Assembly (NCBI RefSeq): GCF_006345805.1
Contig: NC_043013.1
Location: forward strand, 12,834,001-12,898,000
Length of the DNA stretch: 64,000 bases
Direction of reading: 5' to 3'
Origin: Octopus sinensis
Taxonomy: Eukaryota
The first letter of the stretch is position 1, and the number at the start of each line of letters is the position of its first letter. The translations under genes and the position numbers were made by a program. The notes beneath the pieces are model-generated. The model ran no database searches. It saw nothing but the letters and a program-made list of their open reading frames with translations, and was not told the origin of the DNA. Shown here one piece after another: positions 1-64,000 of this stretch.

Positions 1-462
1 ATCCAGAAAACGCAGTTTTGCAAAAGTTGTTTCATTTCGATTTCAAAATTTTTATTGAAATTCTCATAAATATTCGCCGATTCATACCCTGCCCTATTTT
101 AAACATACCTCGATATTGCTGAGTACAAACGACTTGTATGAACGAAAAATGCAGCAACAATACCACTAACAATAAAGTTTAGGTTGAATCTATCTTCCTA
201 GGTATACATATATACTTGCCGTGCTCCCTATCTACCTATATACATACACACATGCATGTGCATATATACACACACACATGCATACATGCATACATACATA
301 TTACATGCATTCATACATACATAAATACACACCTACATACATATTCTATCGGGGTCTTTTGCCGAACCGCTAAGTTACGGGGACGTAAACACACCAGCAT
401 CGGTTGTCAAGCGATGTTGGGGGGACAAACACAGACACGCAAACATATACACAAACACATAC

Positions 463-501
<39 letters not shown>

Positions 502-2800
502 CGTCAGGCTTCTTTCAGTTTCCGTCTACCAAATCTACTCACAAGGCATTGGTCGGCCCGAGGCTATGGAAGACACTTGCCCAAGGCGCCACACAATGGG
601 ACTGAACCCGGAACCATGTGGTTCGTAAGAAAGCTACTTACCACACAGCCACTCCTACGCCTATTTTGTTTAATTTTTATTCAGTTTTCCAGTTCAGTCT
701 TTCTCATCTTTCATTCTTTCTTTTTATAATTACAATATTGTCGTTTTCTCTCTTACATTTTTCTTTCTTTCTTCGTCTCCTTTTATCTTTCTCTGATCAT
801 ATCTTTTTCATCCTTCCCTCTCAAAATTCTTATAAAATCTCGCGCCATCTGCCCAACTCAACATATTAGGCGTATATAACGTAATGCAGTAAGATGTTCC
901 CTGATGATCCGTTGTTGTTAAGAATCCATTCCACTTGAAACATCCAATGCAGTGTCGCAAAGAACTAGAATAGTGAAACGTAGTTGGAACGAATAATCTA
1001 ACCGTGTGTTTATCGGAATTTGCCATGCATATATATGCGTGTGTGTGTGTTCGTGCAGGCGTAAATGTATTCGTAAATATAGACATACAGACTTAACATC
1101 GATAATTATTATTGATATTGCTCAAAAATACATTTTATCGCTGTCGAGCCTGTTGAAGGTGAGAGATGAGTAACAAGAAAAGATAATTAACAGAATTATA
1201 ATTGTTGGAAGCTGTAATGACAGGGTATACAATGTTTTGATTAGCAGATATTTCTAATTAAATGACAGTCTCCGCCACATCATAATTCGAAGGCAAAGCA
1301 TTTGAAATCCCAAAACGAGAGATTGATAGGAAATAATTAATAAGCGAAAGATACAGTGAAGCCCTAGCAGTCTGAAAACATTTTAGGTGTTACTGATTGC
1401 ATGGGACATATTTTCAGTTAAATTTAGAAACTTTTCTTTACAACCTTGATAATATGTAGCTGCCCGGTCAATATTGAAAAGAGAAAGCAAACCACATACA
1501 TACACACATGTGCATACATAGTTACATAGATATATACATACAAACATACACACATAAATACCTACGTACATATACATACATACGTACATATACATACATA
1601 CATACATACATACATACATACATGTATGCATGCATGCATATATAATTAAACTGCCATGGTTGCTAGCTGTAAAGTGAAACAACGAAGGAATGTATCATAA
1701 AAGGTTTTGAGAGGTAAATATATGAATCAGACACACAAACACTCACATACACGCGCACACAAACACACAAACACTCACATACACAAACACACACACACAC
1801 AAACACACACACACGCACACACACTGACGCTCATACACAGAAGTATACAACGACATTCAATGTCCTTAATGTCACTCGTAAGTCATGTACCATGCAGTTT
1901 TGATATAGATCTTTGTATTCCATTTGAAATTCGTGTTCATATTCTCATAAATAATCGATGAATCATGCTCTGCTCTATTTTAAACAAACCTACACGTTGT
2001 ATTATTATTTTTTCTTCCTTATTCAATGAATAATCACAAACATCTTTATATAGAAATCAACTTCTGCCTGGGCAAATGATATTACAACAAAGAAACAGGA
2101 TAAAACAATGATAATCTTGGCAGCGTTTTCTGGAAGTTGAATGTAGTCTTCGAAGAAGGCACGAAAGTACTCCTTAATTTTGGTGAAGCATGACCTGTAG
2201 GAGCGCAGACATTTACATTTTGGTATTGGGTATGTAAGGGAATATTAGGGTGTGGATTTAGCTATAAGCATTTAAAATCCTTTTCAATTTAATACTATGA
2301 TACATTGGTTGTTAGCTGCAAAGTGAAACAAGGATGACAAATATCATAATAGGTTTTGACATGTAAATATATAAATAAAACACACACACACATACACATA
2401 CAGGCACGCCCTCAAACATGTGCACATTTTCTCACGCATAAAACCACGTTCAATCTCCTTTATCTTTCTCGGAATTCATGTACCAGGCAGATTTATTTAA
2501 CTTGTTTGTATTCGATTTGAAATGTTTGTTGAAATTCTCATAAATATTCGCTGATTCATACCCTGCCCTATTTTCAACATACCCAGGCGTTGCCATGTAA
2601 CATCAACCCGTATGAACGAGAAATGCAGCAACAAAATCATTAGCAATAAAGTTTAGGTTTATTCTAGGTATACACGTACTTGCCGTGCTCCCTATCTACC
2701 TGCCTATATACATACACACACGCATATGCATACATACACACATACATGCATACATGCATACATAGATACATACGTATTACATGCATTCATACATACATAA
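1..2800 (-). pseudogene. Tandemly duplicated, degenerate exon/intron units with signal-peptide, WSC-like and C-type-lectin-like remnants
   Basis: Paralogous blocks are 1-290 vs 2485-2800 and 1666-1990 vs 2316-2585. Minus-strand donors (G|GTATGT) and acceptors (ttcactttgcAG, ttcactttacAG) are shared. Peptides include MILLLHFSFIRVDVTWQRL, YYQGC...CGG and YCITLYTPNMLSWADGARF, with several stops. Confidence 0.4.
343..663 (-). mobile_element. tRNA-derived SINE, family A (3'-truncated)
   Basis: Head GGCGTAGGAGTGGCTGTGTGGTAAG...GGTTCCGGGTTCAGTCCCA with an internal (TA)n/(TG)n tract. Near-identical to five other copies in the window. Confidence 0.85.
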
Positions 2801-3509
2801 CTACCTACCTACATGCATACATGCATGCATACATACATGTATAGATATATATACATGCATATATATATATATACACTCTATTTTGTGTGTGTTCGTCTTT
2901 GTGTGTCTAAGCGACCCTCGATGTGGATGTATGTGTATATTTGTATAGATCTATCTTTTTCTCCCTCAAACATATATATATATATGTGTTACGATTTAGT
3001 CCTTTTGCAATATTGAAATAGACTTTTCGGTACCTATGCCCTGTATGATCATACCCTACTAATTTTCATATATTCAGGTATATTTCTTTTTATATTTATT
3101 TTCCAACTGTTAATGCTTTCTGTCAATCAATTCACAGACAGGCCATTTCCAAAGACACCCATCTTCATATTTGTCTTACATCCCCCATCCCTCTCTTCCG
3201 TACTTCCTTTCTCACCATGTTTGTTTCCTTTCTCTCCTCTATTGTTTTGAGGAGTATTTATTCTCTCTTAATCATTTCTCTTAAATATAATATAATTTCA
3301 AACTATTTTCTTTACTTTTCACAGACTGATATTTCCTAAGATACCCTTTTTTTCTATTTCTCCTACATCCCCCTCCCTCTCGCATGTGCTCCCTCTTTCT
3401 CTCCATGCTTCCTTTCTGTCTGTCATTGAGTCCACGATGTCATATCTAATCAAACATAACAGCCATAATAGCCTTAACAGCCATCAAACATAACAGCCAT
3501 AGGAATGGT

Positions 3510-4110
3510 TTCAATAACATCTCTTATCTTTTCTTTGTTAATGATCTGAAGCAGTATGAGCCAAATATTAATCACGATAAAGAGCAACTGAATCTCACAA
3601 TCCGTTTGTCAAAAGATATCGGAATGGAATTTGTTGTGTCCAAATGTAAACTTTGAGAGACAAAATTTGGTAACCTTTTTCCCCCTCTCCAACACATTAA
3701 ACATTAACCACCTAGAAATACAGCCTCAGCTCTCTGGGAAAAGTTACAAATGTCTTGAACAGGATGAGAATGTCGGATCCATCAATAAGGAGAGGACAAA
3801 ATATAAATACTTGAAGAGGGTAAAAAACTATGGTCATCTGAACTCTCAGCTTACAACACGTGTACTGCTCCTTTACAGTGCTTTTCCTCACACCTACACT
3901 ATACGTTCTGAACTGGTCACTATCAGAACTCAGTGAGATAGATATAGATCCCATGAGCTGCTAGGTGGTACAGAAACTTCAAATTCATTGGAGATTTTGA
4001 TAGGCTATACTTCTCAAGCATGTATTGTGGCCGTGGTCTCAAAGACCAGCTTCTTTAATGGCTGAGTCAATAAAAAAGGAATCTACAATAATGCGGAAAG
4101 TACAAAAGAT
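3510..4110 (+). mobile_element. R4/Dong-like LINE RT fragment (decayed)
   Basis: Translated remnants YLFFVNDLKQY (YxDD region), IGMEF, SYKCL, DRLY..GRGL, with stops and frameshifts. Confidence 0.6.
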
Positions 4111-4329
4111 AAATTGATCATCCCCAAATAGAGAAACGAGCTAGGATAATGTTTAGATTTGAGCTTTCAGCATTTAACACGATTATTTCCTTCGGTAGTT
4201 AAGGTAGTATCTTAATAAATAAGACACTTATCATTAGTTGCAACACTTCGAAGAGTGTCAACAATTAATCGTAAAATGCGAGTGACTGATTTTCATTTAT
4301 TCTTTCATTCATGGAGAATATGAAACAGA

Positions 4330-4925
4330 AACATTTATGCAGGTTCTTACATATATATGTAATGGTAATCCACGAGCAACTAACAATGACCAGTGTCCGG
4401 GCAAAATGCCGGCATTGTCCGTGCATGTGGTCCTTGCACCCACTGTTGGCTTCACAAAAGTTCACGCCCGCTGCGCCTCTCTACTGGACTGGGTATCAGA
4501 GAGTCACCTCGTTGGCAATTGTACAACCTACACTCTTAGGTCCAATAAGGCTTCACAACACCTCACAGGCCCGCTTCACCACTCATCTTTGATGATCCAG
4601 AGAAAAACCAACGCAAGATATCCAGTGCAACAACGGGTCGCAGGCCCGTTGTTGCACTGGATATGGAGGACCATACTCACAAGTGCAAACAAAAGATCTT
4701 CAAAATGTTCAATGCCGTTCCCTATATATTTTTAATTCAGAGTGACTTTCTCCCAGTGGTCTTCCAATTCACCGGACACCAACGCGGGATTTCTGAGTTC
4801 TGCTGGGTTTCTAGTATCCCTCCTGATCAGGCAAGCCTAGTTGTGAAGCCGGTTGAGTCGTCCATTACTCGACCATGTAACAACTCCACTGGATTCCATG
4901 TTACTGGTAGCACTCATGAGAAACC
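4330..4925 (-). mobile_element. GC-balanced repeat, probably a LINE 5' UTR fragment, containing a perfect 20-bp hairpin
   Basis: Abrupt GC rise relative to the flanks. Inverted repeat 4618-4637 / 4645-4664. No coherent ORF. Strand assignment is tentative. Confidence 0.35.
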
Positions 4926-5099
4926 TCACATGACACACACACAAACCCACGCACACACACACAGAGTAAGAAATTTCTATGAAGAGATTTTCACCGAGTA
5001 ATAAGTTGAAGGGGTGGGAAATATCAAACATATAATAAAAGAAGGAAAATGCACACAATCTATATACTTTTAATATATTTTATAATAGAGTATTATCAT

Positions 5100-5133
5100 A
5101 GTCTACCGGTTTCGCGTTTTGCTAATCATGGCT
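5100..5133 (-). ncRNA. Degenerate minimal type-I hammerhead ribozyme
   Basis: AGCC-ATGATTA-GC-AAAAC-GC-GAAAC-CG-GTA-GACT. Two substitutions relative to the CUGAUGA core; palindromic stem III. Confidence 0.55.
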
Positions 5134-5720
5134 GGGAAATCGGTGGAAATAATGCAATTTCATAGCATTTTAAGGAGTCTTTAGTCCATTTTGTTTACAT
5201 CAGAGATTGCTTGAAAATGAACCAGCATGTCAAAAAATCTAAGAAGAGGTAATTGGTGATTGTTATTTCTCGCGGAACACTTTTTGTGGGTTACACTTTT
5301 TGGGGAGGGTAAATTTACAGTATTTATACTACGAAGTTGGTTATGCGTTCATGAATTAAAATATTTAGAAATCCAAAATTGGTTATGCGTTCATATCCAG
5401 ATACGGTTTGTATTTTTCATTTTATTTAATCATTCTTATATAGAGATTCTTTCCTTGCACTTGTAGAAGGGGAAATTCCCTGCGCATCTCTATTTGTTCG
5501 CTGAATGGTATGTATTTACATCTTGGGAAATGAATCTTTTCTTTAGGAAGTATAGTTCTCCGTCTAAGTGGCATCTTTGTTTGGCCAATATAGTTGTGTC
5601 CGCATCTTGAACAAGTTAATACATAAATTAAAAAAAAACTTGGCAAGCACAAATGAAATTAATCCTAATTGTAAATCTCTGTCGTTTTTTGAAGTGAATT
5701 CCGAACCAAATAGGTTGAAG
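5100..5720 (-). mobile_element. Penelope-like element 3' part: GIY-YIG endonuclease plus pseudo-LTR
   Basis: LIYVLTCSRCGHNYIGQTKMPLRRR is the GIY-YIG motif typical of Penelope-like elements. A degenerate hammerhead lies about 300 nt downstream. Confidence 0.8.
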
Positions 5721-5721
5721 C

Positions 5722-5848
5722 ATGTATGTATGTATGTATGTATGTATGTATGTATGTATGTATGTATGTATGTATGTATGTATGTATGTATGCATGCATG
5801 CATGCATGCATGTATGTATGTATGTATGTATGTATGTATGTATGTATG

Positions 5849-5879
<31 letters not shown>

Positions 5880-5905
5880 GTATGTATGTATGTAAGTATG
5901 TGTGT
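5722..5905. repeat. (TATG)n microsatellite
   Basis: Seen directly. Confidence 0.95.
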
Positions 5906-6118
5906 AGAGCTGAAAAAGAGGTAATTTCTACTCTTCTCCTCTGGAAGCCATCTACTCGCAATACCAGAGGGCGCACACTCTCCTACCCTGATGTAATCTC
6001 CAGGGATACAGGCATCCAGCAACAGGACCTCCGTAATGCCATGATAGACCGTGAAGTCTGGCGTAGCATGGTAAATTCCATTGTCTCGACCACGGTCGAA
6101 CAATGATGATGATGATGT
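5905..6118 (+). mobile_element. LINE (RTE-like) 3' end with (GAT)n tail
   Basis: LLWKP..RGRTLSYPDVISRDTG..DLRNAMIDREVWR C-terminus, followed by a GATGAT tail. Confidence 0.7.
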
Positions 6119-6133
6119 GTGTATCTATGTATG

Positions 6134-6241
<108 letters not shown>

Positions 6242-7239
6242 CACGTGGTTTGCCTCTGGGGAGGAATTCGCCATCAAAAGGCAGATAATCTCTTCTTGGT
6301 TAGACAAAGTTGAATTTATATATTTAATTTTTTAGCTTAAAAGGTTTTTAAAAGGTTTCTTACACAAAATAGAACAAAGCTCCTAGATATTTTTTGCCGT
6401 TGGTAGCCGTGTACATAATTTCTTTATCTGTGAATTAAGGCTACCATTGGTTTCATGTTAAGAAAAGTAGGAAAATATCCTAGTGTCTAGACAATTTTTC
6501 AAGTCTATCACATGAAGGTGTTCGACTCCATTTTGGAAAACAGTCTTCTACTTGTATGTTGAGGTAGTACCTCAACATACTAGTAGAAGGACACCATGCT
6601 CACAACAAAAACAAACCAATGTACAATAATTAGCCATTGATTCATTGTTTTACTGTGTATGTATATCTCTGTCTATGTCTCTATGTATCTCTGAAGATGA
6701 GGATGAGTGTGTGTGTGTATATAGGTATAGCTATACTTTTGTATATGTGTGTGTGTGTGTGTGTCTATGTACATGTGCTTATGTCTGTATAGCCATATAT
6801 GTTGTTGACATACAATCTTTGCACTAGTTGAGCGTCATAAAATAAATAATATATTTCTGTTGTTTGACAAAACATGTGCAAGTTATATTGAACGTTCTTG
6901 ATTGGCTGGTAAATTATGCATCAATTATTATTATATAAATGATGAGGTTAATGTTCAAATTAATATTTAAATATATTTTGTATATTCAGAATTTTCTAAT
7001 TTGTATATTGGTTCTATATTTAGAAATATGCCTTTGTTCTGATCTAATTTGATATAGGCTAATGATCTGACAATGATGTATATATAATCATATCAAAGGG
7101 AAATGGAATTTAATTAAAATTATAAACATTTAATCAAAATTTACATTTCCAGTGGTCTAACGTGTAAAAAAATTAGTCAAAAAGACTATATATTAGTCAT
7201 ACGATATATTGTATATTTAAACACATAAGGAATCATGAC

Positions 7240-7298
<59 letters not shown>

Positions 7299-7501
7299 GA
7301 GAGAGAAAGAGAGAGAGAGAGAAGGTCAAGTCAATCTCTGTCTCTCTTGCTTACTCTTGTGGTTTCGACGTCGAACCCACAAGTATAAACAAGGGAGACA
7401 GAAACAGGCAGAAACAAGGAAAATGCCTCTTGTATTTGAATACTATGCAAATATTCTTTTAAAATACTTTTCATTTAATTTTTTCCAAATTTCCATACTT
7501 G

Positions 7502-7537
7502 CAGCTGAAAATGTCTCAATGAACGAAACCGGTACTG
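7502..7537 (+). ncRNA. Degenerate minimal type-I hammerhead ribozyme
   Basis: CAG-CTGAAAA-T-GTCTC-AAT-GAAC-GAAAC-CG-GTA-CTG. Stem I CAG/CTG pairs, and the core has one substitution. Confidence 0.55.
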
Positions 7538-7586
7538 AAATGTTTTTTATAAAATTATTTTAGCATTTTCTATCTTGACTTTTTTC

Positions 7587-7627
7587 CATATATATGTGTG
7601 TGTGTGTGTGTGTGCGTGTGTGTGTAA

Positions 7628-7660
<33 letters not shown>

Positions 7661-7663
7661 TAC

Positions 7664-7743
<80 letters not shown>

Positions 7744-7880
7744 ACGTATATATATATATTTATATATGTATATGCATATATGTGTATATATGTGTATGTA
7801 TGGGTGTATATGTGTCTGAATGGGTGTGTATGTATATGTATGCATGAATTTATGTATATGTATATGTGTCTGTGTGTATT
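7587..7880. repeat. (TG)n/(TA)n compound microsatellite
   Basis: Seen directly. Confidence 0.9.
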
Positions 7881-7980
7881 CATGTTTATGTTTATGAGTG
7901 GGGCTTTAGGTGTCGATATATGTAAATCATATTTATATAGACAACTATGTAAAGTAGAATTTAGAAATGTTAACTTATAC

Positions 7981-7983
<3 letters not shown>

Positions 7984-8022
<39 letters not shown>

Positions 8023-8610
8023 TGTGTACAGTGCTCAGGTGCACTACAACTCATCTAAAGTGTATATATAATCAGGTGTAGTTTCGGCGGATTTCGGAAA
8101 GCATGAGGGCCTTAAAAGATGCAGTGTCATGGCAGTCAACAACTGACGCAGGCAGCTTATTCCATGCTTCAGCAACTCTGAGCGTGAAAAAATGTTTCCG
8201 AAAGTCATGGGAGCTGTATTGTTTTCTGACTTTGTAGGCATGTCCACGTGTGTTAGACACATGGAGATCAAAAAGGTGTTCAGTGTTGTTGTTGGTGAGG
8301 TGGTTGATAACTTTGTGGGTGTTTACCAAGTCCGTCGCCAAACGCCGGAGCTTCAGTGAATCCATGCCCAGGGAAACAAGGCGCTCAGAATATGGTAGGT
8401 GTCTGATGGAGGGTATGCGTTTGGTTGCACGTCTCTAGACAGATTCCAGGAGGTCAATGTTCTGTGCAAGATAGGGGTTCCAAACTGATGATGCGAATTC
8501 CAAGTGTGGCCGTACCATAGCTGTATACAGTTTTAAATAGATGGCTGGAGAGCGGCTAACAAAAGACCTGCTGAGTGATGCCAAGACACCCTCGGCCTTC
8601 CTGACAATCT
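7984..8610 (-). mobile_element. CR1-type LINE 3' end with (TTA)n tail
   Basis: LYTAMVRPHLEFASSVWNPY, LKLRRLATDL, RGHAYKV, FFTLRVAEAWNKLP. The tail is the (AAT)n tract at 7984-8021. Confidence 0.85.
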
Positions 8611-8844
8611 TAAGTAAGGTAGTAAAGAAGATTCGGTTTACGGAGCATAATGTCATGCACAGTTTTTGTTTGTATACTATTGCTAAGCGTAATAATTTAG
8701 ATTAGTCATTTTGTTTGAAGTGTATTTTATCTATCTACTGCACACACTCAAATTCCTAAAAGCGAAAATGCTCCTAACGGTTTAATAGAGATTTGCGTTA
8801 TTTTTATTTACCAAAATGTTGTAACAAGGAACTTTCTCTTAAGT

Positions 8845-8965
8845 TCCCTGATGAAGCTGTTTTCCTAAATGCATTGTATTGATTAATTATTTAATTATTT
8901 AATCATTTAATTATATAATCATAAACGGATATGCTCTTGGTAAATTAGCTGAAAGATGTGTCGGA
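8845..8965 (+). ncRNA. Type-I hammerhead-like motif with long AT-rich stem II
   Basis: TCC-CTGATGA-AGCT...(about 90 nt)...AGCT-GAAAG-ATGT-GTC-GGA. Stem I TCC/GGA; stem II is closed by AGCT/AGCT; one stem III mismatch. Confidence 0.5.
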
Positions 8966-9149
8966 TATTTTATTTACTTATTAATCTTTTGTGAACTTTA
9001 TAGATATTAGGAGAAATAAATAATTAATTGCTATACCACTTTTCCATTGTGAACTTTATTTTATGCACACAGACACAGACATATACACATACACACTCAG
9101 ACACACACACACACACACACACACGCACACCACACACACACACATATCT

Positions 9150-9703
<554 letters not shown>

Positions 9704-9800
9704 TATTGAGGGTTTACCCGAAAGAAACCGGAATTTTACAATATTATTGTATTCATATAGTTTTACATGTTTACACTTTTATTGCCTTCAAAGTATTTTC

Positions 9801-9944
9801 TACATTATTTACATTTGGCGGATATTTGTCCTCATCGTGTTTCTTGTTAACACAACGTTTCGGCTGATATACTCTCCAGCCTTCATCAGGAGTCTTGGGG
9901 AAATTTCGAACCTGGGTTCTCATTCCTAAGGTATTTTTCAATGC

Positions 9945-9998
<54 letters not shown>

Positions 9999-10106
9999 TA
10001 TCATTATTATTATTATTTTGTCCAGGTCACTGCTTGGAATCGAACTCGGAAACTTGGGGTTAGTAGCTCTTAACCAGTACGCCATATGCCCGTGGGCATA
10101 TGGCAT
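9801..10106 (-). mobile_element. tRNA-headed SINE-like element carrying a hammerhead ribozyme
   Basis: A-box-like TGGCGTACTGG (10074-10084), B-box-like GAGTTCGATTCC (10036-10047), an (AAT)n tract, then a hammerhead at 9849-9894. Palindromic head at 10081-10104. Confidence 0.7.
9849..9894 (-). ncRNA. Type-I hammerhead ribozyme with intact core
   Basis: GACTC-CTGATGA-A-GGCTG-(10 nt)-CAGCC-GAAAC-GTT-GTGTT. Perfect 5-bp stem II, palindromic ACGT stem III, one mismatch in stem I. Confidence 0.75.
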
Positions 10107-11784
10107 AATGGTTAAATATAGAACTGGAAAGTATTTTCTATTTGAAGCAATGCATCGGTCCAGACGCGTTTTCTACTATTCGGTGCAGTGCTGAAACTCT
10201 TGCCAAGTGATTCCTTTTAATGCCTCCGTTGTTTTATTATTCACTTCTTCCACATCTGCAAATTCCGTAGCACCAAGTTTCGTCACCAATGATGACCTTT
10301 GAAAAATGGTCCGCATCAACTGCCCACTTTTCGTTCAATTCGCGACATGAATTCAGTCGTGTCTGCTTTTTCTTTTCCTAGATCAAGCGCAGCACAAATT
10401 TTGCTGCAACTCTTTTCATCCGCAGTTTCTCGCTTAGAATTCGTTGGCAGGAGCTCCAGGACACCCCAATCATATCAACATGTTCATTTGTTCAGTAATC
10501 GTCCCCCAAGGCTAGCTCATGAATGTGTACGATGTTTTCATTTGCTCGGGAAGTCGTCGGTCGTCCTGAATGAGGTTGGTGTTCAGGTGGCAAGTAACCA
10601 TTCATAACGCCTGGAAACCACTCGTAAACATGTGTTTTGCACATCGCAGCGTCCTTATAAGCTGTTTAAATCATGACAAATGTTTTGGCCGCCATTTTTC
10701 CCGGCAGAAAACAGAATTTCACGAAAGCACGCTTCGCTTCAGCCATCGCAAAAATCAACAAACAAGGGTGAAGCACTCCTAAACAAAACCACACTATGTG
10801 GAAGTAGGAGTACACTGGACGATGCCAGTCCATAGACTGATGCCTGAGGGTCACACAGAGAACGTTTCCAGTTACCTTTGTGTAGGCCCTTGGACATGTA
10901 TATTTACACAAACACACAAACACACACACACACGCACACACACACACACACACGCACGCACACACACACACACACACACATGATTATCCAATGGGCAATT
11001 ATATTTAACCCTGGAGGAGCACCTATTTGTAGCCGTTGTTGGTGACCGGGTGTTGTGTAGCGTTTGTCCTGTCATTTCATTTATACTTGCTTGTGGATTC
11101 ATCATTGGATAATCTTTGCATGTCTCACATCGTCTATAAATACACTGTGCACACGAGGGGAGGCCCTTATGTGTACGTTAGTGCCACGGCTGTGAGTGTG
11201 TATGTGTGTGGTAGCGGTGGGGGGGTCTGTGATCATTGCGGGTGTGTACTTGTGTGAGTGTGTCTGTGGGTGTATCAGTGTGCGTGCGTGCGTGCGTGTG
11301 CTCCATGGTAGCAGTGCCGATCTGATGTTTGTATGTGTGTGTGGGTGGCTGAATCTTTATGTCCTGAGGTATGTATCTTTGTGTGTAGGTGTGTTTGTGT
11401 TTGTGTAGGTGTGTGCTGGCCTGTGACCACGAGTATAATTGTTAACGTGTGCGTCTGTATGTCTTTGCATTGATTTAAACGTATGAATGTGCGCGGCTGT
11501 TTGTCCGTGTATCTGACTAACTGTTAAACTATCTCAACGTAACGAAACTCAAATGTAAAGCTCCCAACTTAAAACCTTATTATCCCAATTGAGGAGTCTT
11601 CTTTGCACTGAGCGTTGCATCTGGTGTGGTGTCAATGCATCGTTCCACGCCCACAAGGGAGCAGTGCATCTGGAAGATTAAACAATTGTTGTGATTTTCG
11701 TATACATACATACATATATATAACATATACACATATATACATATATGTATGTGTATATATATCAATATCTATATCTAAATCTAA

Positions 11785-11853
<69 letters not shown>

Positions 11854-12240
11854 ATATATAATATATGTGTGTATATATGTGTGTATGTATGTATTATATA
11901 TATGTGCGTATGTATGTATGTATGTATGTATTTATGCATGTATGTATGCATGTTGTTTGTATGTATGTATATGCATTATTTCCACACCAACCGAATAAGT
12001 AATTATGAAGCTTGAATGTTTTATTTCTTTAACTTTAATGATATATGTGATAGAAAATACTGAGCCCAGCCAACACATTTCCAAGAGCTGTAAGTTTTCA
12101 CGGTAAAAGAGTCACATGTTAATGAGGTGTATTCAGCTCGAGGGCCACAGTTCAGCTACCCTGCTCTATTGAGCTATTATTGAAGCACCACTGAATTTTG
12201 AAAATGGAAGACAGAAAGCACTCGAAGTTAAAATTTCCAG

Positions 12241-12635
12241 AGGCGCAGGAGTGGCTCTGTGGTAAGTAGCATTTTTACCAACCACATGGTTCTGGGTTCA
12301 GTCCCACTGCGTGGCACCTTGGGCAAGTGTCTTCTACTATAGCCTTGTGAGTGGATTTGGGAGATGGAAACTGAAAGAAGCCCGTCGTATATATGTATAT
12401 ATATATGCGTGTGTGTGTTTGTGTGTCTGTGTTTGTCCCCCTAGATTTGCTTGACAACCGATGCTGGTGTGTTTATGTCCCAGTTACTTAGCGGTTCGGC
12501 AAAACAGACCGATAGAATAAGTACTGGGCTTACAAAAGAATAAGTCCCGAGGTCGAGTTGCTCGATTAAAGGCGGTGCTCCAGCATGGCCGCAGTCAAAT
12601 GACTGAAACAAGTAAAAGAGTAAAAAGAGTAAAAG
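12241..12635 (+). mobile_element. tRNA-derived SINE, family A
   Basis: Full head-to-tail match to the other copies. Confidence 0.9.
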
Positions 12636-13444
12636 AGAGATTGTCTCCTCTTTCCAAACTCTGACAGGTGAGGGAAGAACTCTCCCGTTCAAAACCTATG
12701 GGTGTTGTTATCAGGCGTTGGATGGTTATACGAAGGTAGGAATGCACTGGTCTTACCAAATGGTCGCTTTTATATTGTGGCAAAAGCATTACTTATAGTT
12801 CTTATGAGCTGTTGCGTCTATACATTTTGTAGAGAAGAGTCACTGCAGCAGTGTGTCTCCCGTGTTGAAGGGATATGAAAGGAACGTTCACAGATTTTCT
12901 TTTCCTTAATATAGTCACGTTTGTATTGGGGCTCAGGCAGTCACAAGAGTATTTCTTTTTACCTCAGTGTTGGGATTTCGTTGCTGTATTTATGCTCTGA
13001 TTCACATCAATCATTAACCAACACACTGTTCTTTTCTGTTTTTATTCTCATTCAAATTATGTAAACTCCACCCTTCTTACTATATTCTGTAGTCTGACAT
13101 AATATACTGTGTTCAGTTCAACTGGTTAATCTTGATTCACTCCTTGTTAAAACACTATTTCTAACTAAATATAGTTTAAATGGATACATATAATAACACT
13201 TGTTATCTTACAACTTATAAAACCACTTCGATATGAATACCTTAAGATGTAACTCAATATGGTTCTTAAATTGTTATTTTTCATGTTCTTAAACTGATAT
13301 TTTCGGTTACTTATATTTATGCCAAATATTTATACTATATTCTTTTATACAAGTATATATATGTGTGTGTGTGTGTGCGTGTCTGTATATATGTGGGTGT
13401 GTGTGCGTGTGTGTGTATGTGTGTGCATGTATATATATATATAT

Positions 13445-13610
13445 TAAATTAGAGATAAAACCACTATTAGGCAAATCAAACAGTGAAAATCATAAACCAA
13501 AACAGAAATAAATTTAATTAATATAATATACAAAATTTAAATTATTTAAATTAAAAGTTAAAAATTAAAAAATGTTTAAATTATTAATTTATACTTATAA
13601 ATTTATATAT
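13445..13610. repeat. AT-rich repeat shared with 25945-26020 (probable Penelope-associated pseudo-LTR)
   Basis: AAATTAGAGATAAAACCACTATTA...CATAAACCAAAACA is present at both loci. Confidence 0.5.
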
Positions 13611-13611
13611 A

Positions 13612-13771
13612 TAGGCGCAGGAGTGGCTGTGTGGTAAGTAGCTTGCTAACCAACCACATGGTTCGGGTTCAGTCCCACTGCGCAAGTGTCTTCTGCTATA
13701 GCCCCGGGCCGACCAATGCCTTGTGAGTGGATTTGGCAGACGGAAACTGAAAGAAGCCTGTCGTATATATG

Positions 13772-13802
<31 letters not shown>

Positions 13803-13865
13803 GTGTTTGTGTGTCTGTGTTTGTCCCCCTAGATTTCCTTGACAACCGATGGTGGTGTGTTTATG
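13612..13865 (+). mobile_element. tRNA-derived SINE, family A (3'-truncated)
   Basis: Head and body match the other copies. Confidence 0.85.
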
Positions 13866-14286
13866 TAAGTGGCTTGAGAGGTCTTTATAGAGACCACAAA
13901 ATAATTAATTAATTAAGTAAAGAAGAGGTATTAAATTAATTCTACATAATAGTAATCTTCTTTTAATATTTAAATTGATCTATATACACTTTTAGCTAAT
14001 TTAGCTATGATATCACATTCGTGAATTTTTTAAACTTTATTTTATTTTCATATAACATAACAATATTGTTTATAAACGTTCTCCCATTGAACCTCTAATG
14101 TTTTCCTCAATCTCATTATAGCATTTTAATGTCACCCCTACCCTACCTCTTTTATAGACAGCTACTTCTATCTAATTGACTCTTTCTAAAGTTTTGTTTC
14201 TTTTTTTCTTGAGGGTAAAGGGGTACCTGTGATAATATCTATGACCAGTAGCTAGCCATGAACTCACTTTTGCTCTTTATCCTAAA

Positions 14287-17076
14287 CTAGCAGAGATACC
14301 CGGCGTTGCCCGGTTACATTCAATAGAAGAATTAGACTTTTCTGTTATATATATATATATATGGATATATACACACACACACACACACACACAAATATAT
14401 GTATATTAATATAAATACATGAAAGTACATGAAGTTTGTTAAAAAAAAGGGGATCATGTATATACCTCCTGGCTGTTGAGATTATAACACCTCGTTGTAA
14501 ACAATGTTCCTTGTTTTTCCTTGTGGAGCATATACAAAAAGGTTTCTTTTGGTTCCTACTCTTGAGCTGCCAACATACAGTTGCCTATGCGAGAAGCAGG
14601 GCTCTTCCAAGAGAAGACCAGCTACAGAGAGGGTTTGAAACTGAGATTTGTTAATGGACATGGCAAAGCTGACACGAAGGGGGAATTGCAGTCTTCTGAA
14701 TGTAAATGGAATTTCTGCTCCTGATGGGGTAAGAGGAAATCTTGTAATAAAGGCGTCATCACCTTTTCCACATCCAGAAAGAATGATCGCCTCGATGACG
14801 TGTAATATCATTTTCTTTATCACCAGTCGTGTTCCATTTCAAAATCTTGGTGGTTCCAGATTGCGGAGTAGCATTACAGGAGTTCCAACTTTAAGTGGTA
14901 ATATGTGTGGAGGTAGTCGAGGAGGGCTCCAGTGAATTGAGAAATTCAGGAGGATAGTTCACAACTTCATTTATATCTGGAATTGTATCAACAGACTTGT
15001 AAGTGTGTATAGTGCCGGGAAGAGAATGCATTAGCTGTTGATTAATTTTTTTAACAGCGACGTTTTTTGGAGCTAATATTGCTCTTTCACACAGCCAATT
15101 GTGATTTTGGTAGTTTTGTGTGAAGTTGGGAAAGACTTTGTTTTTGAGGTCATCTACAGAATTAACAACAGAGAAAAATGACCACACTTCCATTTGTTCT
15201 GCAGCATCGAGAGGCATCTTGCCTTCACCAAGTGTCAAAATGTTCTGTGCAAACTTTGTGGACATTTTGTCGCCGTGTAGCTGAGCTCTCATGTTAGTGG
15301 TGAGACTAAAGATTGTAATATGATGCCACAGGGTAGAGGACTTTAGGCATGCTTGAACTTCATCAGCTTTAGTGCCTTTCGGAATGACAGGAAGAGTTTG
15401 CCTGAAATCACCTGACAACAGAAGCGTTACACCTCCCATTGGAGCCTGACAGTCTCGGATGTCTTTCAGGGCTCTATCTAATGCTTTCAAAGCTCCCTTG
15501 TGAGCCATAGTGCACTCATCCCAGACAATTACATAACACATTTTAAGTATTTGTCCCTGATCTGAGCTTTTGTTGATGTTGCATGAAGGCATTTCGGATG
15601 CTGCTAAATTGAGAGGGAGTTTAAAAGTTGAGTGTGCTGCCCTGTCACCGGGTAACAAAGTAGCTGCAATGCCAGAGGAGGCTACAGCTACTGCAATGTC
15701 CTGATGCTACCTAAATTCTGCAAGGAGAAGCTTTGTAATAAATGCTTTTCCTGTCCCTCCAGGAGCATCGAGGAAGAAGATTCGTCCTTCGCGTTGGCGT
15801 ACACTGTTAAGAATAGTTCTGTAGGCCTGCAGCTGGTCCGGAAGTAATTTAGGCTCATTTTCAACAATGTACTTTGAAAGCGCTTGAGTGTCGTAGGTTG
15901 TATATATGTATAATATCCACTGAGAAGGCTTTTGTTGTTCTGAAGCTACAGCAGAAGACACATGCCAAGTCACCACACAGTGGGACTGAACCCAGGACCA
16001 TGTGTTTGGAACGTAGTTTGTTACCACACAGCCACACCTGCCCCTATGTATGTGTGTGTGTGTGCGTATGTGTGTATGGGTAGATATATTATCCATGTAT
16101 ATATATGTATATATATGTGTGTACATATTACATGTACATCTATATATATACATCTACACATAAAATACAAAATACTAAGTTATATCTTGATATCGCTAGT
16201 GATAACAATACTCAAAATATATAACAGACTGGAATTGTAGGCCCGTCTCTTGTAATTTCGATCAATTGGATCTTGTCCTCCCTCTTGTATAGAAGTGTAC
16301 GGCTGCAGCGAAATTCATTATTGGACTTTCTTCTATCGAAGGCATTTAAACAAAAATCCTTCCGTAAAGACGGTGAAAATATTGTCAATTTCCCCAAACA
16401 GGGACACAATTCAATTTTTAAACAATAACCAAAGCTCCTTCTCCGAAAGGGGGAGGGTTACGGTTTACAATTATTTAACAAATGCAACACAACAACGTTT
16501 CCCTGACGAGGAACCAACAAACGTGATTACAATAGTTAAACAGTAATAATAACAACAAACCTTTTTAATTTATCCCCATTTATGTGAAACCACTTATTCA
16601 AGTTCAAGTCATTGATGCAATATTATACGAATTGCTAATACACACACACACATAATAAGGGTGAAAAATTGAATATTAATTTGATTAATATGAATTGAAA
16701 ACCAGTGGTGTAACATAATACCATAGCATATCTTCCTCTAGCAAAAACGATGACCACTATTAATGGCTCATCCCTATTATATAATAGTTTCACTTTAATA
16801 GTTTCACACCTGCAAAGAGAAAGTAGGAGAAAGTGTGGTGGTAATAGCAACAGTAAACCACTTGAAATGAGAGAGGCAAATCGTAAAATATTGAGTTTTC
16901 TTGAATTTTTACTTAATTGGGGGTCAAATTGAAAAAAACTTTACATGCCATGACCCAATCGAATCTACTTGGAAAAATCATAGGTAAATTCCAATTGAAG
17001 AAATTCTATATCGTAGAATTGTACTAAAAAGAAGCATGGGAACAGACAGAGAAAATCTGCCTTTTATCATAAGAGA
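14287..17076 (-). mobile_element. Internally deleted Helitron retaining the Pif1-like helicase
   Basis: Helicase motifs LDAPGGTGK, ASSGIAATLL, VWDECTM, GDFRQTLPV, RAILAPKN, RLQFPLR and INKSQ at 14482-15895, with a stop and frameshifts. 3' hairpin CCGGGCAACGCCGGG plus CTAG|T at 14287. Probable 5' end A|TC at 17076. Confidence 0.88.
15905..16045 (-). mobile_element. SINE family A head fragment inside the Helitron
   Basis: GGGCAGGTGTGGCTGTGTGGTAA...GGGTTCAGTCCCACTG. Confidence 0.75.
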
Positions 17077-17329
17077 TGTACACAGTCTTCTAGTCTTAGA
17101 TTTTAGTTGATGATAAAGAGATAGATAAACTGGAAGTAAATTATGACCATATGACCACCATTGTGTTCCATACTGTTCTTAGAAATTGTAGTCTGTTCTC
17201 TTAGCAATTCTTGCTACAATAGCGACAGCATGAATTTCTTCCATCCCCTTGCTCTGTTAAAATATCTAAGAAAAATTTTATTAATGTATATTGTCTGTTG
17301 AAGTTCTATATTTGTGCATAATAATAGCC

Positions 17330-17421
17330 AAAAAATTATTATTATTATTTGCTATTATTATTAATAGTGTTATTATTATTATTTTATTATTGTTGTTATT
17401 AACACGAACCGCGCCATTTCA

Positions 17422-17489
<68 letters not shown>

Positions 17490-17497
17490 CATCATTA

Positions 17498-17580
<83 letters not shown>

Positions 17581-17592
17581 GTTATTATTATT
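17330..17592. repeat. (TTA)n microsatellite
   Basis: Seen directly. Confidence 0.95.
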
Positions 17593-17869
17593 TATGTTTA
17601 TATCGTTTTTTTATTAATTATCTCCCAATATTTGTTTTTTTCCTTTTGCAAAATGTTTATTAGTTAAATTGAAAATAGTTTTTACTATGTTATTTTTATT
17701 TGCATATCGAAAGGGATTATTAACCATAAAGTATCTATCTCATTATTTTCCTTATAAAGGTTTCTTATATTATGTGTAAATTCTCTGTTATTCTTATTTT
17801 TATATTTAATAATATTCTTTTTGTTATAATTATTTCTATTATTACTAATGATTTTATTATTGTTATAAT

Positions 17870-18551
17870 CATTGTTGAGATGGATTTGTGTATCATGAAT
17901 ACAATGTTTCAACGAAAGAGTAAGTGTAAAACGACATGGATGCACCCTGGTTCTAAGAAATGGCACCTTGTAGATTACATACTCTCCAGAATACGAGATA
18001 CTAGGGACTTTGCTATTGTACCAGTGATATGTGGTATAGAGTGCTGGACTGATCATAGGCTTTTGCGTGCCAAGGTGAATTTTGCTCTCAAGCCTATGGT
18101 TAGAGCAAATAATGACAAGTTACCTAATCGGATTGATGTCAATAAATTTAAGACTCCATCAGTACGCAATGAGTTTGTGATGGGAGTTGTGATGGAATTT
18201 GTTCTGTGGTGGAAGCTGGAAGTCATTCAAAGAAAGAGTGTACAAGATTTGTAGTAACATTCTTGGGTTTGTTGCAAAAAAACACCAAGATTGGTTTGAC
18301 AATAATGATGAAGTTAGTTTTATCTTAGAGGAGAAGCAAAAGGCATTTAACATGTTGCAAAATATTGACCTGTCAGCAAACAGGACAGTGGCTACACACT
18401 TCAAGGCAGTAAAAGCAACAGTGCAGACGAAGCTGAGGATGATGCAGGAAAATTGATGGAGTGATAGATGCAATGAAATCCAAGAAGTTTCAAATGCTAA
18501 CAATTCCAAACTTTTTTACTCTCTCTCTCCTTTTCTCTCTCTCTCTCTCTC

Positions 18552-18586
<35 letters not shown>

Positions 18587-19460
18587 AAAAAGTTTCTGGA
18601 CCAGTGTCATCAAGGTTGCGCCGCTTCGAAGCAAGGATGGTACAGAATTATTAACAAATCCTAAAGATATTGTTGAGAGATGGAAAGAAGATTTTGACGA
18701 TTTGCTCAATAGACCCACTAAAGTTGACCTCTCTTTTCTTGATAATATATCTGAGAGACCAACAACACATCTTATAGCAGAAGTTCCAAACCTGGTTGAA
18801 ATAAAAGCAGCAATCAGGAAATTGAACAATAGAAATGCTCATGGCATGGATGGACTAGGTACAGAGATATCTAAATATGGTGGTGATCATCACTGTACAA
18901 TGTTGACGGATGTGATTCAGAGGGTTTGGCATAGTGAAGAAGTTCCTCCGGATTGGCGTGATGCAACTATGGAAACGATGTCTGTGATAATTATCGCGGC
19001 ATCTGTCTGTTAGCTGTTGCTGGAAAGGCCCTTTGTAGGGTATTGCTGGACAGATTGTTTCTGCACATTGCTGATGAGGTTCTACCAGAATCGCAATGTG
19101 AGTTTAGGGATAGTAGGAGTACTATGGATATGATATTTTTAGCAAGAGAAGTGCATCGAACAGGATATGGACTTATACCTGATTTTCAATGATCTAAGAA
19201 AAGCGTTTGATTCTATCAATGGAATTGCACTTTCGGAGATCCTGAAAAAGCTAGGATTCCCTGAAAAATTTGTAAGAATGCTTAGACAATTACATGACAA
19301 TATGAAAGTGAGAGCTAATGTTGGAGGTACCTTATCAGATCCAATTTCTCTAGAAAATGGTGTAAAACAAGGTGATATTCCTGCTCCGACATTGTTTGCT
19401 ATGTATTTTGCAATAGTCTTTCAAATAGCTTTTGAAGATTGCACTGAAGTGATCTATATA
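17870..19460 (+). mobile_element. RTE (BovB-like) LINE: endonuclease C-terminus and RT, decayed
   Basis: TWMHPGSKKWHLVDY, CWTDHRL, HQDWFD, NYRGICL, LPESQ, DLRKAFDS and GVKQGDIPAPTLF, with stops and a (CT)n insertion. Confidence 0.9.
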
Positions 19461-19464
19461 ATAT

Positions 19465-20677
19465 ATAGTTGGAGCATATGCACTAATGAGTGTTGCATAG
19501 CGACCTTTTCTTAATGGAGGTCTTGAAGACATCAAACGATCAGAATTATCACAAGGTTTGAAACCAAAGTGGTTTTGATAGTAAATCCCACTCTTGATTC
19601 TCTCTTATAGGTCTCCTCTCTACTGCTCCAAAATAAATGATACACAGCAGATTTCTCTACCAAACCCCACTTTCCATGAATTTTTGTTTCGGCTAACTCT
19701 ACGACATTCATGTCGCTGTAACTCTTTTTCAACAAGCGCGGATCTCCTCTCCGGACGAGATTTCAGACAATCATTGTCTAACATTCGAACATTCCAACAT
19801 CCTATATTCATAGGCTTGCATCTTCACCTGAATTTACTCACAGTTGCAAGATGACGACCAGACCCAGGTTGCCGTGCCCTGGGACACCTGCCGGGCAAAA
19901 CCACAAAACAAAATGTTCCAGATCCCTTTTTGTCATTTGCTTCAGTATCAATATGAACTTTCATTGTTTAGTTGTGCCTTTTTAAGTTTTGGCCAACCAT
20001 GTACATACAAGATGTTCATTTTCTTTTCCTCTCCAGCAATACCTGTGCCTGACACATTTTAAAATGAGGAAGAGTGTTGCACAGCAACCATTCCCTCTCT
20101 CTAAACTACAATGCATGAGCCAAATAATAAGTCGACATAATTGGGTGCATTTGCAGTCGCAGATTTTATATCCGAGTGTCCTTCTCTGAATCTTTGCTCA
20201 GCCAAATGCTAACTACAAGACAGCAGTGAAGTATTTAAATTCAGAGTTACTTTCTCCTAGATAGACTACCTTCGCGACGACTTGGGTAAGCAGAGGAACC
20301 CTATCCAACCTTCATCTATTTATTTAAGAAACAAAAAATAAAATTAAGAATAAAATTGACATACAATATATACAATGTAAAACACAATATGCAATATGCA
20401 CACAAACAGCTTGAAATACAATATATACAGTACATACAGATAGGCACACAGTTTTTAAATGCAATATTTACAATACATACACACAAACTTAAACACTCCA
20501 CACGCACCACCACAAACATACGTTGTTGAATGGCCGTTGACTACGCTGTAGTTCCTCCGCCCTTTGACATGTCTTATTTTCTGTCCCGCAGGGCATCCAG
20601 CAAATACCCACCTCACCAAGCAAGCCATTGTGGGGTTACCGGTTTAATCGCCGACAACCCGACCATATAACAGGTTG
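19465..20677 (-). mobile_element. RTE LINE 5' part (leader, UTR, endonuclease N-terminus), inverted relative to the RT part
   Basis: MNIGCWNVR, RPERRSALV, LAETK, RESRVGF and ATLISAYAPT. The leader at 20505-20677 is homologous to 38430-38595. Confidence 0.8.
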
Positions 20678-22745
20678 TACTACCGAAAGGTGTTTGATAG
20701 CATTCCCCACTCATGTATCCTAGAAACACTAGCCATGAACAAGGTGGCACTAATAATCATAAAATGTATAACATATTCCATAAATAAATGGCAGACCTTG
20801 CTACAGCTCCAAACAAAAGAGGGATTCATAAAAACCAAAGCCATCCCCATTAGAAGAGGAATATTCCAGGGAGACACGCTCTCTCCACTCCTTATATGTT
20901 TCACACTGACACCTTTATCTGACAGAACTGAAAGCGGATACAACTGTTACGGCAAAACAATCAGCCACCTCTTATATATGGATGACCTAAAACTGTAGAC
21001 TACAAATGATAAACACCTGGAATCATTACTACAGACAGTACATGGATTTACCAAACAAATAAATATGAAATTTGGCTTAGAAAAATGTGCCAAAGCAACC
21101 TTGAAAAGATGGGATCTACTTAAGAGTAGCATCATCACACTAGATAAAGCGAATGAAATAAGAGAATTAGACCAAAGTTAGACATACAAATATTTAGGAA
21201 TCAATGAATTAGATACGATACAACACACACAAATGAAGAAGAAAATAAAAAAAGAATACTATATAGGAGTTAGATTAATACTGAAAACAGAGCTCAATGC
21301 GAGAAACAAGATATTAAGTATCAACACTCTAAACGTCCCAGTTACAGCTACAATATCCTTAACTGGACACTAAATGAACTAACCAAAATAGAGAGGTAAG
21401 CAAGAAAAATGATGGCAGGCTCTAGGATGCACCACCCACAATCTGACATAGGAAGGCTATATGTACAACATATAGAAGGTGGTAGAGGCCTTATACAGCT
21501 AGAAAACTATTACAAATTAACCACCATATGACTGTAAATATATCTACTTCTGAAGCAAAGAAAACTAATACATATAGCCACAAAACACGAACAAAACAAA
21601 AACCTGTTTTCAGACATTAAGGAAACTGACAAATACAAACAAGAAGTCATACTGCCTAACAACTATGAAGAAGAAAAAGAAGAAACAACAAAAGCTTTAA
21701 AACAAATGAAATCCAAACTCAAACTGGAGCAGCAACGGACCATGATAAAACGATGGCAAGAAAAGCCCCTTCATGGCAAATACTGGGCTAAACTAAACGC
21801 AAAAGAAATAGACAAAACAAAATCCCAGCAATGGCTGAGAAGCTCAGAACTCAAAGCAGAGACTGGAGGATTTTTAATTGCAGCACCAGACAAAAGCCTC
21901 CCCATAAGAAATTACCAAAAACATATAGTGAAAAGAAACAGCAAATAACTGCAGAACATGTGGAGATGGGCAAGAACCAATAAATCATATTGTGTTGGCT
22001 GCCCAGTCCTGGCTAAGAGGGAATATATTCACGCAATGGAATAACAACAGAAAAAAGATGGTATAGGCACACGCCAGAAGAGGTCACCGAAAATGAGAAA
22101 GCAACTACACTATGGGATGTTCCAATACACACAGTAAGGGAAATTAAGGCCAATAGGCCAGATATAGTTGTCCGAGATCATGAAGTAAAAATATTCTTTC
22201 TAATTTATGTATCAATACTAAAAGATGACAACGTTTCTCTAAAGGAAATGGAGAAACTTTCAAAATACAAAGACCTGGAAATACAGGTAAGTCCAATGTG
22301 GAGTCTAAAAACAGAAACAATTCGTCTCATAGTGGGCGCATTAGATATGATAAAAAAATATATAACAAAAACACCAGGACTAACAATATATATATATTTC
22401 TTTATTGCCCACAATGGGCGAAACATAGAGGGGACAAACAAGGACAGACAAAGGGATTAAGTCGTTTACATCGACCCCAGTGCGTAACTGGTACTTAATT
22501 TATCGACCCCGAAAGGATGCAAGGCAAAGTCGACCTCGGCGGAATTTGAACTCAACGTAAGGACAGACGAAATACGGCTACGCATTTCGCCCGGCAAGCT
22601 AACGTTTCTGCCAGCTCGCCGCCTTAGCATACAGAAAATAGCACTACTAGGCACTGCCACATCCTACATAAAATACTTTCAATACAGTAACTAAAAGAGC
22701 AACACAGCAGACCACAGCATATACCCAAGGCACACAGAGCTGTGC
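20678..22745 (+). mobile_element. R4/Dong-like LINE (RT, zinc knuckle, restriction-like endonuclease), 5'-truncated and decayed
   Basis: RGIFQGDTLSPLL, HLLYMDDLKL, GGRGL, CxxC..NHIV..CP, NRPDIVVRD and KLSKYKDLE. Confidence 0.88.
22395..22625 (-). mobile_element. tRNA-derived SINE, family B (Nin/Deu-domain-like core)
   Basis: GGCGGCGAGCTGGCAGAAAC...GAGTTCAAATTCCGCC...CATCCTTTCGGGGTCGATAAA. A second copy is at 53750-53970. Confidence 0.8.
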
Positions 22746-22749
22746 TTCT

Positions 22750-23262
22750 GATCTTAACTGATTGGAAGTGTTATCATGTACATTGTTTTGTTTTGGTATA
22801 AAAGATGGGCTACAGCAAATATTCTGTTCAATACCACAGATTTGCTTGTGAGTTGTTTCACCTTAACCATATGACCATGTCTCTTAGTGGCTGACGATAT
22901 GTGCATCTCTGATCACGAGCAGAAGTAGTGGGGGAGCATCATAGCCATGTGTTGAAAGGAATTCTTAGCGGTTTGAAAACTTCACCCTTGGAAACATGAG
23001 TGTTTAGTTCAACATCCTTAAACAACCCTTATTCAGGGACCCTTTGAACAGGACGGGCTACTTGGCCCGAAGAAAGTTCTAACTGGACCCCACCTGCAAG
23101 GTCATGTGCTGTTTATCTTGATATGAAATCATGTCGCGAACATATGGTTGTATTGCATGTGCCTGGTGCACCCTTATCAGACGGGTAGTCATGATGGGTA
23201 TATTGGGCTTCGTATATTTTACCCCATTGTCACTTTGATGGCATGCACTGCTCTCTCACTCA
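22750..23262 (+). mobile_element. About 500-bp repeat ending in (AAT)n, probably the 3' UTR of a Dong-like LINE
   Basis: Closely similar copies at 24155-24632 and, inverted and partial, at 52185-52350. It ends ...CTCTCTCACTC-(AAT)n. Confidence 0.7.
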
Positions 23263-23339
23263 ATAATAATAATAATAATGATAACAACAACAACAACAGC
23301 AGCAGCAGCAGCAACAACAACAACAACAGCAACAACAAC

Positions 23340-23399
<60 letters not shown>

Positions 23400-23400
<1 letters not shown>

Positions 23401-24100
23401 CAGAGTATCTCAACAGGTTTGATAGAGAGCACAATATGTTTACTAGGTAATTTGCAAAAACCTGGACTTGCCCCATCATAGAAACTGGTGAGAACACAAA
23501 CCACCTCCACTGCTTGAAAATGATCTCATCTCAGTCCTCTCGACCTCTCGAATTTTACCGTTCAAACTGACCAGAAAGATACATGCGAATAGGCCAGACA
23601 TTACATTGAAAGACTTCAGACAAAAATCATGCCTCTTCATTGACTGTCTCAATTGATATAAAGGTATCTGTCAAGACCTACCAAGAACTGAGCAAGTATA
23701 AAGATCTTGAAACAGAAATTGGCAAAATGTGGAACCTGAAGACTAAAACAATTCTTGTTGTCATAGGTGCCCTAGGAATGATGGCAGAAGGGGCTGATTG
23801 CTACCTATCACAGATACCAGGAAACATCAAAATGGCAAATAATCAAAAGATAGTGCCCGTGAGAACTGCCCATATCCTGCGTAATATACTGTCTATGTAA
23901 TCTCATGTTTTAAAACAAACACACACTTTTCTTATTATTTCTTAAGCATTCTCTAGAACAATACTATGTGCAAAACCAAATATATGACACCCTAGGCATA
24001 ACATCAAAATGAACTTTAACTTGTTGTCTCTTGAGATCTCTGCGTGAGACTTGCAGTCAACTTGCATAAATAATAAGCAAAACTCAAAATATGATTAATA
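23400..24100 (+). mobile_element. R4/Dong-like LINE 3' end
   Basis: LSKYKDLETEIGKMWNLKTKTILVVIGALG...AHILRNILSM*. The 3' UTR matches 50850-51010 in reverse, and (AAT)n flanks the fragment. Confidence 0.8.
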
Positions 24101-24103
24101 ATA

Positions 24104-24141
<38 letters not shown>

Positions 24142-24154
24142 AATGATAATAATA

Positions 24155-24631
24155 TTGTATTGGTATAAAAGATGGGCTACAGCAAATATTCTGCTCAATA
24201 CCACTGATTTGCTTGTCAGTTGTTTGACCTTAACCCGTTGACCATCTCCCTTAGTGGCTGACGATATGTGCATCTCTGACCACGAGCAGAAGTATTGGGG
24301 GAGCATCATAGCCATGTGTTAAAAGGAATTCTTAGCGGTTTGGATAATTCACCTCTGGAAACATGGGTGTTTCGTTCAACATCCTTAAACAACCCTTATT
24401 CAGGGACCTTTTGAGCAGGATGGGCTACTCAACCAGAAGAAAATTCTAACTGGGCCCCACCTGCAAGGTCATGTGCTGATTATCTTGATATGAGATCACC
24501 ACGTCACACACATATGGTTGTGATGGATGTACCTGGTGTACCTTTATCATACGAGTAGTCATGATGGGTCTATTGGGCTTCGTATATTTTACCCCAGTGT
24601 CACTTTGATGGCATGCACTGCTCTCTCACTC

Positions 24632-24632
<1 letters not shown>
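24155..24632 (+). mobile_element. Second copy of the (AAT)n-terminated repeat
   Basis: Aligns by eye to 22790-23262. Confidence 0.75.
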
Positions 24633-24713
<81 letters not shown>

Positions 24714-24776
24714 TTCCTTCTATAGACACACGGTCTAGTCGATTACATCGACACCAGTGTGTCACTGGTACATTTT

Positions 24777-24808
<32 letters not shown>

Positions 24809-25140
24809 TAGCGGCAGCAGTGATGGTGGTGGTGGTTTTAGTAGTAGTGGTAATAGTAGTAGTAGTAGTAGTATTAGTAGTAGTAGTAGTACTTTTTTGC
24901 TGCTGTTTCCGTTGTTTTGTTTTATTAATTATGCGGTAATCCACCACCACCACCCCTACCGGCCTTATCCTTGTCTTCATCCTCATCATCATCACCATCA
25001 TCATCACCACCACCACCAACACAATCCCCATCATCTTCATCGTACCTGCCTGAATCACCAGCGTCTTCATAGTAGTTAAGAAACTGCTGTAGCTGTTCCT
25101 ACTACTATAACTACCACTACAACTAATGATGATGATGAGG
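24632..25140. repeat. Compound trinucleotide microsatellites (AAT, CAG, TAG, CAT/CAC)
   Basis: Seen directly. Confidence 0.85.
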
Positions 25141-25589
25141 CCCTCCTCCCCACCAGTGATGCAATACAAATATGCTTAAGATCAATATAAAACAGACGGC
25201 GATGTCAAGAAAATATATTTATACATTTTCTTCTCAGACACTCAACACTCAACGATTCGCTCTGCAGTTTCAAGACTTTCAACATTTCAAAATGCTCAAA
25301 CTATTTCGCAGGTTGTCTCTCATTTTTGGTAAGCTAAATATTCTTACATTTCTCTCCACGCATTTCCAGTTTTCTTTTAAAATCAAACTCAATGGCAGTT
25401 TTAATGTGTTCCATGATAATATTTAGTGATTGTGTATAAATACGATGTTTTCTCTATAAAACGATTGTGTAGAAAACTAGCGCTACACGAAGGAATTTCA
25501 CAATCATTTCCAAAATGATAAAATTGTTGGAAACCTGTAAGAAACCGCAAAAATATGGAATTTCTTTGGAAATTATTTCTTCTTTTATC

Positions 25590-25796
25590 TTTTACTTGTT
25601 TCATTCATTAGAGTGCGGCCATGCTGGGGCACCGCCTTAGAGAACTTTAGTCGAATGAATTTGCCCCAGTCCTTATTGTTTTATAAGCCTGGTACTTATT
25701 GTATCGGTTCCTTAGTGACGGACTGCAATGTTACAGGCACATAAATATGCCAATACTGCTTATCACATAGCGATGAGGGACAAACAGACACACACA

Positions 25797-25800
<4 letters not shown>
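25590..25800 (-). mobile_element. Old SINE family A 3' half
   Basis: Diverged TGCGGCCATGCTGGGGCACCGCC...GGTACTTATT. Confidence 0.65.
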
Positions 25801-25852
<52 letters not shown>

Positions 25853-25859
25853 CATAATA

Positions 25860-26770
25860 ATATTAGGTAGTATAACTCCAAACTTACAGGGAAAAATTCA
25901 ATTTAGTATTAAATCAAATTTCACAATATAAATATATAAAATATAAAATTAGAGATAAAACCACTATTATGCAATTCAAACTATGATAGGCATAAACCAA
26001 AACATAAATAACATATAGAATATATTTTTATAAAACATATAACTAGATCACAAAAGTATAAATATGAATGATCAATATATAATAAGTAAAAAAACTACGT
26101 TTCATGGCTATAATTACATTCGAATTACAATTAAATTTAAGTTTAATTGAAATGAATTCAATTTAAAATTATAGTCAATCTTCAGGTTAAGAATAATTGT
26201 TAAATAAATAAGAAAATAGAGTTAAACAATATTTATTTTAAAAAATAAATAAAATAATAATTTTCTTATTAAAGAAACTCCCTTAACTAAATTTGAAACT
26301 TAAAACATAAGGATTAGTTTCTTACAATACATTTATTATGTTAAATATTTAAGGTAAAAAAATAGAGTGAATAGATAGAAAAATGAATTTATATGTGGAG
26401 ATATAATTTAGCTTTAAGAAAACATTAATAGATACAGAATATCTTTAACCTAGTTATACTCCAACATTTAATTACTAAACTATTTAACAAAACAACCACT
26501 ATTAATATTTTTAGATTTTAGTTCGCATATAATAATTATAAAATAATAAATAATAAATACATAAAAATAAGTATATATAATTTCTTTTGCACGGTTCTTG
26601 ATGTGAATTCGTTTGTTGAAACAGATATTGTTGTATTTGGGGATGGTCATGTTGTCAGTTTAGCCAATGAAAATAAACGCACTATATATTTGGTGCTCAC
26701 TTACAATTAGCTTTATTTCATATTAATCATATTTCGGAGAGAATTCTTTCGTCACACTTCTGTCACCTCA
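25860..26770 (-). mobile_element. AT-rich Penelope-like pseudo-LTR region
   Basis: Contains a hammerhead with an intact core and shares a segment with 13445-13610. Confidence 0.5.
26093..26188 (-). ncRNA. Type-I hammerhead ribozyme with a stem II hairpin of about 75 nt
   Basis: AAC-CTGAAGA-T-TGACTATAATT...CAATTAAA/TTTAATTG...AATTATAGCCA-T-GAAAC-GTA-GTT. Intact core; stem I AAC/GTT. Confidence 0.65.
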
Positions 26771-27124
26771 TCAGTGGTCCTTTGCGTTCTCCTTTCTTTT
26801 TTGTGTCTTTCCTTCCTAACGATCTGCCATTTTGTATTCCTGTTATATGTGTCTTTATTTGCGCATGTGTATATCTCTGTGTGTGTCTATGTTTTGTGTG
26901 TGTATGGGAATGTGTATGGTACGTGCATTAGCCATTATCAGTATCCCCTGTTTATTCACGTTCGTTTAATTAAATTTAATTTCTTTTTTCTACAAAAAGT
27001 TATGAATGTTTGTTCCTTAAATTTGAGGGTGATAATATAGATCTATACATTTTATGAATATGGTTTTATAAGGGGACTTTTGATATCAGTTACCGGCGCC
27101 ATTGAGGTAAGGAAAACATTATAA

Positions 27125-27555
27125 AGTCTCATGGCTGGCCCCCAACAGATTTTTCTACAAAATATGTATAGATTATCCTGTTCAAGCTATATTATTAGCA
27201 TTATCCTGCGTTTGAGAATGAAATTATTTCTTTATCTATATCTTTTAATACATTTCAACGCTTCAAAAGCAAATCTTGTTTGTTGACTTTTAACGTAAGT
27301 TGAATTTATCGTATGATAGCATCTTATAAAGCTAGATTTATGTATCCAAACATTTCTGGAGAATTTGTCGCTAGGCAGTTTAGCTTAATGGTAAAGCACT
27401 TGGTGCATAATTACAGGGATGTGGTGAGTTCGAGTCTCATGGCTGGTCGCCAACAGATTTTTCTACAAAATATGGATAGGTTATCCTGCTAATGCTATAT
27501 TATTAGCATTATCCTACATTTGAGAATAAAATTATTTCCTTATCTCTATTTTTCA
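27125..27555. repeat. Direct duplication of about 115 bp flanking a tRNA-like SINE head
   Basis: 27125-27240 matches 27433-27550. A/B-box-like TAGCTTAATGG and GAGTTCGAGTC at 27380-27438. Confidence 0.65.
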
Positions 27556-28345
27556 ATATTCTTAAGATTAAAAACTTGAAAAATTACAGGACAATTTATT
27601 ACACTTGGAAAAGTTCAAGACAACTTATTATATATGGTAAAGTGCATAAAAAAATTTACTTAAAATATTGCAGCTAAGGATAAAATGCGAATACTAAAAA
27701 TTATTTGATTTTGATTTACAAGTAACATTATAACTAAAAAAAAAAAAGGTACTATCATTTTGTTAAAATATTGATACACTTGAATACTGAGAAACAGAAG
27801 TCTCAATATAACTAAAGCTTTATACAAAGTAGAATAGTATACATGGTAGGCAAATTCATTGTGTAAAAAATAGGCATTGGGTCAAGACTAAAACTGGGAA
27901 GACTTGACAATAACTCAGGCAATAATTCAAGCAAATTTTACTGTGAATTTGTTGTTATAGGTAGCTTTTACTGCAATAGATAGCTAATTTTGTATTGTTC
28001 TATTTCTTGTACTAATTATGTTCTACTATTATGTTTTATGACCTATTTTCAACTTTCTAATTATTAATTGATAATTAAAAAAATGAACATGTTTTAAAGT
28101 GTAATAAATATTTTGAGCTATTTTAAATTTTCAATATAAGTAACACGCACACTCAAGTAGAAGTAATAACTTGTAATAACATTTTTAGTTTTAATAAAAG
28201 CTAATATTTTTTAAATCCAAATATTTTCAAGTTCTGTAACTTGTCCTGTAAGTTTCCAGGTTTATAATCTTAAGAATATTATTTCTCTTGCTCGCATTTT
28301 TCAATGTAAATATGCATACATTTATGTTTGTATGTGTATGTATAT

Positions 28346-28741
28346 ATGCGCAGGAGTGGCAGTGTGGTAAGTAGCTGGCTAACCAACCACATGGTTCCGG
28401 GTTCAGTCCCACTGCGTGGCATCTTGGGCAAGTGTCTTCTGCTATAGCCCCTGGCTGACCAATGCCTTGTGAGTGGATTTGGTAGACAGAAACTGAAAGA
28501 GGCCTGTCGTATATATGTATATATATATATATGTATGTGTGTGTATGTGTTTGTGTTTGTCCCCCTAGCATTGCTTGACAACTGATGCTGGTGTGTTTAC
28601 GTCCCGTCACTTAGCGGTTCGGCAAAAGGGATCGATAGAATAAGTACTGGGCTTACAAGAATAAGTCCCGGGATCGATTTGCTCGACTAAAGGCGGTGCT
28701 CCAGCATGGCCGCAGTCAAATGACTGAAACAAGTAAAAAGA

Positions 28742-28745
<4 letters not shown>
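28346..28745 (+). mobile_element. tRNA-derived SINE, family A
   Basis: Full match to the other copies, followed by (TA)n. Confidence 0.9.
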
Positions 28746-28825
<80 letters not shown>

Positions 28826-30349
28826 ATGCATGTCCGTATGTCTATGTGTATGTATGTCCGTCTGTATGTCTGTCTGTCTGTATGTATGTCTGTCTGTATG
28901 TATGCATGCAAGTATATATGTATTTATATATGTATGTATTCGTATGTATGTAAATCTCTATGTATGTATGTTTGTATATGTTTGTGTATGTATATGTTTT
29001 ATGTATGTATTCTCATACATATAGTTGAATATCTAGACATGTTCATATATGTTTAAATTACAAATTTCTAGAACGTTTTACAGATTTTTACAGTTCCAAT
29101 GATGAATTAGCTCTGTAGTCTCCCAATTAGCTTTCTCATTTCTGGTTTTGAGAAGCCTAATTTCTCATGATTGCTATTTAGGCGGTGTGTTACATATCTT
29201 GTACAAATATATATGTATGTATCCATGTATGTTTGTATGTATGTATGTATGCATAATAATTCCATTCATATTTAGGGTTCTTTAAAGGAATACTAAACTG
29301 ATTTTGAGGAAGAATGAAAGGCGAATCTAATTTGGGTGCGATATGAACTTAGGATGGTAAGCTTCGTGACTAAATATCGGATGCAATTTTGTCTCACATT
29401 TTATTGATTCTTCAAATTCTCGACTTAAATCGAACATCTTTCCCTCGAAATCATTAAACTGAAACACGATCGTTAGAAGAGAAGGAAAAACCCTGCCAAT
29501 TTGCATGTTAACACGACATTAGCCAATCGATTTATTTTTATATTCGTTTGACGTCTAATGATTTCTAGCGTTGACTGAAAGATACGTATTTGTATGGACA
29601 GGTGTCAGAAAGTAAAAATGTTTCAAACACTGTAGTCACAGACAAGTTGTCAGATGGTTCAGTGACGAAAACCAATGAATAAGGTTTAGCAGATAACAAA
29701 TGAATACAAACATGTTCATACAGGCTACACTCAGAAATAAAAACTGTGAATACAGAATATGGTTTTAAATAATTAAACGCATGCTTGAGAAGCAGTAAAA
29801 TCAATGACGGAATCGATATAATGTTGATTTCTAACACCACCCCTATCTGCATTACTCTGTTGGTAACTTTCGGACGAAATCGTAATAATCCATTAGTGAT
29901 ACAAAATAAAACAATATTTAGATTATTCAAAAGGTAAAAGCAGGTATAAAGAAATTACAATGAAAAATGCGGACACAAGAAAGTTAATATTCTTATGTCA
30001 TTAAACCTGAAAAAGTACAGAACAAGTTTTTTTTATATCTGGCAAAAGCGTGGGACAAGCATATTTGTATTTAAAATATTGCAGCTAAAGTTAAAATTTT
30101 AAAATATTTAGATTTTTAAAAACTGAAAATAATAGCTTTTATTAGCTACTCTATAATTAAAAAATTAGATCAAATAATAACTGTTAGCAAAAACTAAAAC
30201 AAATTTTAATAGCCCCATTAAAAATGATTTTTTTTAATTATAAGTATTTAAGAACTACTACAAGTTTTTAAATAGTATTCAGTTAAAATTTCTATTTTGC
30301 TCATCTTTTTGATAAAAAGCGTCACACTGTAATTCATTAATAAAAATAT

Positions 30350-33300
30350 CATAAGTGTGGTCTTTTGGAAATTTCAAAAAAGTCTACGGTAGGGTTGTCG
30401 CAGTGTCTCGGAATAAAGCGAAGGAGAATGCAAGAAACCCGTCCAATGGCACTGCCAGAAGAAACAGAGGCACGGAAATATGTGTACCAGTTGAGAACAA
30501 AGAAAAGCCGTGCAATTGAAACACCACAAGAAACAGAAGCACAGAGAAATACTGATCGGCTGAGAAAACAGGACTCCAGAAAAAAGCACGACGCCGCCAC
30601 AAATTCAGCAGCGACAAGCAAACAACCAAGTACGATAGCAATCGAGACTTTGTCAGCAAAGAACTGACAATGAGAGAATGGCTATGGAAGATGATGTGGC
30701 AGATTTTCACGAGAAAGAACGAAACCCAAGCCTTATATTGCACTAAGGTGGAAACGTTTTTAACATGCCCTAACTGCAAAGCTTACCTTTAGGGTGCTAA
30801 TAAAATTACCCTCTGCTGTGACAAAGAAAAAATAAGCAATGACGAAGTTTCACAGATAAAAACAAAACCCCATAATTAATCGCTAAGTACCATGATGTTC
30901 ATCTATGCGATCAGATATTTTTGAATAAGATTTATGACTACAATAATTTCCTGGCTATGGCTTCACTTGGACTGGATAATCCACCAGTTGGAGCACAGAG
31001 TGGTAGCACTTTTATGCCTACTTTCAAGTTGTACGACCGCATCGGAAGTCTCCTGCCAGCGGTAAATAAGAAGTCAGGTCTACGCACAGCTATATTTCGT
31101 TGGCGCAGAAAATAAGATGAGAAACAGGTTGTCATTCAGAGGAGCCGACGATGACGTTAATGAGAACATCCTGCTAGACTTGCAGACAGCACTGCATATG
31201 CACAATCCACATGTCAATAGTTTTAAACAAGCTATTGATATAATTAAGGAATACATTGCACCAGGAAAATGTTCTACCGGTGATATTATTATATGTCATA
31301 ACAAACTATTTATCCCAACTGGGTCACATGAGAGAACCTATAATGCAACGATTGCATCAGAAGTTGAGGTGGTCATAGTGGGAGGTGATACCAAAAATCC
31401 AAACATTAAACCTGCGGATGTTGTTGTGCAGAACAGAGAGAGAGCAATGGGAAGTTAGACTACATAAGTCAAACCCCCAGAAGCTATGACCCTCTTCATT
31501 ATGTATTCAGTTTCCCTATGGGGAAGATGGCTGGAACATGCTCTTGAAAGACAATGACCAAAGCAAAAACATCACTGAATGGGATTTTTATTCAGGTAAG
31601 AAAGAGCAAGTTCAATGACATAATGAAAAGTAGATGGTTGATGCAATATGCAAATATAGAGCAAGATCGATTACACTTCCTGAAAACGTATCAGAAACAG
31701 CCTAAAGCTGAAAAGGGCCAGGGCCTTCTGGATGCTCTTGCAAATGCTGACATGAATAACGTAGGGTCTAAGATCATTCTTCCGCCATCGCACACTGGTT
31801 CTCCTCGAATTTACAGGGAGTGTTTCGAATCTGGAATGACTCTGGTGAGAGAGTTTGGAAAGCCAGACTACTTCATCACTATGGCAACCAACCCAAAGGG
31901 GACTAAGATAAAGGAAGCCCTGTTTGAAGATGAACGATCACAGGATCGAACTGACATTGCAGCCAGGGTGTTTGAAATGAAGTACGATTCTCTGAAGTAT
32001 GATCTGTTAAAGTAGTAGCACATGTATCTACAATTGAATGGCAAAAGACAAGTCTGCCTGTCCATATATTGCTCTTTATGGCTGCTACAAATAAGCCAAG
32101 AACGCCAGAAATCATAGATCGAGTTCTTGTATGTGGGGAGATAACAGATAAGCATATGGACCCATGACTATTGGAAACTGTTGTAGAAATCAACATTCAC
32201 GGATCATGTGGATGCCATAATCCAAATCGTCCATGTATGGATGGTGATCCACCAAAAGGCACAAAATCATTTCCCAAACAATGCAGAAGTACCACATTTA
32301 TGAGTGATGAAGACTATCCACGTTACAGACGTCAGTCACCAACCGCTGGAAGTAGGAAACATATTATTAGAACTAGCCAGACATCTACTGAAGTAAATAA
32401 TAGCTTCATAGTGTCATAAAAAGGCATTCCTATCTCTCCGATACAACTGTCATTTAAATGTTGAGGTTGTGCACACCGTACTGGCGGTGAAATATCTTTT
32501 CGAGTTACCTCACGAAAGGACCCGATAGGGTCAGTGTTCAAATTCAATCAAATAGTACTGATGAAACAATAGGAAAGCCTCAATTCAAGCCTTGACGTGG
32601 TTGACAATGAAATTGTCACTTACCAAAATGCAAGATACATCTCGTCTGGTGAGACAATTTGGAAGATATTCAAATTTTTAATTCATTCCAGACAACCCAC
32701 TGCCATACATCTTTCATGCCATTTGAAAAATCAGCAATCTCTTACTTTTGACGATGAGCTGCCTGAAAACCTTGAGCTTGCAGCAAAAGCAATTTCGACT
32801 GAGTTTTTTTACATTAAATAAGAATGACTCAGAGACCAGAGACAGGCCATATGCTGAAATTACAAAGTATTACATTTGGAATGAAAAAGAGAAGTGGCAA
32901 AAGAGGAAAATGGGATCAATGATGGAAGATGGAATCTATGAAACCAGTACTATTGGTCTCATTGCCATTGTCGCTTATAATGTCCGGCAGAAGGAATCGT
33001 ATTACATGAGGATGCTGCTGCATCAAGTCAAAATCCCCAATCATACGCTGACTTACGGACTGATAATGGTGATGTATGTTTCAACTGGCAAGATGCGTGC
33101 ACAAAGGTGGGACTTTTATATGACGAAATCATTGGAACATTAGATGAAGCCAAACATTACTGTTTCAGTGACCAGCTAACACACGTATTTTGTACTGTTC
33201 TCCTTACCTGTCGGCCACGTGAAACCAAAGATTTATGGGAGAGATACAAGGATGCATTGTGCGATGACAAAAAAGGCAAAAGCACGTGGGAAACCAACAG

Positions 33301-34921
33301 AATTCTTTTACAATAATGTCCTGCTTTCCATCAAAGTAAGATTGGCCAGAGAAGAAATAACAATGTGAAATCTTGGTCTTCTAGAGCCAGATTTTATAAG
33401 TGAACCAGTTCTGCTCAATATTGCTAAAGCTGCTCTCTGTGACCGTGTTTTCGAGAGGTATCCAACACTAAATGCTGAACAGAAGTATGTTTTTTGACCA
33501 AGTTGTTGGATCAGTTATAAACAAGGAGGGGGAAATATTTTGCATGAACGCGGGTGGTGGCTCTGGGAAGACTTACACAATCAATCTGATTCTCGCTGAA
33601 GTTCGGTCATAAGGTCATATTGCTGTTGCCACTGCAGTCTCTGGATTTGCTACCACCCTGCTGGAAAATGGGCGAACTTTGCACTCCAGATGCAGTATTC
33701 CATTGCGAATTACAGAAGAATTTATGTGCCATATGAAAATAAGTGATTCCAGAGGTAATTGACGAGGTTACAATGGGTCAGAGGCATGTCTATGATTGTG
33801 TTGATCGCAGTCCTAGAGAAGTTTGACAACCAGATAAGCTGTTTGGCGGTCTGACTGTTTTGTTTTCTGGAGAATGGAAGCAGATCTTGCGCTTGGTGCA
33901 AAGAGGTTACAGAGTTCAGATTGTTCATGCCATATTAAAACAGTCATACATTTGGAACCATGTCCAAAGCTTTCAGTTGTCTGTCAATATGAGAGTCCGA
34001 AATTCTTGCGGTGTTGACACAACTTTCGCACCCTATCTTGACCAGCTGGGGAATAGAACATTTTCCCTCAATAAAGAAATTGGTGAATACAAAATATCTA
34101 TAGCCCCACCGCATTTGATTGACTCTACAAGGCTACAGGATCTTTGTGAAGTGGTCTTCAGGGCTATTGAGGATAAATATAGAGAGGGTCTATGGATAAG
34201 CAGCAGAGCCATCATTATTCCTACAAACAAGGCTGCTGAAAAAGTAATAAAGTTGTCATGTCAAAGCTTCTACAAGGATATAGTAGAACTTATCAAAGCT
34301 GTGATACTTTATACGAAAACGAGACTGAGTTCCCACCGGAACTGATCAATGATCTCAACTCATCAGGATTTCCACCATACATTTTGGTTTTGAAGAAGCA
34401 CTCTTCAATTATGCTGCTCAGAAACCTTGATCCAGCAGGGGGTCACTGTAACGGAACAAGATATATGGTCGTGAATTTGCACAACCACCTTATTGAAGCA
34501 GATGTGGCCGATGGGACACATGCTGGAATCCGAATAATGATACCCCGAATTCCACGGACCACCACTGAAGACTATCCGTTCTCATTTTCCAGGAAGCAGT
34601 TTCCTCTGAAACTGGTTTTTGAAAGGACAAATCCCAAGGTCAGACTTAAGAAACAGTTGGAATTTACCCGCCAACACCTATGTTCATCCATGGCCAGTCC
34701 TATGTTGCCAATAGCACGATCGGTTCTGGGAACAATGTGCATATATTGGCTTTGGACTCAGAGTATAAGGGTATGAATGGAATATACACTGACAAAGTTG
34801 TCTATTAGGAAATTCTATAAGAAAATTATAGTAGGTTTTACATTTTACTTTCAAACTACAAACAGGAGTGTAGATATGTAAGTAACTGAATCGACCGACT
34901 GGAGGGCGGTGGTTCAGCTAG
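30350..34921 (+). mobile_element. Near-full-length autonomous-type Helitron (Rep/Hel pseudogene)
   Basis: N-terminal ETxxETEAR repeats and CPNC..CC zinc motif. Rep motifs GKPDYFITMATNP and TIEWQKTSLPVH. Helicase motifs AGGGSGKT, FGGL..SGEWKQ, RAIIIPTN, MLLRNL..CNGTR and RKQFPL. 3' hairpin plus CTAG|T at 34918-34921. Many stops and frameshifts; 5' end not located. Confidence 0.9.
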
Positions 34922-35046
34922 TTTCTATAATTTTGAAATTTTATCACTTTTTATTCTGAACTCGACAAAGACAAGCTATCTGTCGAAATATCGTTCAACC
35001 AATAAAATATCGACTGCAGTCGCATCGCGCTCTTCCTCTTGACTAG

Positions 35047-35240
35047 GAAGAAGAAAAAGAAGAAGAAGAAGAAGAAAAGAAGAAGAAGAAGAAGAAGAAG
35101 AAGAAGAAGAAGAAGAAGAAGAAGAAGAAAAGAAGAAGAAGAAGAAGAAGAAGAAGAAGAAGAAGAAGAAGAAGAAGAAGAAGAAGAAGAAGAAGAAGAA
35201 GAAGAAGAAGAAGAAGAAGAAGAAGAAGAAGAAGAAGAAA
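35047..35240. repeat. (GAA)n polypurine tract
   Basis: Seen directly. Confidence 0.95.
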
Positions 35241-35949
35241 ATGTCAGCTCCGCGCTGAATAACAATATGGGCGTGTTACACCGGACTCTCCATACAAATA
35301 CAAATCTAATCTAATAACACCAGTGTAATAAGAAAAAGGAACCCGCGGAAGACTTGCAGGAAACGGCATTTTAACGAAAATAATCACAAAAAAAACGAAA
35401 TTTTACTGCCATACGAAAACAGTTTCTCCCATGCACGATGTCTCAGTGAAACATGTGCGAAAGACACGTGCGAAATCAACGTCGAAAACTTTACAAATTA
35501 TAAAATATAAGTGGAACAAAACAGTAAATTCATAAATTGATTTAATTATGCATACACTCGAATGTCTATACATTCATATATTAATACCCATAGGACTACA
35601 CATACACTCAATGTTTACACAACTACGTGAAATTTACAGGACACACATACAAGTATATGACAGCACGTGTCGCAAACGAAACAAAACTATAACAATACAA
35701 TTTTCTTCGAACTAACACAGAGTGAATAATTCATAATAAGTTTTAAATAAGTGCAAAGAAACTATGCCTAGAGATAAATCTGTCAACAACAACAAAAACA
35801 TACAGACGAATACAGATCTGTTTGCTTTTAAAAGCGATGTTACGAGCAATGCTTTCATTCAGAGAACATGTTGTCTCAAAATGTTAACGCAAAACAAACT
35901 GATCCTACCTTAATATTAACGTCCAAACGCATCATGCCTCAAATATAAC

Positions 35950-36435
35950 AAAGCAATATACACAGCGGATCGTTCGTTACCAGAGTCAAGATGGGCCGCG
36001 CACGCCAGTGAGGGACCAGACTGGGTGTGAAAAATCAGATACTGGTTCAAATCTTTCCGTAACGCAGGAGCTCGAAGTACCCCACAACCGGAATATTCCA
36101 TCAAATGGCCATCCAAGCTCGTCATTGGGAGATAAATCTAATACTGAACAAACCTACCTAAACTGAAGAGAGGAGCATCTTGAAGTAAGATCTTATATAG
36201 TAACAACCTTGCCAACGTCAGAAGAAACGAAGATGCAGGTAAAGAAGATACTACTGTGGAAATAATTACAGACTAACCCAGGTCTGATGAAAATGCGGTA
36301 ATGATAATGAGTCAATGTAACTTATAAGCAAAGTGAAATACTCTCTGAACCAACCATAAACACCAAGGCAGATGAAAATCAAATAGATGAAGAAAGTAAA
36401 ACAGAAATTGACCCAACTGAACTGGAGGATCTAAG
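35950..36435 (+). mobile_element. Possible highly decayed Penelope RT N-terminal fragment
   Basis: SDENAVMIM resembles the ADKGNAVVIM motif of Penelope-like elements; weak. Confidence 0.3.
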
Positions 36436-36439
36436 CAAT

Positions 36440-38620
36440 CTGCAGCTTTGTTTTCCCACCACTTGTCTTTCATCTGTCGCAGCTCAGTCTGCACCTTTGT
36501 TTTCCCACCACTTGTCTTTCATCTGTCGCAGCTCAGTCTGCACCTTTCCTCTGATGTTCTTGAGGCGGTCGTGCTTGGCTTGGGAGTCTTTGTCGTTGAG
36601 CCAGCCTGTGAAGGCTTCTTTCTTCTCCTGGAGGAGGGTGGTGAACCCCTTGTTGTTGTCAAACCAGTCTTGTTGTTTCCGTTTTGTGTGGCCAAGGGTA
36701 AGGCTGGCAGAGTCATACACTGCACCCCGGAAGTTGGCCCAGGCCTTCTCAATATTTCCCTCTGCTGGCAGATGTTCAAGCTGGTTCGCAAGGTTGGCAA
36801 TGAGGGTCTCTTTTGGTTTTGGTTCATTGAGTTTCTGGACGTCCAGTTTCTTTTTAACATCAGCTTTCTGGCGTCTGTGTCTGCTGACAATGGAAAAGGA
36901 CAGTCTGCACCTCAACAGCAGGTGATATGTCCAGCAATCAGCTCCCCTCATTGCCCTAGTGATGCAAACATTCTGGATGTCACGGCGCCTGGTGATCACA
37001 TAGTCAATCAGGTGCCAATGCTTGGACCTTGGGTGCATCCAGGTAGCCTTGTGGATGTCAGGCATTTGGTACAGGGTATTGGTGATGGTGATTCTCTGTT
37101 CAGCGCAGAAGGTCAGTAGCAGTTGACGGCTGTTGTTCTCATGTCCGATGCCATGCGGCCCGATGACATCTGGCCAAGGTTGGGCATCTCTGCCTACACG
37201 GGCATTGAAGTCCCCGAGTATCAGCAGCTTGCTATTCTTTAGGAACTGACCGTAGCACTTTGGTGAGGTTCTGATAGAACAGGTCTCTCTGCTCCAGAGT
37301 GTAGGTCGCAGTTGGGGCTTAAGCACTGAGGTCAGGTGCATCTTGCCTTGGAGAGGAGTTCTCATCACCATCAGGCGATCGCTGAATCCTCTTGAGAGGG
37401 ATTCCATGTTTTTGACGAGGGCGGTGCGAATGGAAAAGCCAACTCCTACTTCCCTGCGTTCATCCGCTGCCTTCCTTGACCAAAAGAAAGTTATCTAGCC
37501 CCAGCCTCGGTGATCTCCCCCGTGTCGGCAAGGCGTGTCTCGCTGAGGGCAGCAACATCAATGCTGTATCTCTGAAGTTCACAACCCACAAGTGCTGTTC
37601 GACGTTCTGGTCTGTCACAGTTTTGGTTGTCCATGTGTGTCCTGATGCTCCAGGCTCCAACACATAAAGTGCTTTTCGGGCGGGAGGATTTGGGATTCTT
37701 CTTTCGTATTTCTTTCATGTTTCGACCGCGTGGTAGATGACCAGTCAGCTGCGGTATGCTGGCAGGATGAGATGAGGCAAGCTTTCTTTAGGTCACATTT
37801 TCTAGACCCTTCCCCCTAAGGGGGCGAGCAGTGCTATCCCTGAAGAGGGTTGTTCCGTCGTCAGAGTGGCTGCCGAACTATGCCCTTGCCCAGTAGGTTG
37901 CAGAACGACAACCCGAGTGTAGGTACATGGCTAGCAGCTCCCAGAGCAATCCTGCACCTGCCACCATCACCATGCGCCCATCGCCTAAGGACTTGGAAAA
38001 AGAAGAAGTAGAGGGGTGGCGTCACTGAATCCTGGGCAAGGGAACTGTGGAGGCCTTGGGTTGCGCAAGACCACCCCACCCCCTCTCGGTACAGCTGATC
38101 TAGCCAGGAGGGACGCAGGACGATACATCCTAGCCACGACTGGACTGCAGGCGTTGCCGGAGATGATGGACTTCATTACCTAACCTCCTTAGGGGTTCCA
38201 CTCCGGATTTGGATACGGTTTACTCCCTAGCCTTTGATTAATCAAAAACACCTACCCGCAAGGCAGCAGGAGACTCTTGGAGGGCGGGGACGTCTCACTA
38301 CCCGTACAGAACCAGAAGGACCTGCCCACTGCCTATACGATATATACAATTTTTAAAAAAGAACACAGTATATACAATACATACACACAGAGAGTCCAAA
38401 ATGCAACATATACAATACACACAAACACTCCACAAACACACATAGTTGAATGGCCGTTGACTACGTTGTAGTTCCTCCACTCTGACAGGACCTATCTTTT
38501 GTCCCGTAAGGTATTCAACAAGCACCGACCTTACCAAGCAAGCGTGGTGGAGTTGGCAGTTTAGTCGCCGACGACCCGACCATGGAACAGGTGATAGTGG
38601 GCTACATGGTACCTGTAGCA
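36440..38620 (-). mobile_element. RTE (BovB-like) LINE 5' half (leader, 5' UTR, endonuclease), inverted
   Basis: VGAWSIRT, RPERRTALV, ALSETR, ILGDFNARVG, TWMHPRSKHWHLIDY, QDWFD and DKWWENK. A 49-bp tandem duplication sits at 36448-36545. Confidence 0.9.
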
Positions 38621-38624
38621 CTCA

Positions 38625-39740
38625 AGAGCCATGCTCTTCCGCGCCCTGTCAAAGTCTGATGCTGGTGTCACTATTCGCTACAGATGTGACGGCCGATTCT
38701 TTGACCTCAGATGTCTGAAGGCGAAAACCAAAGTTCTGGACGCCGTAGTGAGAGATTTCCTGTTTGCAGACGATTGTGCGCTTGCAGCATTGAATGAACC
38801 AGACCTACAGCAAGAACTTGCCACTTGTCTCGCAGAAGCAGCAAAAGCCTTCGGACTGACCATTAGCCTGCGAAACACGGAAATGATGATTCAGCCTTCA
38901 CCTGGCATGACACCTCCTGAGCCCCAGATTAGATTGAGGGCACAACTCTGAACAACGTGGAGAGCTTTACATACCTGGGAAGCTGTCTGTCCTCAAACTG
39001 CAGCATGGACAAAGATATCTCCATGAGGCTTGCAAAAGCAGGGGCTTCGTTTGCCAGACTTTGGGCATATGTGTGGGCTGAACGAAGCATCAGACTTTCC
39101 ACCAAGCTGGCAGTCTATAGGGCAGTCGTCATTACCTCTCTGCTCTACGGATGTGAAACGTGGACGCTGTATAGGAGGCAAATGCGAGTACTTGACCAGT
39201 TCCATCTCTGCTGCTTGCGACGAATCATGTGAATTTCCTGGGAGGACAGAGTCTCCAACACTGAGGTGCTTCGCAGAGCCTAAATGCCCGGGATCGAAGC
39301 TCTCATCATGAAGGCCCAGCTCCGGTGGTTCGTATATGTAGTCCGAATGGACGACGCACATCTACCAAAGATGATCTTCTTCTCTGAGCTGACTTCTGGA
39401 GCAAGAAACTCTGGAAGGCCACTGGGGCGATACAAGGACAGCCTGAAAACTTCCCTTGAGGCCTGCGGCATTTCAGCTCGTGGCTACAAATCGCTTGCCT
39501 CTGACCGCAGCGCCTGGCGTCCAGCTGTCCAAAAGGGTGTTAAGCTGTTCGAGGAAAAGCGCCTCAAGAGCCTGGACCAGAAGCAACAAGCCCGAAAAGA
39601 GAGGATCTCCAATCTTACTTTTGCTGTTACGTGCCCAACATGTGGCCGCGTCTGCGCGTCCGCCTTTGGGTTCCGCTTTCATCTCCGGCGTCACTGATGT
39701 CACTGTCGAACCCCGACAGACTTCCATCTTATCATGAGGG
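38625..39740 (+). mobile_element. RTE LINE 3' half (RT C-terminus and C2H2 tail)
   Basis: DFLFADDCAL, FTYLGS, LLYGCETWT, QLRWF..V.RM and CPTCGRVC...HLRRH*. Confidence 0.9.
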
Positions 39741-39744
39741 GCTG

Positions 39745-40585
39745 TATGAATGTATGTTGGTCTGTGTGCATATTGTGTATGGGTGGGGGTGTTATGTGTG
39801 TTGTATGTGTGCATATTATATGAGATTATATGCTCTGTTTGTTGGTGTGTATGTATTTTAGGTGTGTATGTTTGTTATGTGTATTTGTATGCGTGTACGG
39901 TATGTGTGTGTGTATGCCATGTGCGTCCGTGTGTTCGTATATTATGTGGGTGTGTATGTTCTGTTTGTTGGTTAATGTGTATATTTTGTGGAGGTGTTCA
40001 TGGTATGTGTGTTGCTGTGTTTCTATACTGTTTGCATACGTGTGTGTGTGTGTTGTGTGTGTGTGTGTATTATGTGGGAGTGTGTGCTATGTGAGTTGGT
40101 CTGTGTGTATATTATTTGGGTGTGTGTGCTATGTGAGTTGGTGTGTGTATATATTTTGAGGGGTGAATGCTATGTGTGTTGGTGCGTGTGTACATTTTGT
40201 GGGGAGTGTGTGTTATTTGTTGGTGTGAGTTTGTGTATTACATTGGGGTTGTGTGGCATGTGTGTTGCTCTGCGTGTATATTATGTATGTGTGTTGGGGG
40301 AGTGCTTTGTGTATTGGAGTGTGTGTGTGTATCATATGGGCGTGTTTGCTATGCATGTTGTTGTTTGTGTATATTATGTGGGGGTGTGTGTGTGCCATGT
40401 TGAACGATGTGTGTGTATATTATGTGGGATGTAATGCTTTATGTGATTGTCTGTGTGTATGTTATGTGGTAGTGTGTGCTATATGTGTTGGTGTGTGAAT
40501 GTGTGTATTATGAGGGCACTTGTGCTATGTGTGTTTGCCGTTGTGCATGTTATGTGATGCTGTGTGCTGTTTGAAAATGTAGTAG
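39745..40585. repeat. Degenerate TG-rich simple satellite
   Basis: Recurring GTGTGTATATTATGTGGG/TGCTATGTG motifs. Confidence 0.8.
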
Positions 40586-40589
40586 CACT

Positions 40590-41232
40590 ATTCATGATGA
40601 AGGAGGTGATGGGGCCTAGTTGGAGATGGCAGAATGCCTGTAAGATCATTCAAAGAAGAGGGAGTGTGGAGGTGTTGAAAGGAGGGAAAAGGGGATACGG
40701 TTGGAAGACCGGCGTGGGAAAGGAGAGAAGGCTGTAGCGGGCACGAGTAAGGACATCTTGGATAAGGATGGCGGGGTATTCAGGACGTGTAAACAGGGGG
40801 GTAAAGTATTGAAATTGAGTCTCGATATCCTGGTTGCGGCTATACAAACGTTGGAGACAGAGGAATCGGGAGTAGGGGATGGGCAATATTTTTGTGGGAA
40901 GGGTAGGAGGAGGATAATTGAGGTAAATGTGTGAGTCCATGGGTTTGAATGGGTGGATGTGGTGAGAGTGTGTGGGTGACGAAATCGACAGAGAGAAAGA
41001 GATGTCGAGTGATAGAAAATGACAGGTAATTCAAAGGAAGGATGGAAGTTGGAGATGAAAGAAATAGAGGGAGAGCTGCTTACGAGAGAGGGAGGTAGCG
41101 CCAATGCAGTCGTGTATGTAACTACCGTATAGATCTGGGGTCTGTATGGAGAACTGTAAGAAGATTTGGGCCTCAATGTAACTGACAAATAAGTTGGCAA
41201 AATTGGGACCCATTTTCCTTCCCATGGTAAAA
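40590..41232 (-). mobile_element. Penelope-like RT fragment
   Basis: MGRKMGPNFANLFV, YIHDC (YIDD position), DSHIYLNY and IPYSRFL. Confidence 0.8.
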
Positions 41233-41239
41233 CCAGATA

Positions 41240-41241
41240 CA

Positions 41242-41315
<74 letters not shown>

Positions 41316-41332
41316 CCTATCTATCTATCTCT

Positions 41333-41421
<89 letters not shown>

Positions 41422-41452
41422 ATCTAACTATCTATCTGCCTATCTATCTATT
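41240..41452. repeat. (TATC)n microsatellite
   Basis: Seen directly. Confidence 0.95.
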
Positions 41453-41561
41453 ATGCATAAATGAATATATCTTTGGATGTATTTCCTTTGAGAGTTTTAA
41501 TTCAAATTTTATTTTCTCGCATATATATGAATATATTTTGTTTATTTTATAAGATAAGTTC

Positions 41562-41628
41562 ATGTCTAGAGAATGTGCTGTGTTACATTGTTTCGCTGTG
41601 ATTCTTTACAGTATGTGTTGTGCAAAAT
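41562..41628 (+). CDS. Candidate first coding exon (signal peptide) of the PAN/apple-domain gene
   Basis: ATG at 41562 reads MSRECAVLHCFAVILYSMCCAK (hydrophobic core). Phase-1 donor T|GTAAAT at 41628/9, with an alternative phase-1 donor A|GTATGT at 41610/1. Joined to the three downstream exons it gives an uninterrupted 753-nt frame. Confidence 0.45.
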
Positions 41629-41689
41629 GTAAATATTTTATCGTCCGGTGATTATATATGGAATGTTTTGTTGCAGAGAATGGAACCAT

Positions 41690-42280
41690 TTGAGATGTGC
41701 AACTGAATTGAAAGTGTCTTGCGTACGATGTGGGCTGAGTTTAGTTAGATTATCTTTTGGATTGAGAATAACGTTGACATGGGTTTTACGATCTTCTTTA
41801 TATTGTTATCATACTTTTATATTTTTATCATATTTTTATCATATTCAGTTATTAGTGATATCGTCTTCAAATTCATAGCTGATTCCTGATCATTTTAAAT
41901 TCATGAAACTTGAATATTTGTAGTTTCTACCCTTCTCACCGGAAATGCTTTGGCAAAAAAATAATTGAAATATCAGAGTACAGATATCATTGTTTCATTT
42001 TTTGGCAAATTATATTTGTACAGTTTTCCTTGATGTCTTTATCTGTCATTCCGCTGTTGATTGTGGTCAGGTCGTTATTATGGATTATGTTTGATGTTTT
42101 ATCACTTCATATCCGTTCGTTTCTCCAAATTACGATATATGTTCCATTGGACATATATTACTGTCTGGGAACATTATTGGTCTTGGCAAAGGAACGGATC
42201 ACCGGAAAGGATGTGGTCAACTCTCTCATTATGTTTTTCGTTGTATAATCTATGTTCCGCATACAGAAGTCAGTCCTAAA
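41690..42280 (-). mobile_element. Very decayed R4/Dong-like 3' end
   Basis: Remnants ERVDHILSG, RPD and AHIVRKTLSIQ. Confidence 0.5.
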
Positions 42281-43179
42281 AAGTTCTCCAATAAGTACGT
42301 ATTAGGCTACATTTCGCTGCGGATGTCTGATAAAACCGACACATGTCCGACGTTAACTCCAAACCTACGAAAAATTAGACTTGTTCCCCAATGTTTAGCT
42401 CTACATTATTTTTAATCAATTTCAATTTCGGAATTTCTCTAAGTTGCATCTCTTGACAATGGTTCTCAATTAACCAGATGATTGTTTTTTTGGTGTTGTT
42501 TTTTTTTTTTGCTCTTCATTATGTGTATAATTTCAATTAATTCAAATACAAAATTCACTCATTATTCCGCTCTTAACATACGCAGTACTTTCACAATCTT
42601 TTCTGAAGTGTCCAGAATGTTCTCTTCCAAGAAATACTGGTGCTTCTTATCTCGTTTGAAACAACATTTCCTTTTCTTTCTTCATCTTCACCTCCTTCGA
42701 TTTTTGTTCCTCTCTCTTTATCTCACCCTCACTCCTCCTCTCCCCCTCTCTTCTGTTCCCTCTCTTTCTATCCCTCTCAAATTAATCGATCTCCCTCATT
42801 ATTTCAATGGATAATTTTGTAGTGATGTAGTGGTGGTCATCGTCGTATTTATTTTCGATTTATGCATATAACACGTCTCTTTCCTATTCATTTCATCTTT
42901 TTTCTTTGTAAATTAACGTTAAACGTGAATATGAAATATGAAATATTTTACAAAATAAATTTTCATTGCAGTTCTCTTCTACATCTCATTGAAATTTGGA
43001 AATGGACGTGAGTAGATTTATATCAATATATAGACCTATATGTATGAAAATTATGAAATTCAAAACACAAAAATTTAAACTACATCATAAGTAAACAAAC
43101 ATAAGTTTATTTTTGAAGCGTTGAAATGTATTGTAGAAAGATATATTTTTCAACGCGTAAATACTGATAGAACAGCATA

Positions 43180-43894
43180 TCTATATATATATAAACGACA
43201 AAATGTTTGTGTGTGTGTGTGTATCCTTTATACAAATCCACAATTTTTCAGTTAGAGGGCTCGCACTTTCTATGGTTATTCAAACCCGTCCAAGGGTAGT
43301 TGTGAAGATCTTTTCATTTCCCCAGTAAACCCTGAAAGCCATTAAAAAGATCGATAAACCGACCCCTTATGTTTCAAGTAACAAAAGTCTTTAATACAAG
43401 GGACGTAACTCCAGCAGTTTAATCTAAAGATATAGCAAGGGAAATAACTCTTTAAAACTCTGCATTTCCCTCCCTTTGTTATGCATCACACTTCAATACT
43501 GTACCAGACCAATTTATTCAATTTAGAACCGGAACTGTCCCGGATTTCAGGATTTTCCAATTTCCTAGAGAATTTCTAAACGTTTGCTTAAAATCTCTAT
43601 ATCTATAAATGGCAAAATGTCAGTTTTTTGATTGGACAGAGATAATTTTACACCTGACAGTTGGATGCGCATGCGCATTTGCAGACAGTCTGTATGACTC
43701 AGCGCATTTTTGTGTTTTGCAAAGACGTGCTATCATGTGTTTTGGCTTTCAAACGTGCACGCTTTTTTGATTTGAGAAATGCAGGGAATAATTAACGAGT
43801 TAGACCAAGTGATTGACAAGAGAACAGAATTTTCATGAAAGACCAAATATGCTTGACTAGCACTAGATGCGACAACGCCGGGTCATAGTGCTAG
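43180..43894 (+). mobile_element. Non-autonomous Helitron (composite, two 5' ends)
   Basis: A|TCTATATATATATAAACGACAAAATG 5' end, and a second 5'-like TCTCTATATCTATAAATGGCAAAATG near 43594. 3' end GCGACAACGCCGGG...CTAG|T. Confidence 0.75.
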
Positions 43895-43956
43895 TATAGG
43901 ATCAAGTTCTGTTAGAGTAGAAGCATTTGTCGGCTTTAAAAGGATTTTATCCTATA

Positions 43957-45050
43957 CTAGCTAAAGTACCCATCTTTTGGGCGGTTTAAGTTGTTCTTGA
44001 ATCAGTTCGTTAACCTTGCGGCACTGCGTGTTGTCCGAGTTGTGCGCTGGTCAAGTGACTCCGTAGCTATTGCGGCAGCAGTCACGGCAGCATTCAGCGT
44101 TAACCAAAATGCACTCTCCTCTGTAGAGTCATTTGATCGCGAAGCAGCAGTAATTTACGGGTTTTTGCTCCACGGGCCGCAAGTTTTCTTGTTGAGTTTG
44201 GATGTGATGATTGCAAATTATTGAGTCTTGCGCTGTTGGTAGCTAATCTGGATAACCTAATTGTCCTCTGCTCCTCAGTTTCATTAACTCGACGCTGCTT
44301 TGCCCTGACCGCATCGGTTGACAATCTGTTAAGGTACCGTTTTTTTTTCACGGGACCAGTGGTGGTCAAAAAGACCAAAAATAGAATATTTTTAAGTCTT
44401 TGATGAATAGACCAACACTTAAATGAAATTTTCCGTAATATTGTTAACGTAACGACGTATTTTCAAGTATTAACATCATGAGCAAAACGATAATAGTGCA
44501 AAGTCAAGTGTTAAACTTAATATAGAAATAGTTTAGGAATTTTGGGTTGTGAAATATGCAAAATAATAATCTCAAGAAAACATACCTTTTATTTCAAGTT
44601 CAAAGAGTAAAAATAAATCCGAGTGAAAACAAAAATTTTACGATTTCAAAGTGAGTTGTTATTGTTGCCATCTTGTAGAACTGAACAACTTGTATACAGG
44701 AAGTCATCAATTTTTTGCATACATATGATAATTATTGTATCTTAAGATAGATTCGCATCGATGCACTTGTTAAATCGATTCATGCGATCGATAGCGCAGA
44801 AGGTAGAATCACAAAAGCATTGTACAAATGAAAGAAAATATAAGTTGTCATAAATTATGAGAACAAAAGTTTTTAAATAGAACCCAACTTGTCGGAAACC
44901 AAAGCACTGAAAAACAATGAAAATCTGAAGCAAAAAATTAAAGACTATAGCTAGAAATTAAATTTGTAAGCCCTATAACTCCAACAGACGGCCTAAATAT
45001 AAGTAGCAGAGAAATTTGTTGGCTCTAGAAGGATTTTATCCTATATATAT
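43957..45050 (-). mobile_element. Internally deleted Helitron
   Basis: 3' end CCGCCCAAAAGATGGG...CTAG|T. N-terminal remnant RAKQRRVNETEEQRTIRL. 5' terminus TATATATAGGATAAAATCC near 45050. Confidence 0.7.
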
Positions 45051-45542
45051 GGCTCTGTCAGCATTTACTCGTTGAAAAATATATCTTTCTACTTGTTCTG
45101 CAAAAATTTAATTTATAAGTTCAGTGTAGGAAAATATTTTCCTTCTCAAAGTAAATTAGTAGACTCAAGACGAAACTCGTATTATGACGAGTTCAATTCT
45201 TAACTTAATTTCCATTCGTTATAATTCTTTTTTTTTTTTTTTTGTCAGCTTGTATTTTGTTAGATTTGACTAAGTGCTGACATTTGGACAAACTTTACAA
45301 CAGGCAACCGTTAAACATTATAGGATATAACGTGTGAATCATTTAAATATGACAATTAATTAAACAACTTGAAAAATTCATTCGCAGTCATTTTCATTAA
45401 ACAGATAATATATTCCAACTGTTAAAATACCAATATTGATCCTCAAACATTTAATATTCTATTTCTTTATATTATCTATTTTGACAATCTTTTACTTTCG
45501 TCTTCGTATTTTGGTTGTTTAATTTGCCTGGCTTTGTTACAG

Positions 45543-45800
45543 TTGAATATCTGACGCATTTTATGAAAGTACCAAAATGTGATCTGAAAGATGCTAAAAC
45601 ATTGATGACACTTGATGTGGATGCCTCCAGCTGTTCGAAGAATTGTTTTGAAACATCTGCATGCAAATCCTTCGTGAGCAGAACGATAAGTCCAAGCTGT
45701 ATTTTATACGAAGATGACTCAACAGAGAAAATGTTAATAGACGTACTTCATACCGATTTTTATCAGCTGAGAAGATCTGTGCCGACCGAGTATAGAGACG
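45543..45800 (+). CDS. PAN/apple domain exon 1
   Basis: Acceptor ttgttacAG and donor G|GTAAAC bound a 258-nt phase 1-1 exon with no stops. It encodes CSKNC-FETSA-C-x11-CIL, the CxxxC-x5-C-x11-CxL PAN core. Confidence 0.8.
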
Positions 45801-46180
45801 GTAAACAAATTTGAATCTTCTGGGTTTATTTCATTCCTTGACTTGTATTCTATGTTTTAGTCCAAAGAGAGACAATACACAGAGAATATTCTCAATATAT
45901 TTGATGATAAAAATAACACATGTCCGGTGTGTAATATTTGTGTGTAGATGACATCAGTTTGTGAGGGAGATGAAAAGACATCTTATAATAAAACAGGATA
46001 TGATAAGAGTTTTTAAAATTACGCACAATAATTACACAAGATGCTTAACTGAATGTGTCAAGACAGATTTTTTAAAAATATAAATCAAAGAAAATGGGAA
46101 AAAAATTAGTGTAACTTATTCACAAATGAATGAAAACCCTAAAACTGGATCAAATCAGAATTGCCCACAATCCTGATTAA

Positions 46181-46249
46181 CTCTCTCTCTCTCTCTCTCT
46201 ATTTATCTCTCTCTTTATCTCTTTTTCTCTTTGTCTTACTCTGTGTCTT

Positions 46250-46285
<36 letters not shown>

Positions 46286-46365
46286 TCTCTTTCTTTCTCT
46301 TTCTCTCTCCCTCACTCATTCCCTCTCTCCCTCTCCCCCCTCTCTCCTTCACACTTCTCTTTCTT
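46181..46365. repeat. (CT)n polypyrimidine tract
   Basis: Seen directly. Confidence 0.9.
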
Positions 46366-46439
46366 TTCTATATCTGTCATTCATGTCCAAAGTGCCCCAG
46401 AAAGATTTACCCATGTGTAAACCTCTTTCTAAAAAATAT

Positions 46440-47445
46440 CGGTTCAGGTAGCATCTACATTTAACGTAAATATTTGCTTATGTCTTTTGTTCGTGTGTCT
46501 ATTGTTTCGTTCGTCTAACACTAGTTTGCAAACAAACATGGCGTCGAAAGCAAAAAATGACCAGATTGTCGCTTTGAGAGCAGCTAGAGTGAACAACGAT
46601 AACATAACAAAACAGCTGAATGTGTGTTGTAAAACAGTGTTCAATACCTGGAAACAATATATGGAGTCCGCTACAATCTCTAGCAAGCCAATTCCTAGTA
46701 GGAAGCGAACAATTGAAATATTGAAGCTGTGAAGAAACGAATGAACGGAAATCCACGCAGGATGCAAGAAAAGCTGCTAAAGCTCTTGGTATTTCGAAAT
46801 CGTTAATGCACAGGATTTTTAAAGAGGATTTAAAACTTGCTGCATAAAAGAAACAATCCAAGCGGTCAATTTCAGCAACTTCGACAGGGGTCAAACTATG
46901 TTAGCTGAGGTGAAGCGTGCCACTAACAAAGTGTTGATATAGTCCGATGAGAAAATATTCACCGTGGAGGCAGTTTCCAATAGAATGAGAGACTTTATGC
47001 ACATAATGCAGGGGATTTGCCCGACGGTAACAGGTTTCATATACGCCATCAGAAGCCAGCTTCTCTCATACTGTGAGTTACAGATGCATCAGATGGGTCC
47101 AAGCCTCTATTGATCTTCATCTATTCTGGCTGTCAAGGTCAACTCTGAAGTTTATGTGGAAATGTTGTTTGAGATAGTGTTACCCTGGATCACAGAAACC
47201 TTTGGTGGCCGTTACACCTTCACTCTAGACGGGGCTCCGGCCCACACATCCAATTTGACACAGAGGTGATGTAAAGAGTATTTCAACGGTTTGGAGATAA
47301 GACAATATGGCATCTCTGAAGTCTAGACATCAATTCCATGGACTTTGCAATCTGGGGCATCTGAAAGAGTAATGTTTCTGCATGTTCCTATTCAAATGTG
47401 TCAGAACTCAAGAGAGCCCTTCTATCTTTATGGGTCAATTTCTTA
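46440..47445 (+). mobile_element. Tc1/mariner transposase pseudogene, DD37D (maT-like)
   Basis: SDEKIFTVE, DGAPAHTS and DINSMDFAIWG. About 37 residues lie between the second and third Asp after correcting one frameshift. The HTH N-terminus starts at ATG 46538. Confidence 0.8.
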
Positions 47446-48373
47446 ATTGTTTTTTTCATTTCTGTACATATCATTATGTCTTCTTGGGCTTCTATATTTC
47501 TTAACGTATCTTGGATTTCATGCAGCCACTCGCTTCATCATTGAACATTTACCTGATTATTCTGGCCTTGCCAAGGAGGTAAACCTTTTGTTACAGTTCT
47601 ACTGAACCCTCTTTCCGATTTCCTTTATATTTCTCATGAAGCCTTCTGATGCTGTCCCCAGTACTAATTAAGAAATACCCCCTTACCCATAGTTTATATT
47701 TATATACAGATAGAATAGTTAGTGGGTAGTTATGTAGATGTATGTATGTGTGTGCATGTGTGTATATGTTTATACACATGCATGTAGGCAAATGGATATG
47801 AAAGTAAACAGATAGATATACAGACGGATAGGTTCATAGGTAATATGAACAGACAAGCACACACACACACATACGCGAATGAAGAATGAAACCCACGACC
47901 ATATACACACACATTTCACTTCACACAAAGACACATATGGATACACATGTTCACACATATGGAGAAACATCCATACATACAGGCACAGTACATACTCTCA
48001 AAAACCCATACACACACAGATATACTAGACAAGCACACACAAGGAGACAGAAGTACACACACAAAAACACACAATCACATGAATATGCAGAATACATACA
48101 TACAAAATGTACACACATAGATACATATATACAAACGCACACACAGAGACATACATGCATACACACATATGCATGCATTGTTATTATTTTTGTTGTTGTT
48201 GTTGTTGTTGTTATTATAATCATCATCTCTTTACACAATATCGATATCTATTAATTATTTCTCATTAATCTAAAATAGAAAAACTATTCACTGTAAAATA
48301 GTACCCACCACCACTACCACCATCACGGACAACTACAAAAAACAACATTGATTTATCTATTTTCTTTTTACAG

Positions 48374-48604
48374 GCAGATGTCCTTTAGAGTTTATTTACA
48401 ATGCAGCTCTATTTCTTAACAATGATTTGGGTAACTATTTTGTTTCTAATTACACACAATGTCTGTTTGATTGCGAAGTAAATTCAAACTGTAAAACGGC
48501 TGAGTATAATTTTCGCGAGAGAAGATGCGTCTTGTCAAGTAAAGATCATACAACTGTTAAATTGTATTTTTCCAAGGATTACAGTTACACCAACATAAAC
48601 AGAG
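48374..48604 (+). CDS. PAN/apple domain exon 2
   Basis: Polypyrimidine tract with ttacAG and donor G|GTAAGG bound a 231-nt phase 1-1 exon. It encodes CLFDC-EVNSN-C-KTAEYNFRERR-CVL, in frame with the previous exon. Confidence 0.85.
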
Positions 48605-49044
48605 GTAAGGGCGCCATTTTCTTGTTCTTTTATTTATTTTTTTTTTTTTAATTATACGCTCTCATTTGGACAAGACTTAGGCACCACCTTCAAAAATGTG
48701 TTAGTCTGTTAAACTGAGCCCAGGACATTGATTTATTTGGCTCTATCGATTGGTTAAGTCCAACGTCATATGAAGGCACGGACTCAATACCTAATTAGAT
48801 AGATAATACATACATGCATGCATACAAGAATATATACATACATATATGCACGCACACATGCATGCATACATGCATACATACATGCATGTATCATGTATGC
48901 ATACATACATGGATGCACGCTTGCATACATACATGCATGCATCCATGTATGAATGCATACACACGTACATGCATGCATACACGCATCCATATATAGATGC
49001 ATACATGTATACACACACACGCACAAGCTCACACGTACAAATAA

Positions 49045-49720
49045 CTACTAAATACCTGATGATCAAGACAGAGGTGTGGGACAAAGATACCACTAAACCT
49101 CCATGCCGTGATGGAAAATGTCGGCTCTGCTATACCAGTGTGGAAGATATCACCCATATCATCAGTAGTTGCGACAAAATGCCTACGAGATTCTACCTGA
49201 CCCTGAGGCATGATATAATTGCAAAGACTATTTACAATGCAATGCTACCCATAGGAAGGACTGCTCAGACGTATACATCAAAGCCATCTTAGAACCAGCA
49301 AGTAATCAGACCTTTTGAAAGCAAGGAATACCTGGTGGAACTCCCCCCAAAAACAAACGTCAATTCGGTGCAAATATAGCAGACCTGATATTGTTCTGTG
49401 GTACAGGGGAAAAAGTCATGCACTATTGCAGGGGTCAGCTGACTAGCGGATGTGTATGTACAATCAAAAGTCTTAGGAAGATAGAACATTTAAGGCAAAC
49501 TTACAGCTCTTGTACCCTGACCATAAAGTTTCATTTGCACCTATCATCATAAGTGCATCAGATTATGTACCAACAAATTTGCACATTTGCAGAAAAACCT
49601 ATAAATACTCGGTTTCACAGAGAAAGAGCAAAAGAAAAACTGATGCAGATTGTCCAAATCCAATCTTTTAGTGGCACAGTGAAGATTTGTAAAACATTCT
49701 CAAACTACTCCATCTGTGAT
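49045..49720 (+). mobile_element. R4/Dong-like LINE 3' part
   Basis: DGKCRLC..VEDITHIISSC..RHDIIAK zinc knuckle, plus an RPD endonuclease remnant. Confidence 0.75.
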
Positions 49721-50705
49721 TCTTATGTGAATAGATGCACACGATTGAGTGTATGCATCGACAGTGCCACCAACACACCAACGCAACCACATATTTGCAA
49801 TCAGCGGGAACTCTTAACTCAAAAAATCTTGTCACTTTCTTACCTACTGTATGATTATTGCATTCAGATGGCGGGAAGTTTCTCCAAATGGCTTCTTGCA
49901 TTGAAATACAATTTGAAACAGCGAAGTGTGTACAGACACAAAAGTATGCTTCAAACTGCTGACATACCAATTCTTTCAATAGAACCTGTCTTGAAGTTCA
50001 AGAACCAAGTCAGATGTTGTGCCTGGGGAGACACTATTACCTTTACAACCCTGTCTCTTTGAATTATCATCAAAACCCAGCAGCAACCGGGTTCTTTATT
50101 GGAAAGTGGTGGAGTGAAGCGATCTTGTGCCAAACTTTCCTAAAGAAAGGGACTTCATCATCTTTAAAGCACTGCATTAATCCCCCAACAATGATGATGC
50201 TGGCTGCTAAAGGAAAATCAATGTTACATTTACTGATGTTCTACAAGACAATACATGGATTCCTCGGTAATGATAAGAAGCCGTTTTAGGGACTCTGATG
50301 GATCGGCAAGAACGGGGGTGGGGATTAACTTTTCTATTGGAACCGAAAATTGTAAATGTCTTGCTTCTATTTATTCCACTTGACACAAATTTTGGACATA
50401 GTGCCAATTGAAAATATTTTTTTCAGAAACATAGACATATCCAATATCATAGTTAAAGACAGCTCTTTTCCACAGCTCATACGTATATGGTGGAGATCTA
50501 TCCTCTGTTTGTCTTTCTCTTTGTTCATTTGATAACAGTCGATTTCTTCTTTGTTGTTTTTTTTTAATTTCTGGAGGAGTAACTTCAATCCTATAAATAT
50601 CACCAAAATGAAGTAGTTTGACAATTTATTGTTGAACCTGTGGAAGACACACGAGATATCTAAATATTATTCATTTGATAACAATCGCAATCTTCTTTGT
50701 TGTTT

Positions 50706-50751
50706 CTATCATTATTATTATCATCATCATCATCATCATCATCATCATTGC

Positions 50752-50817
<66 letters not shown>

Positions 50818-51006
50818 CATCATCATCATCATTCTATGTTTGACTTTTGCTTTACATTTGTACAGGTTGGCTCCAAGTCTCACCCAGAGACCTCAAGAGA
50901 CAACAAGTTGGAAGTTCATGTTGGTGTTATGCCTAGGGTGCCATATATTTGGTTTTGTACTTAGTCTTGTACTAATGAATGTATAAAAAACCATACGAAA
51001 ATGATG

Positions 51007-51063
<57 letters not shown>

Positions 51064-51192
51064 TTTTTTTTTTATTATTGTCATTATTAATATTGTTGTT
51101 GTTGTTGTTTCCTTTTTCATTATCTCGTTTGAACAAATATTAAAAGGGGAAACGAATTCCCCTGGAAAATTCCTCTTTTGATATTAACTTTC

Positions 51193-51246
<54 letters not shown>

Positions 51247-51376
51247 CATTATTATTTTTTATTATTGTCATTATTAATATTGTTGTTGTTGTTTCCTTTT
51301 TCATTATCTCGTTTGAACAAATATTAAAAGGGGAAACGAATTCCCCTGGAAAATTCCTCTGTTGATATTAACTTTC

Positions 51377-51440
<64 letters not shown>
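50706..51440. repeat. (ATT/ATC)n tracts, a Dong 3' UTR (50850-51010, minus strand) and a tandem duplication of about 185 bp
   Basis: 51070-51197 and 51258-51382 are nearly identical. Confidence 0.8.
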
Positions 51441-51499
51441 TACTTTTAATCTGTATGTTTGTTACAATCACTTGCCGAGACGCACCCAGAATCATAGGG

Positions 51500-51777
51500 T
51501 GAGTGAAGGATAAAAGATGTTACAGTATGACTGAAAGCTTGGGGAGGGGAAGTGGCAGGGACAGTAGCGAAATATATTCATGTAATACAACACAGACATC
51601 TAAATGGACAGGGTTCTTCTAAGGATGTGGGCACTATTTGTCAGTGCACTATTTTGGGTTTCTCTGAGACATGGTTCTCCTGGGATGTTATCTAGATGTT
51701 CCTACATCCCTTTCTTATCATACTGTAATAAGAGGAACAGTTCTCGTTTTAACACGCCACATCTTTAATATTTTAAT
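51500..51777 (-). mobile_element. R4/Dong-like 3' end
   Basis: KMWRVKTRTVP...IPGEP...AHILRRTLSI*. Confidence 0.7.
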
Positions 51778-51958
51778 TTGCTGTAATTTAGCCCCAGGTG
51801 ACATAGTCTCCAGGTAGCTATACGACACGATCTGTGTCCTTATATTTTCGAACAAGGGAGACTAGCATCCCCATTCAGCTCAAAACAATATCTGTGTATC
51901 GCGATTTCCGGGTTATTTAGCTTCATCGGCACAGAATAATGGGGCTAAATCACAGCAA
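51778..51958 (-). mobile_element. 181-bp element with 18-bp inverted termini containing a hammerhead motif
   Basis: TTGCTGTAATTTAGCCCC (51778-51795) versus GGGGCTAAATCACAGCAA (51941-51958), one mismatch. Confidence 0.65.
51891..51935 (-). ncRNA. Type-I hammerhead-like motif
   Basis: TCTGTG-CCGATGA-AGCTAAATAACCCG-GAAA-TCGCGA-TA-CACAGA. Perfect 6-bp stem I and palindromic stem III, with a U4C core change and a decayed stem II. Confidence 0.6.
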
Positions 51959-52184
51959 CATTCGTTCCAAACCGGGACTGCCATGTTATGTTGCCAAATA
52001 ATCTTTACTTGATATTTTATTGGTTGAACGATATTTCGATAGCAAGCCTGTCTTTGTCGACTTCAGAATGAAAAGTGATAAAAATTCAAAATTATTGAAA
52101 ATCAAATCCCAAATCCTTGACTCAGGAGTGGACTCAACACTGGGGTCTAGGGAAGGTAACAGAGTTCCTAAGCCACCTGTAAGA

Positions 52185-52350
52185 ATGAGTGAGAGAGCAG
52201 TGCATGCCATCAAAGTGACACTGGGATAAAATATATGAAACCCAGTATACTCATCATGAATACCCGACAGATAAGGGTACACGGGGCACATGCATCACAA
52301 CCATATGTGCGCTACATGGTGATCTCATATCAAGATAAAAAGAGCATGAC
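52185..52350 (-). mobile_element. Partial copy of the (AAT)n-terminated repeat
   Basis: Reverse complement of about 23095-23262. Confidence 0.75.
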
Positions 52351-52815
52351 CTTGAGGTGCAGACTCCATACTGACGCTCTTGAGTATTTATAATGCAATC
52401 TATCTGTGTGTGTGAGTATGTGTGTGCGTGCGTGCGTGTGTGTTTTCAGTGTTTGTTGCTTTTCATGTTCATGTTCATGTTATAAGGCTTAATTGAGCAG
52501 ACCTATGATGAAATGATGAAAAGGCTAAATAGCCACGGTATATTCAGGTCGTGACCATCCAGTCATTTTCCTCTTTGTACAAGGATTCCAGGAGCACATT
52601 ATCCAACGTGAACACTTTGAGTTCTATAAAGTTGTGGATTTGAGGGTGATTTGGTTGCTATTTCTAGGATAATAGAGATCTCTTGAATTAACTTATTCTA
52701 GAAGAATAAATTGATACGCTGCTTCTTACTGCAAATTCCCTTCCAAAATTTCGTTGTTTTTTAGGTGATGCCAACAGAAGGGATTCACCATCGAAGACTT
52801 AATCCACACACACAG

Positions 52816-52867
<52 letters not shown>

Positions 52868-53140
52868 CCGCACACACATATAACTCTCACATATACACAT
52901 ATGTAGTTTGCAACTGATGTACCAGCAAGCACAAGAACTCGAGAAGTCTGCTGAAGCCACAACTTCCAGCAGGAAGTTAGGAGAGAGAAATCGTGCTTAA
53001 CTGTAACTGGTGTTACTATTAACAGTGTTAATATTGGTGTTATTTTGTTAAGGTTCTTTCTACAGAAATTATAGCCAGAACGGAGTTTTTAATACAACCT
53101 TTCGTATCGAAACATCAGATGTAAACAATGAGATCGGAGA

Positions 53141-53460
53141 AAAATATGGGTAGAACGTGATTCTGATTTATAAAAATATGGGTAGAAGGTGATGCTGACT
53201 CATAAGAATATGGGTAGAACGTGAGACTGACTCGTAGAAATCTGGGTAGAACGTGAGACTGACTCATAAAAATATGGGTAGAATGTGATGCTGACTCATA
53301 AGAATATGGGTAGAATGTGATGCTGACTCGTAGAAATATGGGTAGAACGTGATGCTGACTCATAAAAATATGGGTAGAACGTGATACTGACTCATAAGAA
53401 TATGGGTAAAATGTGATGCTGGCATCATAAAAATATGGGTAGAACGTGATGCTAACTCAC
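53141..53460. repeat. 32-bp minisatellite, 10 copies
   Basis: Consensus AAAATATGGGTAGAACGTGATGCTGACTCATA; the first two units start at 53141 and 53173. Confidence 0.95.
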
Positions 53461-53749
53461 ACAAACGTTTAATGTATTTTGTAATATATTATGGTTTCAT
53501 GACTAAATACGACGTGCCTACAAATCATTAATGGTAACCAGTGTGACATATTTTCTTCCTCTTATCAAAAGTCCTGTGATCTTTCATGATTATTAATCCT
53601 TCGCATTTGATAAAGTTTTAAAAAAGAAATTAACATAAACATAACTAATAACACAATCTACACTCTCTCTCTCCCCCTCCCCACCCTCTTTTAATAAAAA
53701 TCATAAAAATGAATCCTCTGGGAGTTTTTTCTATGATATACATTACATG

Positions 53750-53970
53750 CAATGCATTGGTTTCAAACTTTGGCACAAGGCCAGCAATTTCAGGGGTGGG
53801 GTTAACAGATTACATCGGTCTCAGTATCCAATTGCTACCTGGTTTATCGGCCCCGAAAGGATGAAAGACAAAGTCGACCTCGACGGAATTTGAACTCGGA
53901 ATGTAAATACAGGCGAAATGCTGCTAAGCATTTTGTCCGACGTGCTAACGATTCGGCCACTTCGCCGCTT
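53750..53970 (-). mobile_element. tRNA-derived SINE, family B
   Basis: Homologous to 22395-22625. Confidence 0.8.
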
Positions 53971-55660
53971 TAACATTACAGACAACATATTAAAATTAAT
54001 TCCGATCTATTCTACACGCTTCTCCGAGCTATTCCTGAAGAAAAATCATTTTTCCTACTCCAATGCTGACTAATTATATTTGTAAGACATATTCATCAGA
54101 CCCCTTACCAAGAATCGAAACCTCGGTCTTCCCGCTTGTTTATATTGTTCTCGCCATTTGTGTTTAGAATTCATTCGTTTTACCTATTTAATTCGCCACC
54201 ATTTTAGATGAGACAGAGTTTAATCTTGTTGACCCATTCCGATCTATTGTCAATGGTCTGACTTGACTTTAGCACTGCAATAAATACGAGATACCAAGAG
54301 AAAAATGTTCTCTTTCCTCTGCAACTTCCAAACAGTTAACTATGGCACCTTATCGCGAGCTTTGCCCCATTTATCCCCCTCAAGTTAGGGTTCACTATTA
54401 ACAACTACCATGGTAATAGATTATCCTATCAAAACTAACTAAATTTTGTGTTTACTTCTAACTCGTTGCGGTTCCATAACCGCGTTAGTAAAATCTACAG
54501 TAAGTGTGAAATACCTTTCAGCAGTTCTTTGCAGTGCTTCCAGAAACATTATCTAAGCAATGCACAGTCTGTCGCCAACTTGTCACATCTCTACGTGACA
54601 AACAGCTTGCTACATCGTGTCTGTTACGCCTTTCCCGTTACAATTATCCCGTTATACATATAAAGACATGTTTGAAGTACATTTCGAAAGTAGCTAGAAT
54701 CTTTATAAACGTGTGTCCATTTATATCTGAGGCCTTGTGCTATTACTAGAAATAAATGATAGCAAATAAAACTCAACATATATTAAAGAAGTAATGATTT
54801 CTTATATAAAATCGTCTTATATATAAATAGGTAAGTAGATTGTATTAAAGAGATTAGTATTTCTTGATTGATATTAAAGAAATCACGGAAGATATTAAGC
54901 CCATCAGAAGAATAAGAAACCATTTTTATTCCATTTCAGAACTTTGGAACGATTTCAAACAGTCAAATACACTGGAGAAGATTAACTCCGTTGGATGTGG
55001 TATAAGAGTTTACGACTCTTATAATTTCGTTAACAGTAAGACCCTCTTTTTGTTTATTTTTTGTGTTCTTTTTCTTGTTCTTTTTTCTCATCTTTAATTC
55101 ATTGATCTCTAGTTCTGGCCGCAAAAAAACTAAGAAATTTGTAAATATATCTTTCTTCCACATCATATGCGTATTTCTACTTAGAGACTTAATTCTTAAT
55201 GAAATATATTAGCAGTAAATTAATAGTCTTGCAAAAGGATGTCGTAAAACTGATCCACAAATACATTTAAAATCTGGCAGATGAAATAATATTAATTCCT
55301 GTTGTCATTAAAAATCTCAGCGTGCTTCATTACAAACTGGTAAGGAAATACAACAATACGTCTCGATGGTAATACGAGAACCTATCTACCTCCGAGATAA
55401 CCAGCTACGTACCCCTTCTCCTTCTATTTCACCAGCCAGATCCCACATCAGTTATTATTTCCAATCTTTCATTTCTAGATTAGGCAACTCACTGCCCACT
55501 CACACTAACTTAAAGATGTCCAAATGGAACATGAATAAAATCGATCTATCGAATCAATAGACCATATCTATTCGTTTCCCTTGTACCTTGTCAATGAAGA
55601 GCAATAGTTTGATATATGTTCTTATATTTCTTATTTTTTATTTCCTTTTTTCTTTTGCAG

Positions 55661-55857
55661 AAAAAGAAATCAGTGATTCGATAGCTTATTCAACTTTTTC
55701 CTTCAAACAAAATCCATATCACAACCTGATAACCGAGGCTCAAATGAATGCTCACTCGGTTCTGGATTGTTCACGTTTATGTATGATATCTTCTACATGT
55801 ACCGCCTGTTCATATACTAACACTAAGTGCGTACTAAAGAAACTTGATGACATTTAA
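55661..55857 (+). CDS. Terminal exon, PAN/apple-like domain 3
   Basis: Long polypyrimidine tract with ttgcAG, phase 1. It encodes SVLDCSRLC-MISST-C-x9-CVL and ends at TAA. AATAAA follows about 120 nt downstream. Confidence 0.8.
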
Positions 55858-55979
55858 AGGAATTCACCCCAAAATTATTTACTTCTCAATGAAATGTGAA
55901 CAAGACTTCAGCGGATCACGTTTGCTAATAATAATTATCTATATCTATAAATATAAGATAGAATGTGTGTTTCTTTATC

Positions 55980-55985
55980 AATAAA
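55980..55985 (+). promoter_or_regulatory. Putative polyadenylation signal of the PAN gene
   Basis: AATAAA about 120 nt after the stop codon, followed by T-rich sequence. Confidence 0.45.
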
Positions 55986-56699
55986 ACCAATTTAATTCAG
56001 ATAATTCTTTTGTTTATTTTTATTGCTAACTTTTTTCGTTCTAAATTAGTCTTCTCTTATAAATCCATTCATACATTGGAAGTTTTATAAGATTATTAAA
56101 TTTACCTGAATACCAATGAAGCAATTGGGTATTATTTTATCGACATTCAAAGAATTAAACACTAAGTTAACTTGGACAGCATTTGATCTCAAAGCGTAAC
56201 CTGTCTAAACTAAATACTACATGCAGTTAAACCGAATCTTTAACACATTTTATCCATCATCTAAATAATATATCAAATAAAACATTTGCGTGTGGTTGAT
56301 TTCTTTTGAGAAATGAAAGAAATTGTAATTCAAACTAAGAAGAAATGATGAAAGTACCATCGAAAAGTTTTCTGAAGAATATGGTAAACAGTTTACAAGA
56401 CCCATTGTACGTCCATTCCAACGTAAGAAAGCAGCGAAAATTTTAGGTTAATTTTTGAGTTTCAGCTCAGGTGTTTCTAAAGTTATTTAAGCAGGTAATT
56501 CTAAACTAATGTTATCGAAATTTACAAAGCCAAATTAAAATAAAAATCTTTCTTTTTTATCTTTGGACGAAATTTTGCATTTCAACAACATTTTTGCATA
56601 TAACATCGGTAAAGGTAAAACGAAATTCAATAGAAATTCGTTCATCAATACAGCAGCTCCATAAGTTCTGATTTTTGGAGGGTTATACATAGCAATTTA

Positions 56700-59600
56700 A
56701 CTCTTTAATTCGTTTCAGCTTTAAAGTTGCCTCCATGCTGAGGCACCACCGTTGGCTCTACTACGCCATCATTATTTGAAACCTGTCTGATTCGTGGCAT
56801 TTGGTGAATGAGGGAGTTTGATGCTGCTGTCCTCATCTGTGTTTCCTGTCGTGAGGTAGGCATATCTGGAACCCTTGACAGGAGGAGATCCAGTTTCATC
56901 TTGAAGACACCTATATCCATACCATGCCGGTCTCTCGGACATTTTGGAAGGATATTGAAGAGCCGCGAGTCATTGAAACCCAAGCTGTTGCTGTATCTGA
57001 TCCCTATTTTGATGGTAATGATGGGATCTTTGGCATTCTGCAGTGGTGCCCCGTTCTGCTATTTGTGTAACTTTCAATGCCATAGTACAAGGCCTTCCAG
57101 AATTTTCCAGATATATATCCCAGTATATCTTTCCCGCCTTCGTTGAAAGTGAAGCAGTCTTAACTCTTTTAGAGTTTCCCCAGTAGTTGATACGTTTGTA
57201 TTGAGACGATTTTGTTAGTGTAGATTCGTTGGATTGCTTCGAGTTCCGCTGTTAATTTTATACTGTGTAGTGGCCATATTTTGGAGCAATAGTCCAAGAA
57301 GCTGAGGACATATGTCTTCCAAAAGACCATCATAGTTTCCTTTTCTCTCGTTCTGAAAGTTCGGAGGATCCATCCACCTACCCGTTTGAATTTTCTTAAC
57401 AAATTAGTAAAAAGCACCTGGAAAGATACATCATTACTCATGCCAATGCTCGGGTCACTATTGATTTTAATTCAGGGACTGCGATTCCTCCAGGGCCAGA
57501 GTATTCTGTTTGCATGTCTCTCAACTTTGTATGCTGGTAGCTCAGAGCCTGGAATTTTCAATCATTAAACTGCATGTTGTTGTTCTCAGTCTACCTGTAT
57601 ATTGCGTCCAGTTCTCGTTGCAAATGCGCACTATTTCCAGGGTTCTGAATCGTCTGAGAGGCTTGTCATCTGCATAGCTAGAGAGATTGGCTTATTTGAG
57701 CAGTTGAGGGCGTCTGAGAGGACCACTCTAAATAGCAGTGGTCCTAAGACAGTATCCTGTGTAACACCACTTAAAATTTACGTTTCTTTTGAGGTGGCTC
57801 CATTGGCCACCACTGCTTGACATCTATCTTTTATAAAGTCATCCAGCCACTCTCCAGCTTTCCGACGATGCTGAGATCATGCAGTTTGCAATGTATCATA
57901 CTACAGTCAACTTTATCAAGGGCTTTTGCAAAGTCGAGATATATCACAGCTACACTTGAGTCGTTGAGCTGTTGCTTTAACACTCAGCCGTAATGTTGTT
58001 AGATCTGTATCAGGCAGCTTCTCCCTTGTTGAAATCCATACTGGGTGTCAGTCAGCATATCATTCTCTTCAATGAACGCAATTAGTTTCTTGCTGACTAT
58101 TCGTTCTATGACTTTGCTAATGTGTGAGGCCAAACAGATAGGCTTATAATTTTTATCATCTGCTCTGCTTCCTCTTTTGTGGATGGAGCATATTATCCCT
58201 TCCCTCAGTTTGTTTGGGAGCTTACCACTTGCAAGAGAACTCTGAATAAGAATCTGCAGTGGTTTTGCAAGGACTCGTTTGCATGATTTGAGAAGGATTG
58301 CTGGGAATCCACCAGAGCCAGCACCTGAGTTTTGTTTACGTCATATATGGCCAGTGTTACATCTTTAATGCCGATGTAACTAATATTCTCCTCTTTCGTT
58401 ACAGGTAAAGTGGCAAAGAAATTTGGTGATTCGTTCATTTGCCTGTATCCTAGAGGGGGCGTAAACACACTTTGAAACTGTTCGTTCAGTATTTCACTTA
58501 TCCTCCTTGGGTTTCCTATGAACGAGCCATCTTTTTGGAAAAGAGGGCCCTATCTTGTAACGTACTGGGGCTATTTCTTTGGCAAAGTTAAAGAAAGCTT
58601 TGGTGTTCGATTTAACATTTTCTATAAATCCCTATCTTCTCTCTCTTTTTCATAACACTTATGCAGACTTTTGTCAATCGACAATAGCGCGCTCTTCTGG
58701 CAGGACTTTTCACTAATTTTGGGGTGTTTGTTCAGGATATTTCGCAATCTTTGTCCGTCGTCTCATAAATATTTTCCTTTCCCTAAGTATTTTGTTTTTG
58801 TGTATGTTGGCCTTGTGCTTTCGGACAGATTTGTTACATATGGCTTGTCTTATGGACATGAAATGCTTGTGTTTCATATCAATGTCTCGTGTGGGGAGAT
58901 ATATAGACCAATCCTTTTGGCTACTGTCTTTTTCAATCAACTTCCACGTAGCTTTATGACTCTTCAGACTGGAGAGATTTCGAGTGCCTCGTATAGGCTG
59001 TATGCCTGTAGGGAATTTTGGTCCATACATAGACAGCTCTATTATGTTGTGATCCATGACTAGTGTCGGTGTCACTTTCACATTATGGACCAATGTCCAT
59101 ACTGTTTGTGAAGCAGGGATCCATTATATCATTTGCTGTGGCTGGTTGCAAAACAATTTGCTCCATGAGTGAAGCTTTGATAAAGTGGAGCAGGGACTCT
59201 ATCTGTGCTTTTTGGTGGTGTGTCATTCCTGAAAGCATCTGACCCTCGGGAAGTTAAAGTCACCCAAAAGGAATACACTGACGTGTTGCTCCAGTTTCAT
59301 GAGAACTTCTACCTTTGCGAGGCAGTCTTCAAACTTACCCGTATGATATGGAACATCCGGTGGCCGATATGTTGTACATATAGCAAAATTAAGTTGTCTC
59401 ATGTGTACAATTTGAGTGCCACACACTGAATTTGAATATGACAGCAGGACCCGGGTATGATTTTCTCTCGGATGTACACAGCAAATCAACCATGGATCCT
59501 TTCTTTTCTGTCTGAGCGTATTACAACATATTTTGATATATGTAGTTCTGCACCCCCTATATCGAGTCTAAGATGCGTTTTCACAAGTGCTATGCATGGG

Positions 59601-60950
59601 ATTTGGTTGCATGCAGCACGGTCTCTGAGGTGCAACAGACGTCTGGTGTTCAAAAGAAATATTTGTGCGGCGTTTGAGTTGGTCTTAGTGGTGGCCATCC
59701 TGTATCTATTGCTTGTGGTGGCCATGTGATGGTCGGTGTGCATCCAAGTTTGTGCTTATAGCCAGTGCAGCTGCAGGAAAAATTTTTGTGCAAAGCTCAA
59801 AATGAATTATTGTTCAGCTCCTGCCATTTTCACATCTGAATGAGGCTGACTATTTGTTGGGGTAAACACTACATCTGCATATCGTCTTTGGGCAGTAGAC
59901 AGTGTGTAACCTTTCCTTTTGTCCTCTTCATGGAAAAAAGTATTGCTTTGGGCTTGTGCAGTTTTCGTAGGACTCTTTGCACTATCATCGCCGCACTAGA
60001 CGTTCTCTTAAAGGTAAAATCTGCAAATGTTTCTGCTTTTACTTTTGTAACTTCTATGTTTTTTGTTTTGCTCCAAAATGTTTTGTCTTTTCTTCGTTTC
60101 CTTTGTTTTTCACTTCTCGTTTTTCCTTGTTTCTGACAGCTTTTTTTTTGTCAATTACGTGTTTTGGTTTTCCTTTTTCAGCTCTATTAAATCATTGATT
60201 GTCTAAAGTGATGGGGCAGGGTCAGTAACAGTGTTTCCTTCATTTGCAGGTCTCTCAGTCGTGGCTTAGGTTTTGTCCTTTTGAGAGACCGTTGAATCCT
60301 TGAGGTTACATCCATCTTTTTAACATTATTGGTGCAATCAGATACCCAGAATGGTGTCAAGAGTGTCGATGGGCTGTCTAATGAAAGCATAGGAATGGAG
60401 GAATTACAGTTTCTTCCGATCTGGGCCGTGGTTCTGGGAATATCATTACTTGTTAATGCCGCTGCGATGATGTTGTTTAGGGGAACTTCGTCGGTAATTT
60501 TCCAGGCTCGCACAAATAATTGCAGTTCCTTCGTTATCCAAATAATAGCAGTGAAAAATAAATTGCAATATAGATACCATTAATTTTCCTTTCTTGACAA
60601 CTGGATAAGAGTGGCATCACGTGCTCCTTTCCCAAAAGTTTGATATTCCCTCTGTAGAGAATCAGCTGAAATATAGATTTGGTTCATTTTACTCCCAAAG
60701 CATACTTGCCATCGCGAAGGCTTGTTTTAATGAATTCTTACTCATCAGTATTTTTCTGGAACATGTGGACAGTAAAAGCACTTTTCCGGAATGCTGTACT
60801 CATTGACGTGATTTATATAACCCTAGATTGAAACCGCAACATCTTGAATCAAACAATGTTTACGAAACTTTTCTTGAGTTTTCGCTATGAAGATTTATTG
60901 CTTTGGTTGTTGCTAATGTTTTCAAGATGAGTTTGTTGAGACTGTCGAGC
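56700..60950 (-). mobile_element. Near-full-length decayed CR1-type LINE (ORF1 remnant, endonuclease, RT)
   Basis: YRPP, LLGDFNFP, DHNII, YKPICLAS, QYGFQQGRSC, IYLDFAKA, SGVTQDTVLGPLLF, LDYCS and RLFNILP. The 5' boundary is approximate. Confidence 0.85.
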
Positions 60951-61909
60951 GTCGGCTGCTGTTCTGAAAGGCGCCTTTCAAATGAAATATTTTCTTATCC
61001 TTAACCACAGTCCGGCTAGTCCTTCTGTGTCTATCACAACATAATCACCCTGATGTCATCTTGTGCCTTATAAATTTGTTGAATCAGAATCCTATGAGAA
61101 TATAACTGTATCATAATGTTCTAATTCTTCAAAAGCTGACTCTTTAAGGTCCTTTGTCTCTGAAGGATATTCATCATCTTTGGTTACTTCAGCAAGGTTC
61201 CTTCTTATGAATTAACGTATATCCATATATTGTACTGAATCTACAATAAAGAATTAACAGCTTGTATGTACGTGTTATATAAAATAATGATAAAGACGTT
61301 TCAGCACCTTGAAACATAAATTTCTCTAACGTTGTTGTATCAACACTAAAAAGAAACCAGCAGTATCATCTCATTATCATTATTAAATAAATTATTATTC
61401 TTTTAATTTCCCCATGTTTGGTCAAACATTTGGTATCTAAACCTTCCAACAGTTACTTGAATAACTGCTGCCATTAAGGACAATTAGTTCCTTCCGTTCA
61501 AAGATACTCTCCAGAGTGCTTGAAACCTCACATGTGAAGCAGAACGCCATTTTCAGGAGAAGTATGAGAGTGCACTCGAAGTATTGTCGCGCATACTTGA
61601 AAACAAAATGCATAACAGACACCATGCTATTATATACGTTGCTAGTGCAGTAAGAATCTGTCTTTTTCGGAGAGGGTAATGCAAAAGAAACCTTAGAGAA
61701 AAAAGGAGAGAGAGAGAAAGAAAGCTGCCTGTCTTGCAATTCCTCTACCAGCATGGTTTGTCCTTAGCCAATGATATAAAAATACAAGACACATTTTACA
61801 TATTGATATATTTTATCATTATGTGTTTGGCAAAGAAATACGAGAGACGGGAAAAGAAAATTACTTCAAGATTCTATTTTCAAGAACTGATTTTATAGAT
61901 TGGGGGCTA

Positions 61910-62950
61910 GATTTAGGGAAATGTTCTTCGGGTAGGGCGAAGAGGATCGGATGGGGTGGAACCAGATAACTTCCCGGATTCCCGTTCGTTTAATCCCATT
62001 AGTGGGGTTAACTGGGTGGATATAGAGTTTGGAGGTGTATGATGGTGTCTGTTTCGGTGGGTTATGGTGTATATCGGATTTGGGGTCATCTGGGTAGGAA
62101 AGGAGAATCGTTTGTTAGGTCATCTGATACTCTGAAATTTGGACGGGTATTGGAGGGGTGGGATAGGAGGAATTTTACGCTTTTTACGTTTTTACTCAAC
62201 ATAGCCCCCAGCTCCACACATATAAACCCAAAATACCAATTAAGCTCCTTAACAGCACTAACCCCCATAACTCCAACTATAATTCCACTTCTAACACCTG
62301 ATCCTTAAATTTACCACAACGCCCAACTTGTAAAAATAGAGAACAACACAGAAGATACCACCGGACACAATAATCATCATATTTTACATCTCTACAGCAC
62401 CACCCTCAACTCCTTAACAAGCACTGATCTTAACGCCAGCAATAAAACCAAACTTAACACCGATTCCTCACTAAATAGCAATCCCCTCTTAAGGTCATCC
62501 AGAACATCCCCTACAGATCTACGCTGCCGCAGACGCCCAGCCTCCTGTCATTTAGATAACCGCTGTCTCACAAGAAACGTAGTTTATAGTGTACAGTATC
62601 ATATGCCAACAGTAACTCCATTTCTATTGACTCATGTAGCATCACCTTCAAAGCTAGAGTGAGCGACCACTGCTCCAGCTTCAAGTCCCAAACAGAATCA
62701 ACGGCATGTCTTTACCTCAGCTTTTCAATTAACAAAAAAGTTTGATTCAACTCTTTACATTCTCAAGGGGTCCATTGTCACCCACGCCAAGCCATACATC
62801 AGCTATAATAACAAGTTTGATCCCTGCACAGCCGAGATCTTGGCTACTTTGCAATCCACGAACTATCTTAATGAACGCAATAGTATAATATCTACCTACA
62901 AACATCGGTCACTAAATCTATTCTCAAAATACAAATAATAACAAACCCAG
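61910..62950 (+). mobile_element. Penelope-like GIY-YIG fragment with probable inverted 5' piece
   Basis: CRRRPASCHLDNRCLTRNVVY and TFKARVSDH. Base skew flips from G/T-rich to C/A-rich near 62190. Confidence 0.6.
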
Positions 62951-64000
62951 CCCGCTTTTTCTCCCCTAACTTTTATAAATTTTCCCTCTTTTTCGTAAAC
63001 TTATAAGTACATACGCCATTATGCACTACACCACTTCGTACTGTAAACACGCTCAACACACACTATATACATTCCTCTATTGAAAAAAACCTATAGTAGC
63101 CGCCACGATTCTTCCCCTCCTTTTCTTACTTTCTACATGCATATATATTTTTCTCCCCACCACCCCACATTGACCAAAAGCATTTCCCCACCCTTTTCCC
63201 TCCATATTATTTTTTATAATGCCACACTCTTTGCTAATTTTTGTGATTAAGTCACCGGTCAAATGACGACGGTTAAATGCCACCGGTCAAATGACCGTGC
63301 TTAAATTAATCACTCTATCTTGCTTTCTTCATACGCACTTTCTTTCCCCCCCTTGATCAAAAATATTTTCCCCGCCTCCTCCATCCAAATTATCTTTTTT
63401 ACAAATACCACTCCCCTTGCTAATTTCTGTGATTCAGCCAAAACAGATCTATTGATTATAACCGATCATATGCCCTTGCTTAAAATCCTTTTTTCTCTCA
63501 CTTCCTTATATTTTCTTGCTCTTTTCCCTTGTTTTACATTAATATTCTCCTCCCTTTCTGTGCTCTCTACACATTTCGATTGAATATTCCATGCGGCAAC
63601 ATGTACCTACTTGCGACAATGTAACCTTTAATTGAATCAGGATATCCTTGTCATAAAGACTAGCCTGCGTTATATATCTCGCTTGGATATTTACCACCTC
63701 TGAGATTCTGCTCGCTATGAAACATATCTAGCCCAGATCTTATCTACTCTATGCTATAACTCTTATTCGCACACCTGCAATCATGGTCACCTACTGTGAA
63801 ATATAAAAGAACATGTTACGAAGTTGATATAATGATTCTCCTTCATTAAGAAGATAAATTTAAATTAGTAACATCTGGTTCTTGACAGTCATTTCTACCT
63901 AGAAAACAGACAGGATGCTGCAGAGGAATTACCTTCAAATTATTTGTATGTAAACGTTTTATTGTATAATTAATATATTACGTTTTTAATTATTTAAGAG

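What the first reader, a model, noticed from the sequence alone, without database searches (positions are those of the whole stretch)
9801..10106. Pol III-type SINE fused to an intact hammerhead ribozyme
Seen (minus strand): a tRNA-like head with A box TGGCGTACTGG and B box GAGTTCGATTCC, an (AAT)n spacer, then CTGATGA-A-GGCTG-loop-CAGCC-GAAAC-GTT. The head ends in a palindrome with 11-bp arms (10081-10104), and the unit has inserted as one piece into a mariner. Established: minimal type-I hammerheads with palindromic stem III are typical of Penelope-like elements, and Schistosoma Sm-alpha repeats combine Pol III boxes with a hammerhead. Inference: this is a non-autonomous, self-cleaving SINE/retrozyme mobilised by Penelope machinery rather than by a LINE. 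It is my best candidate for an undescribed system in this window.
Basis: partly seen in the sequence, partly recalled or inferred. Interest (0 to 1): 0.8.

Follow-up and report, generated by a model that had tools for sequence, protein, structure and literature searches.

The report
Penelope retrotransposon with tRNA-derived promoter
This is not a separate short element but the end repeat of an abundant Penelope-type retrotransposon, whose usual self-cleaving ribozyme motif is preceded by a tRNA-like sequence where most short copies begin, so the retrotransposon likely borrows a tRNA-gene (RNA polymerase III) promoter, which we did not find described for this class.

Summary
The motifs are real, but the unit is the pseudo-LTR (pLTR) of an autonomous Penelope/Poseidon-type element, not an independent SINE. 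In other copies the head follows the stop codon of an RT/GIY-YIG ORF, and the hammerhead lies inside that ORF's first codons. The window copy is a decayed solo pLTR: stem I has a private mismatch, the 11-bp 'palindrome' is a Penelope-type inversion, and a 13-bp target duplication flanks it inside a mariner. The hammerhead is the known minimal PLE type. The new part is the tRNA-like A/B-box head. Of 90 head-bearing matches, 22 run into the ORF and 41 end within -8..+8 of the head. Six of 8 head-to-tail jumps land at -5..-7, about 13 nt before box A. This suggests an RNA start where Pol III would start. Short and ORF-linked copies share variants and age, so the short copies are likely by-products of the same masters. 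The ORF lacks TTTT (P about 0.03), but so do stretches of some head-less PLEs. RNA-seq showed no discrete ends. Pol III use and cleavage are untested. Verdict: new variant of a known kind; interest 0.55.

The parts
10128..10140 (-). Target-site duplication, upstream copy (13 bp)
   Evidence: same 13 bases at 9790-9802
10112..10126 (+). Inverted piece of the element's 3' tail
   Evidence: reverse complement of the tail end seen in L003, L009, L012 and others
10094..10111 (+). Inverted piece of the head; makes the 11-bp 'palindrome'
   Evidence: same fold-back in L028, L075, L279
10087..10098 (-). 12-nt natural palindrome holding the inferred RNA start (G at -6 = 10097); tRNA-like +1 = 10091
   Evidence: 5' limits of other copies; the start is inferred
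10074..10084 (-). A box of the tRNA-like head
10036..10047 (-). B box of the tRNA-like head
9949..10017 (-). (AAT)n array, variable in length; often split by other retroelement 3' ends in other copies
9921..9923 (-). ATG that opens the PLE ORF in ORF-bearing copies (frame open 388 codons in L145)
9849..9894 (-). Minimal type-I hammerhead inside the first ORF codons; predicted cut after 9854; private stem I mismatch at 9891
9803..9848 (-). Rest of the pLTR up to the tail-less 3' end; the ~35-nt optional tail is absent on this arm
9790..9802 (-). Target-site duplication, downstream copy
10141..10746 (-). Host element: broken mariner-like transposase gene, interrupted near its C-terminal end
   Evidence: HTH_48, E 8e-4; mariner motifs otherwise recalled

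Best explanation
The unit is a solo pseudo-LTR of a Penelope/Poseidon-type retrotransposon, and its tRNA-derived A/B-box head likely acts as an internal RNA polymerase III promoter that starts the element's RNA about 6 nt before the head. Shown: the order ORF stop, head, (AAT)n, ATG, hammerhead, tail; the sharp 5' limit of copies; shared variants of short and long copies. Inferred: the element's RT would start inside the RNA at the tail or just before it (as shown in vitro for the anole element PAc) and copy back to the RNA's 5' end. The resulting ~300-nt cDNA would be integrated alone, joined head-to-head with a second cDNA (the inversion in this window), or extended by a jump to another RNA. 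The SINE-like copies would thus be strong-stop-like by-products of the autonomous masters, with no separate SINE master. The hammerhead is the inherited PLE motif, predicted to work only as a dimer or with protein help, and is likely inactive in this copy.
For: ORF link: 27 of 30 loci found with the ORF's 3' part carry box A right after the stop codon, 19 the hammerhead (the query included the first ~20 nt of the head). Tandem junctions ORF end-head-ORF start in L126 and L189. RT domain (Pfam RVT_1, E 9e-9); C-terminal GIY-YIG-type domain with two cysteines and two histidines and no linker zinc finger (diagnostics from PMC8557442). 5' limits of 90 head matches: 22 at -62..-726, 9 at -12..-22 (over-extension into fold-backs or AAT, judged by eye), 24 at -8..-1, 17 at +1..+8, 18 at +9..+31. 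Exact 19-mer counts 707 (about -150), 1,031 (about -20), 5,401 (head), 7,951 (hammerhead), 90 (ORF 5' part). Six of 8 direct jumps onto the head start land at -5..-7, where fold-back cannot explain the limit. A TATA-like motif containing the stop codon lies 28 nt upstream (read). Short (65) and ORF-linked (52) copies: 1 of 24 variable sites at p 0.028, non-CpG divergence 5.2% vs 5.3%. No TTTT in 827 codons, null mean 3.3, P 0.033. No A/B box in 73 distant PLE loci, so the head is a lineage-specific gain.
Against: No direct evidence of the polymerase. Three raw RNA-seq runs of a related organism showed no pile-up of ends, equal depth on both strands and 68-72% of reads running into unlike sequence, i.e. 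copies embedded in other transcripts. The 5' limit coincides with a small hairpin (-5.4 kcal/mol) that could itself stop or fold back the RT. TTTT-free stretches also occur in 24 of 80 distant PLE loci without a tRNA-like head, and no single ORF stretch is significant alone. 3' ends of ORF-5' pieces cluster at a TCTTT (11 of 66 at 30-40) but more at a place without a T run (17 of 66 at 65-86), which does not clearly fit Pol III termination. Contig depth in one non-RNA run shows only a ~2.5-fold step and 19-mer exact-match rates differ (0.17-0.44). No copy was found that starts at the head and runs through the whole ORF. Clear target duplications in only 4 of 19 short copies.
Confidence: 0.65

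Rival explanations
1. Same pLTR, but the head is a passive relic (an old SINE or tRNA fragment with an AAT tail that landed in the 3' UTR). The RNA is made by Pol II from the TATA-like motif or by read-through, and the 5' limit comes from a Pol II start or from RT stalling and fold-back at the 12-nt palindrome.
For: Limit coincides with the palindrome; 41 of 67 short copies have inverted element sequence directly upstream; the Drosophila Penelope promoter is described as a LINE-like internal promoter (PMC2377424, abstract); an uncapped Pol III RNA is hard to translate (general knowledge).
Against: Direct, non-inverted starts and head-to-tail jumps share the limit; the hairpin is weaker than hammerhead stem II, which most copies pass; the limit sits at the usual distance before box A; the pLTR sense strand has no TTTT, unlike the T-rich 3' UTRs of distant PLEs.
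Confidence: 0.25
2. One reading: an independent non-autonomous SINE/retrozyme lineage with its own masters, derived from the pLTR and moved in trans, possibly through circular RNA.
For: About three quarters of head matches lack ORF sequence (68 of 90); some have 9-13 bp target duplications; animal retrozymes are proposed to derive from PLE pLTRs (bioRxiv 10.64898/2026.07.22.740005).
Against: No diagnostic variant or age difference; head present in the ORF-bearing element; copy ends are at the head and the tail, not at the hammerhead cut; head-to-tail arrays are rare (L029, L193); 8 of 74 hammerheads intact.
Confidence: 0.08
3. A chance chimera: a tRNA-derived SINE inserted next to a solo pLTR at this one locus.
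For: Nested insertions are common here.
Against: Head and hammerhead co-occur in 71 of 90 matches, and body sequence in 77 of 90.
Confidence: 0.01

Closest known systems
Penelope/Poseidon-clade PLEs (e.g. PAc of the green anole, PMC11167929; clade features PMC8557442)
   Same: One ORF with RT and C-terminal GIY-YIG-type nuclease, pLTRs, inverted 5'-truncated copies, optional 30-40 nt tail, hammerhead overlapping the ORF start.
   Different: pLTR carries a tRNA-like A/B-box head and an (AAT)n array; not found in our paper searches nor in 73 distant PLE loci.
Minimal type-I hammerheads of metazoan PLEs (PMC4209133)
   Same: Short helix I, extra nucleotide before stem II, G-C first pair of stem II, palindromic minimal stem III.
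   Different: Nothing essential; the window copy has a stem I mismatch.
TRIMp3: Cassandra, Helenus, Ajax (PMC10886601)
   Same: Small-RNA-derived Pol III promoter inside a terminal repeat, possibly from a SINE insertion.
   Different: Those are non-autonomous LTR elements; that paper argues autonomous partners must use Pol II. Here the head sits in the repeat of the protein-coding PLE itself.
Non-LTR retrozymes (bioRxiv 10.64898/2026.07.22.740005) and Schistosoma Sm-alpha repeats (recalled, not read)
   Same: pLTR-related short units with a type-I hammerhead; Sm-alpha is recalled to have Pol III boxes.
   Different: Retrozymes are tandem arrays with a hammerhead in every unit; here copies are mostly solo or head-to-head and are not a separate lineage. 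The preprint has 0 occurrences of 'tRNA', 'Pol III' or 'promoter'.
tRNA-derived SINEs
   Same: tRNA-like head, ~300 nt, roughly 10^4 copies.
   Different: The whole unit is part of the autonomous element, with PLE rather than LINE insertion marks.

Membership tests
Penelope-like element (EN+), Penelope/Poseidon clade | Single ORF with RT domain | tested here: met
   RVT_1 E 9e-9 in L063; RT motifs in L163; all near-full copies seen are broken
Penelope-like element (EN+), Penelope/Poseidon clade | C-terminal GIY-YIG nuclease with CCHH motif, no linker zinc finger | tested here: met
   Read from translations; Pfam itself gave no hit on this part; one of 12 homologues carries PF01541
Penelope-like element (EN+), Penelope/Poseidon clade | pLTRs, direct or inverted, and optional tail | tested here: met
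Penelope-like element (EN+), Penelope/Poseidon clade | Placement by RT phylogeny | not tested
   No named reference PLE proteins were available; clade assigned from domain order only
Minimal PLE hammerhead | Core, extra nucleotide before stem II, palindromic stem III, short stem I | tested here: met
   same layout with different, still pairing stems in 21 of 80 distant PLE loci and in a second family in this genome
Minimal PLE hammerhead | Self-cleavage (dimer or protein-assisted) | not testable with these tools
   No end pile-up in three fragment RNA-seq runs, which cannot decide this
tRNA-derived SINE | tRNA-like head with A and B boxes | tested here: met
   no Rfam tRNA hit
tRNA-derived SINE | Non-autonomous lineage distinct from its partner | tested here: not met
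tRNA-derived SINE | Transcription by Pol III | tested here: inconclusive
   5' limit 13 nt before box A and TTTT scarcity fit; no direct test
Non-LTR retrozyme | Head-to-tail arrays with an intact hammerhead in each unit | tested here: not met
   Mostly solo or inverted copies; 8 of 74 intact
Non-LTR retrozyme | Circular RNA | tested here: inconclusive
   No back-joint at the hammerhead cut among the joints listed; 107 joints were not shown

The most novel reading that the evidence does not exclude
A protein-coding retrotransposon run from a captured tRNA-gene promoter: Pol III transcribes the whole ~2.7-kb TTTT-free Penelope RNA from its pLTR, and one element yields both ORF-bearing copies and some ten thousand SINE-like copies, showing a route by which a SINE can arise from inside its own autonomous partner.
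Probability: 0.3. Interest if true: 0.8.

Novelty: new variant of a known kind. Interest (0 to 1): 0.55.

Why it matters
How PLEs are transcribed is known for few elements, and autonomous retrotransposons are assumed to use Pol II. A tRNA-derived promoter in a PLE's own terminal repeat would be the PLE counterpart of Cassandra/Helenus, but in the coding element. It would raise the question of how an uncapped RNA is translated and what the in-ORF hammerhead does. The sharp 5' limit also maps the template's start from genomic copies alone, which makes the strong-stop model for solo pLTRs testable. Practically, some ten thousand such copies could be mislabelled as SINEs in repeat annotation.

Tried and rejected
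Rfam at gathering and E-value thresholds: no tRNA or hammerhead hit. Relaxed ARAGORN gave only noise. PDB sequence search of the nuclease part: 0 hits. Pfam on short ORF pieces: 0 hits. The first A/B-box descriptor failed its positive control and was redone (control found in 2 of 3); many distant loci do not reach their ORF end, so that negative is weak. The idea that a TTTT-free ORF marks Pol III PLEs was rejected: TTTT-free stretches occur without a head. Termination at TCTTT as the cause of 3' ends: inconclusive. Sequencing-run search: no RNA holder listed on record; raw runs laid were added by species label and come from one study. Earlier-findings look-ups returned nothing. One script timed out and was rewritten; the 618-codon count left out the C-terminal stretch through a slip, and one search replaces it. 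Left open: ten or so head matches without body within 600 nt (e.g. L241, L247, L264) were not inspected further, so a few free-standing heads are not excluded. No tree of copies was built. Repbase and Dfam could not be searched.

Full report
Observation. The window lies in a 2.72-Gb genome (G000:C17:12834001-12898000); its size and repeats suggest an octopus-like animal (inference; SINE names recalled). The insertion spans 10127-9803 between 13-bp direct repeats in a broken mariner-like gene. Two details differ. Base 9891 breaks stem I, which is a 5-bp helix in the family. The 11-bp palindrome is an inverted copy of the head preceded by an inverted piece of the family's 3' tail. Rfam and ARAGORN see nothing, but the head aligns to host tRNA genes well above shuffles (54 vs 27+/-4; 30 of 46 tRNA matches were fetched).

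It is a pLTR. Three of the first 30 loci had a nuclease-like ORF ending just before the head. A search with that ORF part gave 41 matches; of the 30 fetched, 27 have box A after the stop, 17 both boxes and 19 the hammerhead. [quoted passage not shown] The tail continues into the ORF in L062/L063. The frame opens at an ATG upstream of the hammerhead (open for 388 codons in L145), so the ribozyme motif is coding, as in the anole element PAc (PMC11167929, main text read). A homologue at 55% identity, P0003, keeps the peptide encoded by the hammerhead core. Tandem junctions of ORF end, head and ORF start exist (L126, L189). Inverted copies and the optional ~35-nt tail are standard PLE marks.

The hammerhead is the known minimal PLE type (PMC4209133, introduction to discussion read). 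The same layout with other, still pairing stems was found in 21 of 80 distant PLE loci and in a second family in this genome, which supports selection on the motif across families. Within this family the core is no better conserved than flanks (0.93 vs 0.94), the CpG in stem III decays, and 8 of 74 copies are fully intact: the copies decay neutrally, at about 5% non-CpG divergence.

What is new is the head. Exact 19-mer counts rise from 707 and 1,031 upstream of the head to 5,401 in it and 7,951 in the hammerhead, with 90 in the ORF's 5' part; exact-match rates of these words differ (0.17-0.44), so copy number is only roughly 10^4. I mapped 5' limits for the first 90 of the 5,401 head matches (all on C1; they include four near-identical arms and two pairs of inverted partners). 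Twenty-two run 62-726 nt upstream into the ORF. Nine calls at -12..-22 are over-extensions by eye. Forty-one end at -8..+8 and 18 at +9..+31; one of these (L235) is ORF-linked through a deletion. Among 66 copies holding the ORF's 5' part, 8 continue directly into the start of a head, 6 of them at -5..-7; 4 more join in mid-head. These joins are head-to-tail, so fold-back does not explain them; they fit a cDNA that ran to the RNA's 5' end and jumped. The limit lies about 13 nt before box A, with a TATA-like motif 28 nt further up, the usual layout of a tRNA gene (general knowledge). Three ORF-start copies also begin at the head (L145, L151, L152). None of 73 distant PLE loci had A/B boxes or a tRNA-like score above 51 (controls 54-67), a weak negative because many do not reach the ORF end.

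No separate SINE lineage. Sixty-five short and 52 ORF-linked copies share their variants (1 of 24 sites at p 0.028, uncorrected) and divergence (5.2% vs 5.3%). Since the PAc RT starts inside its RNA, the simplest model is that RT starts at the tail of the first pLTR and copies back to the RNA start, giving a short cDNA that is inserted alone, paired head-to-head, or extended by a jump. This step is inferred from another element.

Does Pol III make the whole RNA? The sense strand has no TTTT in about 2.3 kb of three near-full copies (about 3 expected, P about 0.04; 3 of the other 6 copies have one) and none in 827 codons against a codon-aware null of 3.3 (P 0.033). Against: no single stretch is significant, 24 of 80 distant PLE stretches of 220-850 nt are also TTTT-free without a head, and a TCTTT, a moderately efficient terminator in mammalian SINEs (PMC8466645, passages), lies early in the ORF. 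Ends of ORF-5' pieces cluster there (11 of 66) but also at a site without T run (17 of 66). Raw RNA-seq of a related organism (three runs, one study, 6% of each read) covers the whole stretch on both strands equally, 68-72% of reads run into unlike sequence, and no place shows piled-up ends: this shows embedded copies and decides nothing about Pol III or cleavage.

Literature. Seven searches listed no paper describing a tRNA-derived promoter in a PLE pLTR; (Penelope, tRNA-derived, polymerase III, retrotransposon) gave 0 papers. The library lacks most subscription papers, and Repbase/Dfam were not searched, so the family may be catalogued already. Closest concept: TRIMp3 (PMC10886601, passages). 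The retrozyme preprint (part 1 of 5 and a term search; supplements closed) derives retrozymes from pLTRs without mention of tRNA or Pol III. An octopus repeat annotation lists Penelope families without such detail in the passages seen (PMC13282606; supplements not read). The Drosophila Penelope promoter is described as LINE-like (PMC2377424, abstract only). Sm-alpha is recalled only.

Verdict. That the unit is a PLE pLTR: about 0.97. That the 5' limit is the RNA start: about 0.8. That Pol III drives it: about 0.65. That Pol III makes the full coding RNA: about 0.3. New variant of a known kind; interest 0.55.

Noticed in passing
L004, L005, L006, L019 (3' junction as in window 9803-9720): The same insertion in the same mariner site recurs elsewhere on C17 and on small contigs, with other retroelement 3' ends inserted in the AAT array: segmental duplication after insertion. 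L002 is a near-identical duplicate of the window locus.
   Followed up: partly
L004, L005, L006, L010, L011, L013, L019, L124, upstream of the AAT array: Two other retroelement 3' ends repeatedly sit in the (AAT)n array; they look like Dong/R4-type LINEs that target this repeat (label recalled).
   Followed up: no
L022, L038, L097 flanks: A second minimal hammerhead family with different stems I and II and the same GUU triplet; probably another PLE pLTR. Not checked for a tRNA-like head.
   Followed up: partly
window 9150-9565 (minus): Another abundant tRNA-like SINE next to a long (AT)n run; resembles a known octopus SINE (recalled).
   Followed up: no
window 14891-15706 (-), 33827-34776 (+): PIF1-like helicase fragments (Pfam PF05970, PF21530), likely Helitron relics.
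   Followed up: partly
window 36484-37494 (-): 336-codon open frame resembling an RTE-type LINE endonuclease region (by eye; no Pfam hit).
   Followed up: partly
L125-L194, 30-40 and 65-86 nt past the ORF-5' anchor: 3' ends of ORF-5' pieces cluster at two places; possible further internal RT start sites or weak terminators.
   Followed up: partly
L285-L364: TTTT density in distant PLE ORFs is bimodal (0 per kb in 24 loci, mostly of one or two sources, 3-12 per kb in most others) with no tRNA-like head; unexplained.
   Followed up: no
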